In this document: piece after piece, positions 1-62,796 of the stretch | Position numbering within the stretch: the first letter of the stretch is position 1 | Layout of the letters: every line of letters starts with the position of its first letter | Origin: an uncultured Geobacter sp. | GTDB lineage: Bacteria; Desulfobacterota; Desulfuromonadia; Geobacterales; Pseudopelobacteraceae | Direction of reading: 5' to 3' | DNA: 62,796 nt | Assembly: GCA_964609805.1 (NCBI GenBank) | Contig: CAZSTJ010000001.1 | Span: 1-62,796 of the forward strand | Program-made: the position numbers and the translations under genes | Notes under the pieces: model-generated | Database searches by the model: none | The model's input: only the letters and a program-made list of their open reading frames with translations | What the model was told of the DNA's origin: nothing

Positions 1-266
1 TTGCGGTGGAGGACGAGGAGGTCTGTTACTTCGACAAGCCGAGTGCGTTCCGGGTCTTTGCCGAAAAAGCGGGCACCTTTGTTTCCGATCGTGCCGTGGG
101 CCGCTGGGTACGGGCCGGACAGGAACTGGGGTACATCTACGACAGTTTCGGCGGCAATGTCATCGAGAAGGTCGTCTCGCCGGTGGCGGGTCTGCTGACC
201 GGTATGCGTCGGCATCCGTTGCTGTTTGAAGGGGATCTGATCCTCAGAGTCAACAGGAAGGGATAA
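1..266 (+). CDS. 3' fragment of an AstE/AspA (succinylglutamate desuccinylase/aspartoacylase)-family protein; 5' end lies outside the window
   Basis: Frame is open from the window edge to TAA at 264-266. The C-terminal sequence ..GQELGYIYDSFG..VSPVAGLL..GDLILRV resembles the C-terminal domain of this zinc-hydrolase family. Confidence 0.4.
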   Translation, partial: AVEDEEVCYFDKPSAFRVFAEKAGTFVSDRAVGRWVRAGQELGYIYDSFGGNVIEKVVSPVAGLLTGMRRHPLLFEGDLILRVNRKG

Positions 267-284
267 AACCCAAAAAAGTATTTG

Positions 285-409
285 AAACACGGAGCAACTG
301 AGCAACTGAGTAAAACAAATAAGAAGGGTTCTTTGAGACTCACCGGTTTGTTGAATACGGCTTCTCATCCAAGATCTTGATTCTCAGTTGCTCCGTTGCT
401 CTGTGTTAT
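285..409. repeat. Inverted-repeat cassette (GAGCAAC 9-mer family), empty copy 1
   Basis: Left arm AAACACGGAGCAACTGAGCAACTGAG (285-310) is the reverse complement of right arm CTCAGTTGCTCCGTTGCTCTGTGTTAT (383-409). The spacer is 72 bp. The same arms recur at 46404, 51902, 54670 and 59073. Confidence 0.8.
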
Positions 410-468
410 TCGGACTGCCGTTTTAAGGAGACAGTATCCTGTTGTTTGATTTCAAAAGGGGATAATAC

Positions 469-900
469 ATGTCACACATCGATTTTTACACCAAACCGGG
501 GTGCGCAACCTCCGGTAAACAGATAGACCTGCTTCTATATGCCGGGCACGAGGTGGAGGTCCACAATCTGCTGAACCATCCCTGGACGGCAGAGGAACTG
601 CTCTCCTATTTCGGCGACCGGCCGGTGGCAGAGTGGTTCAACCCCAATTCTCCCCGGGTAAAATCGGGTGAGATAGAGCCGGCCGCTTATGATGCCGGGA
701 CCGCTCTTGAGTTGATGCAGGCCGATCACCTACTGATCAGGCGGCCGTTGATGGAATCGGGAGGGAAACGTTTGTGCGGGTTTGAACCGGATCAGGTGCA
801 TGCCTGGGTCGGACTGGGTGAGATGGTCTACCGCCGGGCCGCCGGGGAGGATTTTACCAGCTGTTCCCAACCGGCCTCGGAAGTGCAGCGGTGCCCTTAA
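469..900 (+). CDS. ArsC/Spx-fold 'nitrogenase-associated protein' family
   Basis: 143-aa ORF. The N-terminal 'FYTKPGCATSGKQ' and 'LLIRRPL' motifs are typical of ArsC-like thioredoxin-fold proteins. It sits in a nif neighbourhood. Confidence 0.55.
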   Translation: MSHIDFYTKPGCATSGKQIDLLLYAGHEVEVHNLLNHPWTAEELLSYFGDRPVAEWFNPNSPRVKSGEIEPAAYDAGTALELMQADHLLIRRPLMESGGKRLCGFEPDQVHAWVGLGEMVYRRAAGEDFTSCSQPASEVQRCP

Positions 901-915
901 ATTCAGGTAGGCCCC

Positions 916-1221
916 TCAACAGCTTTCGGTTTCGATCCGTTCCAACAGTTCCAGGGCCGGACCGTCGTTGTACTCTTCAAACAGTTCCCTGATGTTGTTG
1001 ATGTAGGAGTGAATCAGAAACAGCTCGTCCAGACAGCGGCCGCTGTTCAGATCAGGCTCGCCGACCCGCGCCAATTTCTCCTTGAACATCTCCCAGAAAC
1101 GGTTGCTCCGGGCGGGGTCGTCGATGTGCCGCCGGAGCATCTCCATCAGCTGCCGGGCATTACCGTCGCCGTCGATCCCCACGAATGAAACATACCGGTC
1201 AGGTTTATCGCTGTTCTTCAT
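916..1221 (-). CDS. cowN: N2-fixation sustaining protein CowN (protects nitrogenase from CO)
   Basis: 101-aa ORF with '[15 protein letters not shown]', 'HID', 'FW..F' and a C-terminal '[12 protein letters not shown]' pattern, as I recall for the CowN family. SD AAGGAAG lies upstream. Nif context. Confidence 0.55.
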
Positions 1222-1234
1222 TGATCTTCCTTTG

Positions 1235-1846
1235 CTATTTTACTGCTGTTACCAGTAGTACCGGGAACCGGCGCTCACCCTTGGCGATCTCCGTGACCCG
1301 TTGAACGGTAATCGATCGGAAGCCGGCTGCAGCCAGCAGGCTGGTGAGCTGTTGGCTGCTGAAGCCGTGGTGGAAGACACCGGTCGGGTCATCGTGGAAC
1401 GACCCGTCTTCGCTCTCCAGGTCCGCCAAGGCCACATGCCCGCCCGGTTGAAGCAGGGAGTGGAATGTCGCCAGGAGAGGCGGCAGCTGTTCCACATGGT
1501 GCAGCGTCATGGCGCTGGTGATCAGGTGGAACTGATCGGGGGCCGGTGCGGTCAATATCCGCTCAGCCGGTGCCGTCCGTACGTTGGTTAGTCCCAGTCG
1601 CTCTATCTTCTGCTCCAGTTGTGCGAGCATCCCCTCCGAACTGTCGACCCCGACGATGCGGCCAAGGTTGGGAGCAAGCTGCACGGTAACGAGACCGGTA
1701 CCGCAGCCGAAGTCCATGGCCTGCCATTCTGGTGATAACGTCACCGCAGACCGTATCGCAGCAGCAATCTCACTGCTCAGTTTCACCCGCCGCGGTTCTT
1801 CGTCCCAGCCGGCCGCCGCCGCATCAAAATCTCTTTTTTCCGTCAT
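1235..1846 (-). CDS. Class I SAM-dependent methyltransferase
   Basis: 203 aa. Carries the SAM-binding motif 'AMDFGCGTG' and a Methyltransf_11-like core. Confidence 0.8.
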
Positions 1847-2541
1847 GCCGCACCTCCCGGTTTGCTGTCATTCCTGATCTGCAGATATTCACAAAGTTCC
1901 GTGCTGCTGATGACGGCGATCCCTTTTCTTCGAAAACGTTCCAGTACCTTGTTCATATCCCGGCCGGTCATGATCGCATCACTCACCACCGTAACCCGGT
2001 ACCCCCTGTTGAGGGCGCCGCAGGCGGTGTAATAGACACAGAACGCAGCATCCAGGCCGACCAGAAAGATCTCCGTGACGTGACGGTCGATCAGGAACTG
2101 TTCCAGGCGGTGGTTGGAAAAGGCGTCGGTGCGGTTTTTGGCAAAGTCATGGCCGTTAACGACCTTTACCCAGCGGCAGATGCGCGGCTCCAACCTCCCG
2201 CCGAGGATCCGCCCTCCATGCAGCCGGGTAACAAAGTTGTTGGAAAATACCTGCCGGACGTAGGCGATCTCGCCGCCGGTCTGCTCAAAGCAGTCCACCA
2301 ACCGGTTGACGGCAGTGATCATTTTGCCTAACCGGGTGTGGGCCGGGAATGGCATGTCCGGGGCGTGGCCGCTTTCCTGAATATCCAACACCAGCAGTGC
2401 CCTGGCGGGGGTTTCATAGTTTCCTATTTTTCTGCCTCGGGTGGGGATAAACATGTTTCTGAGGACATACAGCCCCACTGCGGCCACCAGAAGCAGAAGC
2501 AGGGCAAGGAGAACGGTGATAACAGTGAAGAGGGTGGACAT
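1843..2541 (-). CDS. Isochorismatase-family cysteine hydrolase with an N-terminal membrane anchor
   Basis: ATG at 2539-2541 (MSTLFTVITVLLALLLLLV..) with SD GGAGA upstream. The isochorismatase core is 'ALLVLDIQ', 'VGLDAAFCV'. The longer ORF-track start would overlap the rhodanese gene. Confidence 0.7.
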   Translation of the reverse strand: MSTLFTVITVLLALLLLLVAAVGLYVLRNMFIPTRGRKIGNYETPARALLVLDIQESGHAPDMPFPAHTRLGKMITAVNRLVDCFEQTGGEIAYVRQVFSNNFVTRLHGGRILGGRLEPRICRWVKVVNGHDFAKNRTDAFSNHRLEQFLIDRHVTEIFLVGLDAAFCVYYTACGALNRGYRVTVVSDAIMTGRDMNKVLERFRRKGIAVISSTELCEYLQIRNDSKPGGAA

Positions 2542-2546
2542 GGGAC

Positions 2547-2876
2547 TCACTTCTCCAGAGGGAACCGCTCCCTGCGCCATCGCGACATGTGCCCTTCGAG
2601 CAGTACCGTGTTCCGGTAGCCGAGCCACCCAAGGATGGCTTGAGCCAATTGGGCCCGGGGGCCATGTTCGCAGGTCACCACCAGTTGACAATTCTTGTCG
2701 GTCGGCAGCGGGGCGATCCGCAGCAGAATCTTCAGGCCCGGGGCGTGGATGGCACCGGGGATATGCCCGTTGCGGAATTCGATGCCGCTGCGGACATCGA
2801 GGACAACCGGGGCTTTCTTCGATGTCATGAGCTGGTGCAGTTCTTTTGCTTGCATGCTGTTCTCCCGTGCCGGCAT
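2547..2876 (-). CDS. Rhodanese-domain sulfurtransferase
   Basis: Carries 'VLDVRSGIEFRNGHIPGAIH' and the active-site loop 'CEHGPRA'. The ATG overlaps the arsR stop codon (ATGA coupling). Confidence 0.8.
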   Translation of the reverse strand: MPARENSMQAKELHQLMTSKKAPVVLDVRSGIEFRNGHIPGAIHAPGLKILLRIAPLPTDKNCQLVVTCEHGPRAQLAQAILGWLGYRNTVLLEGHMSRWRRERFPLEK

Positions 2877-3211
2877 CAATCAGGTATGTTTATCATGGCA
2901 ATTATCCGTTTGGCCAGAGGATCAACGACAGAATAGTGCATTTCCGGTCCGGTGCGCCTGCCATCGATGATCCCGAGATGTTTAAGGATGGCCAGCTGCT
3001 GCGACACGGTCGCCTGTCGCAGCCCGAGCGGTTCCCAGATACTCTTGACCGTACGCCCTCCCTGCTGCAGAGCGGTCAGGATTCTCAGTCGAGTCGGATG
3101 GCCGAGCAACTTGATGATTGAAGCCGCTTTCGCGAGGCAGGTGCCGTTGGTAAAACTGTCACTGATAGAAGCTGTTGTGGAACCCGGGGGTGTCATGCCG
3201 TACTCCTCCAT
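2876..3211 (-). CDS. ArsR/SmtB-family metalloregulator-type transcriptional repressor
   Basis: Winged-HTH signature 'LLGHPTRLRILTAL..GGRTVKSIWEPLGLRQATVSQQLAILKHLGII'. Confidence 0.85.
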   Translation of the reverse strand: MEEYGMTPPGSTTASISDSFTNGTCLAKAASIIKLLGHPTRLRILTALQQGGRTVKSIWEPLGLRQATVSQQLAILKHLGIIDGRRTGPEMHYSVVDPLAKRIIAMINIPD

Positions 3212-3238
3212 GAAAGGGTACGGTCAGTTTAAAATACA

Positions 3239-3258
3239 AATATATGAATGTCAATATA
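3239..3258. promoter_or_regulatory. ATATAT-N8-ATATAT dyad overlapping a minus-strand TTGACA-N17-TAAACT promoter of the arsR-cowN operon
   Basis: Plus strand reads ATATATGAATGTCAATATAT. On the minus strand the -35 TTGACA lies inside the dyad. Candidate ArsR-family (or ModE-like) operator. Confidence 0.35.
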
Positions 3259-3281
3259 TGTAAGAGGTCTTAAGCGGTCAC

Positions 3282-3722
3282 TTACGCTGTGGGTTCAGTG
3301 ATACCATCAACCCGCAGGGCAAAGGTCAGGCTGCACCCTGCCAGGGGATGATTGCCATCCATGGTCACCTCCGTATCAGTGACGGTGGTTATCAGCATGA
3401 CCCGGGAGTCGCCCCCCTTGAATTCGATGTTCAATCGCTGCCCGACGAGTAATTCCTTATCGGCGGGAAAGATTGTGCGGGATACGGTGATGATGTTTTC
3501 GGGCAGTCGGGGGCCGTAGGCCTGTTCCGGGGCGAGGACGATGTTCGCAACCTCACCCGCTTTCATGCCGAGCAGTTCCTGTTCCAGGGCCGGGAATACC
3601 TGGCCGGCCCCGATTGTGAGGGTAAGGGGGCCGTCCTCCTCGGTGCTCTGGAAGATTCGGCCATTGTCCAGGGTGCCGATGTAACTGATGGTGACCGTAC
3701 TGCCGTGGGTGATGATCGTCAT
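3282..3722 (-). CDS. FKBP-type peptidyl-prolyl cis-trans isomerase, SlyD-like (no His-rich tail)
   Basis: 146 aa starting MTIITHGSTVTISYIGTLDNG. It has an FKBP core plus an insert-in-flap region 'MDGNHPLAG..L.F'. The ATG overlaps the upstream stop codon by 4 nt. Confidence 0.8.
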   Translation of the reverse strand: MTIITHGSTVTISYIGTLDNGRIFQSTEEDGPLTLTIGAGQVFPALEQELLGMKAGEVANIVLAPEQAYGPRLPENIITVSRTIFPADKELLVGQRLNIEFKGGDSRVMLITTVTDTEVTMDGNHPLAGCSLTFALRVDGITEPTA

Positions 3723-4051
3723 GATGTTGGCTCCTTTGATACAACATTCCCGCAACCGCAGGCGCCGCAGGTACAGATCCGCAGTTCGCATACGCGGCAT
3801 CCGGGGTTTTTGGGGTCGCGGCCGTCCACGGTTGTGCCGCAGGCAGGGCAGGCGTAGCGATAAAAGGGAAAGTTGCAGTTACGACAGATCAGCATCCCCG
3901 GATGCCCTTCATGCGGCACTATGTGCACAGATCCACAGATCAGGCAGATCGTGGCCATCTCCGGCCTGTTCCTGATGCCATCACGGTGTTTGCGGTAATG
4001 GTTGAACAATTCATCCGCCTGGCGGTGATCAAGGGTGATGCCGGATTCCAT
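3719..4051 (-). CDS. Cys-rich zinc-ribbon protein of unknown function
   Basis: 110 aa with 15 Cys arranged mainly as CxxC pairs plus a C-terminal CxCxxCxC cluster (CLIC, CRNC, CPAC, CRVC, CTCGACGC). It is translationally coupled to the SlyD-like gene. Confidence 0.5.
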   Translation of the reverse strand: MESGITLDHRQADELFNHYRKHRDGIRNRPEMATICLICGSVHIVPHEGHPGMLICRNCNFPFYRYACPACGTTVDGRDPKNPGCRVCELRICTCGACGCGNVVSKEPTS

Positions 4052-4293
4052 GCAGGTCTCCTTTAATAAATCGTCGGAAAGTGCGGAGCCGGTTCCACTA
4101 CGTTTGAACCGGCCTACAGTGAAGTATCGGAGAGTGCAACAATTCGGCCGATATTTTCCGGCTCTATCCGGTTGATATTCGTAGGCCGTATCAAGCGGAG
4201 CGGATACGGCGAATGTTTCTGAATAACATCACCACGGTTTTGGACCGAACACCGTGCATGAATGACAGGCACCATGCCTAAAACATGGACAAC

Positions 4294-4317
4294 CGTTATA
4301 TAGTTTGGTATATAACG
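4294..4317. promoter_or_regulatory. ModE operator (molybdate-responsive) upstream of modEABC
   Basis: Perfect dyad CGTTATATA-GTTTGG-TATATAACG. It matches the known ModE box consensus CG-TATATA-N6-TATATA-CG and lies 108 bp upstream of modE. Confidence 0.65.
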
Positions 4318-4424
4318 ATAAAGAGCGTCCTGTTACAAAAGACTGAAATTACATGGTTAAATAAATATTGCGCTTGGCACGTTGATTGAAAAGGTATGCT
4401 TGGATGCGGTTGAGGTGACGACCC

Positions 4425-5240
4425 ATGAACAAACTAAAATCACATACAATTACCGCTGTCTCCGGGTCGGTAAACCTGAAGCGCAATGAACGCGAGTTCC
4501 TGGGGGTGGAGCAGATCCGCCTGCTCCGCCTGATCGACGAGCAGGGTTCCATCACCCGGGCTGCACAATCCGCAGGCATCAGCTACAAAACTGCCTGGGA
4601 TACGGTCAGTCTGATCAACAACCTGGCCGATGAGTTGTTGGTTGAGCGGAGTGCCGGCGGTAAAGGTGGTGGGGGAACCCGCCTGACCCCGGCGGGGAAA
4701 CGGATGCTTGAGCATTTTACCGTGCTCGAGGAAGAGCATGCCAGGTTCCTGGAGAACCTGTCACAGCGATTGGTCAACGGCGACCACCTCTACACACTGT
4801 TGAGGAGGATTACTATGAAAGTCAGCGCACGTAACGTATTCAGCGGAAAAATCGAACAGGTAACCACCGGAGCCGTCAACGCCGAAGTCACCCTGGCCCT
4901 GTCGGGGGGGGCACAGTTGACGGCGATTGTTACCAACGGAGCCGTGGCTAATCTCGGGTTGAAAGCCGGTATGTCGGCCTATGCCATTGTTAAGGCAAGT
5001 TCCGTCATCGTCGGCACCGATCTCCATGATGCAAAGGTCAGTGCCCGGAATATCTTCTGCGGTACGATTGCCAAGCTGCTGCCCGGTGCCGTCAGCGCCG
5101 AGGTGGATATCGAGATTGGCGGCGGTAACGTAATCAGCGCTATTATCACCAACGAAAGCGCCTCCCGTCTGGAACTGAAGGAGGGGGGGCATGCCTGCAC
5201 CCTGTTCAAGGCCTCCAGCGTTATTATCGGTGTGGACTGA
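4425..5240 (+). CDS. modE: Molybdate-dependent transcriptional regulator ModE (HTH plus two Mop/TOBE domains)
   Basis: N-terminal 'LRLIDEQGSITRAAQSAGISYKTAWD'. Two C-terminal 'SARN.F.G.I' TOBE repeats. Confidence 0.85.
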   Translation: MNKLKSHTITAVSGSVNLKRNEREFLGVEQIRLLRLIDEQGSITRAAQSAGISYKTAWDTVSLINNLADELLVERSAGGKGGGGTRLTPAGKRMLEHFTVLEEEHARFLENLSQRLVNGDHLYTLLRRITMKVSARNVFSGKIEQVTTGAVNAEVTLALSGGAQLTAIVTNGAVANLGLKAGMSAYAIVKASSVIVGTDLHDAKVSARNIFCGTIAKLLPGAVSAEVDIEIGGGNVISAIITNESASRLELKEGGHACTLFKASSVIIGVD

Positions 5241-5249
5241 GGGGTGGCG

Positions 5250-5987
5250 ATGAGATCAATTCTGACAACGCTCTGTTTGTTACTGTGCGCACTGCCGGTA
5301 CAGGCAGGTGAGGTAAATTTGTTTGCCGCCGCCAGCATGAAAGAAGTCTTCAACGAACTGTCCGGCAACTATGCCAAAACACACCCGGGGGTAACCTTCA
5401 AGAAGAACTACGGCGCTTCAGGGGCACTTGCCAAGCAGATCGAGAACGGCGCACCGGCGGATATTTTTATATCCGCCAATACGGAGTGGATGGACTACTT
5501 GAAAGCCAAGAAACTGGCCGATGAGAAAAGCATCGACACCTTTGCTTATAACGTGCTGGTCTTTGCGGGCAAGCCGGAGTTGAAGATCAGCAGTCTGCAG
5601 GAGGTCGTCAAACTGAACAAGATCGCCATCGGCAGCCCGAAAAGTGTGCCGGCTGGAGAATACGCCATGGAAGCATTCAAAAAGGTCGGCATCGAAAAAC
5701 AGCTGGAGAAGAAGCTTGTCATGGCCAGGGATGTGCGTGAGTGTCTGATGTATGCCGATCGAGGTGAAGTTGACGGGGCATTCGTCTACAAGACCGACGC
5801 CCAGCAGGTGGCCAAGGCCGTCAAGATACTCTTTACGGTTCCTCAGGAATATTATCCCCGAGTGACCTATCCGATGGCACTCACAATTGCCGGGGCAAAA
5901 AAAGGTGATGCAGTGGCATTCTATAACGTCCTGAAATCAGCTGAAGCTCAAGTCGTCTTGAAGAGACACGGATTCATCGTCAAATAG
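5250..5987 (+). CDS. modA: Molybdate ABC transporter substrate-binding protein
   Basis: Signal peptide, then 'LFAAASMKEVFNEL', 'GASGALAKQIENGAPADIFISA'. ATG 5250 follows SD GAGGGG; GTG 5244 is an alternative start. Confidence 0.9.
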   Translation: MRSILTTLCLLLCALPVQAGEVNLFAAASMKEVFNELSGNYAKTHPGVTFKKNYGASGALAKQIENGAPADIFISANTEWMDYLKAKKLADEKSIDTFAYNVLVFAGKPELKISSLQEVVKLNKIAIGSPKSVPAGEYAMEAFKKVGIEKQLEKKLVMARDVRECLMYADRGEVDGAFVYKTDAQQVAKAVKILFTVPQEYYPRVTYPMALTIAGAKKGDAVAFYNVLKSAEAQVVLKRHGFIVK

Positions 5988-5996
5988 AGGGGCATC

Positions 5997-6683
5997 GTGC
6001 CTGAATTTACCTCCGCAGAATATACGGCAATACTGCTTTCGCTGAAGGTCTCAACGGTGGCGACCCTGTTGTCGCTGCCGCCAGGCTTTCTTATCGCCTA
6101 TGCCATGACCTACGGGCGGTTTCGGGGAAAGGTGGCGCTTGACGTGATCGTCAACCTTCCGCTCACTCTGCCGCCGGTGGTGATCGGCTATTTCCTGCTT
6201 CTCCTTCTGGGACAGAAGGGGTATGTCGGCCGGCACCTGCTGCAGCCATTGGGTATAACGCTGATCTTTACCTGGAAAGCGGCAGTGATCGCCACTGCCG
6301 TAGTGGGGTTTCCCCTGTTGGTGCGCTCTATTCGCATTGGTATGGAGTCTATTGACGAGGGGCTGATCCAGGCCTCCCGAACCCTAGGAGCGAGCCGCTT
6401 TGACAGTATGATGACGGTGATCATTCCGCTGTCACTACGGGGGATAATTGCCGGATCGACCCTTATGTTTGCTCGCGGTCTGGGGGAGTTCGGTGCAACT
6501 ATCATTGTCGCCGGCAACATGCCGGGTGTAACCCAGACAATACCGCTGGCAATCTATGAATACACCAGCTCACCGGATGGAGACAGCATGGCCATGGCTC
6601 TGTGTATCGTCTCTGTTGCGATATCAGTTGTGGTGTTACTTTTCCATGAATATCTCAGCCGTCGCATGGTCAGGGAGGAGTGA
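5997..6683 (+). CDS. modB: Molybdate ABC transporter permease
   Basis: Multi-TM protein with the EAA loop 'ASRTLGASRFDSMMTVIIPL'. Confidence 0.9.
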   Translation: MPEFTSAEYTAILLSLKVSTVATLLSLPPGFLIAYAMTYGRFRGKVALDVIVNLPLTLPPVVIGYFLLLLLGQKGYVGRHLLQPLGITLIFTWKAAVIATAVVGFPLLVRSIRIGMESIDEGLIQASRTLGASRFDSMMTVIIPLSLRGIIAGSTLMFARGLGEFGATIIVAGNMPGVTQTIPLAIYEYTSSPDGDSMAMALCIVSVAISVVVLLFHEYLSRRMVREE

Positions 6684-6684
6684 C

Positions 6685-7740
6685 ATGGATCTGCGCATTG
6701 CAGTAACCAAAGCCTTTCCTGCATTTGACCTGGCGATTGACGTGACGGCTTTACGGGCCAGGACCGGAATATTCGGCCCCTCCGGCAGTGGCAAGTCGAC
6801 CCTGGTGAGAATGATCGCCGGGTTGGACCGTCCCGACAGCGGTGAGATCTCTTTTGGCGGCGAAACTCTTTTCAAGGCTGGTGAAGTGGATCTGCCACCG
6901 CATCGGCGCCGCATCGGCATCATCTTCCAGCACCCCCATTTATTCCCACACTTATCAGCCAGGGCCAACCTGCTTTATGGACTCAAACGCTGTCCTGCTT
7001 CCTCCCGGAGGATCGATTTCGACACTCTGATAGATGTGTTGCAAATTAACCGCCTGCTGGATCGTGGTGTCAACAACCTCTCAGGCGGTGAAAAACAGCG
7101 GGTGGCTATCGGCCGTGCGGTACTCTCCAACCCGCGTCTGCTCCTGATGGACGAACCTCTGTCTGCTCTGGACGATACCCTGCGTTTCCAGATTATTGCC
7201 CACCTGAAGGCTGTCAGCAGCCAGTTCAGTATCCCCTACCTGTTTATCTCCCACTCCTTGCTGGAGATGCGACTTATGGCGGATGAAGTAATCAGTGTTG
7301 AAGGCGGCCGCGTAGCCGGCTGCGGTAACCCTGAAGAACTGGCCCGCCAGCGCCTTGGCAGCAGCCCGGTGGGGTATATCAACCTGCTGGAGCTGGGGAG
7401 GCCCGCTCCTTCGGCCGGGTTGTTTGCCTATCCCTGGGGAGAGGGGCGCCTGCTCCTCTCTGTGGATTCAGGTCGGGAACGCTCATTAGCCGAACTCTCC
7501 TCCAAGGATATCATCCTCTTCAAACAGCATCCCGAGGCCATCAGTGCCCGTAATCTGCTGCAGTGTACCGTACGTACCTTGTTTCAGTCCGGCCGCAAGA
7601 TTGGTATCGAGCTGGACTCTGCCGGCAACACCCTGATTGCCGAGGTGGTGCAGGATGCGGTAAACGAGTTGGGCATCACGTCGGGCAGTACCATATACGC
7701 TGCCATTAAGGCCTCGGCATTCCGCATGTTGCCGGGATAA
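6685..7740 (+). CDS. modC: Molybdate ABC transporter ATP-binding protein with C-terminal TOBE domain
   Basis: The true start is ATG 6685, right after the modB stop. It has Walker A 'GPSGSGKST', signature 'LSGGEKQR' and Walker B 'LLLMDEP'. The ORF-track N-terminal extension overlaps modB. Confidence 0.9.
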   Translation: MDLRIAVTKAFPAFDLAIDVTALRARTGIFGPSGSGKSTLVRMIAGLDRPDSGEISFGGETLFKAGEVDLPPHRRRIGIIFQHPHLFPHLSARANLLYGLKRCPASSRRIDFDTLIDVLQINRLLDRGVNNLSGGEKQRVAIGRAVLSNPRLLLMDEPLSALDDTLRFQIIAHLKAVSSQFSIPYLFISHSLLEMRLMADEVISVEGGRVAGCGNPEELARQRLGSSPVGYINLLELGRPAPSAGLFAYPWGEGRLLLSVDSGRERSLAELSSKDIILFKQHPEAISARNLLQCTVRTLFQSGRKIGIELDSAGNTLIAEVVQDAVNELGITSGSTIYAAIKASAFRMLPG

Positions 7741-7859
7741 TTGCAATCATTCCTGGTGTCTGAACTCCGTATGTTGCATGCCCCGCCAGATTTTGCTTGC
7801 TATAATTCAGAAAACAATATATATGTCTTTTGCAAATAAGTTCGTTTGTTGAGGTTTAA

Positions 7860-8534
7860 ATGAAAAGTTTGATTCAATCGGCATCGGTTTCGGTGCCGTT
7901 ACCTGCAAAACCTCTCTACCGTTGGTTGCTTGGACTGTTTATGATCCTGGTGATTGCGATCGGGTGGCGTTATCCCGCCATGGGGTTTGCTGTGCCGGTT
8001 GCGATGATGGCCGGGATGGTCGGCGGTCTGTTCAGGGGGCGCTACGTCTGCGGCAATGTCTGCCCGCGGGGGAGCTTTTACGATACGCTCTTCACCTTTG
8101 TCGGCGGGCAGCGGCCGGTGCCGGCGCTGTTTCTCAATGCCACGTTCCGGTGGGGGATAATGGCGGTGCTGATGGGATTCATGACCTGGCGCATCGCCCA
8201 GAATCCCGGGGAATGGCGCCACTGGGGGACCGTGTTCTGGAGCATGTGCCTGATTACCACGGCGGTCGGCATTCCATTGGGCATGATGTATCGTTCCCGC
8301 AGCTGGTGCTCGTTCTGCCCGGTCGGGACCGTTGCCGCTGCTGTCGGCGGCACCAGGTACCGTCTTGAGATTTCCGATGACTGCCGCCAGTGCGGTGTCT
8401 GCGAATCGTCATGCCCTATGGGGCTGAGTATAGCGGAACATCGTGACAGCGGAGTACTACCCCACCACGACTGCATCAAATGTTCATCCTGCGCTGATAC
8501 CTGCCCCAAAGGTGCCCTCTCGTGGCCTGCTTAA
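7860..8534 (+). CDS. Membrane-bound 4Fe-4S ferredoxin-type protein (NapH/MauN-like)
   Basis: Several TM helices, 'CGNVCPRG', 'CSFCPVG' and a C-terminal 'CRQCGVCESSCP ... CIKCSSCADTCP'. Confidence 0.7.
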   Translation: MKSLIQSASVSVPLPAKPLYRWLLGLFMILVIAIGWRYPAMGFAVPVAMMAGMVGGLFRGRYVCGNVCPRGSFYDTLFTFVGGQRPVPALFLNATFRWGIMAVLMGFMTWRIAQNPGEWRHWGTVFWSMCLITTAVGIPLGMMYRSRSWCSFCPVGTVAAAVGGTRYRLEISDDCRQCGVCESSCPMGLSIAEHRDSGVLPHHDCIKCSSCADTCPKGALSWPA

Positions 8535-8686
8535 ACAGTACCCCCATCATATTCCGGACTGCTGCTTAATTTATCAGCAACAGTCCGCTTCCGTAAGCAT
8601 CCCTTCCTCCCTTTTTATGAAACAATTATGCCTATTATGCAGGCATGAACGATGTAACAGCTCAATATTTCGTTGTTTTAATGTTT

Positions 8687-8702
8687 TGGCACGCACTGTG
8701 CT
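8687..8702 (+). promoter_or_regulatory. Sigma-54 (-24/-12) promoter of nifHDK
   Basis: TGGCAC-GCACT-GTGCT, with the GG and GC elements correctly spaced. It lies 145 bp upstream of the nifH ATG. Confidence 0.65.
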
Positions 8703-8738
8703 TTAGTCAGATCACAGAGCAGTGGCAGCACCTTATAA

Positions 8739-9710
<972 letters not shown>

Positions 9711-9723
9711 GGTGACGAACGCC

Positions 9724-9826
9724 TTTGCGCCATCTCCGCGGTGGATTTCGGATTTACGTTGTGCGGCGTAGCGCTGCTACGCCTCCGCCGAAATCCTCAT
9801 CCGCCACAGAGCTGGCATCAAAATCG
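9724..9826 (+). repeat. nif intergenic structured repeat, copy 1 (after nifH)
   Basis: Starts 14 nt after the nifH stop. The core is GTTGTGCGGCGTAGCGCTGCTACGCCTCCGCCGAAATCC, with hairpin GGCGTAGC/GCTACGCC and outer pairing GGATTTCGG/CCGAAATCC. Near-identical to 11460-11563. Confidence 0.8.
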
Positions 9827-9867
9827 TTCGCCATGTGGATAAACAACAAAGCAAGCTTTTGGAGCGA

Positions 9868-9970
9868 GGGATTTTTCGGTCTGGCAAGGTTGTCAAGGAA
9901 GCGGGCGGAGCCGTAGCAGCGCTACAGCGCACAACCGGTTCCGAAAACTTACACAACCAGGCCGGAAAAG
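9868..9970 (-). repeat. nif intergenic structured repeat, copy 2 (inverted, nifH-nifD spacer)
   Basis: The reverse complement reads ..AGTTTTCGGAACCGGTTGTGCGCTGTAGCGCTGCTACGGCTCCGCC..ACCGAAAAATCC, which aligns with the forward copies. Confidence 0.65.
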
Positions 9971-9998
9971 AACCGCTCCCTTACTAAAGGAGTTTCCC

Positions 9999-11441
9999 AT
10001 GTCAAAGATACGAACTGTTGAAGGTATAACAAAGGAATCCACCGAGGCCCTCATTGCAGAAACTCTGGCGGTCTATCCCGAGAAAGCTAAAAAGAAACGT
10101 GCACCGCACCTGGGTGCCAATGATCAGGCGTCCGGCAGTGCCTGCGTCAAGTCAAACAAGAAGACCGTTCCCGGTGTCATGAGCGCCCGCGGCTGTGCCT
10201 ATGCCGGTGCCAAAGGTGTTGTCTGGGGCCCGATCCGCGATATGGTTCATGTGTCCCACGGCCCGGTCGGCTGCGGCTGGTACTCCTGGGGCACCCGTCG
10301 TAACCTGGTGACCGGCATCAACGGCGTCACTCAGTTCGCCATGCAGTTCACCTCCGATTTCCAGGAAAAGGACATCGTCTACGGCGGTGACAAGAAGCTG
10401 AAGACCCTGCTGAATGAAGCCCATGAGCTGTTCCCGCTGGCCAAGGGGATCTCGGTCCTCTCTGAATGTCCGGTCGGACTGATCGGCGACGACATCAACT
10501 CTGTTGCCAAGCAGACCTCCAAGGAGCTGGATATCCCGATTATCCCATGTAACTGCGAGGGTTTCCGCGGGGTTTCCCAGTCGCTGGGGCATCACATCTC
10601 CAACGACACCATCCGTGACTACATCATCGAGACCCGTGAGTTCGCCGAGCCTTCCAGCCCCTACGACATCTCGCTGATCGGTGACTACAACATCGGCGGC
10701 GATGTCTGGTCGGCCAAGTCCCTGCTGGAAGAGATCGGCCTCAATGTCAAATCGGTCTGGACCGGCGACGGCGAGCTGGAGAAGATCGCTGCTACCCACA
10801 CCGTCAAGTTGAACCTGATCCACTGCTACCGTTCCATGAACTACATGTGCAAGGTCATGGAAGAGAAATACGGCATCCCCTGGTTGGAGTTCAACTTCTT
10901 CGGCCCGACTAAGATCCGCGAGAGCCTGCGTGCCATTGGTGCCCGCTTCGACCAGACCATCCAGGATAAGGTTGAGATCGCCATCGCCAAGTATGAGCCG
11001 ATCATGAAGGCCATCGTCGATGAGTACCGTCCGCGACTGGAAGGCAAAAAGGTCATGCTGCTGGTCGGCGGTCTCCGTCCGCGTCATACCATCGGCGCTT
11101 ATGAGGACCTGGGTATGGAGTGCGTCGGTTCCGGCTATGAATTCGCCCACACCGATGATTATGACCGTACCGCCCCGGAAATGCCGGAAGCCACGGTGGT
11201 GTATGACGATCCGTCCGAGTACGAGTTCGAGAAGTTCGCCCATGCCCTGAAGCCGGACCTCATCGGTTCAGGTATCAAAGAGAAATATGTCTTCCAGAAG
11301 ATGGGCATCCCGTTCCGTCAGATGCACAGTTGGGACTACTCCGGTCCGTATCACGGCTACCAGGGCTTTGAGATCTTCGCCCGGGATGTGGATATGGCGG
11401 TGAACAGTCCGACCTGGAAACTGGTCAAGGCACCATTCTAG
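9999..11441 (+). CDS. nifD: Nitrogenase molybdenum-iron protein alpha chain
   Basis: 480 aa. Motifs 'VSHGPVGCG', 'CYRSMNY' and 'GYEFAH' are typical of NifD FeMo-co/P-cluster ligation. Confidence 0.97.
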
Positions 11442-11459
11442 GTATGTGACGGCGCCCGC

Positions 11460-11563
11460 TTTTGCGCCATCTCGGCGGTTGGTTTCGGATTCTCGTTGTG
11501 CGGCGTAGCGCTGCTACGCCTCCGCCGAAATCCTTACCAGCCACCGACCTGACATCAAAATCG
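11460..11563 (+). repeat. nif intergenic structured repeat, copy 3 (after nifD)
   Basis: Starts 19 nt after the nifD stop and has the same core as copy 1. Confidence 0.8.
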
Positions 11564-11636
11564 AACGCCGATAGGAACAAGCATAATAAAATCCGGCTGT
11601 GTGACAGATTGGTCGCCGGCCCCAAAGGAGTAACTT

Positions 11637-13106
11637 ATGTCAAACGCACTCGGACTTGAAATCAAAAAGGTCACCGAATATACCGCCGAAGAGGTGGAGA
11701 CGACTAAAAACTGGATCAACTCGGAAGAGTACAAAGAGAAGAACTTTGCCCGCCAGGCGCTGGTGATCAACCCGGCCCATGCCTGTCAGCCGCTGGGTGC
11801 CCAGTTGGCGGCCCACGGTTTCGAAGGGACCCTGCCGTTCGTTCACGGTTCCCAGGGGTGTGCCTCCTACTACCGTTCCACCCTCAATCGTCATTTCCGT
11901 GAACCGGCCCCTGCAGTGTCGGACGCCATGACCGAAGACGGCGCCGTGTTCGGCGGCCAGAACAACCTGCACGAGGGTCTGGAAAACGCCCATGCACTGT
12001 ACAAACCGAAAATGATCGCCGTCTTCACCTCCTGCATGCCGGAGGTCATCGGTGACGATCTGACCGCCTTCATCAAGAACGCCAAGCAGAAGGGGCATAT
12101 CCCCAAGGAACTGCCGGTACCCTACGCCAACACCCCCAGCTTCAACGGTACCCATATTCATGGCTATGACTCCATGCTGAACTCGATCCTGCAGTACCTG
12201 ACTGAAGGCAAGCAGGTTGAGGGGCGCTGCACCGGCAAGCTGAACCTGATCCCGGGCTGCGACTTCAATACCGGCGACTACCGTGAATACAAGCGCATCC
12301 TGAAGGAGTTCGGCATCCCCTATACACTGCTGGCCGATATCTCCGATACCTTCGATTCGCCCTGCGACGGCACCTATAATATCTATGCCGGCGGCACCAA
12401 ACTGGAGGACACGGCCGATTCGATCAACGGTAAGGCCACTATCGCCATCGGTCCCTATGCGACACCGAAGACCTTCAGCTTCATCAAGGACAACTTCTCC
12501 GGTAAGCATGTCTCCCTGCCGATGCCGATGGGTATTGAAAAGACTGATGCCCTGATCATGAAGATCGCCGAACTGTTCGGCAAGGATGTGCCGGAATCCT
12601 TGAAGAATGAGCGCGGCAGGGCCGTCGATGCCATGACCGATTCACAGCAGTACATGCACGGTAAGAAGTTTGCCGTCTATGGTGACCCGGACTATCTGAT
12701 GGGGTATGTATCCTTTCTGCTGGAGATGGGCGCCCGCCCGTACCACATCCTCTGCAGCCGCGGCAGCAAGAAGGCCGAGAAGGAACTTCAGGCGCTGCTG
12801 GATGGTTCCATGTACGGCGCAGGGTGCAAGATCTACATGAACAAGGACCTCTGGCACCTGCGCTCCCTGCTGATGACCGACAAGGTCGATGCCGTCATCG
12901 GCGACACCCACGGCAAATTTGCCGCCCGTGACGCCGGCGTGCCTCTGTTCCGCTTCGGTTTCCCGGTATTCGACCGGGTCAACAAGCACCGCTACCCGAT
13001 CATCGGCTACCAGGGGATCATCAACATGGTCACCGAGATCTGCAACAAGTTCATTGATATCAAGGATGAGACGTGTGAAGACCGCTTCTTCGAGATGATG
13101 CGCTAA
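11637..13106 (+). CDS. nifK: Nitrogenase molybdenum-iron protein beta chain
   Basis: 489 aa. Motifs 'ACQPLGA', 'HGSQGCASY', 'TSCMPEVIGDD'. Confidence 0.97.
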   Translation: MSNALGLEIKKVTEYTAEEVETTKNWINSEEYKEKNFARQALVINPAHACQPLGAQLAAHGFEGTLPFVHGSQGCASYYRSTLNRHFREPAPAVSDAMTEDGAVFGGQNNLHEGLENAHALYKPKMIAVFTSCMPEVIGDDLTAFIKNAKQKGHIPKELPVPYANTPSFNGTHIHGYDSMLNSILQYLTEGKQVEGRCTGKLNLIPGCDFNTGDYREYKRILKEFGIPYTLLADISDTFDSPCDGTYNIYAGGTKLEDTADSINGKATIAIGPYATPKTFSFIKDNFSGKHVSLPMPMGIEKTDALIMKIAELFGKDVPESLKNERGRAVDAMTDSQQYMHGKKFAVYGDPDYLMGYVSFLLEMGARPYHILCSRGSKKAEKELQALLDGSMYGAGCKIYMNKDLWHLRSLLMTDKVDAVIGDTHGKFAARDAGVPLFRFGFPVFDRVNKHRYPIIGYQGIINMVTEICNKFIDIKDETCEDRFFEMMR

Positions 13107-13117
13107 GTGGAGCGCGG

Positions 13118-13218
13118 CTTTTCCGCCATCTCGGCGTTGCCTTCGTCATCGCTTGTGCGGCGTAGCGCTGCTACGCCTCCGCGCTCTTTCTCGGCGCCAC
13201 CGACCTGACGAAAAATCC
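13118..13218 (+). repeat. nif intergenic structured repeat, copy 4 (after nifK, more diverged flanks)
   Basis: Starts 12 nt after the nifK stop. It shares TTTTCCGCCATCTCGGCG..TGTGCGGCGTAGCGCTGCTACGCCTCCGC..CCACCGACCTGACGAAAAATCC. Confidence 0.75.
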
Positions 13219-13256
13219 ACGCTCCTGGTCGAAAAATTATTAATCGTGCTGCAGTT

Positions 13257-13300
13257 ACACGGCCGGAAGGGAAACCTTCCGGCCGTGTCTGTTTGATTTT
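13257..13300 (+). terminator. Intrinsic terminator ending the nifHDK unit
   Basis: ACACGGCCGGAAGG-GAAA-CCTTCCGGCCGTGT followed by a T-rich tract (CTGTTTGATTTT). Confidence 0.65.
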
Positions 13301-13394
13301 GCTGTTCGAAGTATTCTCCCGTATGGTTTGTCTTGTGTTTGAATGAAAAATCATATAAAACAACATAATTGGTTGTTATTAATTATGGTCGAGA

Positions 13395-13808
13395 ATGCGC
13401 ATGGACAACAGTAATCTGCATATACTGATCGCCGAGGATGAGATCACCCACGCTGTTGCCCTGCGTCGTATGCTCGAAAAAGGCTATCCCGGGGCATACA
13501 TCACGGTTGTGCCTTCTCTTCGGGAGTTTAAGGCGAGCATTGCGTCAAAAATCCCTTCAATCGCGCTTCTTGATCTGAACCTGATTGACGGCAACAGTCT
13601 TGATATGCTGAAGGAATTACCCGCACCGCCGGCATTTCCGGTGGTGATGCTCAGTAGTTATACCAGCCGGCAGGTTGTTGCCGAGGCAGTGGCCGCAGGT
13701 GCCATGAGTCTCATCATCAAATCGCCGGAAGTGTTTATGACGATCTCTGAAATTGTCGGCACTACGTTGGAAGATTGGGCAGGTCATCAGACTTCTGTCT
13801 CGGTGTAG
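13395..13808 (+). CDS. Stand-alone CheY-like response-regulator receiver protein
   Basis: 'ILIAEDE', phospho-acceptor 'ALLDLNLIDG', 'VVMLSS', 'LIIKSP'. There is no output domain. Confidence 0.8.
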   Translation: MRMDNSNLHILIAEDEITHAVALRRMLEKGYPGAYITVVPSLREFKASIASKIPSIALLDLNLIDGNSLDMLKELPAPPAFPVVMLSSYTSRQVVAEAVAAGAMSLIIKSPEVFMTISEIVGTTLEDWAGHQTSVSV

Positions 13809-13874
13809 TACGAAGAGGATGCGGCCGGCGGGAATCATGGCCGCAGCAGGATACAGAGATAAACTCGATTTACC

Positions 13875-13900
13875 GGGCAGCCCCATGGGCTGCCTTTATT
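13875..13900 (+). terminator. Possible intrinsic terminator after the receiver gene
   Basis: GGCAGCCC-CAT-GGGCTGCC followed by TTTATT. Confidence 0.45.
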
Positions 13901-14053
13901 ATGTGCAGCACAGGTGTTCAAGCCAATCGATTGCCCTTCAATGACTGTGGCGACAGAATTAGTGCTTATTTTGTATGCAGTATTGCCGTGTCTCGTCGGT
14001 GCTGATGTATTAATAATAACGTAAATACAATGCGTTGCTGGCATTGTCGTAAT

Positions 14054-14069
14054 TGGCACAACACATGCT
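14054..14069 (+). promoter_or_regulatory. Sigma-54 promoter of nifEN
   Basis: TGGCAC-AACAC-ATGCT, 125 bp upstream of the nifEN ATG. Confidence 0.65.
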
Positions 14070-14098
14070 AATCTGAACCTACAATAGAATGACTGACC

Positions 14099-14152
14099 CG
14101 GCAATGGCGCCGACCGTGTTTCAGGATAACCTGAGCGGTGGCGCCGTTTTTA
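14099..14152 (+). terminator. nifEN leader: hexaloop hairpin overlapping an intrinsic terminator
   Basis: CGGC[AATGGC]GCCG, then GGCGCCGACCG...CGGTGGCGCC followed by GTTTTTATTTT. Confidence 0.6.
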
Positions 14153-14193
14153 TTTTCCGTCCGAACACGCAGTTTCAACGAAGGATGTGACCT

Positions 14194-16953
14194 ATGGCCA
14201 AACCCGATTGGTATGATGCCGACAATTGCGAGACCCACGACAAGGGTGCGCCGAAATTTTGCAAAAAATCAGAGCCGGGTGAGGGAACCGAGCGCTCCTG
14301 CGCCTATGACGGTGCCAGGGTCGTGCTGATGCCCATAACTGATGTAATCCATCTGGTACATGGCCCGATCGGCTGTGCCGGGAATTCCTGGGACAACCGC
14401 GGTGCCCGCTCCTCCGATTCTCAGCTGTACCGGCGCGGATTTACCACGGAGATGCTGGAAAACGACGTTATCTTCGGCGGCGAGAAGAAACTCTACAAGG
14501 CGATCCTCGACCTGGCAGAGCGTTACAAGGACCAGGCCCGGGCCATCTTCGTCTACGCCACCTGCGTAACCGCCATGACCGGTGATGATGTGGAGTCGGT
14601 CTGTACGGCGGCAGCGGCCAAGGTGTCCATCCCGGTCATCCCGGTCAACACCCCTGGTTTCATCGGGGACAAAAATATCGGCAACCGTCTGGCCGGCGAA
14701 ATCATGTTCAAGTACGTCATCGGCACTACTGAACCGCCGGTTCTGGGAGAATACCCGATCAACCTGATCGGCGAGTACAACATCGCCGGGGATCTCTGGG
14801 GGATGCTGCCGCTCTTCGACCGGTTGGGGATCCAGGTCCTTTCCTGTTTCAGTGGCGACGCTAAATTCGAAGAGCTACGCTACGCCCATCGGGCCAAGCT
14901 GAACATCATCATCTGTTCCAAATCCCTGACTAACCTTGCTAAGAAGATGCAGAAAGCCTACGGCATGCCGTATCTGGAGGAGTCGTTCTACGGCATGACC
15001 GATACCGCCAAGGCGCTGCGTGACATCGCCCGCGAGCTGGACAACATCGTCAACGGTCTGGAGAAGCGGACCATGCAGGACCGGGTGGAACGGCTGATCG
15101 CAGAAGAAGAGGCAAAATGCCGGGCAGCCATCGCACCCTACCGTGCCAGGCTGGAAGGGAAGACCGCCGTACTGTTCACCGGGGGGGTCAAAACCTGGTC
15201 GATGGTCAATTCCCTGACCGAGTTGGGCGTGGAAGTCCTGGCGGCCGGAACCCAGAACTCAACCCTGGAGGATTTCTACCGCATGAAGGGGTTGATGCAC
15301 AAGGATGCCAAGATCATTGAGGACACCTCCACAGCCGGTCTGCTGGCGGTGATGCGCGATAAGATGCCGGACCTGATCGTGGCCGGCGGCAAGACTAAAT
15401 TTCTGGCACTGAAGACCAAGACCCCGTTTATGGACATCAATCATGGCCGATCGCACCCCTACGCCGGTTACGAAGGGATGGTGACCTTCTCCCGGCAGCT
15501 GGACATGACGGTCAACAACCCGATCTGGGCGACCCTGAATGCCCCGGCCCCCTGGGAGAAGAGCGACGATGAACTGGCCGGTGACCTGGCCGCCAGTGCA
15601 GGGCATGGCGAAACGTTTCTGGGTGAGGATATCTCTGCGTCGCGGGTCAAGGTCTCGACCAAAGCCGCCACGGTCAACCCCCAGAAAAACTCCCCTGCCC
15701 TGGGAGCCACCATGGCCTACCTGGGAATCGACAATATGCTGGGGCTGCTGCATGGTGCCCAGGGGTGCTCGACCTTCATCCGGCTGCAGTTGTCGCGGCA
15801 TTACAAGGAATCCATCGCCCTCAATGCCACCGCCATGAGCGAGGACAGTGCAATCTTCGGCGGCTGGGAGAACCTGAAGAAGGGGATCGGCCGAGTGATC
15901 GAGAAGTTCCAGCCCCAGGTGGTGGGGGTCATGACGACCGGTCTGACCGAAACCATGGGCGATGATGTCAACAGTGCCATCAAGCAGTTCCGTGAACAGA
16001 ACCCGGAACATGACGGGGTCCCGATCATCTGGGCTTCCACGCCGGACTACTGCGGATCGCTGCAGGAAGGATATGCGGCGGCGGTGGAGTCGATCGTCTC
16101 CAGCCTGGCTGAGGGGGGGACGACCATGCCTGACCAGGTCAATCTGCTGCCGGGTGCTCACCTGACCCCGGCCGACGTGGAGGAGCTGAAAGAGCTGGTG
16201 GAGTCCTTCGGTCTGACGGTGCTGACGGTCCCGGATATCTCCAATGCCATGGACGGCCATATCGATGAGGTGGTATCACCCCTGTCTACCGGAGGTATCA
16301 CCGTCGAGGATATCAGGAAGGCGGGGCGGAGCGTCGCGACGCTGTACGTCGGTGATTCTCTTGCCAAGGCCGGTCTCAAGCTGAAGGAAAAATTCGGCAT
16401 CCCGGCCTACGGCTTCACCTCCCTGACCGGGCTTGCCGAGACCGACCGCTTCATGGAAGTGCTCTCTGCCATCAGCGGCCGGCCGATCCCGGAGAAGCAT
16501 CGCCGCTGGCGTTCGCGCCTCATGGACGCCATGGTGGACAGCCACTATCAGTTCGGCACCAAGCGGGTGGCGATCGCCCTGGAGTCCGACAACCTGAAAA
16601 CGCTGACCGGCTTCCTGGCCGGCATGGGGTGCGAGATCCAGGCGGCGTTGTCAGCTACCCGTACCCGTGGCCTGGACGGACTGCCCAGCGCCAATGTCTT
16701 TGTTGGTGATCTGGAGGACCTGGAGACGGATGCCGTCGGGGCAGATCTGATCGTGGCCAATTCCAACGGCCGTCAGGCAGCAGCCAAGCTCAAGATCGGC
16801 GCCCACCTGAGGGCCGGAGTGCCGGTGTTTGACCGGTTGGGTGCCCATCAGAAGGTTTGGGTCGGATATCGCGGTACGCTGAATTTGGTGTTCGAGGCCG
16901 CCAACCTGTTCCAGGCCAATGCCAAGGAGGCCCAGAAGTTGGCGCACAACTAA
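14194..16953 (+). CDS. nifEN: Fused nitrogenase FeMo-cofactor scaffold protein NifE-NifN
   Basis: 919 aa. The N-terminal half is NifE-like ('CAYDGARVVLMPITDVIHLVHGPIGCAG'). The C-terminal half is NifN-like ('NPQKNSPALGATMAYLGIDNMLGLLHGAQGCSTF'). They are joined by an acidic linker. Confidence 0.9.
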   Translation: MAKPDWYDADNCETHDKGAPKFCKKSEPGEGTERSCAYDGARVVLMPITDVIHLVHGPIGCAGNSWDNRGARSSDSQLYRRGFTTEMLENDVIFGGEKKLYKAILDLAERYKDQARAIFVYATCVTAMTGDDVESVCTAAAAKVSIPVIPVNTPGFIGDKNIGNRLAGEIMFKYVIGTTEPPVLGEYPINLIGEYNIAGDLWGMLPLFDRLGIQVLSCFSGDAKFEELRYAHRAKLNIIICSKSLTNLAKKMQKAYGMPYLEESFYGMTDTAKALRDIARELDNIVNGLEKRTMQDRVERLIAEEEAKCRAAIAPYRARLEGKTAVLFTGGVKTWSMVNSLTELGVEVLAAGTQNSTLEDFYRMKGLMHKDAKIIEDTSTAGLLAVMRDKMPDLIVAGGKTKFLALKTKTPFMDINHGRSHPYAGYEGMVTFSRQLDMTVNNPIWATLNAPAPWEKSDDELAGDLAASAGHGETFLGEDISASRVKVSTKAATVNPQKNSPALGATMAYLGIDNMLGLLHGAQGCSTFIRLQLSRHYKESIALNATAMSEDSAIFGGWENLKKGIGRVIEKFQPQVVGVMTTGLTETMGDDVNSAIKQFREQNPEHDGVPIIWASTPDYCGSLQEGYAAAVESIVSSLAEGGTTMPDQVNLLPGAHLTPADVEELKELVESFGLTVLTVPDISNAMDGHIDEVVSPLSTGGITVEDIRKAGRSVATLYVGDSLAKAGLKLKEKFGIPAYGFTSLTGLAETDRFMEVLSAISGRPIPEKHRRWRSRLMDAMVDSHYQFGTKRVAIALESDNLKTLTGFLAGMGCEIQAALSATRTRGLDGLPSANVFVGDLEDLETDAVGADLIVANSNGRQAAAKLKIGAHLRAGVPVFDRLGAHQKVWVGYRGTLNLVFEAANLFQANAKEAQKLAHN

Positions 16954-17102
16954 GCCAGATACCGACGTTACGACAGATGTTGTGGAACGGTAGATGGGCA
17001 GTTACTGATTGTGTGACTAATAAATAGGCATTATTAGCAGCCTAAAGCGGTAACTGTTTGCGTCATAAGGAGCATAGTCAATAATTTAAGTAAGATAGAG
17101 CT

Positions 17103-17118
17103 TGGCATGCCATATGCT
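17103..17118 (+). promoter_or_regulatory. Sigma-54 promoter of the nifX-fdx unit
   Basis: TGGCAT-GCCAT-ATGCT, 134 bp upstream of the nifX ATG. Confidence 0.6.
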
Positions 17119-17171
17119 TTCTATAAGAAGCGAACCAGCAGATACTGAGAAACTAAATAATTCGATGAAGA

Positions 17172-17214
17172 TGGCAATGGCGCCACTCCCCGGTCAGGGG
17201 AGGGCGCCGTTTTA
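17172..17214 (+). terminator. nifX leader: hexaloop hairpin overlapping an intrinsic terminator
   Basis: TGGC[AATGGC]GCCA, then GGCGCCACTCCCC-GGTCA-GGGGAGGGCGCC followed by GTTTTATTT. Confidence 0.6.
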
Positions 17215-17251
17215 TTTGGGTTGCTACAGAGATATGTCACAGGGGGTAGGT

Positions 17252-17638
17252 ATGAAAATCGCGTTTACGACATCAAGCGGTGAGATCATCGATCAGCATT
17301 TCGGGCAGTGTCACAGTTTCCACATCTGGGAAGTGGGACCGGACGAGGCCGCATTCCTTGAGATTGTAACCGTTGGCGAACATGGCGGCGACGAAGAGGA
17401 CCGGATCGCTGCCCGGGCCAAGGTGCTGGCCGATTGTGCAATTGTCTACACCATGCAGATCGGCGGCCCTGCCGCGGCCAAACTGGTGGCGCTGAAAATC
17501 CATCCCATGAAGACCAACAGTGAGGTCAATCTGAAGGAGACTGTGGAACGATTTCAGGAGGTGCTGCGCGGCAATCCGCCCCCCTGGCTGAGAAAGGCAA
17601 TGAACAAGGGGCAACTGACATCGTTCACTGAAGATTGA
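17252..17638 (+). CDS. nifX: NifX (NifB/NifX-family FeMo-cofactor binding protein)
   Basis: ATG 17252 follows SD AGGGGG. 'MKIAFTTSSGEIIDQHFGQCHSFHIW' is the Nitro_FeMo-Co domain signature. The ORF-track N-terminal extension covers the promoter and terminator. Confidence 0.75.
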   Translation: MKIAFTTSSGEIIDQHFGQCHSFHIWEVGPDEAAFLEIVTVGEHGGDEEDRIAARAKVLADCAIVYTMQIGGPAAAKLVALKIHPMKTNSEVNLKETVERFQEVLRGNPPPWLRKAMNKGQLTSFTED

Positions 17639-17697
17639 TCTTGAAGCAATGAACATTAATCCGGGCCCGTAGGCTCTCATATAAAGGAGATAACATC

Positions 17698-17961
17698 ATG
17701 GCATCAATTACCGGTTTGACCAGGGATGGGCAGGTCTGGACTCCCAAGTTTGCCACCAGTATCGATATGGATTCCTGTATCGGCTGCGGACGCTGCTTCA
17801 AGGCCTGTGCAAAAGGTGTCCTTACCCTTGAGGAGATAGAAGTCGGCGATACGGAGAAGAGCTTTATGAAGGTCGCCTATCCCGGCCGCTGTATCGGCTG
17901 CGGTGCCTGCGGCAGGACCTGCCCAAAAAACTGCTTCACCTTTGAGGAAGTCGAGCTCTAG
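17698..17961 (+). CDS. nif-specific ferredoxin III-type 2x[4Fe-4S] ferredoxin, copy 1
   Basis: 87 aa, 'CIGCGRCFKAC' and 'CIGCGACGRTCP'. The N-terminal 'ITGLTRDG..W.P.F' is shared with copy 2. Confidence 0.8.
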   Translation: MASITGLTRDGQVWTPKFATSIDMDSCIGCGRCFKACAKGVLTLEEIEVGDTEKSFMKVAYPGRCIGCGACGRTCPKNCFTFEEVEL

Positions 17962-18036
17962 GCCGGCAGCCAGTTTCAGCCGGCCTGTATCCCGGATCGA
18001 CGTACACACATACAAACCGCTATGGAGGAATATACA

Positions 18037-18306
18037 ATGGGCGTAATCACCGGCTTGACCCGTGACAAGAAGGAATGGATCCCGCAGTTCGTCAAAAGCA
18101 TCGACAAAGATATTTGTATTGGCTGCGGCCGCTGTTACAAGGTCTGTGTCATGGATGTCCTGGGGTATGAAGAGGTGGATGAGGACGATTCCGCCAAGGC
18201 CTACATGACCATCGCCAAGCCGGGTAACTGCATCGGCTGTCAGGCCTGCGGCCGCACCTGCCCGAAGAAATGTTTCAAGTTCGAATCGGCATCGCTTCCG
18301 GAGTAA
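18037..18306 (+). CDS. nif-specific ferredoxin III-type ferredoxin, copy 2 (tandem paralog)
   Basis: 'MGVITGLTRDKKEWIPQF', 'CIGCGRCYKVC', 'CIGCQACGRTCP'. ATG 18037 is preceded by GGAGGA; the ORF-track start is 18022. Confidence 0.8.
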   Translation: MGVITGLTRDKKEWIPQFVKSIDKDICIGCGRCYKVCVMDVLGYEEVDEDDSAKAYMTIAKPGNCIGCQACGRTCPKKCFKFESASLPE

Positions 18307-18372
18307 TAGCGATGTTCCAGAATCCCCGGGGTTTTCACGGCGCCGGGGGCTACCGTAAAAAGGAGGGCCACC

Positions 18373-18702
18373 ATGCTCATCGCAGTCGCTTCCAAGGATG
18401 GCAGGGAGATCAACCAGCATTTCGGCCATGCCGAGCGTTTCCTGATCTATGACGTTGCCGAGGGTGATGCCGTGTTGGTGGACGAGAAAAAGGTCGATCG
18501 CTATTGCAGTTTCGATCCCGAGCACCCCCTGCGGGGACACGTGCTGCAGGGTATCGCCGAGGCGCTGGATGGTTGCCGGGCGGTTGTCACCGCCCAGATG
18601 GGAGAGCATCCCCGGGGGGAGCTGGAAAAGCTGGGGGTCGAGCCATACGTGATTTCGGGGCCGATCAAACAAACTTTGCTGGAGTTGGCCAAGATATTGT
18701 AG
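18373..18702 (+). CDS. NifB/NifX/NafY-family dinitrogenase FeMo-cofactor binding protein
   Basis: 'MLIAVASKDGREINQHFGHAERFLIYD' Nitro_FeMo-Co domain. Strong SD AAGGAGG. Confidence 0.75.
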   Translation: MLIAVASKDGREINQHFGHAERFLIYDVAEGDAVLVDEKKVDRYCSFDPEHPLRGHVLQGIAEALDGCRAVVTAQMGEHPRGELEKLGVEPYVISGPIKQTLLELAKIL

Positions 18703-18736
18703 GTACTTAGTTTTGAAAATTTGTACGGTTCTTCTG

Positions 18737-18852
18737 CCAGCTCCCTTCTCCCTCAGGGAGAAGGGAGCTGGAAGCCGGATGAGGGGGAAACGTGCTGCAA
18801 AATCTAACACTGCCCCCTCACCCTACCCCTCTCCCTTATGGAGAGGGAGCGT
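18737..18852. repeat. Palindromic REP-like element (CCCTCTCCC..GGGAGAGGG family) between the nifX-like gene and draT
   Basis: CCAGCTCCCTTCTCCC-TCAG-GGAGAAGGGAGCTGG ... CCCCCTCACCCTACCCCTCTCCC-TTAT-GGAGAGGGAG. Same family as the insert at 41635-41733. Confidence 0.7.
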
Positions 18853-18878
18853 ATGTCACAACGAGGTGATGACCCACT

Positions 18879-19673
18879 ATGAGCAACGGTTCCTTTAACT
18901 ACTGCAACCTCCCTCCCTGGGTCATCGCCTCCCGCCATTTCAATGACAATCCCCAACCCCTGGAGATTCAGGGTGTCAAGGAAGCCAATCGCTTCCTGTT
19001 CGATAAACTGGCCGGCATTGCTGACCAGGAGGAACGGGCCCTGGTCTTCAACGACTTTATGTCGGTGAAGTTTCAGCTCCATCATTGGCAGGAACAGACG
19101 GTCACCGCCGGCAAGAGTATCAAGAACAGCTACCTCCGCTTCCTGCGCGGCTGGATGATGGATTCCAACTCCATCGAGGGGGCGGTGCTGAAGCGTTGGG
19201 TGGAGAGCCGCATGGGTATCACTCCCACCTATCACCGTGCCCGCATTTCCGGTATTCACAGCGAGGCCTACTTCGATTTCTCGGTGGATGTCATGAAGGG
19301 GAGCGCCCGTACCAACGCCATCCAGTCGCAGTTGGACCTGCTCTACGAATACTGCCAGTTTGAGCTCCATCGCAGGTTTCCCTTTGAGGCAACGATCCGG
19401 CTGTACCGGGGCACCTACGATGCCAGTGAGCATGACGTCATCGAGCAGACCGGCAAACGGGAACAGATAGTGCGGCTCAACAATCTGGTGTCGTTTACCT
19501 CGGACGAGGAGCGTGCCTGGGAATTCGGCTCCACGGTCTGGGAGACCGGGGTGCCGCTCTGCAAGATCTTCTTTTACAACGACCTTCTGCCGGGCAGCAT
19601 CATGAAAGGGGAAGGGGAATACCTGATCATCGGTGGGGAGTACCGGGTACGGCAGGTGATGTGCACGGTGTAG
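18879..19673 (+). CDS. draT: NAD+--dinitrogen-reductase ADP-D-ribosyltransferase
   Basis: 264 aa. 'PPWVIASRHFNDNPQPLEIQGV', 'SYLRFLRGWMMDSNSIEGAVLKRWVESR' and 'QLDLLYEY' match my recollection of the DRAT family. ART triad-like 'LYRG', 'SFTSD', 'GEGEYLIIGG'. Confidence 0.8.
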   Translation: MSNGSFNYCNLPPWVIASRHFNDNPQPLEIQGVKEANRFLFDKLAGIADQEERALVFNDFMSVKFQLHHWQEQTVTAGKSIKNSYLRFLRGWMMDSNSIEGAVLKRWVESRMGITPTYHRARISGIHSEAYFDFSVDVMKGSARTNAIQSQLDLLYEYCQFELHRRFPFEATIRLYRGTYDASEHDVIEQTGKREQIVRLNNLVSFTSDEERAWEFGSTVWETGVPLCKIFFYNDLLPGSIMKGEGEYLIIGGEYRVRQVMCTV

Positions 19674-19697
19674 TTTCACTAAGGGCTAAAAGCTGTT

Positions 19698-19823
19698 CTC
19701 ACGAAGGCACAAAGACACAAAGTGATCAAAATTCTCACAAGATATTGTATGCAGTTCATCAGTGTGTAATGGCACGGATGTATTTTCCTTTGTGAACTTG
19801 GTGAACTTGGTGAGCTTGGTGAG
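19698..19823. repeat. Inverted-repeat cassette of a second 9-mer family (YTCACNAAG units), empty
   Basis: The left arm is CTCACGAAGGCACAAAGACACAAAGTG. The right arm is CCTTTGTGAACTTGGTGAACTTGGTGAGCTTGGTGAG, whose reverse complement is CTCACCAAGCTCACCAAGTTCACCAAGTTCACAAAGG. The spacer is ~62 bp. Confidence 0.55.
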
Positions 19824-19928
19824 ATAAGCTTCTGGCTGGATTTATTCGCTTGAAGCGGTTTCAGGTTTCCCGTAACATTGTAATCTCACGGCATGTCCCG
19901 TGGGATTTTTTCATTTGGGAGAATTTCG

Positions 19929-21185
19929 ATGACCATCGCTGAACAGGTCGCCCGGATTGCCGCCGATGCCCGTCAGGCGTCGCTGGCCATGGCCCGGCTT
20001 TCCACGGCCGTAAAGAACGATATGCTGAACGCCATGGCTACGGCGCTGCAGGACCGGGCACCCCGGCTGATCGCCGAGAATGCCAGGGATCTGGCGGCAG
20101 GCCGCGAAAAGGGGCTTTCCGATGCCATGCTCGACCGCCTGATGCTGGATGAAAAGCGCATCGCCGGTGTGGCAGATGCCTTGCGAGAAGTGGCTGCCCT
20201 GCCGGATCCGGTAGGTGAAGTCACCAAGATGTGGAAACGCCCCAACGGGCTGATGGTGGGGAAGATGAGGATTCCCCTGGGGGTGATCGGCATCGTCTAT
20301 GAATCCCGCCCCAACGTGACCGCCGACGCGGCGGCTCTCTGTCTCAAGGCCGGCAACGCGGTTGTCCTGCGGGGCGGCTCAGAGGCGATTCACTCTAATC
20401 GTGCCATTGCCGATATTCTGCAAGGTGTGATGAAGGGGATGAATATCCCGGCGGCGGCCCTGTCGCTGATCCCGTTCACCGAGCGGGAAGGGGTGCTGGA
20501 GATGCTTAAGCAGGAGGAATCAATCGATCTGATCATTCCCCGCGGCGGCGAAAGCCTGATTCGCTTCGTGGTGGAGAACTCCCGTATTCCGGTCATCAAG
20601 CATTACAAAGGGGTCTGCCACGCCTTCGTGGACAAGACCGCCGATCTGGACAAGGCGGAGGCGATCATCGTCAACGCCAAGACCCAGCGGCCGGGGGTCT
20701 GCAACGCCCTGGAGACCCTGCTGATCCACCGGGATGTCGCCGCGACCTTCATCCCCCGCATTGCAGCGAGACTTGCCGAGCTCAAGGTGGAACTGCGCGG
20801 GGACGATGAGTTCCGCGCATTCGCGCCGGCTGCTGTGCCGGCCACGGAAGAGGATTGGGCGGCGGAGTATCTTGACCTGATCCTGGCCTGCCGGGTAGTG
20901 GATGATCTGGATGCCGCCATGGATCATATCAATCGCTATACGTCGCTGCACAGCGAGGTGATCATCACCTCGGATTACGGCAACGCCCAGCGCTTTATCC
21001 GCGAGGTCAATTCCAGCTGTGTGCTGGTCAATGCCTCGACCCGTTTCAACGACGGCGGACAGCTGGGGCTGGGTGCCGAGATCGGCATCTCTACCACCAA
21101 GCTCCACTCCTTCGGCCCCATGGGGCTGGAGGACCTGACCACCACCAAGTTCATCGTCTATGGTGACGGGCAGGTTCGGAGCTAG
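19929..21185 (+). CDS. proA: Glutamate-5-semialdehyde dehydrogenase (gamma-glutamyl phosphate reductase)
   Basis: 418 aa from MTIAEQV. 'VIGIVYESRPNVT', 'VLRGGSEA', 'CNALETLLIH'. Confidence 0.9.
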   Translation: MTIAEQVARIAADARQASLAMARLSTAVKNDMLNAMATALQDRAPRLIAENARDLAAGREKGLSDAMLDRLMLDEKRIAGVADALREVAALPDPVGEVTKMWKRPNGLMVGKMRIPLGVIGIVYESRPNVTADAAALCLKAGNAVVLRGGSEAIHSNRAIADILQGVMKGMNIPAAALSLIPFTEREGVLEMLKQEESIDLIIPRGGESLIRFVVENSRIPVIKHYKGVCHAFVDKTADLDKAEAIIVNAKTQRPGVCNALETLLIHRDVAATFIPRIAARLAELKVELRGDDEFRAFAPAAVPATEEDWAAEYLDLILACRVVDDLDAAMDHINRYTSLHSEVIITSDYGNAQRFIREVNSSCVLVNASTRFNDGGQLGLGAEIGISTTKLHSFGPMGLEDLTTTKFIVYGDGQVRS

Positions 21186-21245
21186 CCGGCTCAGCACAGA
21201 TTGGCAGAACATACCGCAACGGGACTTTCTCCGCGTAGCGTTACG

Positions 21246-21278
21246 AAAATGGCCTTTCCAGCGAAAGGCCATTTTTTT
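21246..21278 (+). terminator. Intrinsic terminator after proA
   Basis: ATGGCCTTTC-CAGC-GAAAGGCCAT followed by TTTTTT. Confidence 0.75.
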
Positions 21279-21549
21279 GTGCCCATTTCCGTAATAACTC
21301 AAAGCGATTGTTATGTCGGATGCTAGATATAAAAGCGATTTAAAACACAATTTAATAAATTGGTAAGACTAATATAAATCAGAATTAATTATTATAATTA
21401 ACAATAAATACGCATTGTTGCAAAATCTATACAAATAAAAAAATGTTTTGAAAAAACTATTTATTTGTGTTTTAGTGTGCGCCCACATAGCTGATGGACT
21501 CATGAAATATGAATTGAATTCAAGCAAATTATCCAAAGGACGGGAACTC

Positions 21550-22266
21550 ATGGGACAAACGGCACAAAATCTGGAGCAAGAGGGGTTCGTGGGGGCGGTC
21601 AGCGGCATGGCGCTGGCGGACATCATTCAGGTGAAGTCTAACAGCCGTTACTCAGGCTGCCTGGTGGTTGAACATCTTGGTCATAGCGGGATGATCTTTC
21701 TTCGGGAGGGGGAGGTGGTGCATGCTGAACAGGGTGACCTGGCCGGCGAAGAGGCGTTCTACGCCATCATGAGTTGGGCGGGCGGCTCCTTTCGCAGCGA
21801 GCCGAAGGTGGCGACGACCAGCAGAACCATCAACCAGCCACTGGGGTTTCTGTTGCTGGAAGCATTTCGCCTCATGGATGAGTCGAAGAACAAGTCGCAG
21901 GCGCCGCAACGGGAGCCTCACAAAACAGCCAAGGAGGGTGGGAGTGTGAGTGATATCAACGCGAAACTGAAAATCATTCCCGAGGTGGAGCATGCGCTGA
22001 TCATGACCAAGGAAGGCGCGGTCGTGGATGATACCAGCTATGAAGCGGAATTTCTCGGCGCAAACGGACTGTTCCTGGCCATGTTCGCCGGACAGATCGG
22101 TTCTCAATTTGGCGTCGGCGAGCCGAAATCGGTCGCGGTGCATGGTGAGGAGCGGCACCTGTTTCTATTTGATTCGAAACGCCACCATCTCTGTGTCTCC
22201 GCCAGCGGCGGTGCAAATGTCACGGCCCTCGACGGTGAAATTCGCCGCGTCCTGGCACAGAAATAA
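21550..22266 (+). CDS. DUF4388 (PATAN-like) domain plus Roadblock/LC7 domain protein
   Basis: 'GAVSGMALADIIQVKSNSRYSGCLVVE..GMIFLREGEVVHA..GEEAFYAIMSWAGGSF' is DUF4388-like. The C-terminal 'VEHALIMTKEGAVVD' region is Roadblock-like. ATG 21550 has an SD; the ORF-track TTG 21448 lies in AT-rich DNA. Confidence 0.5.
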   Translation: MGQTAQNLEQEGFVGAVSGMALADIIQVKSNSRYSGCLVVEHLGHSGMIFLREGEVVHAEQGDLAGEEAFYAIMSWAGGSFRSEPKVATTSRTINQPLGFLLLEAFRLMDESKNKSQAPQREPHKTAKEGGSVSDINAKLKIIPEVEHALIMTKEGAVVDDTSYEAEFLGANGLFLAMFAGQIGSQFGVGEPKSVAVHGEERHLFLFDSKRHHLCVSASGGANVTALDGEIRRVLAQK

Positions 22267-22275
22267 GGGGGGAAT

Positions 22276-23076
22276 ATGCACGCAATCATGATCGGCTTGA
22301 CCTCCGTGCCGGGGGTGATGGGGGGGATGGTTTCCGACGAGCGTGGCAATGTCGTGGCTCATTCGTTTCCGCCGCTCTTTGATCAGGGGATGCTGAAAAG
22401 CGCCGCCGACCTGCTCATGGACCACACGGTCGGTCTGCAGGAGGCAACCGGTGGCGTAAAATTCTACGATATGCGTTTCGAGTTGGGGCGGATCATCATC
22501 AAGAAGCTGCCGAAGATGTTTCTGGCTGTGCTCTGTCAGCCGACCGTCAATATACAGCTTCTCTTTATCTCGCTGAATGTAGCGATCAAGAAGCTGGAGA
22601 AGATATCGGTGGACAATCTGCTGGCCCAGACGGCACAGCAGGCGATCCCTCAGGTGCAGATGCCGGCCCAGGCGATGCCGGTGCCGCGCTCTATGACGGC
22701 TGCGCCGGCCTACTCCGATTGCCGTGCCGTTACCGATGCCAAGGGGGTGCTGCTGACCTGCGAGATCATCAAAAAGACCGCCGGCACCTTCTGGGATTCC
22801 ATGACCGACCATGCCAGTGTCAACCGGAATACCGCCCTGGAGATCAGCAATTTCTTCAATACCGGTCCGTTCAAGAGGTTGACACTGTCCAATTGCAGGA
22901 CCGGGGTAAGCAAGCATGTGCCGATTAATGTGATCCAGCATGACCGGGATCACTCCTACGACGGCAAGGTGCTGGTGTCTCTGGCTCTTGCCGAACAGCT
23001 CAATATCAAGGAAGGTGACCAGATCCGCTCAGAGGTCGTGGTCGGCGGCGGGATCCTGGGGTGGGAAGGAATTTGA
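22276..23076 (+). CDS. Roadblock/LC7 (MglB-like) domain protein with an uncharacterised C-terminal domain
   Basis: The N-terminal 'GVMGGMVSDERGNVVAHSF' is Roadblock-like. A Pro/Ala/Gln linker follows. The ~110-aa C-terminal domain ends in an AbrB/SpoVT-like 'LAEQLNIKEGDQIR'. Confidence 0.5.
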   Translation: MHAIMIGLTSVPGVMGGMVSDERGNVVAHSFPPLFDQGMLKSAADLLMDHTVGLQEATGGVKFYDMRFELGRIIIKKLPKMFLAVLCQPTVNIQLLFISLNVAIKKLEKISVDNLLAQTAQQAIPQVQMPAQAMPVPRSMTAAPAYSDCRAVTDAKGVLLTCEIIKKTAGTFWDSMTDHASVNRNTALEISNFFNTGPFKRLTLSNCRTGVSKHVPINVIQHDRDHSYDGKVLVSLALAEQLNIKEGDQIRSEVVVGGGILGWEGI

Positions 23077-23237
23077 CAGACAGAAGATTCTCAAGAGAAC
23101 TCTCTGTAGTAGAGTTCATGGCTCCGTAACACGTTATTTACTTGCCAGTTTCAGAGAAAACTGCCATAGTGCCACAACTTATGGACGGGCTTTGCGCCCG
23201 TCCATTTATTTTTGAGAGAATTTGAGGAGTTTTACCC

Positions 23238-25043
23238 ATGCAGGAGCGTATCAGGAACATCGCCATTATCGCCCACGTTGACCACGGCAAAACGACCCTG
23301 GTTGATGCCATGTTGAAGCACGCCGGTGTCTACCGTGATAACGAAGCCATCACCGAGCGCGTGATGGATAGCAACGACCTGGAAAAGGAGCGCGGCATTA
23401 CCATTCTGGCCAAAAACCTCTCGATTCATCACGGCCAGTACAAGATCAACATCGTCGATACCCCGGGCCATGCCGACTTTGGCGGCGAGGTTGAGCGCGT
23501 CCTGAAAATGGTCGACTCCGTTCTGCTGCTGGTGGACGCCCTGGACGGCCCCATGCCCCAGACCCGTTTCGTGCTGAAAAAATCCCTCGATCTCGGCCTC
23601 AAGCCGATCGTTGTCATTAATAAAGTTGACCGTCCCGGTTCGCGCCCCGATGAAGTACTCAACATGGTCTTCGACCTGTTCTGCGAACTGAATGCCACGG
23701 ATGACCAGCTGGATTTCCCGGTGGTCTACACCAGCGCCAAGATGGGCTATGCCATGCTGGACATGAACTCTAAGGCAACCACCATGGAGCCGCTCTTCGC
23801 CGTGGTCGAATCCAATGTCCGTCCGCCGAAGGGTGACAGCAAGGCTCCGTTCCAGATGCTGATCGCCAATATCGACTACAACGAGTATATCGGGCGTATC
23901 GCCACCGGCAGGATCTTCCACGGTCGCGTCAAGGCGGGCGAGACGATCGCCATGATCAAGCAGGATGGCACCATCAGCAAGGGCCGTGTTACCAAACTGC
24001 TCGGCTATGAAGGGCTCAAGCAGGTGGAGATCGAGGAGGCCGGCACCGGCGATATCGTCACCGTGGCCGGATTCGAGAATGTCAGCATCGGTGAGACCCT
24101 GGCCTGTGCCGAAAACCCGATTGCCGTTCCCTATGTCTCCATCGACGAACCGACCCTGGCCATGAACTTCATCGTCAACACCTCCCCCTTCGCCGGTCGC
24201 GAAGGTAAATGGGTCACCTCGCGCAACATCCGTGAACGTCTGACCAAGGAGCTGCGTACCAACGTATCACTCCGCGTGGAGGACACCGATTCCCCCGATA
24301 CCTTCAAGATCTCCGGGCGCGGCGAACTGCACCTGTCGATCCTGATCGAAAATATGCGCCGTGAGGGATTCGAGCTGGCGGTATCCAAGCCGGAGGTTAT
24401 CATTCGCGAGAAGGACGGCGTCAAGCAGGAACCGATGGAGTACCTGGTGGTGGATGTTGCCTCCGAATTCCAGGGTGCCATTATCGAGAAGATGGGGCCG
24501 CGCAAGGGTGAGATGGTGGCCATGGCCCCCATGGGTGAAATGGTCCGTCTGGAGTTCATCATCCCGGCCCGCGGTCTGATCGGTCTGCGCGGCGAGGTGC
24601 TGACCGATACCCGTGGTACGGCGGTCATGACCCATACCTTCCATGAGTACGCCCCCTACAAGGGCGAGATCCCGGGGCGCAAGAACGGCGTGTTGATGGC
24701 CATGGAACATGGTGAGACCACCGCCTACTCCCTGGATGCTCTGCAGCCACGTGGCACGCTGTTCATCGGCGCCGGCGTCGAGGTGTACGGCGGTATGATC
24801 ATCGGTATGCATGCCAAGGACAACGATCTGGACGTCAACCCCTGTAAGGGTAAGAAACTGACCAACGTGCGCGCCTCCGGTTCTGACGATGCCATCAAGC
24901 TGACCCCGCCGCGGAATCTGACCCTGGAGCAGGCGCTGGAGTTCATCGATGATGACGAACTGGTTGAAGTAACCCCGGTTTCGATCCGACTGCGCAAGAA
25001 GGAGCTGGACCCGACCAAGCGCAAGCGGGCGGCGAAGTCCTAA
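23238..25043 (+). CDS. typA: Translational GTPase TypA/BipA
   Basis: '[19 protein letters not shown]', '[14 protein letters not shown]', 'NKVDR'. 601 aa. Confidence 0.95.
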
Positions 25044-25072
25044 GAAATCCGGTATCGGGTTATAGTAATTGG

Positions 25073-25108
25073 AAACGGCCGGGGCAGTCAGCCCCGGCCG
25101 TTTTTTGT
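25073..25108 (+). terminator. Intrinsic terminator after typA
   Basis: CGGCCGGGG-CAGTCAG-CCCCGGCCG followed by TTTTTTGTTT. Confidence 0.8.
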
Positions 25109-25140
25109 TTGCTGGATGGTTATTGGAGAACTGTTGGCTG

Positions 25141-25497
25141 TCAGAATGTCAGGCTGGCGGTGATGCTGATACCGTTAATGGCGGCAACCTGCTGTTCCCG
25201 CTGTATCGCGGACGGCTGTTCCGAAGGTTTGAAACGGTCAACAGGGGGTGAATAGGCCAGCACAAGGGACGTTCTGCCGTACTGGATCAGAAGATCGCCG
25301 TTCTGATTGAGCGAGACGAGGGCATTAAGCCGGGGAGTGCGAAACATCATGTCCGACGGAGGGGTGATATTGTCCGGGGTGCGGAAGAATTCCAGCTGCT
25401 CTTCACCGAATGCAGAGGCCGGGTGAAACAGCGCCGTGGTGAGCAGGAGAAGAGGGGCGGATTGCAGCAGGCATTTCACTAACCGGGTCAGCATCAT
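25141..25497 (-). CDS. Small secreted protein of unknown function (riboswitch-controlled)
   Basis: ATG 25497 is preceded by SD AAAGGGG. The signal peptide is MMLTRLVKCLLQSAPLLLLTTALFHPASA. C-terminal ..SLTF. The longer ORF-track start (25560) would include the terminator U-tract. Confidence 0.5.
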   Translation of the reverse strand: MMLTRLVKCLLQSAPLLLLTTALFHPASAFGEEQLEFFRTPDNITPPSDMMFRTPRLNALVSLNQNGDLLIQYGRTSLVLAYSPPVDRFKPSEQPSAIQREQQVAAINGISITASLTF

Positions 25498-25540
25498 ATC
25501 CCCCTTTCCGAGCGCCGCGCAGTGGTGCGCAACGATCGGC

Positions 25541-25650
25541 GAAAAAAAACGGGTCACCATATCGTTGAGATATTTCGGCGACCCGGCTGTCTCAGGGAGA
25601 CCCTTGGGCTTTCCGTCCCATCCTCGCGGATGGTTTAGTATTATCGTCTG
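25541..25650 (-). promoter_or_regulatory. GEMM-I class cyclic-dinucleotide riboswitch with intrinsic-terminator expression platform
   Basis: The minus-strand RNA is ..ACUAAACC-AUCC-GCGA-GGAU-GGGACGGAAAGCC..GAGACAGCCGGGUCGCCGAAAU. This matches the Vc2 core GCAAACC-hairpin(GNRA)-GGGACGCAAAGCC...GGGGUUACCGAU. Terminator GGGUCGCC/GGUGACCC plus U8 lies at 25541-25584. Confidence 0.55.
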
Positions 25651-25924
25651 TCTCTATGTTCCCGATTCATTGAGCATTTTTCGTGCCGAACGAACATAGA
25701 TGCCAAGGGACTGGAATTATTGCGTCCCTGAAGTGTGACGTCCTCTTCGGTAGTCTCGGAACGTTAATTGACGTGACCGAACCGGCCGGTTTTGCGAATT
25801 ACCCGTCATATGGCGTCACTGATGGGGGCAATTCGGGCTGCGCGCAAGGAATCAGATGATTTTTGCCGGGTTGGGTGCTATATTCCCGACGCAGTTGTTT
25901 TGAATTTATACGCGGAGACCACCT

Positions 25925-27142
25925 ATGGCACAGCAGAAGATCTATCTGGTCGGGGCCGGCATGGCGGGCTGGGAAGGGTTCAGTTCCAAGGCGCTGGAGA
26001 TCATCGGCAAGGCCGAGGTGCTGATCGGGCACCAGCGGCATCTCGACATCTTCCCCGATTTCGGGGGTGAAAAACAGGTGCTGGGCGAATTGGGCGCGCT
26101 GCTCGACTTCCTCCAACAGACCGAGAAACGGGTGGTCATCCTGGCGTCGGGCGACCCGACCTTCTTCGGCATCTCCCGCTTCCTGCTGCGCAACCTGTCC
26201 AAGGAGCGCATCGAGATCTTCACCAACGTCACCAGCATGCAGTATGCCTTTTCCCGGATCAAAGAGCCGTGGGACGACGCCATCTTCGTTTCGGTTCACG
26301 GCCGGGGGATGCATGCGGCGGTTGATAAGATCGTCGCTGCGGAAAAGGCCTGTGTCCTTACCGATAAGGTCAATACTCCGGCGGCCATCGCCCGGGAACT
26401 GATGGACAGGGGTGCTGAGGGGTACGAAGCGTGGCTCTGCGAGGACCTGGGGCTTCCGACAGAGAAGTTTACCCGCACGGATCTACGGGGACTTCTGGAT
26501 CTGAAGCCTTCGGAACTGAATATCCTTATCCTCATCAGGACCTATGAACCGAATCTGGTGCAGTATCCGCTGATCGGTATCGACGATGAGGAGTTCCAGA
26601 CGATTAAGAAGCTGATCACCAAGCAGGAGGTGCGGGCCGTTACCCTGGCCAAGCTCCAGCTTCAGGATGACCTGGTCATGTGGGATATCGGTGCCGGGAG
26701 CTGTTCCGTCTCCATCGAGGCCTCCAACCTGATGCCCAACGGCCGGATCTTCGCCCTGGAACGCAATCCCCAGTATGTGGCCTTCACCAATGAAAACCTG
26801 AAAAAGTTCTGTACCCGCAATGTGAAATTGATAGAGGCTTATGCCCCCGAGGGGCTGGAGGATCTGCCCGATCCGGACCGTGTCTTTATCGGCGGCGCCG
26901 GTGGACAGCTGGAAGAGATCATCGACGCCGTAGACAAGCGGCTGAAGGCCGATGGCATGATCGTGCTGAACGCCGTGACACTGGACACCTTGACCAAATC
27001 GGTGGAATACCTGGAGGATCACGGCTACACGGTGGAGGCGACCTGCGTCAATATCTCCAAAACCCGTCGTCTGACGGAGTTCAAGCTGTTCGAGGCCCAG
27101 AACCCGGTTTATATCATTGCCGCGTGGAAGGGCGGGGAATAG
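25925..27142 (+). CDS. cbiET: Precorrin-6Y C5,15-methyltransferase (decarboxylating), fused CbiE-CbiT
   Basis: 405 aa. The N-terminal half is a tetrapyrrole methylase ('IYLVGAGMAG'). The C-terminal half is a class I MTase ('MWDIGAGSCSVSIEA'). Confidence 0.85.
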   Translation: MAQQKIYLVGAGMAGWEGFSSKALEIIGKAEVLIGHQRHLDIFPDFGGEKQVLGELGALLDFLQQTEKRVVILASGDPTFFGISRFLLRNLSKERIEIFTNVTSMQYAFSRIKEPWDDAIFVSVHGRGMHAAVDKIVAAEKACVLTDKVNTPAAIARELMDRGAEGYEAWLCEDLGLPTEKFTRTDLRGLLDLKPSELNILILIRTYEPNLVQYPLIGIDDEEFQTIKKLITKQEVRAVTLAKLQLQDDLVMWDIGAGSCSVSIEASNLMPNGRIFALERNPQYVAFTNENLKKFCTRNVKLIEAYAPEGLEDLPDPDRVFIGGAGGQLEEIIDAVDKRLKADGMIVLNAVTLDTLTKSVEYLEDHGYTVEATCVNISKTRRLTEFKLFEAQNPVYIIAAWKGGE

Positions 27143-27855
27143 TGGCGACGGTCTATGCGGTCGGTGTTGGTCCAGGTGATCCTGAGCTGCTGACGAGGAA
27201 GGCTGAACGGATCCTGCGCCAGGTGCCGGTGGTTCTGGCCCCCATATCGAGGCCGGGGGAGCCGAGCGTGGCGCTGGAAACAGTTCGGGAATTCCTGGAT
27301 GAAGGGCGTCAGGAGATCATCCTGCAGCAGTTTCCCATGACCTCTGACCGTTCCCGTCTGATCCCTGCCTGGCAGGAGGCCGCGGCGGTCCTGGCGGAGC
27401 GGGCGGCGGCCGGCAAGGATGTCGCCTTCATCACCATCGGTGACCCGTTGCTCTACTCTACCTTCATCTATCTGCTGCGTATGTTTCGTGAGATCTGCCC
27501 CGAGGCTGCCGTCGAGATCGTCCCCGGCATATCCAGTATCAATACCGCGGCGGCTGCAGCTGATGTGCCGCTGGCCGAGGCGGATGAGCGGATTGCCATC
27601 ATTCCCGCCACCGTCGGCATTGAAAAGATCGCCCGGGCGTTGGAGTCCTACGAGACGGTGGTGCTGCTGAAGGTGAAGCCGGTGTTCGCAGAACTGCTGG
27701 ATCTGCTGGGGCAGGCGGGTAAGGAGTGGAGTTGTGTCTTTGTGGAGCGGGTCGGCAGCTCCCGGCAGGTGGTGCTGAAGGACCTGGCTGATATGGCGGC
27801 CCATACCCCCGATTATCTTTCCCTGATGATCGTCCGCACGGGTTCCGGAACCTGA
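27124..27855 (+). CDS. cbiL: Precorrin-2/cobalt-factor-II C20-methyltransferase
   Basis: 'VYAVGVGPGDPELLT', 'ITIGDPLLYSTF'. The start is GTG 27124 or GTG 27142; the latter overlaps the cbiET stop. Confidence 0.85.
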   Translation: MEGRGIVATVYAVGVGPGDPELLTRKAERILRQVPVVLAPISRPGEPSVALETVREFLDEGRQEIILQQFPMTSDRSRLIPAWQEAAAVLAERAAAGKDVAFITIGDPLLYSTFIYLLRMFREICPEAAVEIVPGISSINTAAAAADVPLAEADERIAIIPATVGIEKIARALESYETVVLLKVKPVFAELLDLLGQAGKEWSCVFVERVGSSRQVVLKDLADMAAHTPDYLSLMIVRTGSGT

Positions 27856-27859
27856 CCCC

Positions 27860-28189
27860 GTGTTTCTCGCCAAACTGGCACTTTCCAACCTGATCATCAT
27901 CACCTGTGTGCTGATAGGGAAGCGTTTTCCCACCTTGGGCGGACTCCTGGCAACCATGCCGCTGACCAGCTTGATTGTACTGATCTGGCTGGCGTCCGAC
28001 AGACCGGGCGACTCTGTCTTTCTGAAGGAGTATACCCGGGGCGTGCTCTGGGGGATCCTGCCGACAATCGCCTTTTTTTTCGTGACGTATCTCTGTCTTC
28101 GAAAAGGGATCGGGCTGCCGCTTGCCCTGCTGTTTGGGGGCGCCGTCTGGTTGGGCGGTGCGGTGCTGCACCAACAGCTGCTGCGATAA
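27860..28189 (+). CDS. Small integral membrane protein (DUF3147-like)
   Basis: 109 aa with four predicted TM helices and a GTG start. Confidence 0.45.
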   Translation: MFLAKLALSNLIIITCVLIGKRFPTLGGLLATMPLTSLIVLIWLASDRPGDSVFLKEYTRGVLWGILPTIAFFFVTYLCLRKGIGLPLALLFGGAVWLGGAVLHQQLLR

Positions 28190-28200
28190 CCTGAAACGCA

Positions 28201-28232
28201 ACGGCCCTTTCGGAAGTTACCGAAAGGGCCGT
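28201..28232. terminator. Hairpin between convergent genes (possible bidirectional terminator)
   Basis: ACGGCCCTTTCGG-AAGTTA-CCGAAAGGGCCGT. The flanking U-tracts are weak. Confidence 0.45.
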
Positions 28233-28258
28233 TGTGCATTCTGTGGTGATAAGACGGA

Positions 28259-28666
28259 TCAGGTGGACTCCGTTCGAATCTCAAATTCGGGCGGGTTCAT
28301 GATCGCCTTTTTGACGGCACAGAGCTCGGCCGCCTTAACGACTGCGTTGCGATACTTCTCTGGGAAGCCCGCCGGCAGATGGATGACCAGTGAGATCTTG
28401 CTCAGGCTCCGCCGACCGTCACCATCAGTGGTGAACTCGGCCTTCTGGGTCAGGCTGAGGGCTTCAGTCGGTATACCCCGGTGGGAACAGAACTCTTCCA
28501 CATAGACACCGGCACAGGTGCCGATGGCGGCCAGAAATATCAGATACGGGGAAGGTGCATTCCCCTCGCCCCCGGCATCGGTCGGCTGGTCCGTTTCAAC
28601 CGTCTGACCGTCGGGCAGATGGGCGCTGACCTTCTTTCTTCCGTCGAGAGTGATTCTGATTTCCAC
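28259..28666 (-). CDS. OsmC/Ohr-family peroxiredoxin-like protein
   Basis: 135 aa. 'PSPYLIFLAAIGTCAGV' and 'AAELCAVKKAI' are the two conserved Cys motifs. Confidence 0.8.
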   Translation of the reverse strand: MEIRITLDGRKKVSAHLPDGQTVETDQPTDAGGEGNAPSPYLIFLAAIGTCAGVYVEEFCSHRGIPTEALSLTQKAEFTTDGDGRRSLSKISLVIHLPAGFPEKYRNAVVKAAELCAVKKAIMNPPEFEIRTEST

Positions 28667-28678
28667 GGTTTCTTCTCC

Positions 28679-29698
28679 TTACAGGGTGCTCCCCTTGGCG
28701 GGAACGATTTCATCCGCCGGCGGCGCGGCAGATTTGTCGAGCACCGGAACCCGCGTTACCGCAGGAGGCTGCACGACCTGCGGGGCCGGTGCCTGGACGG
28801 CAGGAGCCGGCGCTACTGTCGCCGGTGCGACATTCTTTGCCTCGGGAAACTTGGTCGGCTGGCTGCTGCGCGGCGGCTCAACAACCGGCACCGCGGATTT
28901 TTTCTCAGAGTCGTGGTCATAGGCGAGAAGTGACAGCATGGCGTCGAACTGTTTACCGTAGATCTCAGGCTCCTGGGTCTCGCGCAGCAGCCAGTCCTTG
29001 CGTTTCTGCTCCAGCGCCCGTCTGATCCCTTCGATGGTCTTGAATTTCACATTGGCGTTGGTGGTCAGGTTGGCCTCGGCCTCGTTGAAATCCGGATATT
29101 CCAGGTTCAGCAACGGGTCATAACCGGGGAATTTCTGACGGAAATTCGGATATTCCCAGAGAACGGAGCCGTTGACATCGACAATCTGGGCCGACATGAC
29201 CAGATAGTTGTAGTCGCTGGAAAGGGATTTGAACTGGGTATAGGCGGTCACTTTCTCGTTTTTCGTCAGCCCGCTCACGACGAGCAGCATGACGGCATCG
29301 AGGTTGTTTTTCTGCAGATAGCTCTTCAGCTCGTCATTCTTCCAGAAGTACTTGTTGTAGACAACGGCAGCGTCATCGCGCCGCTCGCGGCGTGAGTAGA
29401 GCCTGGAGAAGATGTCCTGTGGTTCGCCGTCGATGAGGGCGATCGTGTAGAAGTTGCCGGTCGTCTTTAATTTACGGACGAACTGCTGCTCGTACTTTCG
29501 GTTCAGTTCGGCAAGGAGCGGGATCAGCTGGTCCTTCTGGGGATGCCTGATGTCGGATGTGGTGTCGACGATGATGGGGGCGACCCCGAGGGCCCGCACG
29601 CTGTTGGCAAAGGTCTCGGTCGGAACGTTGAAGTGGTTCTGGGAACAGCCCGTTACAAGGGCGGTGATGGTTAAACAGAATAAGAGCACTCTTTTCAT
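28679..29698 (-). CDS. Lipoprotein of unknown function with a Pro/Ala-rich C-terminal tail
   Basis: Lipobox 'LVTGC' after the signal peptide. Strong SD AGGAGG. The C-terminal 80 aa are P/A/V-rich. Confidence 0.6.
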   Translation of the reverse strand: MKRVLLFCLTITALVTGCSQNHFNVPTETFANSVRALGVAPIIVDTTSDIRHPQKDQLIPLLAELNRKYEQQFVRKLKTTGNFYTIALIDGEPQDIFSRLYSRRERRDDAAVVYNKYFWKNDELKSYLQKNNLDAVMLLVVSGLTKNEKVTAYTQFKSLSSDYNYLVMSAQIVDVNGSVLWEYPNFRQKFPGYDPLLNLEYPDFNEAEANLTTNANVKFKTIEGIRRALEQKRKDWLLRETQEPEIYGKQFDAMLSLLAYDHDSEKKSAVPVVEPPRSSQPTKFPEAKNVAPATVAPAPAVQAPAPQVVQPPAVTRVPVLDKSAAPPADEIVPAKGSTL

Positions 29699-29861
29699 GG
29701 AACCTCCTGGCAGATGACATCCCCTGCCTTGATTGTCGTTTTCCGATTTATAGCAGATGCAGCCCCTGTTTTCCAGATAAATTGAGGAGTGACGGTATCT
29801 TGCGGCGGGCAGAATTTATTGACAAATGAGGTGTTCTTTCGTATCCTGACGCCCATAAACC

Positions 29862-29962
29862 TGCTTATCGAGAGTGGTGGAGGGAAAGGCCCTGCGAAAC
29901 CACAGCAACCGGCCAATCAAGGCGACAGGTGCTAATTCCTGCCGAAAGGCAAAGATGAGAGG
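29862..29962 (+). promoter_or_regulatory. SAM-I (S-box) riboswitch
   Basis: CTTATCGAGAGTGGTGGAGGGAAAGGCCCTGCGAAACCACAGCAACCGG...AGGTGCTAATTCCTGCC..AAAGATGAGAG matches the S-box consensus (cTTATCaAGAG.GG.GGAGGGA..GGCCC..GAA.CC.GCAACC...GGTGCtAAttCC...AGATGAG). Confidence 0.85.
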
Positions 29963-29984
29963 TGTGCTGTGACCGTCGTTTCAG

Positions 29985-30015
29985 CCCCTTCTCTGTTTGT
30001 GCGAAGGGGTTTTTT
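29985..30015 (+). terminator. Terminator of the SAM-I expression platform
   Basis: CCCCTTC-N11-GAAGGGG followed by TTTTTT, immediately before the metX ATG. Confidence 0.7.
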
Positions 30016-30016
30016 C

Positions 30017-31129
30017 ATGTCAGTCGGCATTGTCAGCGAACAATCCATTACCTTTGATTCCGGTATCCGCCTGGATAGCGGCCGCATTCTCGCCCCGATT
30101 ACCCTCGTCTACGAAACCTACGGCACCCTCAATGCCGATGCCTCCAATGCCATCCTGGTGGAGCATGCCTGGACCGGGAATGCCCATCTGGCAGGTAAAC
30201 TGAACTCCGATGACCCCAAGCCGGGGTGGTGGGATGCCATCGTCGGCCCCGGCAGGCTGCTGGATACGGACCGCTACTTCGTCATCTGTTCCAACGTCAT
30301 CGGTTCCTGTTACGGTTCCACCGGGCCGGCCTCGATCAATCCAAAGACCGGAAAGCGCTATAACCTGAATTTCCCGGTGATCACGGTTAGAGATATGGTT
30401 CGGGCCCAGAAGCTGCTGATAGATGCCCTGGGAATCAAGCGTCTTCTCTGTGTCATGGGGGGGAGCATGGGGGGGATGCAGTCACTGGAGTGGGCCACCC
30501 AGTACCCCGATGCCATCGCCTCCGCGATCATCCTGGCCGCCACGCCGCGCCCCTCGCCCCAGGCGATTGCGCTCAATGCCGTTGCCCGCTGGGCGATCTT
30601 CAACGATCCGACCTGGCGCAAGGGGGAATACAAGCACAATCCCAAGGACGGACTGGCGCTGGCCCGCGGTATCGGTCACATCACCTTTCTGTCCGACGAA
30701 TCCATGAACGCCAAGTTCGGCCGGCGTTTCTCCGCCAAGGATGGTCAGTTCGATTTTTTCGGGCAGTTCGAGGTGGAGCGCTACCTGAACTATAATGGCT
30801 ACAGTTTTGTGGACCGCTTCGATGCCAACTCATTCCTCTATCTGGCCAAATCTCTGGATCTGTACGATGTGGCCTGGGGATGCGAATCAATGACTGAGGC
30901 CTTTGAGCCGGTCACGGCGCCGCTGCAGTTCTTCGCCTTCAGTTCCGATTGGCTCTACCCCCCCTACCAGACGGAGGAGATGGTGAACTGTCTGCGGGAG
31001 CAGGGGAAACAGGTTGAGTACCACATGATCGAGTCGGCCTACGGACACGACGCCTTCCTACTGGAACATGAGACCTTTGCACCGCTCGTTCGAAGATTGC
31101 TGGAAAGTCTGCCCGTAGAGGGGCTATGA
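30017..31129 (+). CDS. metX: Homoserine O-acetyltransferase
   Basis: ATG 30017 ([10 protein letters not shown]). '[12 protein letters not shown]', nucleophile elbow 'GGSMGGMQ'. The ORF-track start 29969 lies inside the terminator. Confidence 0.9.
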
Positions 31130-31932
31130 CCACATCACTGGATAAATTCAGGCAGCACCCGCTCTGCAGCAGACTGCGTCACCAGATGGGAAAAGCCATT
31201 GCGGATTTCAGTATGATTCGTGAGGGGGATCGGATAGCGGTCGGTCTTTCAGGAGGCAAGGATTCATACTGTCTGATGCTGTTGCTGGGGGAACTGCAGC
31301 GGCGGGCTCCTGTACGCTTTGAACTGACGGCACTCACGGTGGATGCCGGTTATCCTGGATTTAATGGTGCGGCCATCTCCCTCTTTTGCCGGGAAAACGG
31401 ATTTGGTCACCAACTGCTCTCAACGACTCATTACGATATCATCCAGGAAAAGCTGCGTCCGGGTTCTTCGTTCTGTTCGCTTTGTGCTCGGCTCAAGCGA
31501 GGCACGTTATACGGTGCCATACGCGAGATGGGCTACAGTAAGCTCGCCCTTGGGCACCACCGGGATGACTTTATCGAGACCCTGCTGCTTAATCAGTTTT
31601 TTGTCGGTTCTATCAAGGCCATGTCGCCATGCATGCTTGCCGATAGTGGCGATGTCACCGTTATCCGGCCATTGGTGTATGTTGCCGAAGATGATACCAG
31701 TGCCCTCGCTGCGGACATTGGTTTGCCGGTGGTTTCCTGTTCCTGCCCGGTGGCGGACTCGCCCGATCTGCAGCGTCAGCGGATGAAGTCGCTGCTGACA
31801 AGCCTGGAAGGTGATATTCCGCATATAAAGAACAGTCTGCTCAAATCCCTTTCAAACGTGCATCCCCGCCATCTTCTTGACCGGCGGCTTCAGGCTGCGA
31901 CTACGACTCTGAACGCCACCGACGAAATCTGA
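31126..31932 (+). CDS. TtcA-family PP-loop ATPase (tRNA 2-thiocytidine biosynthesis-like)
   Basis: PP-loop 'VGLSGGKDS', '[10 protein letters not shown]', 'LGHHRDD'. The ATG overlaps the metX stop. Confidence 0.75.
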
Positions 31933-32037
31933 TAGTCGCTGCTGCGGCCTGAATCCCAGATCGCGGCAGAGATCCCCCAGCGCGACATACCCTCCGTAGA
32001 CGACGATAATCAATCCCAGTAATACGATCGGTTCCAT
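31852..32037 (-). CDS. Possible 61-aa single-TM small protein
   Basis: AAGGAGG lies 7 nt before ATG 32037. The N-terminal helix is PIVLLGLIIVVYGGYVAL. However, its 3' 81 nt overlap the convergent ttcA-like gene. Confidence 0.25.
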   Translation of the reverse strand: MEPIVLLGLIIVVYGGYVALGDLCRDLGFRPQQRLSDFVGGVQSRSRSLKPPVKKMAGMHV

Positions 32038-32146
32038 GCGCAAGCCTCCTTGATTCTTTTCAGGAAGCTTACATCATTGACATGACAGAATGTGTCACTT
32101 TGTTGTGTGAGCAGTTAAGTGTTTTTTCCGAGAGGGTGCAACGGGG

Positions 32147-33238
32147 TCAGAGTATGGCATCGATGGCTTCAAAGTCGATGAAGTGCTCTGCCATGGAGTT
32201 GATCAGCTCGATCTTTTCATGGTCTTCGGGACCAATCTTGGAGACATGTTCCCGCAACAGGCCATACACATCCGACGTGGTCTCTTCGATGCGGATGTAA
32301 GGGATGCGGCTGTCTTCAAGGATCTGCTTGGTGATGTTGGACATGGGGGCGTGGCCACAGATAATCAGCCCGGTGAGGCGTTTCTTGAAGTCGGGGATGT
32401 GGTGGAGCGATGAGGCCGTTACGATCAGCTCATCACGTGAGCTGGTTACAATCAGCAGGGTTGAGTCTTTCAGGTAGTCGATGACCCGCTGGGAGGATGC
32501 CGCGCCGAGCTGGATGTTGTGGCAGATACGGCTCCGCTCTCGAGGCTCTCCCATGAGCGGCAGGTTCAGCAGTTCAGCCACATGCTGCAGTGTCGGGTGG
32601 GCCAGGATCGGTGAATAATCGAATGCGCTGGTTACCAGAAAATTCTTGTCCAAAAAGGCTTTGCGCAGGTAGGAGAGTGACCGTTCCCGTTTCTCGGACA
32701 CCAGTTTGTTGACCATGATGATCCGTACATCGGCACCGGCTTCCTTGTACAGGGCCAGGTTGAGTTCAACGGCATCGATGACGCTGCCGATGCCGCCTCC
32801 GGTGACCATCAGGACCGGTGCGCCGGTGAGGGCTGCCGTGGAGGCGTTGTTCATGCCGACGACCGAGCCGACGCCGCCGTGACCGGCCCCTTCGATGATG
32901 AGAAAGTCGTTCTTCTTTTCAAGGTCGGTAATGGCCTTGACGATGGCTTCACGGGGATAATCGCGGGAAATCTCTCCGTCCAGGAAGCGGCGGGTCAGCC
33001 CGGGGGTGAGCGTCATGGGGGACATGAGGTGTGCATCGGCGTCCAGGCCATAGACCCCGGCAATCATGGCTGCGTCCATGTCCATGGTCATCCCCTTGTA
33101 GGCGATGCACTTCGGGCCGATGGGTTTAATGAAGCCGACACGGGGGTATTTCTGGCTGGCCAGATGCATCAGCGACAGACTGATGGTCGTTTTGCCGCAA
33201 TGTTGACCGGTGGCTCCGATGAAGATCTTTTTACACAC
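32147..33238 (-). CDS. BioD/CobQ-like P-loop plus DRTGG domain protein (phosphotransacetylase N-terminal-like)
   Basis: GTG 33238 follows SD GAAGGGG. 'IFIGATGQHCGKTT', 'IIEGAGHGGVGS'. A DRTGG-type C-terminal region follows. The longer ORF-track start overlaps the pilZ gene. Confidence 0.6.
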   Translation of the reverse strand: MCKKIFIGATGQHCGKTTISLSLMHLASQKYPRVGFIKPIGPKCIAYKGMTMDMDAAMIAGVYGLDADAHLMSPMTLTPGLTRRFLDGEISRDYPREAIVKAITDLEKKNDFLIIEGAGHGGVGSVVGMNNASTAALTGAPVLMVTGGGIGSVIDAVELNLALYKEAGADVRIIMVNKLVSEKRERSLSYLRKAFLDKNFLVTSAFDYSPILAHPTLQHVAELLNLPLMGEPRERSRICHNIQLGAASSQRVIDYLKDSTLLIVTSSRDELIVTASSLHHIPDFKKRLTGLIICGHAPMSNITKQILEDSRIPYIRIEETTSDVYGLLREHVSKIGPEDHEKIELINSMAEHFIDFEAIDAIL

Positions 33239-33267
33239 GGGATTATGCCCCTTCGGGGATGGCGGTT

Positions 33268-33594
33268 TTACTGCAGGTAGCCATCCAGGTGGTCCTGTCC
33301 GGAGACAAAGCGGATAAAACGAATGCCCATACCGCTCTTCTTTACCAGGTGGAAGAGGTTCTGGGGCACCTTCTTTGCCCACATGACCCGCGCTTCCAGC
33401 TCTACGTTGTTTTTGCCGAGCTCCAGGATGACCCTGATCCTGGTGTTGGGAGGACAGATGTTGGGGGTCTTGATGAACATGCCTGTCAGGGAGATGTCCT
33501 CAGTGAAGGCGACCCGGTTCGTGTCATCAATGCCGAAGCGGACGGTCAGCCGCTTTTTGTGGCGGATAATATCGCGTTTATCATTTCCTGCCAT
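33268..33594 (-). CDS. PilZ-domain (c-di-GMP binding) protein
   Basis: 108 aa from MAGNDKRD. 'RHKKR' plus 'DISLTGMFI' correspond to the RxxxR ... D/NxSxxG PilZ motifs. Confidence 0.75.
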   Translation of the reverse strand: MAGNDKRDIIRHKKRLTVRFGIDDTNRVAFTEDISLTGMFIKTPNICPPNTRIRVILELGKNNVELEARVMWAKKVPQNLFHLVKKSGMGIRFIRFVSGQDHLDGYLQ

Positions 33595-33773
33595 CCGATC
33601 TGCTCCCGGTGCCTGAAAGTGGCGATGAATGTTTAATGAAACCGTATTTCCGTGAATATATATCAGAAATCGAGATAAATGGTAGCCGTTTTGATGAAAT
33701 ATTTCATTTTGACGGCACGCTGCCACGGATAAATTGAATTGACAGTGGACCGTCAATATTCTAGTTTATCGAA

Positions 33774-33856
33774 AACGCTGGGGGAGTTTCGACTGAGAGC
33801 GGCTGAGGGCCGCGACCCTTCGTACCTGATCCGGGTAATGCCGGCGTAGGGAAGCG
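33774..33856 (+). promoter_or_regulatory. TPP (THI-box) riboswitch
   Basis: CGCTGGGGGAG..CTGAGAGCGG..ACCCTTCGTACCTGATCCGGGTAATGCCGGCGTAGGGAAGCG matches the THI element consensus (CTGAGA ... ACCCTT.GAACCTGATC.GGTAATACC.GCGTAGGGA). Confidence 0.85.
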
Positions 33857-33874
33857 CAAAAGTCCAGGACTTGA

Positions 33875-33896
33875 CAAGCCGCTTCTGCGGCTTTTT
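33875..33896 (+). terminator. Terminator of the TPP riboswitch expression platform
   Basis: AAGCCGC-TTCT-GCGGCTT followed by TTTT, 18 nt before the thiS ATG. Confidence 0.6.
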
Positions 33897-33913
33897 TCAT
33901 TTCGGGGTATACC

Positions 33914-34114
33914 ATGAACATCCTGCTGAACGGTGAACAGAAAGAAATAACGAATGTCCGGACGGTCGCCGACCTGCTGGATTCCCTCGGGATCGGCCGT
34001 GAACGGGTGGCGGTGGAGATCAATCTTGACATTGTGCCCCGCGCACGGCACGCCGAGCATGCCATCAATGATGGCGACCGCATAGAGATCGTACAATTCG
34101 TCGGAGGAGGATAG
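33914..34114 (+). CDS. thiS: Thiamine biosynthesis sulfur-carrier protein ThiS
   Basis: 66 aa with a C-terminal GG and 'INGE'-like N-terminus (LLNGEQKE). Confidence 0.85.
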
Positions 34115-34118
34115 CCCC

Positions 34119-34898
34119 ATGACCCAGAACAACGACAAACTCGTCATTGCCGGCCGGGAGTTCAACTCGCGCCTGATGGTCGGTACCGGAAAGTATGCCA
34201 GCTTTCAGCAGACCGCCGAAGCGCTGGAGGCGTCGGGGGCTGAGATCATTACCGTTGCCGTGCGGCGGGTCAATCTGGACCGGAGCAAGGAGTCGCTGCT
34301 GGATTACATCGACCCGAAGAAATACACCCTGCTCCCCAATACGGCGGGGTGCTACTCGGCTGACGATGCCATCCGCACCTGTCGCCTGGCCCGCGAGGCC
34401 GGGATGTCCGATTTCGTCAAGCTGGAGGTGCTGGGTGATGAAAAGACCCTCTTCCCGGACAATGAGGAGCTGCTGAAGGCTGCCAAGGTGCTGGTGGCGG
34501 AGGGATTCACCGTACTTCCCTACTGCAGCGATGACGTGATCCTCTGCAAGAAACTGGAGGACCTGGGATGTGCAGCGGTCATGCCGCTGGGGGCTCCCAT
34601 CGGCAGCGGCCTCGGTATCCGTAATCCCTATAACATCCGCATCATACAGGAGAACGTCAGCGTGCCGGTCATCGTGGACGCGGGGGTCGGGTCGGCCGCC
34701 GATGCCGCCATCGCCATGGAGTTGGGGTGTGACGGCGTCCTGATGAACACGGCAATCGCCGGGGCCCAGGATCCGATCGCCATGGCACGGGCCATGAAGC
34801 TGGCCGTAGAGGCGGGGCGTCTCTCCTATAAGGCCGGCCGCATCCCGCGCAAACTGTACGCCAATGCCTCCAGCCCGCTGGACGGCATGTTCCTGTAG
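34119..34898 (+). CDS. thiG: Thiazole synthase
   Basis: 'LMVGTGKY', 'VKLEVLGD', '[12 protein letters not shown]', 'GVLMNTAIA'. Confidence 0.95.
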
Positions 34899-34919
34899 CA
34901 TGCTCTTGTCCAGGAGCTC

Positions 34920-35567
34920 ATGAGGATAATGGTTGATTTTACTCTATACCTGATAACGGACCGGCACCAGACGGCAGGGAGGCAACTCCCTGCCGTTGTC
35001 GCTGATGCATTGGCGGGAGGGGTGACCGCTGTCCAGCTGCGGGAGAAGGATCTGCCGGCACGGCAGCTGCTGGAGCTGGCCCGGGAACTGCGCGACCTTA
35101 CCCGCCGGCACGGTGCCCGACTGCTCATCAATGAACGCATCGACGTGGCCCTGGCGGTGGATGCCGATGGTGTGCACCTTGGCGCGGCGAGTATCCCTGT
35201 GGCAGTTGCCCGCAGGCTTCTGGGATGCGAAAAACTGATCGGATATTCCGCCCACGGGGTGTCCGAGGCACTGGCGGCGCAAAATGATGGTGCCGACTTT
35301 GTCACCTTCGGGCCGGTGTACCATACCCCATCAAAGGCCCCCTACGGCGCTCCGCTGGGGGTGGAGCACCTCGCTGAAGCGGCTGCCGCCCTTGCTGTCC
35401 CGGTGTTCGCCCTGGGCGGGGTGGCTGTGCACACGGTCCCGGAAATCATCCGTGCCGGCGCATCCGGCATCGCCCTTATCTCTGCGATAATTTCATCGCC
35501 TGATCCCGAGTCGTCCAGCCGGACCATTCTCGAGACGCTACGGAACCATGCCGAACCTGCCCGCTGA
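34920..35567 (+). CDS. thiE: Thiamine-phosphate synthase
   Basis: 'LYLITDR', 'VQLREKD', 'DGVHLG', 'DFVTFGPVY.T.SK'. Confidence 0.85.
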   Translation: MRIMVDFTLYLITDRHQTAGRQLPAVVADALAGGVTAVQLREKDLPARQLLELARELRDLTRRHGARLLINERIDVALAVDADGVHLGAASIPVAVARRLLGCEKLIGYSAHGVSEALAAQNDGADFVTFGPVYHTPSKAPYGAPLGVEHLAEAAAALAVPVFALGGVAVHTVPEIIRAGASGIALISAIISSPDPESSSRTILETLRNHAEPAR

Positions 35568-36486
35568 CATACATCCGGACCTGCATATCAATTCCTATGG
35601 CCATTACCTGCGCCGCCGCTTCGGCTGCCGGATCAGCAAGGTCAATGTAGATGCCGGATTCACCTGTCCGAACCGGGATGGCAGCAAGGGAACGGGGGGA
35701 TGCATCTATTGCAACAACGTCTCCTTTTCCCCAGGCTCCACCCAGGCAGCCATACCGCTCGAGGAACAGCTGGCCCACGGCATCGCCTACCACCGGCTGC
35801 GGCTTCGTTCGGAAAAATTCATCGTCTACTTCCAGAAGTACACCAACACCTACGCCTCCGTTGACCAGCTGGCTGATCTGTACCGGCGCGCCCTGGACCA
35901 CCCCGATGTGATCGGTCTCTCGGTAGGTACCCGTCCCGACGCCCTCTCCGACGGGGCGCTGGAACTGTTGACGGAGATCGCGCGGACCCGCTACGTCTGT
36001 CTGGAGCTGGGGCTGCAGTCTATGGACGACGCTATCCTCACCAGGATCAACCGGGGGCATACGCTGGACGAATATCTGCAGGCGGTGGGGCGGGCTGCGG
36101 GGCGCGGTTTCGATATCTGTACGCACCTGATTCATGGCTTCCCGGGGGAGACAGCGGTCGACTTCCTGGCTACCGCCGGGATGATCGCATCGCTGCCGGT
36201 GAATTCGGTCAAGCTGCACCAACTGCATGCCGTGGAGGGGACGGAGCTGGCGGAGATGTTCCGCCGGGGTGAGTTTACGCCGCTCAGGCTGGAAGAGTAT
36301 GTGGCTACGGTAGCCGACTTCCTGGAACTGCTGCCGGCACGGGTCTCGGTGCAGCGACTGTACGGATCGGCGCCGCTGGCGATCAGTGTTGCCCCTCGCT
36401 GGGGATTGAAGAACAATCAGATGTGGTATGCGGTGATCAACGAGATACAAAAACGCGGCACCTGGCAAGGGTGCCGCGCGAAGTGA
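35548..36486 (+). CDS. TIGR01212-family radical SAM protein (YhcC-like)
   Basis: 'DAGFTCPNRDGSKGTGGCIYCNN' cluster motif. 312 aa. Confidence 0.8.
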   Translation: MPNLPADIHPDLHINSYGHYLRRRFGCRISKVNVDAGFTCPNRDGSKGTGGCIYCNNVSFSPGSTQAAIPLEEQLAHGIAYHRLRLRSEKFIVYFQKYTNTYASVDQLADLYRRALDHPDVIGLSVGTRPDALSDGALELLTEIARTRYVCLELGLQSMDDAILTRINRGHTLDEYLQAVGRAAGRGFDICTHLIHGFPGETAVDFLATAGMIASLPVNSVKLHQLHAVEGTELAEMFRRGEFTPLRLEEYVATVADFLELLPARVSVQRLYGSAPLAISVAPRWGLKNNQMWYAVINEIQKRGTWQGCRAK

Positions 36487-36506
36487 GATGAGATGGTGGA
36501 GAGGCG

Positions 36507-37220
36507 TTACAACGCGATGATGGAGCGGTTCTTGCCGCCCCGCTTTGCGTTAAGCAGGGCCTGATGGACCCGCGAGATGGTTTCATGTACCGACTGGGCC
36601 GGCTCGTGTTCACAGACCCCGATGCTGACGGTGACGTGGATGCCCGGCTTGTTGGCCTTGAACTCCGTCATGTTGATAGCCTCCAGCACCTTATTGGCTA
36701 CCGGCAGGGAACTTTCCACGTTGGTCTCCGGCAACAGGAACAGGAACTCGTCGCCTCCCCACCGGGCGCAGATGTCTTCGTTGCGCACACAGCTGCGCAG
36801 GACCCGGGCCAACTCCACCAGTACGTCGTCGCCGGAGTTGTAACCGTGGGTGTCGTTCACCTTCTTGAAGTCATCGACATTGATGAGCATGATGGTAAAG
36901 GGGTGGCGATGGCGCTGGGAGCGGGTGGCTTCCCGGTCGATCTTTTCCATTATGTCGCGGCGGTTGGCCAGGCCGGTCATGCCGTCGACCCTGCTGGCCA
37001 GATCCAGTGAACGGACCATGTTGACCAGCTCGGTCTTGAGCTGTTCGTTCTCGGTGCTCAGCTTGTTGGCCTGGAGCTTCAGCTCTTCGTAGCACTTGCT
37101 CAGGAGGGTGAATTCCTCCAGCAACTGGTTGTCAGCCAGACGGCGTTCTTCAATGACCTTGGCAAATCTGTCCCTATCGGTGCCGCCCAGACACTCTTTC
37201 GATGCAGTCGACTTTGTCAT
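36507..37220 (-). CDS. Diguanylate cyclase (coiled-coil plus GGDEF domain)
   Basis: 'DGMTGLANRR', 'DDFKKVNDTHGY..GD', active site 'RWGGDEFLFLL'. ATG 37220 has SD GGGAGAAGAG. Confidence 0.85.
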   Translation of the reverse strand: MTKSTASKECLGGTDRDRFAKVIEERRLADNQLLEEFTLLSKCYEELKLQANKLSTENEQLKTELVNMVRSLDLASRVDGMTGLANRRDIMEKIDREATRSQRHRHPFTIMLINVDDFKKVNDTHGYNSGDDVLVELARVLRSCVRNEDICARWGGDEFLFLLPETNVESSLPVANKVLEAINMTEFKANKPGIHVTVSIGVCEHEPAQSVHETISRVHQALLNAKRGGKNRSIIAL

Positions 37221-37421
37221 CTCTTCTCCCTGCCATATTCCCGGAAATGGTAATAGCAACGCAAGTTATGGGACTATCGTAGCATAATTTTACGGTATCT
37301 TGTCAAAGATTAACTGGATACAACCTTTGCAGAAAGTACTTTTTCCGTTGCGGGGACAGTGGTATAGTCCCCCACTACACTGAATTTTCTATCGCTTTTC
37401 CGTTATCAAGGAGCAACAATC

Positions 37422-38819
37422 ATGTCCGAGCTTCGCGTCCGTTTTGCCCCCAGCCCGACCGGTTACCTGCATGTGGGGGGGGCCCGCACCGCCCTCTTCA
37501 ATTGGCTTTATGCCCGTCGTCTGGGAGGGACCTTTATCCTGCGTATCGAGGATACGGATGTGGAGCGGTCCACCAAGGAGTCGGTTGAGGCGATTCTGGA
37601 AGGGATGCAGTGGCTGGGACTGGATTGGGATGAGGGGCCGTTCTACCAATCCGACAGCTTCGACCTGTACCGGAACTATGTCCAGAAGCTGCTGGACTCC
37701 GGTAAGGCCTACAAGTGCTACTGCACTGCAGAAGAACTGGAAAAAAAACGGGATCAGGCCATGCAGGAAGGGCGTAAGCCCAAGTACGACGGTACCTGTC
37801 GCGAGCGGGCCGATCAGCCCGATGCCCCCTATGTGGTCCGTTTCCGCGCACCGCAGGCGGGTGAGGTGGCGTTTGACGATCTGATCAAGGGACGCATCGC
37901 CTTTCCGGCCGAGGAACTGGACGACCTGATCGTTCAGCGCACGGACGGCACCCCGACCTATAACTTCTGCGTGGTTATCGACGATGCCAGCATGCGCATT
38001 ACCCACGTCATCCGTGGCGATGATCACGTCAACAACACCCCGCGTCAGATCCAGCTCTATGAGGCCCTCGGCTTCCCGGTGCCGAAATTCGCCCATGTGC
38101 CGATGATCCTGGGGAGCGACAAGGCCCGGCTCTCCAAACGCCACGGTGCTACCAGTGTCATCGCCTACCGCGATATGGGATACCTTCCCGAGGCGCTGAT
38201 GAATTACCTGGTGCGTCTGGGGTGGAGCCACGGCGACGACGAGATCTTCTCCCGTGAGGAGATGGTGCAGAAGTTCGATATCGGCGGCGTGGGGCGCTCG
38301 GCCAGCGTCTTCAATACCGAAAAGCTCAATTGGCTCAATGCGCACTACATCAAAAACGGCGATCCGGAACGGCTGGCGGACCTGCTGCTGCCGCACCTCT
38401 CCAGCCGGGGGGTCAGCACCCTCAACGGTCCCGACCTGGTGGCGGTGGTAAGGACCCTGCAGGAGCGGGCGCAGACCCTGGAGGAGATGGCCGACCGGGC
38501 CCTGTTTTACTACCAGGCGCCCCAGGCTTACGATGAAGCGTCCCTGGCCAAGTTCGACAAGGCCCATCTCTCTGCCGTGTACGGTGAGGTGGCCGGCCGT
38601 CTTGCCGACAGCGCCGCAACGACGGCGGCTGAAATCGATCAATTGTTCAAGGAGATCTGCACCGACAAGGGGTGGAAGATGCCCCAGGTGGGGCAGCCGA
38701 CCCGCATCGCCCTTTCCGGCGGTACCCAGGCACCGGGCATCGGTGAGATTGTTCAGGCGTTGGGGGTCGAAGAGGCGGTGCGGCGGATCACCGCCGCCCG
38801 GCAGGCGGTCACCGCATAG
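37422..38819 (+). CDS. gltX: Glutamate--tRNA ligase
   Basis: '[19 protein letters not shown]' (HIGH), 'KLSKRH' (KMSKS). Confidence 0.95.
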
Positions 38820-38841
38820 CGCACCAGATGTTTTCTGCTTT

Positions 38842-38870
38842 AAAAGCCCGGCCTTGCCCGGGCTTTTTTT
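38842..38870 (+). terminator. Intrinsic terminator after gltX
   Basis: AGCCCGG-CCTTGC-CCGGGCT followed by TTTTTT. Confidence 0.75.
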
Positions 38871-38913
38871 GTCCCCGGGTGGCGAGCGGAGCGGGGTGTG
38901 ATATAGTTTCGTC

Positions 38914-40323
38914 ATGGGGAAAACCATCACCATAGGACCGGTCACCCGTATTGAAGGTCATGCCCGGATCGCCATCCGCCTGGATGAGGGGGGCGGTGTT
39001 GCCGACGCCCGTCTTCAGGTTCAGGAGTTCCGGGGGTTCGAATCGTTCTGTGTCGGCCGACCTTTCTGGGAGATGCCGGCGATTACCGCACGGATCTGCG
39101 GCATCTGCCCGGTCAGTCATGCCCTGGCCGCAGCCATGGCTGGCGACCGTATCCTCGGCAGTGAGCCCCCCCCTGCCGCACGGGGATTACGAACCGTGCT
39201 CTCTCTGGCCCAGTTGATTCTCAGTCATTCCCTCAGTTTCTTTCACCTTTCCGCACCTGATATCGTCCTCGGTCTGGATGCGAATCCGGCCGACCGGAAC
39301 ATTGCCGGCCTGGCAAAATATCACCCGGAGCTGCTCCGGAAGGGTATCCGCCTGCGTCAGATCAGCCAGGAGATTGTCAACCTTGTCGGCGGCGGCCATC
39401 TGCATCCGGAACATGTTGTTGCCGGCGGGATGCGGCAGCCATTGGCTGCGGAGGGGCGTGATGCCATCGCAGCCCTGCTCCCTGAGGCCCATGGACTGGT
39501 CGGACTTGCCGTCCGTGTCTGGGAGGAACACCAGGGGCGATTCCTGGCTGAAATGGGCGACTGTCCGGAGGTTGCCGGACTCTCCCTGGGATTGGTGGGT
39601 GACGATGGCTGTCTGAACCACCTGACGGGGCGGCTTCGTTTCGTCGATGGTTCCGGAATGACTGTGCGGGAGGTTGCCGCGGCAGGGTACGGCACTGTTA
39701 TCCGTGAAACCGTGGCCGGCGATAGCTATATGAAGCCGACGGAGTCTCTGGTGGAGGATGCCCCTTTCTACCGGGTCGGTCCGCTGGCCAGGTTGCGTGT
39801 CGCTCCCTTCAGGGATACCCCCCAGGCCGAACAGACCCGCCTGTTTTTCCTTGCAGATGAGGTGCTCTCCTCTTCGCCCCTCGGGTCTCACCAGGCCCGT
39901 CTGATCGAGATGCTCTACGCCGTAGAGCGGCTGTCCGCGATGATAACCGACCCCGCACTCTGCGACCCTCATGTGCTGTCCCGCGGCACGGTGGTTGCTA
40001 ATGAAGGGATTGGCGTTACCGAAGCCCCGCGGGGTACCCTGATCCATCACTATCAGGTGGACCGGACCGGTCTGCTGACCCGGGTTAACCTGATCGTGGC
40101 CACGGGGCACAACAGCCGGGCCATGGACCGGACCATCACCGCCATCGCCCGGCGGCACCTGACCGGTGACACGCTCTCTGAAGGGCTCCTCAACCGGGTT
40201 GAACACGGCATCCGTCTCTATGACCCCTGTCTCTCCTGTGCCACGCATCTGGAGGGTCGCCGGGGGGTGACGGTTGAATTGCTCTCGCCCCACGGCAAGG
40301 TGCTGGACAGCGTTTGCCGGTAA
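38914..40323 (+). CDS. [NiFe]-hydrogenase large (catalytic) subunit, group-3-like, without an adjacent small subunit
   Basis: N-terminal 'VTRIEGH', '[10 protein letters not shown]'. C-terminal 'DPCLSCATH' plus a ~24-aa extension. 469 aa. Confidence 0.8.
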
Positions 40324-40338
40324 GGTTACTATTATCAG

Positions 40339-42450
40339 ATGAACTCCGAAGTCTCTCCCTTTCAACTTAAAAGTGATTACATCCCCCGGGGTGATCAGCC
40401 CCAGGCCATCGAGGAACTGGTGACCGGCCTCGAGCGTGGTGACAAACACCAGGTACTGCTCGGCGTCACCGGTTCGGGCAAGACCTTTACCGTTGCCAAC
40501 GTCATCGCCCGAACCGGCCGCCCGGCCCTGGTGCTGGCCCCCAACAAGACCCTGGCAGCTCAACTGTACGGCGAATTCAAGGAACTCTTCCCGGACAATG
40601 CCGTTGAATATTTCGTCTCCTATTACGATTACTACCAGCCGGAAGCCTATCTCCCCACCACTGACACCTTCATTGAGAAGGATTCGTCCATCAACGATGA
40701 GATCGACAAACTGCGCCACTCAGCCACCCGCTCGCTGCTGACCCGGCGCGATGTGATCATCGTGGCCTCGGTCTCCTGCATCTACGGCATCGGCTCGCCA
40801 TCAGAATACGCGGCGCTGCACATCTTCTTCCACCAGGGGGAGGAGTATGGCCGGGATGAGTTGATGAAGAAACTGGTGGAGATCCAATACGAGCGAAATG
40901 ACACCGATTTCCATCGCGGCACCTTCCGGGTGCGGGGTGATGTGGTGGAGGTCTTCCCGGCCTACGACAGCGAAAAGGCGCTCCGGATCGAGTTCTTCGG
41001 CGACGAGGTGGAAGCCATCAGCGAGATTGACCCGCTGCGGGGCACGGTGCTGCAGAAACTCAGCAAATGTGCCATCTACCCGGCTTCCCACTATGTCTCC
41101 AGCAAGGAGACCATGGAGCGGGCCATCGAACAGATCCGGATCGATCTGGGGGAGCGAATTCGCCACTTCCGGGCCCAGAACATGCTACTGGAGGCCCAGC
41201 GCATTGAACAGCGCACCTTCTATGACATCGAGATGATGGAGGAGATGGGGTTCTGCCAGGGGATTGAGAACTACTCCCGCTATCTTGACGGCAGGCAGGC
41301 GGGGGAGCCCCCCTACACCCTGATCGACTACTTTCCGGAGGATTTCCTCCTATTCATCGATGAATCCCATATCACCGTTTCCCAGGTGGGGGGGATGTAC
41401 CGGGGGGACCGTTCCCGCAAGGAGACCCTGGTCCAGTTCGGTTTCCGCCTGCCGGCGGCCCTCGACAACCGCCCGCTCAATTTCCAGGAGTTTGAACAGC
41501 GGATAGGGCAGGCGGTTTATGTCTCAGCCACCCCTTCCGACTACGAACTGGAAAAAAGTGAAGGAGTGGTGGTGGAGCAGGTCATCCGACCCACCGGCCT
41601 GGTGGACCCGATTATCGAGGTCAGGCCGGTGACGGCACTCCCTCACCCCAACCCTCTCCCAGAGGGAGAGGGGATAAATTCTACCCTCGCCCTTAGGGAG
41701 AGGGTGGCCGAAGGCCGGGTGAGGGGCAATGTTGGACAGGTGGACGACCTCCTCCACGAGGTGCGGCTGACCGTCGCCGCCGGTGAACGGGTCCTGGTGA
41801 CTACCCTGACCAAGCGGATGTCGGAGGAGCTGACCAACTACTACCGCGAACTGGGGGTGCGGGTGAAATACCTCCATTCCGATATTGATACCATCGAGCG
41901 GATGCAGATCCTGCGGGACCTGCGTATGGGAGAGTTCGACGTGCTGGTGGGGATCAACCTGTTGCGCGAGGGGCTCGACCTGCCGGAGGTATCACTGGTG
42001 GCAATCCTTGACGCCGACAAGGAGGGCTTTCTCCGCTCGGCCCGCTCCCTGATCCAGACCTGTGGCCGTGCCGCCCGCAACGTGAACGGCCGAGTGCTCA
42101 TGTACGCCGACCAGATCACCCGTTCCATGAGATCCTGTATAGACGAGACAGAGCGGCGTCGCGCCAAACAGCTGGCCTACAATGCCGAGCACGGCATCAC
42201 CCCCGAGACGGTGGTCAAGAGCATGCGCACCATCCTGGAGTCCATAGAGGAGAAGGATTACTACACCCCCCTTGGCAACCGGGTGGCCGAGGCCGAGGAA
42301 GAGTACATCTCCCCGAAGGATATCCCCAAGCTGGTCAGGAAGCTGCGCAAGGAGATGCTGGCGGCGGCCAAGGCGCTGGATTTCGAGATTGCCGCGAAGC
42401 TGCGGGATCGGGTTAAAAAGCTGGAAGAGATGGAGCTGGCACTGCGGTAA
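40339..42450 (+). CDS. uvrB: Excinuclease ABC subunit B (carrying a 33-aa repeat-derived insertion)
   Basis: '[12 protein letters not shown]', '[13 protein letters not shown]', 'DESH', '[25 protein letters not shown]', and the C-terminal UVR motif '[16 protein letters not shown]'. Confidence 0.95.
41635..41733. repeat. Palindromic REP-like element inserted in frame within uvrB
   Basis: CCCTCACCCCAACCCTCTCCC-AGAG-GGAGAGGGG..ACCCTCGCCC-TTAG-GGAGAGGGTGG..GGGTGAGGGG. It is 99 bp, translated as [33 protein letters not shown] between the conserved 'IEVRPVT' and 'GQVDDLL'. Confidence 0.8.
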
Positions 42451-42542
42451 TGGTCAAATAGGTTGTTCTGATGGGCCGATCTGTTTATTATATATAGATA
42501 CGTAATTTCCCGGGAACCGGGTCAGTAAAGGAACATGTTTGT

Positions 42543-43829
42543 ATGGCAGATGAAATGGTTGATCCCCTCAAGCGGGTTGCAGAACAACTGAAGAAATGTG
42601 TCAAGTGTGGTGCCTGTCGCCAGAATTGTCCGGCCTTTACCGCCTTCGGCCGCGAACCGGCCGTTGCACGCGGCAAGGTGGCATTGGCCCAGCATCTCCT
42701 CAAGGATGATATCGGGCTGGACGACCAGACCTACCAGGCCATGTCCAAGTGCCTGCTCTGCGGCAGCTGCGTGGATAAATGCCCCAATGACGTCCCGACG
42801 GATGAGATCGTCATCGCCGCCCGTGAGGCCTTGGCAAAGAAGCGGGGGTTGACGACCTTCCATGCGGCCGTCGGCCAGGTAATCAAGAACCGCACCCGAA
42901 TGAAGATGGGGGCCAGGATGGCCAGCCTGCTGGGGCCGCTCTTTTTCAAGAAGATCCCCGAGACCTCCGGTCTGCGGCTCCGTTTCCCGATGCCATTCGT
43001 CGGGGGACAGCGCCATATCCCGACCATAGCCAAGAAGCCGTTCATGGACCGCCATCCCGAGGTTATTCCCGGCGAGCCGGGGAAACCGCGGGTCGTCTTC
43101 TTTGTGGGATGCATGACCAACTTTGTCTATACGGAGGTCGGAGAGGCGACTCTGGCCCTGTTCAGGCACCTGGGGTGTACGGTCATCATCCCCAAGGGAC
43201 AGCAGTGCTGCGGCCTGCCCGGCATGTCCGGCGGTGATATCGGCACGGTGCGTGAGCTGGCAGAGAAGAATCTGGAGGAGCTGGAGCGCTACGAAGCCGA
43301 TTACGTCATGAGTGCCTGCGCCACCTGCGGAGGTGCGCTGCACCGGCTCTACCCGCTGGTGGTGGGAAAGCGCAACCCCGAGCTGAAGGAGCGTCTGGAG
43401 GTGTTGGCCGCCAAGACGGTGGATGCCTCGCAACTGCTGCACAAGCTGGGACTCAACCCCGAGGAGACCGGTGCCGGCGAACAGGTCCGCGTCACCTATC
43501 ATGATCCGTGCCACCTGCGCAACCAGGGTCTGAGCAAACAGCCCCGGGCGCTGCTGAAGGGGACACCGGGGGTGGAACTGGCCGAGATGGAGGGGGCCGA
43601 CCGCTGTTGCGGTCTCGGCGGTACCTTCAACGTGTATCATTACGACTCGTCCATGACCATCAACGAGGCCAAGAGCCGGGCCATCATTGCCACCGGAGCC
43701 GCAGCCGTGGCAACCGGTTGCCCCGGCTGCATGATGCAGCTCTCCGACGGTCTCAAACAACACGGCTCGAGGGTCGAGGTCGTTCATACCCTGCAACTGC
43801 TGGCACGACGGTTGAAATTGTTAAAATAA
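42543..43829 (+). CDS. (Fe-S)-binding oxidoreductase subunit, GlcF/HdrD-like (2x4Fe-4S plus two CCG domains)
   Basis: 'CVKCGACRQNCP', 'CLLCGSCVDKCP', 'CCG' motifs at 'GQQCCGLPG' and 'ADRCCGLGG'. Confidence 0.75.
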   Translation: MADEMVDPLKRVAEQLKKCVKCGACRQNCPAFTAFGREPAVARGKVALAQHLLKDDIGLDDQTYQAMSKCLLCGSCVDKCPNDVPTDEIVIAAREALAKKRGLTTFHAAVGQVIKNRTRMKMGARMASLLGPLFFKKIPETSGLRLRFPMPFVGGQRHIPTIAKKPFMDRHPEVIPGEPGKPRVVFFVGCMTNFVYTEVGEATLALFRHLGCTVIIPKGQQCCGLPGMSGGDIGTVRELAEKNLEELERYEADYVMSACATCGGALHRLYPLVVGKRNPELKERLEVLAAKTVDASQLLHKLGLNPEETGAGEQVRVTYHDPCHLRNQGLSKQPRALLKGTPGVELAEMEGADRCCGLGGTFNVYHYDSSMTINEAKSRAIIATGAAAVATGCPGCMMQLSDGLKQHGSRVEVVHTLQLLARRLKLLK

Positions 43830-44014
43830 CCCGACCGAAATGGTTGTCATTTTGTGCTCAACCGGGTGCTTTCGATCGGCATTTTCAAACGGAGAATCAG
43901 CACTAATCCCGCGGTTTTCCTTTATTCACGATAAAATATTTTTATTGACATTATATGGCAAATTGTATACAAACCCCCGCATAAAAACTGGTTTTATTCC
44001 TGGCAGGAGTATGG

Positions 44015-44578
44015 ATGAGCGATTACAACATCGGGGCAAAGATCAAAAAGCTCCGGCTTGCAAAAAAGCTGACTCTTCAGGCTGTGGCCAAGGAAACCGG
44101 TTTCTCGCCGGCACTGATCTCCCAGATAGAAAACAATAACGTTTCTCCGCCCATAGCTACGCTTTCCAAGATTGCCAAGTTCTTTGACGTCAAGATCGGT
44201 CTCTTCTTCGCAGACGATGAGGAGGAGTGCCGCTACGAGATCGTTCGCGCCCATGAACGCAAGGCCATCCCGCGGGTCATCTCCCGTGCCGGGACCAGTC
44301 AGGGCTACTCGTACGAATCTCTCTCGTTCCACAAGCAGAACAAGAAGATGGAACCGTTTCTCCTCACCATTACCGAGAAGGCCCTTGAGGAGAATACCTA
44401 CAGCCATGATGGTGAAGAATTCCTCTTTGTCATGAAGGGGACCGCCGACCTGTTGCTGGATGACCGGCGCGTCTCCCTGAACGAAGGGGACTGCGTCTAT
44501 TTCGATTCTGCCCTCAAACACCGCCTGCTGTCGAAAGATGGCGAAGAAGTTAAAGTCCTGGCGGTAGTTACCAGATAA
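44015..44578 (+). CDS. XRE-family HTH plus cupin-domain transcriptional regulator
   Basis: 'IGAKIKKLRLAKKLTLQAVAKETGFSPALISQIEN' followed by a C-terminal cupin ('GEEFLFVMKGTADL'). Confidence 0.8.
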   Translation: MSDYNIGAKIKKLRLAKKLTLQAVAKETGFSPALISQIENNNVSPPIATLSKIAKFFDVKIGLFFADDEEECRYEIVRAHERKAIPRVISRAGTSQGYSYESLSFHKQNKKMEPFLLTITEKALEENTYSHDGEEFLFVMKGTADLLLDDRRVSLNEGDCVYFDSALKHRLLSKDGEEVKVLAVVTR

Positions 44579-44613
44579 TCACGGAAACAGTCTGCATTAT
44601 CCCGATATTTGTT

Positions 44614-44629
44614 ACTGTTGAACAACAGT
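44614..44629. promoter_or_regulatory. Candidate operator dyad upstream of the carboxylase operon
   Basis: ACTGTTG-AA-CAACAGT, with perfect 7-bp arms. It lies 32 bp upstream of the carboxyltransferase ATG and 36 bp after the XRE-cupin gene. Confidence 0.3.
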
Positions 44630-44660
44630 TTCTGCTGAATCAATCTTACTATGCGGAAGG

Positions 44661-46394
44661 ATGGCACAGATGTCTGACACAGCACTTAAACCAGTATTGA
44701 AGAACCCGTTCGACCCGCCCGAGAAGGTGGAGTTTACCATCCCGGGTGAAATTTCCCGTACGACCGGTGGCTATGAGGAGGCGATGAAAGAGGGCTACGA
44801 GCTCATCCAGCGCCCGATTAAGTCGGTCAAGATCGAGCAGATCGAGAAGCAGCACTTTAAAAAGCGTATGACGGTCTGGGAACGCCTGCGGGTGCTGTCC
44901 GACAAGTCGCCGAATGTCCTGTATCAGAACTGGGGAAAAAATCTGGATGGTGCTTCACTGGTAACCGCCATTCTCAATATCGGCGGCCGTGACGTTGCCG
45001 TGTACGGCCACGACTTCACCGTACGCGCCGGTTCCATCGATGCCACTAACGGCAGCAAGCTGGCCCGGTTATTCAACATGGCCGGCGAGAAGGGGATTCC
45101 CCTGATCGGCATGAACGACTCGGCCGGCGCCTTCGTCCCCGCCGGGGTCGGCGGTCTGGACGGCTATGCCGAGGCCTTCACCGCCCTGCGCAAGATCAGC
45201 GGTGTAGTTCCCTCCATCATGTGCATGTTCGGTTTCAACGCCGGAGGCGGATCATACCTCCCCCGCCAGGGGAGCTTCGTCATTCAGCCCAACGACACCT
45301 TCTTCGGTCTGACCGGACCGGGCGTCGTCAAGTCGGTCCTGGGTGAGGATGTTACCCCGGAAGAGCTGGGTGGACCGAAGGTTCACGGCAAATCGGGCGT
45401 TGCCGATCTGACGGTGACCGATGAGGTTGCAGCCCTGCGCACCGCGGTGCGTCTGCTTTCCTACATCCCGGACAACAACAGTGTTCCGGCGCCGTTCCAG
45501 GAAACCAGCGATCCACTGGACCGCAAGACCTGGGAGATCAACACCCTGCTCAAAAAGGCCTTCAACTCGCCGACCGGCTTTAACACCCCGTTCGACGTTT
45601 CCATCATCATTCAGCAGATCTGCGACCACGGTGATTACTTCGAACTGCAGCCGGAGCGCGCCAAGGAGGCGGTTACCGCTTTCGGCCGCCTGGGCGGTCA
45701 AGTGGTCGGCTTCGTTGCCAACAACTCGGCCGTTTCCTCCGGTCAGATCGACTGCGACTCGGCGGTCAAGATCGCCCGTTTCGTCCGCTTCTGCAATATC
45801 TACAATATCCCGATCATCTTCATGGAAGATACCACCGGCTTCCTGCCGGGTCGTGAGCAGGAGGCCCGCGGCATCGTTCAGGCCGGCCGTTCCATGCTCG
45901 ACTCTATCGTCGATGTCCGTACGCCGCGCATCCTGCTGATCCTGCGCAACGCCTACGGCGGGGCCTATGCCTCCTACAACAACTACCCCACCGGCGCCGA
46001 CCTGGTGCTGGCGCTTCCCACGACCCGTCTGGCGGTTATGGGGCCGGCCGGCAAGGAATTCGTCTACAAGGACGAAGTGCGCAAGATGCGCGCAGCCGCT
46101 GCCGACATGGTCAAAACCGGTGCCGATGCACGGGTCAAGGCCGGTATGGAGGCGGGGGCCGCCAAGAAGGATGCCGAGAAAGAGGCCGGTGACTGGCTCA
46201 AGCTGCAGGAAGCCGCCCTTAATCAGCGCTATGAGAAAGAGCTGATGAACCCGAAGGAAGGTCTGGCCCTGGGGTCGATCTCCTCTATCGTCATGCCGAC
46301 TGACCTGCGTCAGGTGCTGGGAGAGAACATCTCCTTCCTGATGCGGCACTACAAGCCGGGCCCGATGATGGCGCCGCAGCGCGAATTCCACTAA
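44661..46394 (+). CDS. Acyl-CoA carboxylase/methylmalonyl-CoA carboxyltransferase (carboxyl transferase domain) subunit
   Basis: 577 aa. '[21 protein letters not shown]', '[11 protein letters not shown]', '[11 protein letters not shown]' are typical of PccB/12S-type CT subunits. Confidence 0.85.
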
Positions 46395-46403
46395 AGAGAT
46401 TTG

Positions 46404-46515
46404 AATAACACTGAGCAACGAAGCAACGGAGAACAATTCATAAGGTATAAAATACTTTTCCGGTTTCCTGCTGTTGAATTCAGATTTTCTCAGTTGCTCA
46501 GTTGCTCCGTGTTAT
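46404..46515. repeat. Inverted-repeat cassette (GAGCAAC 9-mer family), empty copy 2, between two genes of the carboxylase operon
   Basis: The left arm is AATAACACTGAGCAACGAAGCAACGGAG. The right arm is CTCAGTTGCTCAGTTGCTCCGTGTTAT. The spacer is 57 bp. Confidence 0.8.
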
Positions 46516-46556
46516 CGAAAAGATTCTTTCATTCTTTGAATTGGAGATAGAGACCA

Positions 46557-49436
46557 ATGAACGACCTCTACACAAGCAACCCCCTGATTCACCGTGACCG
46601 CCGTCTCGGAAAGTCTGATTCCGAGTGGGTGCGCTCATTCGCCAGCGAGGACCTGAAACCTCTGATCGTCTGCCGCGGCCCGATCCGCAAGGAGGCCATG
46701 GACGTCTTCGAAGAGATGGGGATGACCCACTTCGGTATCCTGCTCTCCGAAAAGGACTCCATTGTTTATGCTAACGCCCTGGCTCCCGAACTGCGTCAGC
46801 TGACCGATTCAAACCGCGTCCATCGGGTGCCCGATTACACCGGCGCCAGCAAGGAAGAGCGGGTCGAGCGTATCGGCCAGATCATCCAGATCGCCAAGGA
46901 CAACAATTACGACTCCATCTTCGCCGGTTACGGCTTCATGGCCGAGGACGAGGAATTCGTTGCAGCCATCGAGAGTGCCGGGCTCCAGTTCATCGGCCCC
47001 AACTCCCGTACCCAGGCTGATGCCGGCAAGAAGGACGAGGCCAAGCGCACCGCCCTCTCAGTCGGCGTCAGCGTCACCCCCGGTATCAACAACGTCACCG
47101 CCCGTACCCTGGTCAAGAAGCATGGTACCCGCGACAAACTGCTGGCGCTGGTAAAGACCCATAAACTTGACGTCGATGCCAAGGTTCTGGCCGACAAGAA
47201 ACTCTCCCTGGAAGACCTGGCGGACGAGATCCTCTACGCCTCCTACGAGAAGGGGCTTGACCTCTACTCCATCGAGGAACTCTCTGCCCAGGTCCAGGTG
47301 GAAGTGGAGAATATGTTCAAGGAGTATCCCGGCAGCCGTATCCGTCTCAAGGCCATCGGCGGGGGCGGCGGTAAAGGCCAGCGTATCCTCGGTGCCTCGC
47401 TCCTGAGTGTAAAATCACCGTCAGCCAAGCAGATCAAAGAGGCAGCCGCAGAAACCCCAACCCTGGTTCGGGAGGTGCTGAATGAAGTCAAGGCCAACGG
47501 CGTCGGCGACAACAAGAATGTCCTGGTCGAGCTGAACATCGAGCAGACCCGCCACAACGAGATCCAGTTGCTGGGGAACGGTGAGTGGTGCGTCTCCCTC
47601 GGCGGCCGTGACTGCTCCCTGCAGATGCATGAACAGAAGCTGCTGGAGATCTCGGTTACCCAGGAAAGCCTGGCCCTGGCCATCGAAAATGCCAAAAAGG
47701 CCGGCCGCAAGGCTGAAGTCAAGGCGCTGGAGAGTGATCTCAAGGTCCTCAAGCGTATGGAAGAAGACTCCACCAAGTTCGGTACCGCCGTCGGCCTCGA
47801 CTCCGCCTCGACCTTCGAGTGCATTGTAGACCGCGACCGCTACTACTTCATGGAGGTCAACACCCGTATCCAGGTTGAGCACCGCGTCTCGGAACTCTGC
47901 TATGCCCTGAAGTTCACCAACCCCAAGGACAAGAAGGATTTCTTTATCGTCGAGTCGCTGGTCGAGGCCATGGCACTGCTGGCCCGCCACAAGAAGCGTC
48001 TCCCGAAACCGGAGCGTATCCCCCGTTTCGGCGCAGCCGCCGAGGCACGTCTCAACGCAACCGATTGCTCGCTCTCTCCCCATGCCGGCGGCATGATCCG
48101 TTACTGGTCCACGCCGATCGAAGGGGAGATCCGCGACGATCAGGGCATCAGCATGGTCAATCCGGATACCGGCATGTTCATGCGTTACAAGGTTGCCGGT
48201 GCCTATGACTCCAACATCGCCCTGCTGCTGACCAAGGGTGAGGATCGTCTGGCCAGCTACCTGCACCTGTCGAAGGTGCTGGGCAAGACGACCCTGCGCG
48301 GCTCCGACCTGGCAACCAACCTGGAGTTCCACTACGGTCTGGTCAACTGGTTCATCGGTCAGAACGTCATGGCCAAGCCGACCACCCGCTTTGTCGTTCC
48401 TTACCTGACCCTGATCGGTCAGCTCAAGGAGGAGTCACAGAAGCTGGATACGGTCTTTGCCTTCATCCAGATGAAAAAGGCCTATGCCAAGCGGATGGCC
48501 GAGCAGTTCCCCGATGATCCGAAGGTCGGCAAGGAGATGTCCGCCATCCTGGACCGCAAGGGGACCCTCGTTACCCGTCCGATGGACAAACTGCTGGAAG
48601 ATCCGCACCTCCTGTCCGGCTGGCTCTCCCTCAACCGCAAGAGCTTCTCCATCGAAAAGGGGAAGGTCGTATGGCACGGCAATCCGTTCGTGATCCTAGC
48701 TGATACCTACGACTACCTGAACATGACGTGGGATCCGTCGGCACCGGCGGCCGAGGTGATCTGGGAGCATGACAACGAGGTGCTTCAGAAAGGGCTGCGT
48801 TTCTACCGCACCCTGTCGGAGCGTTTCAAGCTTGATATGCTCGCCTTTGACAAACTCTCTGTTATACTTGCCAAAGACAAGCCGCAGGGCGGTTTCTCGG
48901 CAGAGGAATGGTCGCAGATCCGTTCCGCCCATGCCGGTTTCGAGGCCGGTCTGGAACTGCTCGGCATGCTGTTCCTGGTGGCAGGGAATGTCAAATTCTG
49001 GGATTTCAAGATCGAGGAAGATCTGGAAGTCACTATTCCGGCGCATCTGAATGACACCGATCTGCAGGTCCAGATGAAGAAGATCCTGGTTCCGCCGCCG
49101 GCAACCAAGGCAGATGAGATCGTTGCCATCTGTGGTGGTATGTATTATGGTCAGGAAGCTCCGGGCCTGCCTGCCTTCGTCAGCGAAGGGATGCACTTTG
49201 AGAAGGGCCAGGCGCTCTACATCATCGAAGTTATGAAGATGTTCAACACCGTCCGTGCTACCTTCTCCGGCACCATCGACAAGATCATCATGCAGGGGGC
49301 CGACGGTTCCATCGTTCAGAAGGGGCAGCCGCTGTTCAAGGTTACCCCGGACGAGAAATTCGTCGAGGTCAATCCGGATGAGATCAAGCAGCAGAAGCGC
49401 GAGAAGACCCTCGCTTATCTGAAGTCCGTTATTTAA
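46557..49436 (+). CDS. Large biotin carboxylase plus biotin-carboxyl-carrier fusion protein (acyl-CoA carboxylase alpha-type, atypically long)
   Basis: 959 aa. It has ATP-grasp motifs ('GGGGKGQR', 'YFMEVNTRIQVEH') and a C-terminal biotinyl motif 'IIEVMKMFNTV'. Long inserts are present relative to the ~450-aa AccC. Confidence 0.8.
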   Translation: MNDLYTSNPLIHRDRRLGKSDSEWVRSFASEDLKPLIVCRGPIRKEAMDVFEEMGMTHFGILLSEKDSIVYANALAPELRQLTDSNRVHRVPDYTGASKEERVERIGQIIQIAKDNNYDSIFAGYGFMAEDEEFVAAIESAGLQFIGPNSRTQADAGKKDEAKRTALSVGVSVTPGINNVTARTLVKKHGTRDKLLALVKTHKLDVDAKVLADKKLSLEDLADEILYASYEKGLDLYSIEELSAQVQVEVENMFKEYPGSRIRLKAIGGGGGKGQRILGASLLSVKSPSAKQIKEAAAETPTLVREVLNEVKANGVGDNKNVLVELNIEQTRHNEIQLLGNGEWCVSLGGRDCSLQMHEQKLLEISVTQESLALAIENAKKAGRKAEVKALESDLKVLKRMEEDSTKFGTAVGLDSASTFECIVDRDRYYFMEVNTRIQVEHRVSELCYALKFTNPKDKKDFFIVESLVEAMALLARHKKRLPKPERIPRFGAAAEARLNATDCSLSPHAGGMIRYWSTPIEGEIRDDQGISMVNPDTGMFMRYKVAGAYDSNIALLLTKGEDRLASYLHLSKVLGKTTLRGSDLATNLEFHYGLVNWFIGQNVMAKPTTRFVVPYLTLIGQLKEESQKLDTVFAFIQMKKAYAKRMAEQFPDDPKVGKEMSAILDRKGTLVTRPMDKLLEDPHLLSGWLSLNRKSFSIEKGKVVWHGNPFVILADTYDYLNMTWDPSAPAAEVIWEHDNEVLQKGLRFYRTLSERFKLDMLAFDKLSVILAKDKPQGGFSAEEWSQIRSAHAGFEAGLELLGMLFLVAGNVKFWDFKIEEDLEVTIPAHLNDTDLQVQMKKILVPPPATKADEIVAICGGMYYGQEAPGLPAFVSEGMHFEKGQALYIIEVMKMFNTVRATFSGTIDKIIMQGADGSIVQKGQPLFKVTPDEKFVEVNPDEIKQQKREKTLAYLKSVI

Positions 49437-49476
49437 AGAATTACTGGTACGAAAGAAATACTACCGGGAGGGCATT

Positions 49477-50112
49477 GTGAGAAAAGGAAAATTTATTGTT
49501 CTGGAAGGTATCAGCGGATCCGGTCAGCAGGTAAAGGCCGGCATCGTTGGCCTGCATAAAGCATTGGTAGAGCTGAAACATGATGTGGTTGAATGCGCTA
49601 ATCCTGATTCCGGTCGCTCGAAGGAACTGGGGTTGGAAGGTATCCTCAACTGGCCCTTCGGCAAAAACGCCCGCGCCGATTTCCTCTTCGAGAGTGCGGT
49701 GCGTGCCGGTGTATTCAAGAACCTCGTCGAGCCGGCCCTGGAGCAGGATAAGATCGTCCTCTGCAAACAGGCCAGTATCTCCTCCCTGGCAAATGCCTGG
49801 GTGAGCGGCTACACCAAACATTTCGATGTCATTCGGCATATCGACAAGTTGTCGCGTGGTTTTCTCTTTGAAGATGAGATCTATCCGGACATGACCATCT
49901 TCTTCGACGTACCCCCTGAAGAGGCCTTCGAGCGTATCGAGGATGTGCTGCAGATCCACCATGAAGGCGGCATTGATTTTTACCGTCAGATGCGTGACTT
50001 CTACCTGGCAGAACTGCCCCGCTGGCACGGTGTTGTCGTGAATGCATCGTCAACCCGCCCCCAGGAAGATATCGATGCCGAGGTGCTGGCGCTGGTAAAG
50101 GGAATCCTCTGA
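49477..50112 (+). CDS. Thymidylate-kinase-fold protein with degenerate catalytic motifs
   Basis: 'KFIVLEGISGSGQQ' replaces EG.DG.GK(S/T)T. The 'DR' motif position reads 'CKQ'. Overall it aligns with Tmk ('VEPAL', 'PDMTIFFDVPPEEAFERI'). Confidence 0.55.
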   Translation: MRKGKFIVLEGISGSGQQVKAGIVGLHKALVELKHDVVECANPDSGRSKELGLEGILNWPFGKNARADFLFESAVRAGVFKNLVEPALEQDKIVLCKQASISSLANAWVSGYTKHFDVIRHIDKLSRGFLFEDEIYPDMTIFFDVPPEEAFERIEDVLQIHHEGGIDFYRQMRDFYLAELPRWHGVVVNASSTRPQEDIDAEVLALVKGIL

Positions 50113-50165
50113 TCAGTCCAGAAGGTGCACGCTCTTTAGCTTCAACATTCTCGTAAGACCTTAAG

Positions 50166-50197
50166 CCCCTCCGCCCTTTCGGGCGGAGGGGATTTTT
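50166..50197 (+). terminator. Intrinsic terminator after the Tmk-like gene
   Basis: CCCCTCCGCCC-TTTC-GGGCGGAGGGG followed by ATTTTT. Confidence 0.75.
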
Positions 50198-50240
50198 ACA
50201 GTTACCATTCTGAAATTAACATAGGCCAGGAGGCATGATC

Positions 50241-51893
50241 ATGGGTATTTCCGACAAGAAGCAGCAGTGGGCAGATGTTGTGGCAAAAGGTCTGGCAAAA
50301 AGGCCGGAGCGCAAGGCTGAATTCAAGACGACTTCGAACATCGAAATGGAGCGCTGCTTCGCACCGGAATTCGAATACCCCGGATACGAGGAGCAACTCG
50401 GTTTCCCCGGCCAATATCCCTATACCCGCGGTGTGCAGCCGACCATGTATCGCGGCCAGTTCTGGACCATGCGCCAGTACGCCGGTTTCGGCACCGCCAA
50501 GGAATCCAACGAGCGTTACAAATACCTGCTGTCCGCCGGGCAGACCGGTCTGTCCGTGGCCTTTGACCTGCCGACCCAGATGGGCTACGACTCCGACGCC
50601 GGCATGAGTATGGGCGAGGTGGGCAAGGTCGGCGTCGCCATCGACTCTCTGGCCGATATGGAGATCCTCTTCGACGGGATCCCGCTGGACAAGGTCTCCA
50701 CCTCCATGACCATCAACTCCACCGCAGCCATCCTGCTCTGCATGTACATCGCCGTGGCGGAGAAGCAGGGAGTCTCAGCCGCCCAGATCTCCGGCACGAT
50801 CCAGAATGACATCCTCAAGGAGTACATGGCCCGCGGCACCTACATCTACCCGCCGAAGGAGTCCATGCGGATCATCACCGACATCTTTGCCTACTGCAAA
50901 GACAATGTGCCCAAGTGGAACACCATCTCCATCTCCGGCTACCATATCCGCGAAGCGGGCTCCTCAGCCGTGCAGGAAGTGGCCTTCACCCTGGCCGACG
51001 GCATCGCCTACGTTGACGCCGCCATCAAGGCCGGTCTGGCGGTTGATGACTTCGCACCGCGTCTGGCTTTCTTCTTCAACGCCCACAACAACCTGTTCGA
51101 AGAGGTAGCCAAGTTCCGTGCCGCCCGCCGCCTCTGGGCCAAGATCATGAAAGACCGCTTCGGCGCCAAGGACCCCAAGTCCCAGATGCTCCGCTTCCAT
51201 ACCCAGACGGCAGGGTGCACCCTGACCGCCCAGCAGCCGGATAACAACATCATGCGGGTCACTATTCAGGCCCTCGCAGCCGTTCTGGGCGGCACCCAGT
51301 CGCTGCACACCAACTCCCGCGATGAGGCGTTGGCCCTGCCGACGGAGGATTCGGTCCGCATCGCCCTGCGTACCCAGCAGGTTATTGCCTATGAATCGGG
51401 CGCCGCAGACTCCATCGACCCGCTGGCCGGTTCGTTCCTGGTTGAGTCGTTGACCGATCAGATCGAGAAGGCGGCTCAGGAGTACATCGACAAGATCGAC
51501 TCCCTCGGCGGTGCTGTCGAGGCGATCTCCCGCGGTTTCCAGCAAAAGGAGATCCAGGATTCGGCCTATGCCTACCAGAAAGACATTGAAAAGGAAGAAC
51601 TGATTATCGTCGGCGTCAACAAGTTCACCGTCAGTGGTGAAACCCCGCCGGAACTGCTCAAGGTAAAGGAAGAGGTGGAGATTGCCCAGAAGGCTTCACT
51701 TGCCGCCATGAAGTCCGGTCGTGACGAAGCGGCAGTCAAGGCTGCTCTGGCACAGTTGGAGGTGGTTGCCAAAGGAACCGACAACGTGATGCCGCACATC
51801 CTGGCTGCGGTCAAGACCTACGCCACTCTCGGCGAAATCGCCGATGTCTTCCGCGGGGTATTCGGGAAGCATACAGAGACGGTGGTTCTGTAA
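50241..51893 (+). CDS. Methylmalonyl-CoA mutase, catalytic (large) subunit without B12-binding domain
   Basis: '[29 protein letters not shown]', '[17 protein letters not shown]', '[10 protein letters not shown]'. It ends before any DxHxxG B12 domain. ATG 50241 has better SD spacing than 50235. Confidence 0.9.
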
Positions 51894-51901
51894 AGACACG
51901 G

Positions 51902-52340
51902 GAATAACACGGAGCAACGGTGCAACGGAGATGAAGCTTTTTGATTCTGAGTTGACAGACCAGATCATTGGCAGCGCGATCACAGTGCACAGCACCTTGG
52001 GACCCGGTCTTCTGGAGTCCGTGTATGAAACGTGCCTGGAGTATGAATTGAGTTCTGTAGGCTTGAAGGTGGAGAGGCAAAAAAGTCTGCCGGTCAGCTA
52101 CAAAAGTATCAAGCTGGATGATGGCTTACGTATGGATATGGTTGTAAACAGCCAGGTCATCATTGAACTAAAATGTGTTGAAAGCCTGTTACCTGTTCAC
52201 GAAGCGCAGCTTTACACTTACCTGAAACTTTCCGGAATTCGAACAGGGTTGTTAATCAATTTCTATACGAAGCTTCTGAAAGACGGTATAAAGCGAATTG
52301 TTTGTTGATTTTCTCCGTTGCTCTGTTGCTCCGTGTTATC
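51902..52340 (+). mobile_element. Inverted-repeat cassette (GAGCAAC 9-mer family) carrying a GxxExxY gene; putative IVS-like/mobile cassette
   Basis: The arms are GAATAACACGGAGCAACGGTGCAACGGAG (51902-51930) and CTCCGTTGCTCTGTTGCTCCGTGTTATC (52313-52340). They abut the start and stop of the enclosed ORF. It is inserted between the mutase and epimerase genes. Confidence 0.5.
51931..52308 (+). CDS. GxxExxY protein (PD-(D/E)XK nuclease superfamily)
   Basis: 125 aa. Carries 'GPGLLESVYE' (the GxxExxY motif), 'MDMVV', 'IELKCV'. The ATG directly follows the left repeat arm; the ORF-track start 51844 overlaps the mutase 3' end. Confidence 0.8.
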   Translation: MKLFDSELTDQIIGSAITVHSTLGPGLLESVYETCLEYELSSVGLKVERQKSLPVSYKSIKLDDGLRMDMVVNSQVIIELKCVESLLPVHEAQLYTYLKLSGIRTGLLINFYTKLLKDGIKRIVC

Positions 52341-52355
52341 AAAGAAAGGTTTTAA

Positions 52356-52763
52356 ATGCTCACAAAAATCAACCATATAGGTGTCGCCGTCAAATCACTC
52401 GACGAGACCCTCCCGTTCTATCGCGATGTTCTCGGCATGCCCTTTGCCGGTATTGAAGAGGTCGCCGAGCAGAAGGTGCGGGTGGCTATGCTGGGGATCG
52501 GTGAATCCAAGATCGAACTGCTGGAGCCGACCTCCGAGGACAGCCCGGTGGCAAAATTTCTGGAGAAGAACGGCCCGGGCATCCACCATGTGGCCTACGA
52601 GGTGGCGGACATCGACGCCGCCATCGCCCGGATGAAGGATCAGGGGGCGCGAATGATCGACGAAACAGCCCGCAACGGCGCCCATGGGACCCGCATCGCC
52701 TTTGTGCATCCCAAGAGCAGCAACGGGGTTCTGACCGAATTATGCCAGTGCGGGCACCATTGA
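52356..52763 (+). CDS. mce: Methylmalonyl-CoA epimerase (VOC superfamily)
   Basis: 'INHIGVAVKSLDE', 'IELLEP', 'GPGIHHVAYEV', 'AFVHPKSSNGVLTEL'. Confidence 0.85.
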   Translation: MLTKINHIGVAVKSLDETLPFYRDVLGMPFAGIEEVAEQKVRVAMLGIGESKIELLEPTSEDSPVAKFLEKNGPGIHHVAYEVADIDAAIARMKDQGARMIDETARNGAHGTRIAFVHPKSSNGVLTELCQCGHH

Positions 52764-52817
52764 TTATTGGTAATGTTAACAGTTACAAGACGTTACATTC
52801 GCAATACGATTTTTTTT

Positions 52818-52846
52818 CTTGACAATCGTTTGATTTATCGTTTATA
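52818..52846 (+). promoter_or_regulatory. Sigma-70-type promoter candidate for the porin gene (long leader)
   Basis: TTGACA-N17-TTATAT, ~350 nt upstream of the porin ATG. Confidence 0.35.
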
Positions 52847-53197
52847 TCAAACAACATTTTAAAACAGAGCTGAAACAAACGACCCTCTTCTAGTAGCTAA
52901 CCGATTGAAATTTAAGGCATTCATTTGTTGGGTGCCACTAACCGGGAGCGAAGCCACTGTGAAACGTTTCAGGAAAAAAACATAGGCTATATCTCTACAT
53001 ACCTTTGGGTTGTCCTGTTGTTTCGGATGACCCAGGGGTATTTGTGTTTTGGGGATGCGAGGCTGCAATGGCATTCCGAGGTTTTTGAGTCAAATTTAAG
53101 GGAAAGGTGGTGAAGGGAGCATCAACAGAACCGTAGATTACTGATTCAGATGTCCGCAGCAGTATCAAGCATTTAATAAAAAATGAAGGAGGCACAC

Positions 53198-54586
53198 ATG
53201 AGTATCAAAAAAACCGTAGCAATCGCAGCAGCAGCAGGGGCCTTGGCCGCTATCTCCGTACCGGCAATGGCTTTTGAAAACGAGTTCCACGGCACCTACA
53301 GCTTCAACACGACCTTCTCCAACTTCCAGAACGGCACTTCAGGTGATGTGGCAGTTGCCGGTAAGCCGGAAAAGCAGAGAATGAATAACTTTTTTGAGCA
53401 GCGCGCCCGCCTGCAGTACATCGCCAAGGCCAGCGACGATCTCAAACTGGTTACCCATTTCGAGTTCGACAACCGTTTCGGCGCAGGCCGTGCGGCTGGT
53501 AACGGCGATCTGGATACCGACTTCACCAACTTCGAGCTGAAGCATATGTACCTTGATTTTAACCTTGGCAAGAGCTTCAATACCAAGGTTGGTATGATGC
53601 CCTACAAAGACACCATCAAGGGTCTGTTGATCGACGCCGATGTGCCGGTGATCCTGACCACCACCAAGATGGGTGCCTATACTCTCGGCGTGGGCTTCGC
53701 CCGTTTTGACGACGATACGACTCCGTCCGTTGCCAACACCGGTACGGATGCCGGCCGTCTTGGGGATGCCAACATAGACATGTTCATTCTGGACAACACG
53801 TTTGCCTTCTCCAAAGATACCAAGGCAGCCTTGTCCTATTATTTCATCGCTGATGGCGCCGCTGGTGAAACCGGTTACGCTAATGCCAGCACCCCGAACG
53901 GCTCCAATATCCTGGGCCTCAACACCGCTGACCAGGATATCCTGCTCCATACATTCGCACTGAGCGGCGAGACCAAGGTCGGTCCGGTAGGTCTGAGTGG
54001 CTTTGCAGCAATGCAGGCTGGCCATCGTAAACACACAGGCCCCAGCAACTCCAGTACACAGCTTCACGGTTGGGCTGCCAACGTTGCTGCAAAGGCCGCG
54101 GTTGGACCGGGTACTGCCAAGGCAGGCCTCCTCTTCACTTCTGGCAATAACAGCACAGACTCTGCTCACTACAAGGGCTGGGTCACCTCCTCGGTCAACA
54201 CCTACAACGAGGGCGGTATGCAGATCCTGGCACGTAACACTGCACAGTCACCCACCAGCACTGATCGTTACATCCGTCGCAATGTCACCAACCTCGCCCT
54301 GCTGACCATGGGTTATGATGCAAACCTGACCGAGAAAACCTTCCTGAATGCCAATGTCGGCTTCGGTTGGACTCCGGCCTCCGGCGAAGTGGCCAAAAAT
54401 GCTTCTGACTTCATGGGCACCGAGATCAACCTGGAAGGCGGCTACAAGGTCAACCCGAACCTGACCCTTAAGGCCACGGGTGCATACATGATCCTTGGCG
54501 GTCTGTATGACAAAGCTGACGTGACCGGCACCAAGGATCCGGAGAACCCCTACTCCCTCCGCCTGCATGCTCAGTTCAAATTCTAA
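53198..54586 (+). CDS. Outer-membrane porin (beta-barrel)
   Basis: SD AAGGAGG. The signal peptide ends AMA. Alternating beta-strand pattern. C-terminal 'LRLHAQFKF' with a terminal Phe. Confidence 0.65.
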   Translation: MSIKKTVAIAAAAGALAAISVPAMAFENEFHGTYSFNTTFSNFQNGTSGDVAVAGKPEKQRMNNFFEQRARLQYIAKASDDLKLVTHFEFDNRFGAGRAAGNGDLDTDFTNFELKHMYLDFNLGKSFNTKVGMMPYKDTIKGLLIDADVPVILTTTKMGAYTLGVGFARFDDDTTPSVANTGTDAGRLGDANIDMFILDNTFAFSKDTKAALSYYFIADGAAGETGYANASTPNGSNILGLNTADQDILLHTFALSGETKVGPVGLSGFAAMQAGHRKHTGPSNSSTQLHGWAANVAAKAAVGPGTAKAGLLFTSGNNSTDSAHYKGWVTSSVNTYNEGGMQILARNTAQSPTSTDRYIRRNVTNLALLTMGYDANLTEKTFLNANVGFGWTPASGEVAKNASDFMGTEINLEGGYKVNPNLTLKATGAYMILGGLYDKADVTGTKDPENPYSLRLHAQFKF

Positions 54587-54608
54587 TCTGAAATTTCATG
54601 GTTAGTCC

Positions 54609-54639
54609 GAAAGGGCGGGAGAAATCCCGCCCTTTTTTT
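54609..54639 (+). terminator. Intrinsic terminator after the porin gene
   Basis: AAGGGCGGGA-GAAA-TCCCGCCCTT followed by TTTTT. Confidence 0.8.
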
Positions 54640-54669
54640 ATGGTGTTAGCAGGATGAAAAAATTGAAAA

Positions 54670-54806
54670 AGGCACAGTGAGCTACGGAAAAAACAGAGAA
54701 CAGCCCTTCTGGAAATTTTGACAGACAAAATTGCCTGTTTACTGACGGTGTATTAGTATTTTTCACTAGGTAGGTTTCTACGTTGCTCTGTTGCACCGTG
54801 TTATTC
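54670..54806. repeat. Inverted-repeat cassette (GAGCAAC 9-mer family), copy 4 with a degenerate left arm
   Basis: The right arm CTACGTTGCTCTGTTGCACCGTGTTATTC (54778-54806) is clear. The left arm GGCACAGTGAGCTACGGAAAAAACAGAG (~54672-54700) is only weakly similar. Confidence 0.45.
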
Positions 54807-54888
54807 AGTCATATGTCGTAGGATTGCTTTGACTTTATCCGGTACTTTTGCGATAATCCGCCGGCTCATCCCACGAACTGGAGGCACC

Positions 54889-56390
54889 ATGAAATCGTTG
54901 CAGATCCTCTCCGTAGCCTTGCTGTTACTGCTGTGCGCCCAGGCTGCCCAGGCTGCCCAGATCCGTGTGTATGTGGCCGATATGAATGCCATCGGCGTGC
55001 AGAACCGGGATGAAATGAAGGCGACACTTCAGATGTTGCTGGCCTCCCGCCTAAACAGTGACAAGATATCCTCAGTTGCGAGTGCCGCCGAAGCTGATGC
55101 CGTTGTTACCGGCACCTATGTGGTGATCGGCAAGATCTTCAGCATGGACGCCCTTGCTAAAACTGCTGGCGGCAAGACCCTGGGCAGGGCCTTTGTCCAA
55201 GGTGATAATCAGGATGAACTGATTCCTGCCGTGGGTAAACTGGCAGAAAAATTAGCTGCTGAAATGGAAAAACTCTCTTCTAGCGGAAAGATGCCGTCAA
55301 CTGCGACCGTACCGACTGTGTCGGCCGCCCCTGCCACGGCGAAGAGTGATTTTATCAAAAACGAAGGTCAGGTGCGGCCTATTCAGGCAAGCGAGTTTAT
55401 CAAGCCGAGTGACTATGAGCGAAGCAGTTCCGGTGGCTGGCTGAGCAAGCGGCTGGACGGAGCCGCCAATCTTTTGGCCGTCGGCAGGATTACGCCGGAC
55501 GGCAACCGTGAGATATTCCTGGCTGAGCAGCGTCGACTCTCCTACTACCGACAGGGTGCCGAGATGACGCTGGTAGCCGAGACCGAGCTCCGGGCTTCTG
55601 AAAAGATCGTGTCAGTAGACACGCTCGAGACTGCGGACGGTGGACTTGACATCTACGTTTCAGTGGTACGTGGCAACGAACTGGCATCTCAGGTATGGCA
55701 GTTGAAAGGGGACCGGCTGACCCAGGTAGCTGAGCGGCTTCCTTACTTCTTTCGCAGCTTCAGTCTGGCGGGAGGAACAAAGAGACTGTATGCCCAATCC
55801 ATGGGGACTGAAGCCGATTTTTATGGGCCGGTGTATGAAGCAAGCCGGAGCGGCTCGGCGATTTCTCTCAAAAACCCGATCACCATGCCACGGTTCGGGG
55901 AGATTTACAGCTTTAACCAGATCAGAGATAAAGTCGGTAATCTGCTGACGGTAGTAATCAATCCGGATAATTACCTGATCGTCTACGATCGTGACCTGAA
56001 TGAAATCTGGCGAAGTAACGACAAATTTGGAGGGTCGGAATTATTCTTTCAAAAGGATGATGCGAATCCATTGGTGACCAATGATAAATTTCGTTCAATT
56101 TACTTGAACCAGAAGATACAGGTGACTTCCAAGGGTGAAGTGCTTGTCGGCAAGAACGACGGCTTCTGGGTCTTGGGGGATGCCCGTTCGTTCAAGAAGG
56201 GTGCTGTCTATAACATGGTCTGGAACGGATCCAGTCTGGAGGAGAAGTGGCATACCCGCGACACTCAGAACTACATGCCCGATTACTATTTTGATGAGAC
56301 CCGCAACGAGTTGATGCAACTCCAGGTTGTGCAGCGCCCCGGTATGATGGGGGGCCGCGGCGCTTCCTCGTTGACGATCAAGAAGGTAGA

Positions 56391-56394
<4 letters not shown>
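54889..56394 (+). CDS. Secreted protein of unknown function (TolB-N/LpoB-like N-domain plus repeat-rich beta region)
   Basis: ATG 54889 follows GGAGG. The signal peptide is [22 protein letters not shown]. 501 aa. The ORF-track start 54829 is an upstream extension. Confidence 0.55.
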
Positions 56395-58999
<2,605 letters not shown>

Positions 59000-59022
59000 C
59001 GGTACATTCGACAAAGTGAAGC

Positions 59023-59060
59023 AAAAAGGGGCGTCTCTATTCGAGGCGCCCCTTTTGTTT
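59023..59060. terminator. Bidirectional intrinsic terminator between purA and argC
   Basis: AAAAA-GGGGCGTCTC-TATTC-GAGGCGCCCC-TTTTGTTT. Confidence 0.75.
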
Positions 59061-59072
59061 AACAGCGGTAGT

Positions 59073-59227
59073 GAATAACACGGAGCAACGGGGCAACGGG
59101 GAAAACCTGAAATGTATTCAAAAGCAAATCCTGGTTCAGAAGAGCGCCTTGGGGTGAGTTGACTTTTGTGGTCCAGTCCTTTGTTGTAAGGTGTTGCTTT
59201 CTCAGTTGCTCCGTTGCTCTGTGTTAT
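59073..59227. repeat. Inverted-repeat cassette (GAGCAAC 9-mer family), empty copy 5
   Basis: The left arm is GAATAACACGGAGCAACGGGGCAACGGGG. The right arm is CTCAGTTGCTCCGTTGCTCTGTGTTAT. The spacer is 99 bp. Confidence 0.8.
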
Positions 59228-59230
59228 ATT

Positions 59231-60271
59231 TTACGGAAACAGCGCCAGCCCCTCCAGCCCCATGGTCTCCGGGAAGCCGCAGACGATGTTCATGTTCTGC
59301 ACCGCCTGCCCCGAGGCCCCCTTCACCAGGTTGTCGATGGCAGAAATCACAATGATCCGCCCGGTGCGTTTGTCCACCAGCGGGGCGATATCGCAGAAAT
59401 TGGAGCCGCGCACGAAGGCGGTGCTCGGCAGACTCCCCTGGGGCAGCACCCGCACAAACGGCTCACCGCGATAATATTCCTCATACAGCTTGACCAGCTT
59501 TTCGGTGATGATCGCCTTGCGCGGGGCGGTATAGACCGTGGAGAGGATACCCCGGTCCATGGGTACCAGGTGAGGGGTGAAGGTCATGACGATCTGCTCG
59601 CCGGCCAGCAGCGATAGCTCCTGCTCGATCTCGGGGGTGTGACGATGGACCCCGCCGACACCATAGGCCTTGTATCCTTCGTTGACCTCGCAGTAGAGGC
59701 TGTCAACCTTGGCGGCCCGACCGGCACCAGTTACCCCCGAAGCGGAGTCGGCGATAATCTCGCCGGTCTTGATCAATCCCTTCTTGAGCAGCGGTGCCAG
59801 GGCAAGGATGATACTGGTCGGGTAGCAGCCGGGATTCGCCACCAGCTTCGCCCCCTTGATCCTTGCCCGCCGGACCTCCGGCAGACCGTAGACCGCCTTC
59901 TTCAGATTGGCCGGGTTGAGGTGCGGCTCATACCAGGCACCGTAGACCTGCGGGTCGCTCAGACGGTAGTCGGCAGAGAGGTCGATGACCCTCTTGCCCA
60001 GCTTCAGGAAGGTGGGGACGACCTCCATGGCCGCCTTGTGCGGCAGGGCGGTAAAGATCAGGTCGGCCTTATCTGCCACCCGTACCGGTTCCAGGTTTTC
60101 CAGAACAAGGTCGCACCGGCCGCGCAGGGTGGGAAAGATGTCGGAGATCCGTTTGCCGGCACTCTGCTCCGAGGTAAGGCAGGTTACGGCGACTTCGGGG
60201 TGACGGTACAGGATTCGAATCAGTTCAAGCCCGGTGTAACCGCTGGCACCGACTATGGCAACATTCAACAT
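59231..60271 (-). CDS. argC: N-acetyl-gamma-glutamyl-phosphate reductase
   Basis: '[14 protein letters not shown]', active site 'ANPGCYPTS'. 346 aa. Confidence 0.95.
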
Positions 60272-60385
60272 GGTATTTCCTCCGATTGGTAAAGCTGGGA
60301 TAAAGTCTAGTGCACCCCTCCGGGACTGTCAATCAGTTTGGTATCCTTGACCTTCGGCAGAAGTTGAGGTTTACTGGGACACACC

Positions 60386-61216
60386 ATGAGCAAGTTACCC
60401 GGTACTATCCAGCTCGTCTCGCCCCAGGGGCATGAACTGCATACCCTGCGCGGCATCAATGCCCTTGATGTTGTCGAAAAGGAACGTATCTATGCGGGCC
60501 TCGTTCCACAGCGGCTGTACGAACTGCTCGGGATTTCTCACGAGACACTCTGCGGCGGGGACGGTGTGCGTCGGGTGACGATTATTGCGCCGGAGAGGAT
60601 GGGGCTGGCCCGCATCGAGGTTCGTATGCGCCCCGATGACCACGATACCGTCTTCTTTCTGGATATCGCCGATACCCCCTACCGTCAGATGGAGCTTTCC
60701 TTCTGCATCATCAATGACCCGGCGGCTCAACGGTTCGCCATCGACGTGGACGAGCTGGGGAGGGACAACTGTTTCTGCACCCTTGGCCGCAACATCCCTG
60801 AGGAGATCAGGGCCATGGAGGCCGGTCTCTACCCTAACCAAAGGTCGCGAGGCCTGCGCATGTTCCGCGAATTCTTTGCAGGATTCGAACGTTTCGTGGA
60901 TTCCCTGGGGATCGACATGATCGTGGCGGAACCGTTGACCTACGATAATGCGGTGCGTTACGAAGGGTATGGTTTCGACTATCTCAGCGGCAGGCAGCTT
61001 ATGGAACGGATCGATCGCGGTTTTGCACCCGGAGGTGAACTGACTCTGCGGCTTGATGGTTCCACGCCGTTTCGCCGTTCCGGTATGGAGCTGAGTGTGC
61101 ATGGCCGAAGCTGGGCGATCCACGACGGGCTCATGGACGAACCGTGGGAGGATGTCCAGATCTACAAGATGATCGGTGAGGACGCCGGTGTGAAGACATT
61201 TACCGAACGAAGATAA
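60386..61216 (+). CDS. Conserved hypothetical protein (possible GNAT-like C-terminal fold)
   Basis: 276-aa ORF with normal codon usage and no recognisable catalytic motif. 'GLRMFREFFAGFERFVDSLGIDMIVAEPLTYDNAVRYEGYGFDY' is loosely acetyltransferase-like. Confidence 0.45.
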   Translation: MSKLPGTIQLVSPQGHELHTLRGINALDVVEKERIYAGLVPQRLYELLGISHETLCGGDGVRRVTIIAPERMGLARIEVRMRPDDHDTVFFLDIADTPYRQMELSFCIINDPAAQRFAIDVDELGRDNCFCTLGRNIPEEIRAMEAGLYPNQRSRGLRMFREFFAGFERFVDSLGIDMIVAEPLTYDNAVRYEGYGFDYLSGRQLMERIDRGFAPGGELTLRLDGSTPFRRSGMELSVHGRSWAIHDGLMDEPWEDVQIYKMIGEDAGVKTFTERR

Positions 61217-61263
61217 TTTGATATGGTGCCATAATTTTTATGACTATTCGAAGGAGGTAGTGG

Positions 61264-62796
61264 ATGTCACGACAGCTTGACATGACGATCGGGAAGTTGC
61301 TTGACGAGATGGCGGAACGCTATCCTGACAACGACGCGTTGGTCTACCCGGAACGGGGGTTACGCTACAGCTACCGCCAGTTTAATGATGTCTGCCGGCA
61401 GGTCGCCAAAGGGCTGCTCGGTATGGGCGTCAGAAAAGGAGAGAACGTCTCCATTTGGGCCTACAACGTACCGGAGTGGGTGATCCTGCAGTTCGCCACT
61501 GCCAAAATCGGCGCAATACTGGTTACGGTCAACACCAGCTACAAATCTGCCGAACTTGAGTACATCCTCCATCAGTCGGATTCAACCTCTCTCTTCATGG
61601 TAAAATCATTTAAGGATTCTGACTACGTGGCGACCCTGAGGGACGTGGTGCCGGAGCTGGCCTCTTCTGCTCCTGGGGCGCTGAATGTCCCAAAGCTTCC
61701 CTTCCTGAAGCGGGTGGTCTTCATCGGTGACGAGACTCCGGCTGGAATGATCAATTTCAACAGCATCATTGAGTCGGGACGTGGTGTGACCGATGCCGAA
61801 CTGGCCGCCGTGGAGGCGGCCCTGGACCGGCATGATGTCATAAATATGCAGTACACCTCGGGGACGACCGGGTTTCCGAAGGGGGTCATGCTGACCCATT
61901 ACAACATTATCAACAACGGTTTCAACATCGGCGAGTGCATGAAGCTGACGGAGAAGGACCGACTCTGTATTCCGGTCCCCTTCTTCCACTGCTTCGGCTG
62001 CGTGCTGGGGGTCATGGCCTGTGTGACCCATGGCACAACCATGGTGCCGGTGGAGATCTTTGATCCGCTCGCGGTGCTGCGAACCATCGAGGCAGAGAAA
62101 TGTACCGCCGTCCACGGGGTACCGACCATGTTTATCGCCGAACTGGAGCATCCCGAATTCAGTACATTTGACCTCGCCTCACTGCGAACCGGCATAATGG
62201 CCGGCTCCAACTGTCCGATCGAGGTGATGAAGAAGGTCATCAACCAGATGCATGCCAGCGAGATCACCATCGCCTACGGCCAGACCGAATCTTCGCCGGT
62301 CATTACCCAGACCCGAACCGACGATGCCATCGAACTGCGGGTGGCCACGGTTGGGCGGGCCCTGCCGGATGTGGAGGTGAAGATCGTCGATATCGAAACC
62401 GGCGCCACGCTCCCCCCCGGCAAGCAGGGGGAACTCTGTACCCGGGGCTATCTGGTCATGAAGGGGTATTACAAGATGCCGGAGGAGACCGCCCGGGCCA
62501 TTGATCAGGAAGGATGGCTGCATACCGGCGACCTGGCTATAATGGATGAGAACGGTTATTGCAAGATCACCGGCCGCATCAAGAACATGATCATCCGTGG
62601 CGGGGAGAATATCTATCCCCGTGAGATCGAGGAGTTTCTCTATACCCATCCCAAAATCTCCGACATTCAGGTGTACGGCGTCCCCGACCGGAAGTACGGT
62701 GAGCAGGTCATGGCCTCCATCATCCTCAAAAAGGGGATGGAGATGTCCGAGGAGGAGGTACGGGAATTCTGCCAGGGGAAGATCGCCAACTACAAG
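61264..62796 (+). CDS. AMP-dependent acyl-CoA synthetase/ligase (3' end outside the window)
   Basis: My own translation from ATG 61264 (SD GAAGGAGG) stays open to the window end. AMP-binding motif '[18 protein letters not shown]', later 'GWLHTGD'. It is absent from the ORF track because no stop codon lies in the window. Confidence 0.85.

Follow-up and report, generated by a model that had tools for sequence, protein, structure and literature searches.

Imperfect-palindrome repeats at the cistron ends of the nifHDK operon of an uncultured Geobacter and their dispersed relatives in Geobacteraceae

Described repeats and intercistronic hairpins

The puf and malEFG operons, with the stabilization of malE-malF by a REP sequence, are the paradigms of intercistronic hairpins, and ERIC elements occur in both orientations in the transcribed spacers of operons, where they have been reported to alter mRNA stability in an orientation-dependent manner. 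As given in passages of PMC12306157, a large fraction of REPs lies within 15 nt of an upstream stop codon, E. coli REPs stabilize upstream mRNA (citing Newbury 1987), and make ribosomes stall when they stand less than 16 nt from a stop codon (citing Liang 2015). Part of PMC3184786 lists the ERIC/IRU elements of Enterobacteriaceae and Vibrio as ~127-bp MITEs and describes the Chunjie MITE of G. uraniireducens (Chen et al. 2008) as A+T-rich and 178-235 bp long, with terminal inverted repeats of 21 bp and direct repeats of 9 bp. For nitrogenase genes themselves, transcript processing and stem-loops set differential stability in the nif1 cluster of Anabaena, where the half-life of nifH is the longest in the nif cluster (PMC4284476).

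The closest described elements are 24 "predicted short RNA elements" of G. metallireducens, Gmet_R1001-R1024 (Aklujkar 2009, BMC Microbiol 9:109, Additional file 4, Fig. S1). Their defining feature is a central palindrome, GRCGTAGCGCTGCTACGCC, and they are 110-115 nt long and intergenic, mostly within operons. All but one (23/24) are non-nif, Gmet_R1008 is listed 5' of nifD in the nifH-nifD spacer, and GSU0160.1 is the G. sulfurreducens counterpart of one copy. They were presented as putative 5' regulatory RNAs of the genes that follow them, with function unassigned.

The repeats described here share with these elements the palindrome, the arm motifs, the length, the intergenic or operon location, and a nifH-nifD member. 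The core in the window (the whole 62.8-kb stretch of DNA analysed, from an uncultured Geobacter sp.) is identical to the published palindrome, and the published arms, CTTTTCCGC...TTGTGCG / CTCCGCG...CGAAAAATC, as seen in the published rows R1002, R1004, R1005, and R1024, agree with our family alignment. Judged by these shared sequences, the nif repeats are the same family as Gmet_R1001-R1024, with G. metallireducens having one nif copy and the window four. An earlier note on this DNA, made from the letters alone, had not recognized the repeats as a described nif regulatory element; the family had been catalogued in 2009, including a copy in the nifH-nifD spacer. What is new here is the stop-codon anchoring, orientation bias, covariation, orthologous conservation, and subfamilies, which the 2009 work does not contain. 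The family is one of imperfect-palindrome repeats of about 120-130 nt dispersed in Geobacteraceae genomes; the repeats had no Rfam 15 match at the gathering threshold, and none at E up to 5 within positions 8500-13500.

Four copies between and behind the nifHDK cistrons

The operon and its repeats are laid out in the window as follows.

8847..9710, + strand: nifH (ORF list; Pfam Fer4_NifH PF00142, 9.3e-131), TAA stop at 9708-9710
9712..9834, + strand: copy 1, post-nifH hairpin, operon-sense; core 9758-9789, 0 mismatches
9861..9979, - strand: copy 4, before nifD, facing against the operon (inverted); core with 3 mismatches
9999..11441, + strand: nifD (ORF list; Pfam Oxidored_nitro PF00148, 7.1e-96), TAG stop at 11439-11441
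11450..11570, + strand: copy 2, post-nifD hairpin, operon-sense; core 11495-11526, 0 mismatches
11637..13106, + strand: nifK (ORF list; Pfam Oxidored_nitro PF00148, 3.6e-131), TAA stop at 13104-13106
13109..13225, + strand: copy 3, post-nifK hairpin, operon-sense; core 13152-13183, 0 mismatches
13257..13288, + strand: intrinsic terminator of the nifHDK operon (terminator scan), a GC-rich hairpin of 14 bp with a T-rich tail behind it

A scan with the core and a covariance model of the family agree with the earlier note on four copies in the nifHDK spacers, three forward and one inverted. The 28-nt core GTGCGGCGTAGCGCTGCTACGCCTCCGC occurs on the + strand at 9761, 11498, and 13155 with 0 mismatches each and on the - strand at 9905-9932 with 3 mismatches, and nowhere else in the 62.8-kb window (chance expectation 0.00). 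The covariance model recovered the same four, at 103, 108.7, 114.1, and 90.7 bits for copies 1 to 4, with no diverged extra copies in the window and none in its fused nifEN gene. The motif GGCGTAGCGCTGCTACGCC is exact in all three forward copies, and the inverted copy reads GCTGTAGCGCTGCTACGGC.

The hairpins are long and irregular and measure about 120 nt each, more than the ~103 nt first proposed, and the full hairpins of the forward copies accordingly start 1-8 nt past the stop codons rather than 12-19 nt: the first paired base of copy 1 is 1 nt past the nifH stop, the main outer stem of copy 2 is 8 nt past that of nifD, and copy 3 begins 2 nt past that of nifK. Between the end of copy 4 and the Shine-Dalgarno sequence of nifD (AAAGGAG, 9986-9992) lie 6 nt. 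Minimum free energies are -58.1 kcal/mol (z -4.68) for copy 1, -56.9 kcal/mol (z -3.5) for copy 2, -48.7 kcal/mol (z -2.0) for copy 3, and -54.0 kcal/mol for the transcribed strand of copy 4, the z-scores of the window hairpins ranging from -4.7 to -2.0; the G+C content of the copies is 56-63%. The outer stem is CGAACG (9716-9721) with CGTTCG (9825-9830) in copy 1 and GGAGCG with CGCTCC in copy 3. The outer pairing that the earlier note had seen, GGATTTCGG/CCGAAATCC, is indeed present in the post-nifH and post-nifD copies, while the tail GACCTGACATCAAAATCG, which it had called conserved, is exact in the post-nifD copy only. The long duplex it had suggested between the two opposed copies of the nifH-nifD spacer is feasible, at -102.4 kcal/mol, but disfavored against the two local hairpins, at -108.8 kcal/mol, and in the minimum free energy fold of the whole spacer copy 1 stays a separate hairpin.

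No U-tract was found 3' of any window copy by the terminator scan, whose + strand sites lie in the nifH leader (8766) and at the operon end (13257), with none at the copies; the view that these are not simple terminators thus holds. The operon terminator is a hairpin distinct from copy 3 and 31 nt 3' of it. All four window copies are of the T-run, hairpin, A-run type (BC-type arms, with the T-run 5' and the A-run 3'), and as a result the hairpin lacks a U-tract behind it whichever way the copy is oriented. The missing immediate U-tract sets these hairpins apart from intrinsic (Rho-independent) terminators.

Dispersal, stop-codon anchoring, and conservation

The earlier note had raised an RNA element setting NifH:NifDK stoichiometry, with a REP/MITE-like repeat as the alternative, and it is the alternative that proved essentially right, the repeats being members of a dispersed palindromic family. 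A sequence scan matched the core at 117 or more loci, in at least 53 assemblies, and the covariance model found at least 146 copies of at least 63 bits in the listed loci, with upstream genes among the matches listed belonging to at least 119 Pfam families. The sample of loci was seeded with the nif-derived core and covers listed matches only, so that the frequencies given here are not unbiased. The nifHDK operon is the commonest host among the matches listed (17/114 upstream genes), and the arg operon of Geobacter sp. AOG1 carries five copies, each beginning at a stop codon. As such, the repeats are not nif-specific but stand just past the stop codons of many unrelated genes in Geobacter relatives, and scatter through dozens of unrelated intergenic regions, which the earlier note had named as evidence against its reading, is what was found.

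Among the matches listed, 115 of 146 copies (79%) lie 3' of a co-oriented long ORF, and in 91 of those 115 (79%) the outer stem starts between -3 and +4 nt from the stop codon, with a mode of 0-1 nt. All three stop codons are used (TAG 46, TAA 35, TGA 34 among the matches listed). Copies of the BC type, to which those of the window belong, are co-oriented with the upstream gene 90:9, and their spacing from the following gene varies widely (median near 50 nt), again among the matches listed. The 3' flank from +1 to +20 is 61-66% AT.

These properties place the element near, and outside, the described repeats. Similar to the REP/BIME sequences of E. coli, it is a high-copy extragenic palindrome transcribed in operons and often near the upstream stop; in contrast to the 20-40 nt simple hairpins of REPs, it forms irregular hairpins of 120-130 nt, is anchored more tightly (about 80% at most 4 nt from the stop, among the matches listed), has no sequence similarity to REPs, and showed no RAYT association in the 8-kb blocks around the loci. 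A REP proper is a short GC-rich palindrome, often in clusters (BIMEs), and an element of 120-130 nt with seven or eight helices is not one. With ERIC it shares a similar size and a full-length imperfect palindrome with a conserved central inverted repeat, whereas its sequence is unrelated, its hosts belong to a different phylum, and the TA target duplication was not observed. We know of no description of a strong orientation bias combined with stop-codon anchoring for ERIC. Like Chunjie, it resides in operons without disrupting them and has a stable RNA fold; at about 125 nt and 56-63% G+C, and with no direct repeats seen, it is not that MITE. The Anabaena nif transcript is similar in having stem-loops in a polycistronic mRNA, which there lead to differing segment half-lives and protein ratios. 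Its stem-loops, however, are at 5' processing sites rather than stop codons, and the hairpins of Anabaena, puf, and malEFG are locus-specific, whereas the Geobacter element is a dispersed repeat family.

A copy after each of nifH, nifD, and nifK is common to at least three genomes (the window, L074, and L048), and the nif copies cluster by position across genomes in an identity comparison. Copy 1 is orthologous to the post-nifH copies of L001, L048, L074, and L077 (72-83% identity), and copy 2 to the post-nifD copies of L001, L002, L048, and L074 (71-84%). Copy 4 is closest, at 73%, to L048_K and L047_K, i.e., to the post-nifK type of other genomes, and is absent from the nifH-nifD spacers of L001, L048, L074, and L077; by this distribution it is lineage-specific. 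The nif copies are 73-84% identical, against 42-66% at four-fold sites of the flanking nif genes. Double compensatory changes are found at 20 of the 42 pairs in 10 strictly orthologous nif copies, in which 93.8% of cells are paired, compared with 81.6% in shuffles and 34-48% in slid controls. Family-wide, compensatory changes occur in 27 of 35 pairs, and 93.4% of cells are paired versus 70.3% in shuffles; covariation scores 0.575 versus 0.175, a value that none of 500 shuffles reached. An irregular helix, UUGUGCGRCGUA...UACGYCUCCGCG, is invariant, and its loop varies freely. Read from these alignments, the nif copies are old, the ancestor of several genera having had a copy after nifH, nifD, and nifK, and they are kept by purifying selection on the hairpin and on the invariant irregular helix.

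In nearly all copies the more stable fold belongs to the complement of the strand that usually becomes mRNA. The margin is about 11 kcal/mol on average across the family and 2-26 kcal/mol among the 18 nif copies, and this holds for either orientation of a copy to its genes, so that selection is not simply maximizing mRNA hairpin stability. Pyrimidine-rich internal loops in the mRNA strand underlie this asymmetry; among the matches listed, 145 of 146 copies have a negative GC skew and 146 of 146 a positive TA skew. A second form, subfamily A, consists of an A-run, a hairpin, and a T-run, like a bidirectional intrinsic terminator. Terminal inverted repeats, a feature of MITEs, are present in the family at large, the element being an imperfect palindrome from end to end; in subfamily A, for example, GGTTGYTGAAAAACAG pairs with CTATTTTTGARCAACC. 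Subfamily A copies from different contigs of the same genome share 96-98% identity, by which part of the family is clearly still proliferating, and some of the properties above could consequently reflect transposition biology rather than host function.

Proposed role and alternative explanations

On balance, our analysis suggests that the repeats are probably cis-acting mRNA hairpins at cistron ends, REP- or ERIC-like, in a dispersed Geobacteraceae family. Each copy would be transcribed within the operon mRNA and fold, at about -50 to -58 kcal/mol, into a long irregular hairpin with its base at the stop codon of the upstream cistron; a linker that is A/U-rich and unstructured would come next, and then the following ribosome-binding site. 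The hairpin may stop 3'-to-5' exonucleolytic decay after an endonucleolytic cut in the linker, which would give each cistron segment its own half-life. Since the outer stem lies within the footprint of a terminating ribosome, it may also modulate termination or uncouple the translation of adjacent cistrons. By either route the relative output of NifH, NifD, and NifK would be tuned, an effect on stoichiometry that, like the RNA-level mechanism itself, we infer. REPs of E. coli and the intercistronic hairpins of other operons provide the precedent for such action. The RNA processing or stability role that the earlier note had proposed stays the best generic reading, given that the nif copies are under selection for structure; the part that made it dedicated to nif did not survive the dispersal of the family. 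At operon ends a classical terminator already guards the 3' end, which would make a decay barrier redundant there, and the element followed 20-40 nt on by such a terminator recurs at other operon ends.

A purely selfish MITE- or REP-like mobile repeat without host function would account for much of the same picture, with a site past the stop codon in one orientation being the least harmful and the hairpin being the element's own inverted-repeat structure. The high copy number, the patchiness at orthologous sites (nifH-nifD empty in L007; nifD-nifK empty in L031 and L007), lineage-specific extras such as the window's inverted copy, the recent amplification indicated by the identity within subfamily A, and the lack of a function demonstrated in the literature since the 2009 cataloguing all fit. 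We nevertheless hold it to be rather unlikely. Orthologous nif copies persist across genera at an identity above that of four-fold sites, and an immobile neutral copy should have decayed instead of changing on both sides of 20 of 42 pairs in situ with pairing preserved. The narrow stop spacing (91/115) across three different stop codons is also unlikely to come from a DNA target preference. No recurrent transposase-like family was present among 770 neighboring ORFs in 8-kb blocks around at least 117 loci, no consistent direct repeat (target-site duplication) was seen in the flanks by eye, and no plasmid or phage copies of the element were found. Nor did a related autonomous IS with matching ends turn up in these 8-kb blocks or on plasmids and phages. 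A DNA-level element, in which the complementary strand would form a single-stranded hairpin or cruciform recognized through the invariant irregular helix, with any RNA effect incidental, would explain the better fold of that strand regardless of gene orientation and the near-universal skews, and this helix, invariant while its loop varies freely, resembles a protein recognition site. Its partner could be an HUH/Y1 enzyme (RAYT or IS200/IS605-type) or another DNA-binding protein; REP-RAYT systems recognize hairpins of this kind, as a passage of PMC3479197 has it. The explanation is improbable, as no Y1 transposase, RAYT, or other recurrent gene appears among the 770 ORFs or between inverted pairs (the ORFs between three such pairs, by eye from their translations, are HAD-type, CysD-like, and methyltransferase-like), stop-codon anchoring and the 90:9 co-orientation are properties of transcripts and translation rather than of DNA, and the core by itself is strand-neutral (-16.6 versus -15.2 kcal/mol).

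Two further explanations are less credible still. A regulatory RNA dedicated to nif, having evolved for the nifHDK spacers or colonized them specifically, and setting the NifH:NifDK ratio, possibly via the long inter-copy duplex, could draw on nitrogenase genes being the commonest upstream neighbors among the matches listed, on the full set of three copies in the window, L074, and L048, and on the conservation and selection of the nif copies. It is, however, already largely refuted by dispersal: about 85% of listed copies flank unrelated genes, the arg operon carries five, and all but one of the G. metallireducens copies are elsewhere. Moreover, the window's fused nifEN lacks a copy, the duplex is less stable than the local hairpins, and the inverted copy is missing from related nif loci. 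Equally hard to credit are partial terminators or pause sites attenuating read-through from nifH to nifDK, which the strong hairpins directly 3' of cistrons and the terminator-like form of subfamily A elsewhere would favor. The window copies are of the opposite T-run/hairpin/A-run type with no following U-tract, the essential downstream genes nifD, nifK, argG, and argH must be transcribed through, and operon ends carry separate classical terminators.

A more specific form of the cistron-end hairpin reading, which we put forward tentatively and think doubtful, is that BC-type elements are domesticated cis-RNA modules marking cistron ends, opened by the ribosome and read by a trans-acting factor. 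The terminating ribosome would open the outer stem, and an RNA-binding protein, an RNase, or Rho would read the invariant irregular helix with its pyrimidine-rich internal loops on the mRNA strand, so that upstream translation would gate how the operon mRNA is processed, degraded, or subjected to polarity. If true, this would amount to a genome-wide stoichiometry system in Geobacteraceae, covering NifH:NifDK, GroES:GroEL, and the arg enzymes; to our knowledge, no genome-wide cistron-end system of this kind has been described.

The nifH-nifD spacer is occupied by the element in most genomes, and, in favor of the cistron-end hairpin reading, two of the element-free nif spacers hold unrelated strong hairpins: the nifD-nifK spacer of L031, at -37.4 kcal/mol (z -6.9), and the nifH-nifD spacer of L007 (z -2.9). 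Against it, the element-free nifD-nifK spacer of L007 has a weak fold (z -1.5).

Repeats in the nifHDK spacers

The earlier note had reported four structured repeats in the spacers of the nifHDK operon, one of them inverted, and this observation is confirmed with corrected boundaries. The genes, the copies and the terminator lie as follows.

8847-9710, forward strand: nifH (Pfam Fer4_NifH)
9712-9834, forward strand: copy 1, after nifH
9861-9979, reverse strand: copy 4, inverted, 5' of nifD
9999-11441, forward strand: nifD (Pfam Oxidored_nitro)
11450-11570, forward strand: copy 2, after nifD
11637-13106, forward strand: nifK (Pfam Oxidored_nitro)
13109-13225, forward strand: copy 3, after nifK
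13257-13288: the operon's own terminator, a hairpin separate from the copies (terminator scan)

The 28-nt core GTGCGGCGTAGCGCTGCTACGCCTCCGC occurs exactly at 9761, 11498 and 13155 on the forward strand and, with 3 mismatches, at 9905-9932 on the reverse strand; scanning the 62,796 bases of the window returned no further match (chance expectation 0.00), and the covariance model R1 (131 positions, 35 pairs), built from family alignment A2 (120 copies), likewise found only the four known copies there. All four fold as long irregular hairpins, with MFE values of -49 to -58 kcal/mol and z-scores of -2.0 to -4.7. They are structured repeats, as had been described, but each is wider than the ~103 nt first assigned to it, and with the hairpin boundaries used, the forward copies start 1-8 nt 3' of the stop codons and not 12-19 nt after them. 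A U-tract follows none of the four, and the earlier view that they are not simple terminators is borne out by the terminator scan, which places the operon's terminator at its own hairpin.

The same note had proposed a long duplex between the two opposed copies of the nifH-nifD spacer. This pairing is feasible, but its predicted energy of -102.4 kcal/mol, against -108.8 kcal/mol for both local hairpins together, rules it out as the favoured state, and in the MFE fold of the whole spacer copy 1 stays its own hairpin.

A dispersed hairpin family catalogued in 2009

An exact-pattern scan with a degenerate 24-nt core, using one genome per species, placed the core at at least 117 loci in 53 assemblies, nearly all of them Geobacteraceae/Desulfuromonadales; hosts among the matches listed include Pelotalea chapellei, Oryzomonas japonica, Geobacter argillaceus, Geobacter spp. 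AOG1 and OR-1, Geotalea and many MAGs. Only 8 of these at least 117 loci, among those listed, are nifHDK loci, and the idea of a repeat restricted to nif is not upheld. The nearest NifHDK proteins among the matches listed are 87-92% identical (L048, L002 and L001, Pelotalea chapellei; such handles denote numbered 8-kb blocks around core matches in other assemblies).

Nor are the repeats new to description, as had first appeared. Aklujkar et al. (2009) catalogued them as intergenic elements of 110-115 nt with a "central palindromic structure GRCGTAGCGCTGCTACGCC", present also in G. sulfurreducens (GSU0160.1, in the dapAB-dapL gap), G. uraniireducens and Desulfotalea, and gave them no function. 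Table S4 of that paper puts Gmet_R1008 5' of the nitrogenase alpha chain, i.e., in the nifH-nifD spacer, with other copies 5' of nuoBCD, cox subunit IV, etfA, etfB, cysT, dapL, speA and more genes. Among the papers searched, only Aklujkar et al. (2009) contained the core sequence. No Rfam 15 family matched the repeats, whether at the gathering threshold or with E relaxed to 5, the sole weak match (tpke11, 27 bits) falling on the operon terminator, and identity with Chunjie, a known Geobacter MITE, was ruled out on size, composition and direct repeats. The window's repeats are a new instance of a known, uncharacterised family; the finding is real and ordinary in kind.

Among the matches listed, the genes upstream of the elements belong to 119 Pfam families, with nitrogenase genes commonest (17 of 114), followed by cysD-type genes (5), guaA, argF and groEL (3 each) and groES and dapB (2 each). 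Enrichment for nitrogen or amino-acid metabolism was partly seen, in that nif, arg, dapB and guaA recur, but we claim no nitrogen-specific link because the hosts also include groES/groEL, cysD, FtsX-type permeases and members of about 100 other families. It is common for an operon to have more than one copy: in Geobacter sp. AOG1 the argB-argD-argF-argG-NUDIX-unknown-argH operon (L056 365-6138; NZ_BLIZ01000001.1, 1056001-1064000) carries five co-oriented copies, each starting at a stop codon.

Searching the window and the at least 117 loci with R1 yielded at least 146 copies at 63 bits or more. The element is a single long hairpin in which seven or eight short helices are separated by internal loops. 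RNAalifold found changes on both sides in 27 of the 35 pairs; in the model-registered alignment, pairing holds in 93.4% of cells (70.3% in shuffles), and the covariation score is 0.575, against 0.175 shuffled, a value reached in 0 of 500 shuffles and with slid controls at or below 0.171. The outer stems vary freely from copy to copy. In copies that the search pattern did not select, variation extends to the apical loop and upper stem, with 20-nt insertions in some, and what persists is the irregular lower apical helix TTGTGCGRCGTA...TACGYCTCCGCG. The conserved determinant is this lower helix and not the loop. An apical-loop insertion of ~20 nt, GCTGTTTATGCCCTTTGGGTAC, recurs at L036 4085-4231, L085 7465-7611 and L064 1296-1444; its presence at different loci implies that cargo is tolerated in the loop, with the lower helix retained.

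In one subfamily the A-run and the T-run are exchanged between the arms. Among the matches listed, subfamily A has 39 copies of A-run/hairpin/T-run layout, the shape of a bidirectional terminator, and the BC type has 107 copies of T-run/hairpin/A-run layout, the window's four included, which lack a U-tract after the hairpin in both orientations. Inverted subfamily A copies overlap predicted ORFs at their 3' ends in L044 (5226-5359) and L089 (4633-4765), where mechanical ORF calls repeatedly include a C-terminal peptide supplied by the element (...GCSKMVRS(S/A)HPQKAP...); these may be real C-terminal extensions or an ORF-calling artefact.

Retention in nif operons, stop-codon anchoring and polarity

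In two other loci (L074 and L048), too, nifH, nifD and nifK are each directly followed by a copy; L001 has the post-nifH and post-nifD copies, L002, L031, L047 and L077 have one nif copy each, and L007 has two, after nifK. The nif copies cluster by position across genomes, with identities between genomes of 72-83% after nifH, 68-84% after nifD and 76-80% after nifK (L047, L048 and L074), which indicates that all three were present in an ancestor and have been inherited vertically. The inverted copy of the window clusters with the post-nifK type and is lineage-specific. Between the window and other genomes, orthologous elements are 73-84% identical, and the four-fold sites of the flanking nif genes 42-66%. 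In ten strictly orthologous post-nifH and post-nifD copies, 20 of 42 pairs have changed on both sides with pairing kept (10.0 expected; 0 of 500 shuffles as high), and pairing holds in 93.8% of cells (shuffles 81.6%, slid controls 34-48%). Judged by these substitution patterns, the hairpin is evidently under purifying selection at fixed operon positions.

Spacers without the element tend toward unrelated strong hairpins, as in the nifD-nifK spacer of L031 (788-905; an inverted repeat of ~27 bp, -37.4 kcal/mol, z -6.9) and the nifH-nifD spacer of L007 (z -2.9); the nifD-nifK spacer of L007 is weak (z -1.5). Both spacers of Desulfuromonas sp. BM302 (L007 3540-3641 and 5082-5170) contain AAGGTTAAAGG-type palindromes. 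A small conserved hairpin, approximately CCGG-N-CGTG-N-ACRGAT-N-GT-N-CCGG and then AGGAG, sits immediately before the nifK Shine-Dalgarno sequence (11593-11622) and occurs in the nifD-nifK spacers of L002, L031, L048 and L074; as that of L031 has no repeat, this is a separate conserved nifK leader element.

The elements have a clear polarity with respect to transcription and translation. Among the matches listed, 115 of 146 copies (79%) have a co-oriented long ORF directly upstream, and in 91 of these 115 the outer stem begins at -3 to +4 nt relative to the stop codon (mode 0-1 nt). All three stop codons are used (TAG 46, TAA 35, TGA 34), so the stop codon is not part of the element. Relative to the upstream gene, BC-type copies are 90 co-oriented and 9 opposed and subfamily A copies 23 and 13, and the gap to the next gene is broad (median near 50 nt), again among the matches listed. 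The 20 nt 3' of the element are 61-66% A+T, the element 40% and the upstream coding sequence 44-48%. At operon ends, the window's included, a separate classical terminator stands 20-40 nt 3' of the element, which ties the element to the stop codon and not to the transcript 3' end. The orientation bias might be explained by a conserved CCUCC, which in inverted copies would present a Shine-Dalgarno-like GGAGG in the mRNA; the window's inverted copy reads GGAGC at that position.

Folding of the two strands was tried as a test for RNA-level selection, with co-oriented and inverted copies both checked for better folding of the transcribed strand, and did not discriminate. The strand complementary to the GCG..GTAGC..CTCC strand folds better in almost every copy, by a mean of ~11 kcal/mol (2-26 kcal/mol for the 18 nif copies), irrespective of the copy's orientation to its genes, and the asymmetry is therefore intrinsic to the element. 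The core alone is strand-neutral. Counted arm against arm, there are 360 A·C-type and 161 G·U-type mismatches, and as the excess is absent from the consensus paired columns, it comes from pyrimidine-rich internal loops. The asymmetry is caused by composition: on the usual mRNA strand C exceeds G in 145 of 146 copies and T exceeds A in 146 of 146 (among the matches listed, alignments A3 and A4), and unpaired positions are 65% pyrimidine, giving an mRNA with pyrimidine-rich internal loops. The polarity in folding is family-intrinsic; it does not demonstrate that copies have adapted locally to the transcript, and a factor reading one strand would be compatible with it.

Possible action on mRNA

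We propose that the elements act in cis on mRNA as cistron-end hairpins, which would block 3'-to-5' decay once the A/U-rich linker is cleaved. They might also affect termination or re-initiation: the footprint of a terminating ribosome covers the nucleotides just past the stop codon, and a hairpin with its first base 0-2 nt beyond the stop would fall within it. In E. coli, REPs have a stabilising effect on the mRNA upstream of them and stall ribosomes when less than 16 nt from a stop codon (PMC12306157); an Anabaena study (PMC4284476) attributes differential nif transcript stability to RNA processing and stem-loops. The repeats resemble REP and ERIC in their probable mode of action and are a member of neither.

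Of the four main rivals to this reading, a purely selfish repeat draws on signs of spread. Within one genome, subfamily A copies on separate contigs share 96-98% identity, and part of the family has thus amplified recently; for the BC type the within-genome range is 68-92%. Local spread or gene conversion is suggested by a private apical variant, GCGTAC-YYYY-AGTACGC, in 4 of the 5 AOG1 arg copies and by the window's post-nifH and post-nifD copies being each other's closest relatives within the genome. Against it stand the compensatory changes at orthologous nif positions; moreover, no transposase or RAYT was found among 770 ORFs neighbouring the at least 117 loci or between inverted pairs, no clear target duplication at element flanks, and no copies on plasmids or phages. 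A role of the hairpin at the DNA level would suit the better folding of the complementary strand; against it stand the strand-neutral core, the stop-codon anchoring and the co-orientation with the upstream gene.

A partial terminator would suit the shape of subfamily A, but for the window copies a terminator role is ruled out by hairpins without a U-tract and by their BC-type arms. A nif-dedicated regulator has the long retention in nifHDK in its favour and the breadth of other host genes against it, and the nif-specific reading is not supported. For nitrogen fixation a tempting false lead is thereby removed, the repeats not being nif-specific regulatory RNAs; the window's known nif-specific RNA control is the GnfR/ANTAR attenuator in the nifH leader. 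At 8753-8766 this leader matches exactly the GnfR (ANTAR response regulator) site CAGGCAANGGCGCC as published, and the match overlaps a GC hairpin and T-run (8766-8790); this is the antitermination attenuator described for Geobacter nif genes (Ueki & Lovley 2010). A fused nifEN gene (14194-16953) has a copy of the site with one mismatch upstream of it, at 14098-14111.

For RNA biology, an old catalogue entry becomes a testable system, made worth pursuing by the very tight stop-codon anchoring together with compensatory evolution at orthologous sites. If the elements are decay barriers or termination-coupled insulators, they would explain unequal protein output from single Geobacter operons such as nifHDK, groESL and arg and would offer portable parts to tune the cistron ratios of engineered nif clusters. 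With recently amplified and ancient fixed copies in one family, they are also well suited to studying how mobile repeats become domesticated.

The window holds a second repeat family, unrelated to the nif repeats, of tandem GTTGCTC(A/C)GTTGCTCCGTGTTAT-like units, often in inverted pairs 70-400 nt apart, and three riboswitches at the Rfam gathering threshold.

282-413, 46403-46519, 51902-52343, 54772-54808 and 59073-59231: second repeat family
25574-25649, reverse strand: c-di-GMP-I riboswitch
29862-29961, forward strand: SAM riboswitch
33770-33869, forward strand: TPP riboswitch

What the first reader, a model, noticed from the sequence alone, without database searches (positions are those of the whole stretch)
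41635..41733. REP-like palindromic element inserted in frame inside the uvrB coding sequence
SEEN: uvrB reads ..[10 protein letters not shown][[33 protein letters not shown]][10 protein letters not shown]... The 99-bp bracketed segment is a nested palindrome: CCCTCACCC...GGGTGAGGG outside, with CCCTCTCCC-AGAG-GGGAGAGGG and ACCCTCGCCC-TTAG-GGAGAGGGT inside. A sibling intergenic element lies at 18737-18852. ESTABLISHED: As I recall, E. coli and Bacillus UvrB go straight from 'IEVRP(V/I)..(G/T)Q(V/I)DDL' with no such insert. This is the junction preceding the second RecA-like helicase domain. INFERENCE: A mobile palindromic repeat landed in an essential repair gene, kept the reading frame (99 = 33 codons, no stop) and is tolerated as a surface loop. 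The mRNA would carry a strong internal hairpin.
Basis: partly seen in the sequence, partly recalled or inferred. Interest (0 to 1): 0.65.

Follow-up and report, generated by a model that had tools for sequence, protein, structure and literature searches.

The report
Triplex-type palindromic repeat inside uvrB
A 99-bp inverted pair of a known bacterial repeat (BoxC / "intrastrand triplex motif", so far described as intergenic) sits in frame in a hinge loop of the DNA-repair helicase UvrB, and in related Geobacter-like bacteria the same codon junction holds many unrelated palindromic inserts, so it is an insertion hot spot.

Summary
Window 41635-41733 is a 99-bp nested palindrome, in frame and stop-free, inside uvrB (40339-42450). 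It replaces one residue of the loop between the 'IEVRP' strand and the 'GQVDDL' helix of solved UvrB structures.

It is not a classical REP. It is an inverted pair of BoxC/PIT/TM_ECO 'intrastrand triplex' units. One unit matches the published pattern exactly. An E. coli intergenic copy has the same architecture.

It is not a private or recent landing. 115 of the 120 closest UvrB homologues carry 3-59 extra residues at this junction. All 80 outgroup species carry none.

At least seven unrelated insert families occupy the site, and chimeric and nested forms also occur. Most are formal triplex-type palindrome pairs.

Among nine orthologous copies of the window's type, stems are 93% identical at all three codon positions. 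Unpaired spacers are only 62% identical, about the synonymous level. The constraint is therefore on the nucleic acid, not the peptide.

Best reading: a permissive hinge loop became a resident slot for triplex/hairpin repeats, which are turned over by nested insertion, replacement and exchange with other genomic copies. In-frame repeats in repair genes are known. The BoxC type, the hot spot and the nucleotide-level conservation are new.

The parts
40339..42450 (+). uvrB coding sequence (703 aa), host of the insert
   Evidence: ORF. PDB UvrB matches have E-values down to 1e-263. Pfam UvrB domains are listed.
41635..41733 (+). 99-bp in-frame insert (33 codons, residues 433-465). It is an inverted ('convergent') pair of intrastrand-triplex-type repeat units.
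   Evidence: It is a gap in all solved UvrBs. RNA fold z = -6.2 and DNA fold z = -5.8.
41640..41672 (-). Unit 1. On the minus strand it reads CCCTCTCCC-TCT-GGGAGAGGG-TTG-GGGTGAGGG, an exact match to the published TM_ECO pattern. It encodes [11 protein letters not shown] on the plus strand.
   Evidence: Triplex-pattern scan. Pattern quoted from PMC4666352. 90-92% identity to E. coli intergenic copies.
41673..41683 (+). Spacer between the two units (GATAAATTCTA). It is variable among orthologous copies.
   Evidence: Alignment A1. Unpaired columns are 62% identical against 93% for stems.
41684..41725 (+). Unit 2: CCCTCGCCC-TTA-GGGAGAGGG-[TGGCCGAAGGCC]-GGGTGAGGG. The second loop is 12 nt rather than 3 and contains the GGCC-GAA-GGCC mini-hairpin at 41706-41716. 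It encodes [14 protein letters not shown].
   Evidence: The same 12-nt loop occurs in intergenic copies of relatives. The conserved G mismatch is also present in the E. coli copy.
18743..18851 (.). Intergenic sibling. It is a pair of the same repeat family in the opposite ('divergent') order, with the plus-strand unit at 18743-18784 and the minus-strand unit at 18808-18851. It lies upstream of a draT-like ORF (18879-19673).
   Evidence: A positionally equivalent copy lies next to the DRAT gene in L199:15075-15194.

Best explanation
The 99-bp segment is an inverted pair of BoxC/PIT/TM_ECO-type repeat units. Each unit has a C-rich stem, a G-rich stem and a mirror G-rich 'third strand'. Such units can fold as hairpins or intrastrand triplexes.

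Shown: The pair lies in frame at the junction between the 'IEVRP' strand and the first helix of UvrB domain 3. It is read through as a 33-residue Pro/Gly-rich loop.

Shown: This codon junction is a hot spot in a Geobacteraceae/Desulfuromonadales clade. It carries BoxC-like pairs of several unrelated sequence families, other hairpin repeats, nested and chimeric forms, and short remnants. UvrBs outside the clade have nothing there.

Shown: Within the window's insert type, the stems are conserved at the nucleotide level regardless of codon position. The spacers drift at roughly the synonymous rate.

Inferred mechanism:
- A first palindrome was captured in a permissive, disordered hinge loop. Only 3n-long, stop-free insertions in one of the two open frames would survive.
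- The resident non-B-DNA element then made the site unstable and attractive to further hairpin elements. This would work through insertion into hairpin loops and through template switching or gene conversion with other genomic copies.
- Selection for a working UvrB filters the outcomes to in-frame variants.
- The peptide itself is not the target of selection.
For: Family identity:
- Unit 1 matches the TM_ECO pattern exactly.
- BLAST finds matches in 3519 of 5426 E. coli genomes, 90-92% over about 40 nt, with no annotated feature under the listed matches.
- The E. coli wcaA-wzc spacer has the same two-unit convergent architecture, including the CCCTCGCCC asymmetry.
- In the whole 62.8-kb window the triplex scan hits only this insert and the 18.7-kb sibling.

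Hot spot:
- The spacing between the TGLVDP and QVDDL anchors ranges from 9 to 68 residues in the 120 nearest homologues, and 115 of them have extras.
- Of 96 distinct metagenomic sequences, 40 have no insert, 16 have short forms and 40 have inserts of 10 aa or more.
- All 80 outgroup species have no insert.
- The part of UvrB C-terminal to the site is uniform in length, so length variation is confined to this site.
- The inserts fall into 21 BLAST clusters.
- Triplex-type units are found in type A 8/8, B 7/7, G 2/2, H 2/4 and C 2/4 inserts, against about 0 in shuffles.
- Each major type is a strong palindrome, with z from -4 to -10.

Nesting and exchange:
- L141 has a 78-bp second pair inserted exactly in the GAA loop of the mini-hairpin.
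- Chimeric peptides occur in P0018, P0030 and P0058.
- In L198 a lineage-specific loop (ATGAG/CTCAT) is shared by both uvrB-internal hairpins and the intergenic unit just 3' of uvrB.

Constraint:
- Flanking third codon positions are 50-67% identical, while the insert is 76-89% identical, about equally at all three codon positions.
- Stems are 93% identical (92/95/94 by codon position). Unpaired columns are 62% identical (63/66/58).

Loop location: the insert is a gap in all solved UvrBs. It is predicted to be unstructured, with pLDDT below 50 (a weak model).

Literature: TM_ECO loci are hypervariable among E. coli strains, with conserved stems and variable loops (PMC4666352). Intragenic REPs cluster in NER and replication genes (PMC3733652).
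Against: - No transposition machinery is known for BoxC/TM elements (PMC4666352), and none was found here.
- No clear target-site duplication was seen. A flanking CGGC direct repeat occurs in many copies but not in the window.
- There is no significant base-pair covariation. Stems are simply invariant, so a requirement for structure is not demonstrated independently of a requirement for sequence.
- Spacer divergence does not track flanking synonymous divergence (Mantel r = 0.01, p = 0.40). Vertical descent and repeated replacement cannot be separated with nine sequences.
- The UvrB core tree is poorly resolved, so the number of independent events is uncertain.
- Copy numbers in whole genomes were not measured. 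Only about 1 Mb of flanking DNA was available.
- Translation of the insert is inferred from frame conservation, not shown.
Confidence: 0.62

Rival explanations
1. Neutral passenger. A selfish or junk palindrome happened to land in a loop where anything is tolerated. It has no effect, and stem conservation is only a by-product of concerted evolution with other genomic copies.
For: - Spacers evolve at about the synonymous rate, and the insert shows no codon-position pattern.
- Lengths from 3 to 59 residues and unrelated sequences are all tolerated, and some lineages have none.
- L198 shares a lineage-specific loop variant with a neighbouring intergenic copy.
- Spacer distance is uncorrelated with host distance.
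Against: - Chance insertion cannot explain at least 7 families at one codon junction. In about 1 Mb of flanking DNA no other gene carries such an element.
- Donor copies are sparse, with 26 units per 1.02 Mb outside the site.
- Insert-bearing forms dominate the clade (115/120), although palindromes are deletion-prone.
Confidence: 0.25
2. Functional nucleic-acid element. The hairpin or triplex inside uvrB DNA or mRNA is selected because it modulates uvrB expression. It might pause RNA polymerase or the ribosome at the boundary between the two helicase domains, act as a processing site, or sense supercoiling.
For: - Stems are 93% conserved at all codon positions, while neighbouring spacers and synonymous sites are near saturation.
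- The position is exactly at a domain boundary.
- The same architecture recurs with different sequences.
- Such repeats also sit immediately 3' of uvrB in at least 6 lineages.
Against: - No compensatory changes were seen.
- Close relatives have lost or never had the structure and carry short forms (P0003, P0005, P0008).
- Degraded inserts with z about 0 exist.
- PIT elements showed no promoter, terminator or RNA-polymerase effects in E. coli according to PMC4666352.
Confidence: 0.1
3. Adaptive protein loop. The clade needs a longer, flexible Pro/Gly-rich hinge in UvrB, and the palindromy is incidental to CCN/GGN codons.
For: - Nearly all clade members have some extension.
- The inserts are Pro-rich and then Gly-rich in the translated frame.
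Against: - Complementarity includes non-C/G positions and loops.
- Identity to E. coli intergenic DNA shows a DNA-level origin.
- Conservation is equal at all three codon positions, and spacers are neutral at positions 1 and 2.
- The SD-repeat and FDSAQG-type inserts are not Pro/Gly-rich.
Confidence: 0.02
4. Assembly artefact, or a segment that is removed after transcription or bypassed in translation.
For: Palindromes do disturb assemblies. Contig L113 ends in a fold-back duplicate at this very site.
Against: - The same insert type occurs in frame in independent assemblies from NCBI, JGI, ENA and Logan, including a complete chromosome.
- Every complete copy is 3n long and stop-free, although only 2 of 6 frames of the element are open. 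This is what translation, not bypass, would demand.
Confidence: 0.01

Closest known systems
BoxC / PIT element / TM_ECO intrastrand-triplex repeat of E. coli and other Proteobacteria (Holder et al. 2015, PMC4666352; earlier literature as cited there)
   Same: - The 9-nt blocks are the same (CCCTCNCCC, GGGNGAGGG, GGGTGAGGG), and unit 1 matches the published pattern exactly.
- The inverted-pair arrangement combines a TT(A/G)-loop unit with a CCG-type unit.
- Stems are conserved and loops variable.
- The host loci are hypervariable among relatives.
- Sequence identity to E. coli copies is direct.
   Different: - In E. coli MG1655 the element is described as always intergenic. Here it is inside a conserved coding sequence and translated.
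- Unit 2 has a 12-nt second loop with its own mini-hairpin instead of 3 nt. This is a subfamily also seen in intergenic copies of relatives.
- The host is a Geobacter-like organism of the Desulfuromonadales, not an enterobacterium.
Intragenic REPs and Rickettsia palindromic elements (protein-coding palindromes; Di Nocera et al. 2013, PMC3733652; Ogata/Claverie work as cited in PMC3184786)
   Same: - They are short palindromic repeats inserted in frame in conserved proteins and read through as extra loop residues.
- They show a published bias towards replication and nucleotide-excision-repair genes: uvrA, a UvrB homologue, uvrC, uvrD, polA and dnaE2.
   Different: - Those elements are GTAG- or CGTC-tagged REPs or RPEs of unrelated sequence.
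- Their orthologous sites hold one element type by descent. They are not a single codon junction occupied by many unrelated families with nesting and replacement.
REPINs (REP doublets forming hairpins, mobilised by RAYT transposases; Bertels & Rainey 2011, PMC3116915)
   Same: - Two inverted, individually palindromic units are separated by a variable spacer and fold into one long hairpin.
- The arms are conserved and the spacer diverse.
   Different: No conserved GTAG tag was seen, and no RAYT gene has been identified. According to PMC4666352, no transposase has been linked to BoxC/TM elements.

Membership tests
BoxC / PIT / TM_ECO intrastrand-triplex repeat | Sequence pattern 5'-CCCTCNCCC N3-6 GGGNGAGGG N3 GGGNGAGGG-3' (PMC4666352) | tested here: met
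   On the minus strand, 41640-41672 reads CCCTCTCCC-TCT-GGGAGAGGG-TTG-GGGTGAGGG. Unit 2 on the plus strand meets the pattern except that its second loop is 12 nt.
BoxC / PIT / TM_ECO intrastrand-triplex repeat | Sequence similarity to the described E. coli copies | tested here: met
   Matches in 3519 of 5426 E. coli genomes, 90-92% over about 40 nt and 78% over 74 nt, with no annotated feature under the listed matches. The wcaA-wzc copy has the same architecture.
BoxC / PIT / TM_ECO intrastrand-triplex repeat | Dispersed multicopy element of the genome | tested here: inconclusive
   There are two loci in the 62.8-kb window and 26 units outside uvrB in 1.02 Mb of related DNA. No whole genome could be scanned.
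BoxC / PIT / TM_ECO intrastrand-triplex repeat | Intergenic location ('always located intergenically' in E. coli MG1655) | tested here: not met
   The element lies inside the uvrB ORF, in frame. This is a description of the E. coli copies rather than a structural criterion, and it is the main departure.
BoxC / PIT / TM_ECO intrastrand-triplex repeat | Forms an intrastrand purine-motif triplex | not testable with these tools
   Only the mirror-repeat sequence requirement could be checked. CD/NMR or footprinting is needed.
REP / REPIN-RAYT system | Conserved GTAG (or CGTC) tetranucleotide at one end of each palindrome | tested here: not met
   In the window the only GTAG (minus strand) lies in the spacer, and it is not conserved in the other eight type-A copies (alignment A1).
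REP / REPIN-RAYT system | Inverted doublet with conserved arms and variable spacer | tested here: met
   Stems are 93% and unpaired columns 62% identical across 9 orthologous copies. A long-hairpin fold is predicted.
REP / REPIN-RAYT system | Cognate RAYT (Y1/HUH transposase) gene in the genome | not tested
   The window's ORFs were not scanned for PF01797-type proteins, and a 62.8-kb window could not exclude one anyway.
Protein-coding palindromes (RPE-like intragenic repeats) | Palindromic repeat inserted in frame in a conserved protein, absent from orthologues elsewhere | tested here: met
Protein-coding palindromes (RPE-like intragenic repeats) | Same element found in frame in many different genes of the genome | tested here: not met
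   In about 1 Mb of related DNA, every other copy whose position was checked lies between called genes or just 3' of the uvrB stop codon, and none was seen inside another conserved gene. Not every outside hit was checked individually. The peptide search returned only short hypothetical ORFs.
MITE | Terminal inverted repeats plus target-site duplication | tested here: inconclusive
   Outer inverted arms are present. Most relatives have a flanking CGGC...CGGC direct repeat, but the window does not.

The most novel reading that the evidence does not exclude
The link between non-B-DNA (triplex/hairpin) repeats and nucleotide-excision-repair genes is not accidental. One version is that UvrAB processing of these structures is part of how the repeats move or are exchanged, so NER genes become preferred landing sites. 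The other is that the element inside uvrB acts as a cis sensor that ties uvrB expression or local mutability to the load of such structures. The uvrB hinge slot, together with the equally favoured position just 3' of the uvrB stop codon, would then be a maintained docking site rather than a scar.
Probability: 0.1. Interest if true: 0.85.

Novelty: new variant of a known kind. Interest (0 to 1): 0.6.

Why it matters
BoxC/TM repeats are widespread, highly conserved and still unexplained. No mobility mechanism or function is known for them.

A single orthologous slot in a universally conserved gene offers a natural experiment. It is occupied by many families across a clade, and the flanking coding sequence provides a built-in clock. 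With it one can measure how these elements are gained, replaced, nested and lost, and whether their stems are under selection.

The finding extends an earlier, little-noticed observation that intragenic palindromes concentrate in repair genes. It also shows that a triplex-forming repeat can be carried and translated inside a helicase hinge.

For annotation and phylogenetics, it warns that UvrB length variation in this group is repeat-derived, and that metagenome contigs can break at this site.

Tried and rejected
1. **Second intragenic hot spot.** C/G-rich hairpins about 725-790 nt downstream of QVDDL looked like one. The QVDDL-to-stop length is uniform at 235-237 aa, so they lie just after the stop codon.

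2. **Conserved host hairpin as the insertion target.** The perfect 10-bp inverted repeat at 41592-41601/41622-41631 shows no excess complementarity at wobble positions across 96 sequences.

3. **Base-pair covariation.** There was none for two local hairpins. For the long hairpin there were only three double changes, all in L198.

4. **Mantel test of vertical descent.** Inconclusive.

5. **Rfam.** No family matches at the site.

6. **Genome-contig scan with full-length UvrB.** These served only as outgroups.

7. **Exact-protein look-up of the window's UvrB.** Not on record.

8. **Peptide search for other in-frame hosts.** It returned only short hypothetical ORFs and did not even recover the UvrBs, so it is weak negative evidence.

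9. **AlphaFold model.** It was of low overall confidence (mean pLDDT 57). It is used only to note that the insert is unstructured, and no fold search was run.

10. **G-quadruplex reading.** The template strand carries GGGAGAGGGTTGGGGTGAGGG, a canonical G4 motif by sequence. This was noted but not pursued.
Full report
**1. The observation**

uvrB is the 703-codon ORF at 40339-42450 on the plus strand. Positions 41635-41733 (99 bp, 33 codons, no stop) read [33 protein letters not shown], between ...IEVRPVT and [10 protein letters not shown]....

- an outer pair CCCTCACCC/GGGTGAGGG at 41640-41648/41717-41725
- CCCTCTCCC-AGA-GGGAGAGGG at 41652-41672
- ACCCTCGCCCT-T-AGGGAGAGGGT at 41683-41705

The segment folds far better than shuffles. 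The RNA fold is -72.6 kcal/mol with z = -6.2. The DNA fold is -33.5 kcal/mol with z = -5.8. The hairpin pattern occurs twice, both inside the insert, against 0 expected. No Rfam family matches there.

**2. Position in the protein**

In every solved UvrB, query residue 431 aligns to chain residue 427 and query 466 to chain 429 (2FDC numbering). The extra residues therefore replace the single residue of 'VRPT-K-GQIDDL'. This loop joins the last strand before domain 3 to its first helix.

An AlphaFold model built on 49 relatives was poor overall (mean pLDDT 57). It gives the insert (433-465) a pLDDT below 50 and almost no regular secondary structure.

**3. What the element is**

A literature search on the stem sequences led to Holder et al. 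2015 (PMC4666352). These blocks are the BoxC / PIT / TM_ECO 'intrastrand triplex motif'. Its pattern is 5'-CCCTCNCCC N3-6 GGGNGAGGG N3 GGGNGAGGG-3'. That paper reports:
- 3610 copies in 262 proteobacterial genomes
- 23 copies in E. coli MG1655, 'always located intergenically'
- five inverted pairs, each combining a TTA-loop unit with a CCG-loop unit
- conserved stems and variable loops
- unusually rearranged flanking loci
- no associated transposase

On the minus strand, 41640-41672 matches the pattern exactly (CCCTCTCCC-TCT-GGGAGAGGG-TTG-GGGTGAGGG). On the plus strand, 41684-41725 matches it except that the second loop is 12 nt (TGGCCGAAGGCC).

BLAST finds matches in 3519 of 5426 E. coli genomes, with no annotated feature under the listed matches. 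The wcaA-wzc spacer of one E. coli strain has the same two-unit convergent architecture, down to the CCCTCGCCC asymmetry in the second unit.

A triplex-pattern scan of the whole window hits only this insert and the 'sibling' at 18743-18851. The sibling lies between ORFs, upstream of a draT-like gene, and has the two units in the opposite order. The 12-nt loop variant recurs in intergenic copies of relatives, so the uvrB copy belongs to a local subfamily.

**4. The surprise: a hot spot**

Among the 120 closest UvrB homologues (81-92% identity; Geobacteraceae/Desulfuromonadales by the names that sources give), the distance between the anchors TGLVDP and QVDDL ranges from 9 residues (no insert, as in solved structures) to 68. 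115 of the 120 have extra residues.

The inserts fall into unrelated families:

| Type | Characteristic peptide |
|---|---|
| A (the window's type, 24 clusters) | [25 protein letters not shown] |
| B | GRQIPLNPPLLKGD..PPFEKGG.GGI |
| C | TPPQSPPKLGGE.. |
| D | PPSQPPPAGGRSQIPSPSGGG |
| E | SD.SD repeats |
| F | PFDSAQG..GERSRT |
| G | KPHPHPNPPLEGEG..LPLQGGGREGDG |
| H | ..LSPGGGELERG |

There are also chimeras (P0018 combines a G-type left half with an A-type right half; P0030; P0058), a nested double insert (P0042) and 5-7-residue short forms.

A metagenome scan with a degenerate pattern for [11 protein letters not shown] gave 112 loci with DNA. At the DNA level each major type is itself a strong nested palindrome, with z from -4 to -10. 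Some inserts are degraded, with z about 0.

Formal triplex-type units were found as follows, against about 0 in shuffles; the inserts form 21 BLAST clusters:

| Type | Inserts with a triplex-type unit |
|---|---|
| A | 8/8 |
| A+H | 2/2 |
| B | 7/7 |
| G | 2/2 |
| H | 2/4 |
| C | 2/4 |
| E | 0/6 |
| other | 2/8 |

All 80 outgroup species from the genome collection (57-65% identity, many phyla) have the 9-residue spacing. The part of UvrB C-terminal to the site is uniform in length. Length variation in this clade is therefore confined to this one junction.

**5. Density elsewhere**

In about 1.02 Mb of DNA around these uvrB genes, the scan finds 53 units inside the uvrB site (29 loci) and 26 outside. 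Control loci from other phyla have 12 units in 1.36 Mb.

BLAST of the inserts against the masked loci gave only three hits outside uvrB. No other conserved gene was seen to carry such an element.

By my count from the coordinates, 15 of the 26 outside units lie within about 100 nt after the uvrB stop codon, in at least six lineages. uvrB therefore attracts these repeats at two positions, one genic and one just downstream.

**6. How the insert evolves**

I collected nine orthologous type-A copies with DNA: the window, L182, L193, L196-L200 and L081.

- Flanking third codon positions are 50-67% identical. The insert is 76-89% identical, and about equally so at all three codon positions.
- Split by structure, stem columns are 93% identical (92/95/94 by codon position). 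Unpaired columns are 62% identical (63/66/58).
- The spacers are therefore about as diverged as synonymous sites, with no protein-like pattern. The stems are held at the nucleotide level.
- There is no significant covariation. Stem pairs hardly vary, and the only double changes are three in L198.
- In L198 the unusual loop ATGAG/CTCAT is shared by both internal hairpins and by the intergenic unit just 3' of its uvrB. This points to exchange between copies within a genome.
- Spacer distance does not track flanking synonymous distance (Mantel r = 0.01, p = 0.40).
- Insert type is only weakly tied to the core UvrB distance (0.110 against 0.114, p about 0.04). The nearest core neighbour shares the type in 40 of 98 cases, against 13% by chance. 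Type A spans the full depth of the clade.
- The window's nearest relatives by core sequence (P0003, P0005, P0008) carry only short forms.
- L141 shows a 78-bp second pair inserted exactly in the GAA loop of the mini-hairpin.
- Only two of the six reading frames of the element are open.

**7. Interpretation**

Shown:
- a BoxC/TM-type inverted pair lies in frame in a hinge loop of UvrB
- the junction is a clade-wide hot spot for palindromic, mostly triplex-type, inserts
- the constraint on the window's type acts on the nucleic acid, not the peptide

Inferred: an early capture in a permissive loop created a resident non-B-DNA element. This made the site unstable, as reported for TM loci in E. coli, and receptive to further hairpin elements through loop-targeted nesting and through template switching or conversion with other copies. 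Selection for functional UvrB passes only 3n, stop-free outcomes.

Rivals:
- **Purely neutral passenger.** It fits the drifting spacers but not the concentration of many families at one junction.
- **Selected cis-regulatory structure.** It fits the stem conservation but lacks covariation, and the structure has been lost in close relatives.
- **Adaptive protein loop.** It is contradicted by the codon-position data.
- **Artefact or bypass.** It is contradicted by independent assemblies and universal frame preservation.

**8. Relation to what is known**

In-frame palindromic repeats are known from Rickettsia RPEs, BRE and intragenic REPs (PMC3184786). Di Nocera et al. 2013 (PMC3733652) already noted that intragenic REPs concentrate in replication and excision-repair genes: uvrA, a UvrB homologue, uvrC, uvrD, polA and dnaE2. 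The G. metallireducens genome paper mentions multicopy sequences 'even within genes' (PMC2700814).

Several points were not found in the searchable literature:
- BoxC/TM elements inside a coding sequence
- a single codon junction serving as a slot for many unrelated families
- the stem-versus-spacer rate contrast measured against a coding clock

I therefore rate the finding a new variant of a known kind, of moderate to good interest.

Noticed in passing
window 18743-18851; L199:15075-15194: The intergenic sibling repeat pair lies directly upstream of a draT-like ORF (18879-19673). A pair with the same variant blocks (CTTCTCCC, GGATGAGG) lies next to the DRAT gene in a relative. This looks like another conserved slot for this repeat family.
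   Followed up: partly
L103:3911-3948, L109:4326-4353, L124:915-946, L137:5743-5836, L139:769-858, L151:1432-1463, L198:12115-12222 and others: Triplex-type repeat units sit within about 100 nt after the uvrB stop codon in at least six lineages. By my count they make up 15 of the 26 units found outside the hinge site in 1.02 Mb. The window itself has none there.
   Followed up: partly
L198:11285-11383 and L198:12115-12148: A lineage-specific loop (ATGAG/CTCAT) is shared by both hairpins inside uvrB and by the intergenic unit 3' of uvrB. This suggests sequence exchange between copies about 730 nt apart.
   Followed up: partly
L199:8501-10019: Upstream of this relative's uvrB lie a 110-aa ResIII/DEAD fragment and a DUF1016/YhcG-type gene that overlaps the uvrB start. 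This may be a duplicated uvrB 5' end with an inserted nuclease gene.
   Followed up: no
L113:9689-9815: This metagenome contig ends in a fold-back. The [11 protein letters not shown] pattern is found on both strands about 65 nt apart, flanking a hairpin of the insert. It looks like an assembly artefact caused by the palindrome.
   Followed up: no
window 41592-41601 / 41622-41631: A perfect 10-bp inverted repeat lies in the uvrB coding sequence just upstream of the insert. It is not conserved and shows no covariation in 96 relatives, so it is probably a codon-driven coincidence.
   Followed up: yes
window 29862-29961, 33770-33869, 25574-25649: The Rfam scan found a SAM riboswitch (+), a TPP riboswitch (+) and a c-di-GMP-I riboswitch (-) at gathering score.
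   Followed up: no
window 38914-40323, 42543-43829; 14194-16953: uvrB is flanked by a NiFe-hydrogenase large-subunit-like ORF and a Fer4/CCG-domain ORF, and this synteny is shared with L193-L195 and L197. A long ORF at 14194-16953 looks like a NifE-NifN fusion by eye. It lies upstream of the sibling repeat.
   Followed up: no
window 41640-41660 (minus strand): The template strand reads GGGAGAGGGTTGGGGTGAGGG, a canonical G-quadruplex motif by sequence. The plus strand has GGGAGAGGG-N12-GGGTGAGGGG. G4 formation would compete with hairpin and triplex folds.
   Followed up: no

Follow-up and report, generated by a model that had tools for sequence, protein, structure and literature searches.

Why should a small nuclease gene, framed by inverted repeats, lie between the genes for methylmalonyl-CoA mutase and its epimerase? 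The question arises from a 62,796-nt stretch of DNA from an uncultured Geobacter sp., the whole of which we call the window. Here an MM_CoA_mutase homologue (50235-51893, + strand) and an epimerase ORF (52356-52763, same strand) enclose a GxxExxY / PD-(D/E)XK nuclease gene of 125 aa (51931..52308, +), in which residues E29, D69, E79, and K81 are intact. A purine-rich, GAG-type left arm (51904..51931, +) precedes the gene; it consists of three 8-nt units, ATAACAC-G-GAGCAAC-G-GTGCAAC-G-GAG(A), and its last base overlaps the start codon. Its reverse complement, the CTC-type right arm (52312..52339, +), follows the stop codon after 3 nt and is itself followed, 16 nt further on, by the epimerase start codon. 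Together the arms make a 28-nt inverted repeat, complementary at 26 of 28 positions (93%) with 380 nt between them, and the cassette as a whole measures 436 nt. The initial annotation had described a GxxExxY ORF of this length set within inverted arms, with the start codon at the left arm and the stop codon close to the right one, and all of these points are confirmed. Its reading of the arms as tandem 9-mers was wrong, the unit period being 8 nt. The arm structure is AACAC-n-GAG CAAC-n-GAG CAAC-n-GAG, with variable positions 8, 16, and 24, and the consensus has eight matches in the window at ≤3 mismatches versus 0.00 expected.

No promoter or terminator signal belonging to the cassette itself was detected, and the gene therefore probably relies on the operon transcript for its expression. 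In most relatives that carry the same cassette type (type A, below), the start codon overlaps the mutase stop codon as TAATG and translation continues through the left arm; in the window this start has been lost via a 2-nt indel, and the ATG right after the arm is used instead. Read further upstream, the GxxExxY frame has no stop codon as far as an ATG at 51844, within the mutase 3′ end, which gives a 154-aa ORF (51844-52308) that gene callers also report in two relatives (P0075 and P0090); this longer call is probably an annotation artefact. Elsewhere, the window holds three riboswitches over Rfam gathering scores: SAM (29862-29961), TPP (33770-33869), and c-di-GMP-I (25574-25649, − strand).

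What kind of protein does the cassette encode? By profile, motif, catalytic residues, and fold it belongs to the GxxExxY / PDDEXK_3 family. It matches PF13366 (PDDEXK_3; E 6e-44, 149.5 bits against a cut-off of 22) and TIGR04256 (GxxExxY; E 1e-45, 154.4 bits against a cut-off of 35), each over the full profile length. PF13366 is its sole Pfam match, and the S23p four-helix-bundle family (PF05635) gave none. In an alignment of 77 sequences, the window protein and 76 diverse relatives, the invariant columns are G24, G26, L27, E29, Y32, D69, E79, K81, and N110, among which the whole PD-(D/E)XK catalytic set falls. The AlphaFold2 model of the window protein has a pLDDT of 95, and its best Foldseek matches are Cas4 SSO0001 and lambda exonuclease, followed by related RecB-type nuclease domains. 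A sequence search of the PDB returned no relative, PHROGs gave no match, and PADLOC gave a weak Cas4 match only. The family comprises 21,123 clusters at 50% identity (E ≤ 1e-3), patchily distributed, and is nearly absent from viral contigs, where only two loci were found. A published survey of the superfamily gives the function of PF13366 as unknown (PMC3424549). Our literature search found no description of the arms and no role assigned to GxxExxY proteins. Among the best 150 of the 21,123 family representatives, about 15 (P0121-P0131 and others) are double-length, with two GxxExxY domains, the second of which is without the catalytic Glu (GPGLL[R/A/P]SxY). The working unit may accordingly be a dimer, and some lineages may carry a fused pseudo-dimer with one active site.

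The gene is not a degenerating passenger. Among same-site orthologues, pN is 0.10-0.23 while pS, at 0.73-0.97, is saturated; the protein is therefore under strong purifying selection, which bears out the expectation of a conserved ORF rather than a decayed pseudogene. Over the same comparisons the arms differ at 0-4 of 27 positions despite the saturated synonymous sites.

How stable is the cassette at this site? We compared genomes whose mutase is 86-92% identical to that of the window, and the mutase-epimerase spacer proved to be polymorphic. Type-A cassettes, with GGAGCAAC arms, are found in the window and in L024, L045, L099, L069, and L111 (Geobacter benzoatilyticus); their GxxExxY proteins are 72-85% identical to the window's, and the gene of L069 is frameshifted. 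Type B, with ACACAGAGGCACAGAG arms, is found in L098 and L125 (60% identity to the window protein for L098), type C in L204 (58%), and type D in L205 (64%). L206 has no gene, just a 30-nt spacer that keeps only TCTGTGTT, the outer end of the right arm. L203 (Oryzomonas japonica) also has no gene and carries an unrelated 156-nt palindromic insert at 2345-2500. In all, the orthologous loci comprise cassettes of four types, a single empty site, and a single insert of another kind. The flanking genes show the same degree of similarity in every genome compared, so that these differences reflect repeated cassette replacement and loss. A 15-nt relic of a type-A-like arm lies just upstream of the type-B cassette in L098. 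The findings that the initial annotation had named as counting against a mobile or IVS-like cassette (an identical cassette everywhere, arms nowhere else, and a decayed ORF) were not encountered. The L203 insert reads GTTGTTGAAAAA ... TTTTTCAACAAC around a GC-rich core, and in another relative, L209, a GC-rich insert (4491-4665) occupies the place of a window doublet, one of the gene-less arm pairs described below. The mutase-epimerase spacer seems to accept repeats in general.

Polymorphism of this kind at one fixed site between highly conserved genes is what a free-standing homing endonuclease could also produce. The nuclease would cut the empty spacer, repair would copy the cassette in by way of the flanking genes, and the arms would be incidental. 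PD-(D/E)XK homing endonucleases exist, e.g., I-Ssp6803I. The lack of target-site duplications is also compatible with homing: across 44 cassettes, no direct repeat of ≥3 bp was found beyond chance. A GxxExxY gene also directly follows the mutase large subunit in distant taxa (L149 and L160, mutase 54-59% identical). However, the empty site of L206 retains an arm relic, which speaks of loss rather than of a naive target, and two further features described below, the conserved arms of the family and the population of gene-less doublets, are left unexplained. We consider homing alone very unlikely. Among the matches listed, the gene-carrying type-A copies all occupy one orthologous site, and no recent transposition of the gene was seen. 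The window cassette is an old resident of the mutase-to-epimerase spacer, intact and kept by purifying selection.

If the arms were a peculiarity of this locus, little more could be said about them. They are not. We scanned metagenomes for diverse GxxExxY loci and obtained 80, with proteins 52-64% identical to that of the window, of which 75 had full flanks. In 55 of these 75 the flanking inverted arms score above the 99th percentile of shuffles, and in 48 of the 55 the score beats every shuffle; clear arms are missing from ∼25% of the diverse loci. All 55 arm-bracketed loci are of one kind, with arms of 25-45 nt built from three tandem 8- to 10-nt units around a 7-nt core, C-R-C-n-GAG (for example, ACCACAGAGGCACAGAGGCACAGAG, ACCGCAGAGAACGCAGAGAACGCAGAG, and ACCACGGAGACACGGAGACACGGAG), and with termini that are mostly TTCACC...GGTGAA. 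The window arm, with the core CAAC-n-GAG, is a variant of this tri-repeat pattern. An independent case, reached through a protein homologue, lies in a nuoK-nuoL spacer; the period of its arms is again 8 nt, and the neighboring genes overlap its start and stop codons. In many of the best 150 of the 21,123 clusters the arms are translated as extensions of the protein, at the N terminus (HRGTEGTE, RRDAET, ITRSNGATE) or at the C terminus (SASPRLGGE, SVSSVLSVV). Every arm-bracketed unit of ≥400 nt in all of the loci collected contains a GxxExxY gene. These results support the claim that the window harbors a discrete cassette of a recurrent kind rather than an ordinary operon gene, and a homing endonuclease would leave such arms, conserved family-wide, without an explanation.

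Cassettes are co-oriented with their neighbors in ∼80% of cases, a proportion not clearly above the genomic background. Reversed or direct arm arrangements exist in a few loci (L149 and L160). In L149, from a distant taxon, the GxxExxY gene lies between the genes for the mutase large subunit and the B12-binding subunit (1400-2900); its arms come in reversed order, with the CTC-type upstream, and four further GAG-type arms follow in direct orientation at 2420-2720. In L169 (70-670), each spacer flanking the gene consists of a right arm, ∼20 nt, and a left arm. Such spacers are the abutting ends of neighboring elements and would fold as short hairpins; the gene next to this cassette resembles that for a succinate dehydrogenase iron-sulfur subunit.

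The arms also occur without the gene. Four gene-less copies had been reported in the window, and three of them are indeed intact doublets, that is, inward-facing pairs of arms; near 54670 only the right arm survives. The first doublet (272..421, +) has its arms at 284-310 and 383-409 and folds as single-stranded DNA with z = −7.0. It belongs to an oriented, multi-genome family in which both the interior and the outer flanks are conserved (AAAAAAGCATTT ... TCGAACTGCCGT). The second (46405..46515, no strand assigned; z = −5.0 as single-stranded DNA) has a unique interior and separates the carboxyltransferase gene from the biotin carboxylase gene; in the orthologous spacer the Viby MAG carries a type-A doublet and L210 one of type C, and L209 and L211 carry no doublet. 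The third (59075..59227, no strand assigned; z = −5.3 as single-stranded DNA) lies between convergent genes, 3′ of the adenylosuccinate synthase terminator, and the orthologous position in L210 carries a type-C doublet. The decayed doublet (54670..54804, no strand assigned; z = −0.8) lies 3′ of a terminator; its right arm (54778-54804) is intact and its left arm degenerate. It is found in L098 and missing from L045.

Beyond the window, a scan for the arm pattern, with each species represented by one genome, located the type-A arm in at least 109 stretches; among the matches listed, nearly all are from Geobacteraceae or Desulfuromonadales. This supports the earlier claim that the arms are abundant outside the mutase locus. 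Pairing is the rule: 164 of the 206 arm matches listed form 82 inward-facing pairs, GAG-type then CTC-type, and the opposite order occurs in one pair. Most listed pairs span 115-145 nt. The gene-carrying pairs of 436-437 nt among the matches listed number five, every one at the mutase-epimerase site. Lone type-A arm matches in L090 (a Methanoregulaceae archaeon MAG) and L052 (a 1.3-kb contig assigned to a Burkholderiaceae bin) probably stem from contaminated bins and not from transfer. Six arm pairs of intermediate length (254-378 nt, in L005, L016, L019, L103, L007, and L066) have neither a GxxExxY gene nor a long ORF; the pair in L007 (2729-3084) contains an unrelated G-rich repeat, and that in L066 lies at 4108-4485. 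These may be doublets that have captured other DNA. Rfam returned nothing relevant to the element, either at gathering thresholds or at permissive E-values on the cassette and one doublet, and the arm is not present in the supplements on Geobacter "multicopy nucleotide sequences".

How did the doublets arise? We considered and rejected the idea that they are deletion derivatives of the cassette, as their interiors have no similarity to the cassette interior. Of 71 doublets compared, 19 form one family, with a conserved interior and with outer flanks that are conserved and non-palindromic across genomes; the remaining doublets have only the arms in common. Since the members of this family share interior and flanks across genomes, doublets do multiply. 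In orthologous doublets the arms are kept while the interiors drift, and the interiors in orthologous spacers are too diverged to separate arm conversion from re-insertion. The oriented family to which 272-421 belongs lies mostly between convergent genes (8 of the 13 with both neighbors known), and on the reverse strand its members read as a long hairpin followed by GCTTTTTT. This family may have been co-opted as a terminator.

Observations of this sort also invite a reading in which nothing moves. The doublets would be regulatory or structural palindromes (terminators, mRNA stabilizers, or protein-binding sites), and the GxxExxY protein would be a domesticated housekeeping nuclease of the host, for instance one that processes hairpins or cruciforms, with no role in mobility. 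The long vertical retention of the gene under purifying selection, the preservation of arms over drifting interiors, and the enrichment of the oriented family between convergent genes, where its reverse strand offers a hairpin and then GCTTTTTT, are all compatible with such a function. However, the site is polymorphic and includes clean losses in L206 and L209 with no doublets nearby, the orthologous spacers of close relatives hold different arm types, and cassette contexts are very diverse across 21,123 patchily spread clusters. We regard domestication as improbable; the polymorphism, the mixed arm types, and the patchy contexts agree better with a selfish or symbiotic element than with a core function of the host.

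If the doublets depend on the cassette, their arm types should follow that of the resident gene. We compared a few genomes in samples of ∼16-20 kb each, syntenic with 42.5-60 kb of the window. The window itself combines a type-A cassette with type-A doublets. In L210 the cassette is of type C, and so are the arms of each of its four or five doublets; two of the doublets sit in spacers orthologous to those of window doublets, and three form a genome-specific family with an interior in common. L211, with a type-D cassette, has two doublets, one whose arms are similar to those of the cassette and one whose arms differ. In L209 the site is empty, and 20 kb of sequence contain no arms. The Viby MAG is the exception, with a type-B cassette at the site and type-A doublets; the one trace bearing on this mismatch, the 15-nt arm relic, suggests a recent cassette replacement. 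Thus, for co-occurrence of repeat and gene as in the REPIN-RAYT system, the window, L210, and L209 fit, L211 fits partly, and the Viby MAG does not, within the ∼16-20 kb sampled from each. A cassette flanked by inverted copies of its genome's own dispersed repeat is found in the window (type A) and in L210 (type C). Over these few genomes and 20-kb samples, the matching would be the pattern expected if doublets need a cognate nuclease. It also lends support to the earlier proposal that the cassette protein may be a mobilizing or homing nuclease, since the arms agree between cassettes and unlinked doublets. Homing as such has no place for this agreement, nor for hundreds of gene-less doublets.

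Are the arms then selected as DNA or as RNA? The initial annotation had predicted that they would pair in the mutase-epimerase transcript, and they do so in both the MFE and the centroid fold of the predicted transcript (z = −3.7). Sense-strand arm mismatches comprise 62 G·U and 82 A·C, so that there is no excess of G·U. Across 84 type-A pairs the 7-nt core is nearly invariant, and at the three variable positions the observed versus expected pairing is 0.67/0.51, 0.51/0.53, and 0.36/0.40, which is modestly above chance at one position and no higher than chance at the other two. The core motif is moreover kept across phyla. With no G·U excess, little or no covariation, and a core that crosses phyla, the constraint on the arms seems to act on the DNA-level sequence and not on an RNA stem. 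They resemble DNA sites that are recognized by sequence, not a stem under selection in RNA.

This distinction bears directly on whether the cassette is an RNA element akin to the intervening sequences (IVS) of 23S rRNA. Under that account the arms form a double-stranded RNA stem, RNase III excises the cassette RNA and so insulates the operon, and the ORF is selfish cargo. The 23S IVS of Coxiella is 428-444 nt long, with a 28-bp stem and one small ORF of unknown function (PMC4990558), and the 436-nt cassette with its 28-nt stem mirrors it; the arms also have the terminal complementarity of at least ∼20 bp expected of an IVS stem. They are paired in both predicted folds, the cassette lacks promoter and terminator signals of its own, and cassettes often lie within operons and share start- and stop-codon bases with the adjacent genes. 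However, in addition to the missing G·U excess (62 vs. 82) and the scant covariation, the primary sequence of the arm core is kept across phyla, which a stem alone does not need. Strong purifying selection on the gene is not what decaying cargo would show, and doublets often lie 3′ of terminators or between convergent genes. No rRNA motif was found in the ∼206 loci examined, and Rfam found no rRNA within the window. The related claim that IVS carry both four-helix-bundle and GxxExxY genes is confirmed by the literature for the former family and not for the latter. A search of the loci for four-helix-bundle IVS genes by the NIAEG motif found none. We judge the IVS-like account unlikely; RNase III probably cuts the ∼27-bp stem in the transcript, which would be a secondary effect.

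We therefore return to the arms as DNA. Our favored explanation, to which we would give about even credence, is that a GxxExxY gene with terminal tri-repeat arms may constitute a widespread class of compact DNA elements whose nuclease would recognize its own arms. The evidence points to a selfish or symbiotic kind of element, in a class undescribed in the literature as far as we found. In this model the arms would be recognized sequence-specifically as DNA, most likely by a multimer of the encoded nuclease. Entry of the cassette into intergenic sites, or its replacement there, would leave no target-site duplication. These arms would also define non-autonomous doublets that multiply in intergenic DNA and that would depend in trans on the type of the resident nuclease. 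REPINs and their RAYT would be the parallel, with an enzyme of another class. Binding or cleavage of the arms by the protein, and any movement of DNA, are inferred from comparative sequence data. Several points weigh against the model. A 125-aa PD-(D/E)XK nuclease cannot join DNA by itself, and replacement at the mutase-epimerase site could proceed via ordinary homologous recombination in the conserved flanking genes. The type-A doublets beside a type-B cassette in the Viby MAG, the confinement of gene-carrying type-A copies to one orthologous site among the matches listed, the ∼25% of diverse loci that show no clear arms, and the few reversed or direct arm arrangements also count against it.

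A broader version of this proposal is possible, and we advance it tentatively. The GxxExxY family, with at least 21,000 clusters, may be the signature nuclease of a phylum-spanning class of minimal elements, one that maintains or mobilizes a ∼430-bp cassette and REPIN-like doublets without a known class of transposase or recombinase. If so, this would have several consequences. First, a role would be assigned to a very large protein family that has had no known function. Second, after REPIN-RAYT, there would be a second and mechanistically different nuclease with its own population of short repeats. Third, thousands of database entries have odd low-complexity extensions at the N or C terminus, which would be explained as translated repeat arms. 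Finally, the origin of the 23S rRNA intervening sequences could be approached from a new angle.

It is useful to contrast these elements with known systems. Integron cassettes with attC sites are promoterless single-ORF units whose imperfect inverted repeats fold in single-stranded DNA, and the GxxExxY cassettes resemble them in these respects and in swapping at a fixed site. By comparison, the ORF here is flanked by an arm at each end instead of a single attC at the 3′ end, the site shows no apparent integron-like array, and every cargo gene belongs to the one nuclease family. Free-standing homing endonuclease genes, such as seg and mob of phage T4 or the PD-(D/E)XK enzyme I-Ssp6803I, are likewise small nuclease genes wedged between conserved genes with presence/absence polymorphism. 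They have neither terminal repeat arms nor gene-less derivatives, and GxxExxY genes are nearly absent from viral contigs.

The Correia elements of Neisseria are intergenic MITEs of 100-160 nt with terminal inverted repeats of ∼26 nt; they are multicopy, co-transcribed with their neighbors, and can affect termination or processing. The doublets resemble them. Unlike MITEs, the GxxExxY cassettes have no TA or other target-site duplication (44 cassettes), most doublets share arms only and are not internal-deletion derivatives of the cassette, and the partner gene encodes a nuclease, not a DDE transposase. The 23S rRNA IVS of Coxiella, Leptospira, and Salmonella share with the cassette its size, a ∼28-bp terminal stem around a small ORF, a sporadic distribution, and a stem that would be an RNase III substrate, the cassette stem being a predicted one. 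However, the cassette lies between protein-coding genes instead of in helix 25 or 45 of 23S rRNA, and its ORF encodes a PD-(D/E)XK protein rather than the four-helix-bundle S23p. Its arms also have a conserved, repeated core with no sign of selection on RNA pairing, and its gene-less copies are scattered through intergenic DNA.

The closest parallel is REPIN-RAYT, in which REP doublets accompany a REP-associated tyrosine transposase, as reportedly described by Nunvar et al. in 2010 and by Bertels and Rainey in 2011. In both systems a nuclease-type gene lies between inverted copies of one short repeat, and the repeat also occurs as gene-less, extragenic hairpin doublets of ∼100-150 nt. The doublet type matches the resident gene, here in a few genomes only, and the gene is vertically inherited and kept by selection, with no target-site duplication. 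The dependence of doublets on the gene is, in our case, inferred from few genomes only. The enzymes differ, a 125-aa PD-(D/E)XK nuclease here versus an HUH/Y1 (IS200/IS605-like) transposase there, and so do the repeats, which here are three tandem 8-nt units rather than palindromic REPs with a GTAG head. Compared with REPIN-RAYT, the GxxExxY family is far larger and extends across many phyla.
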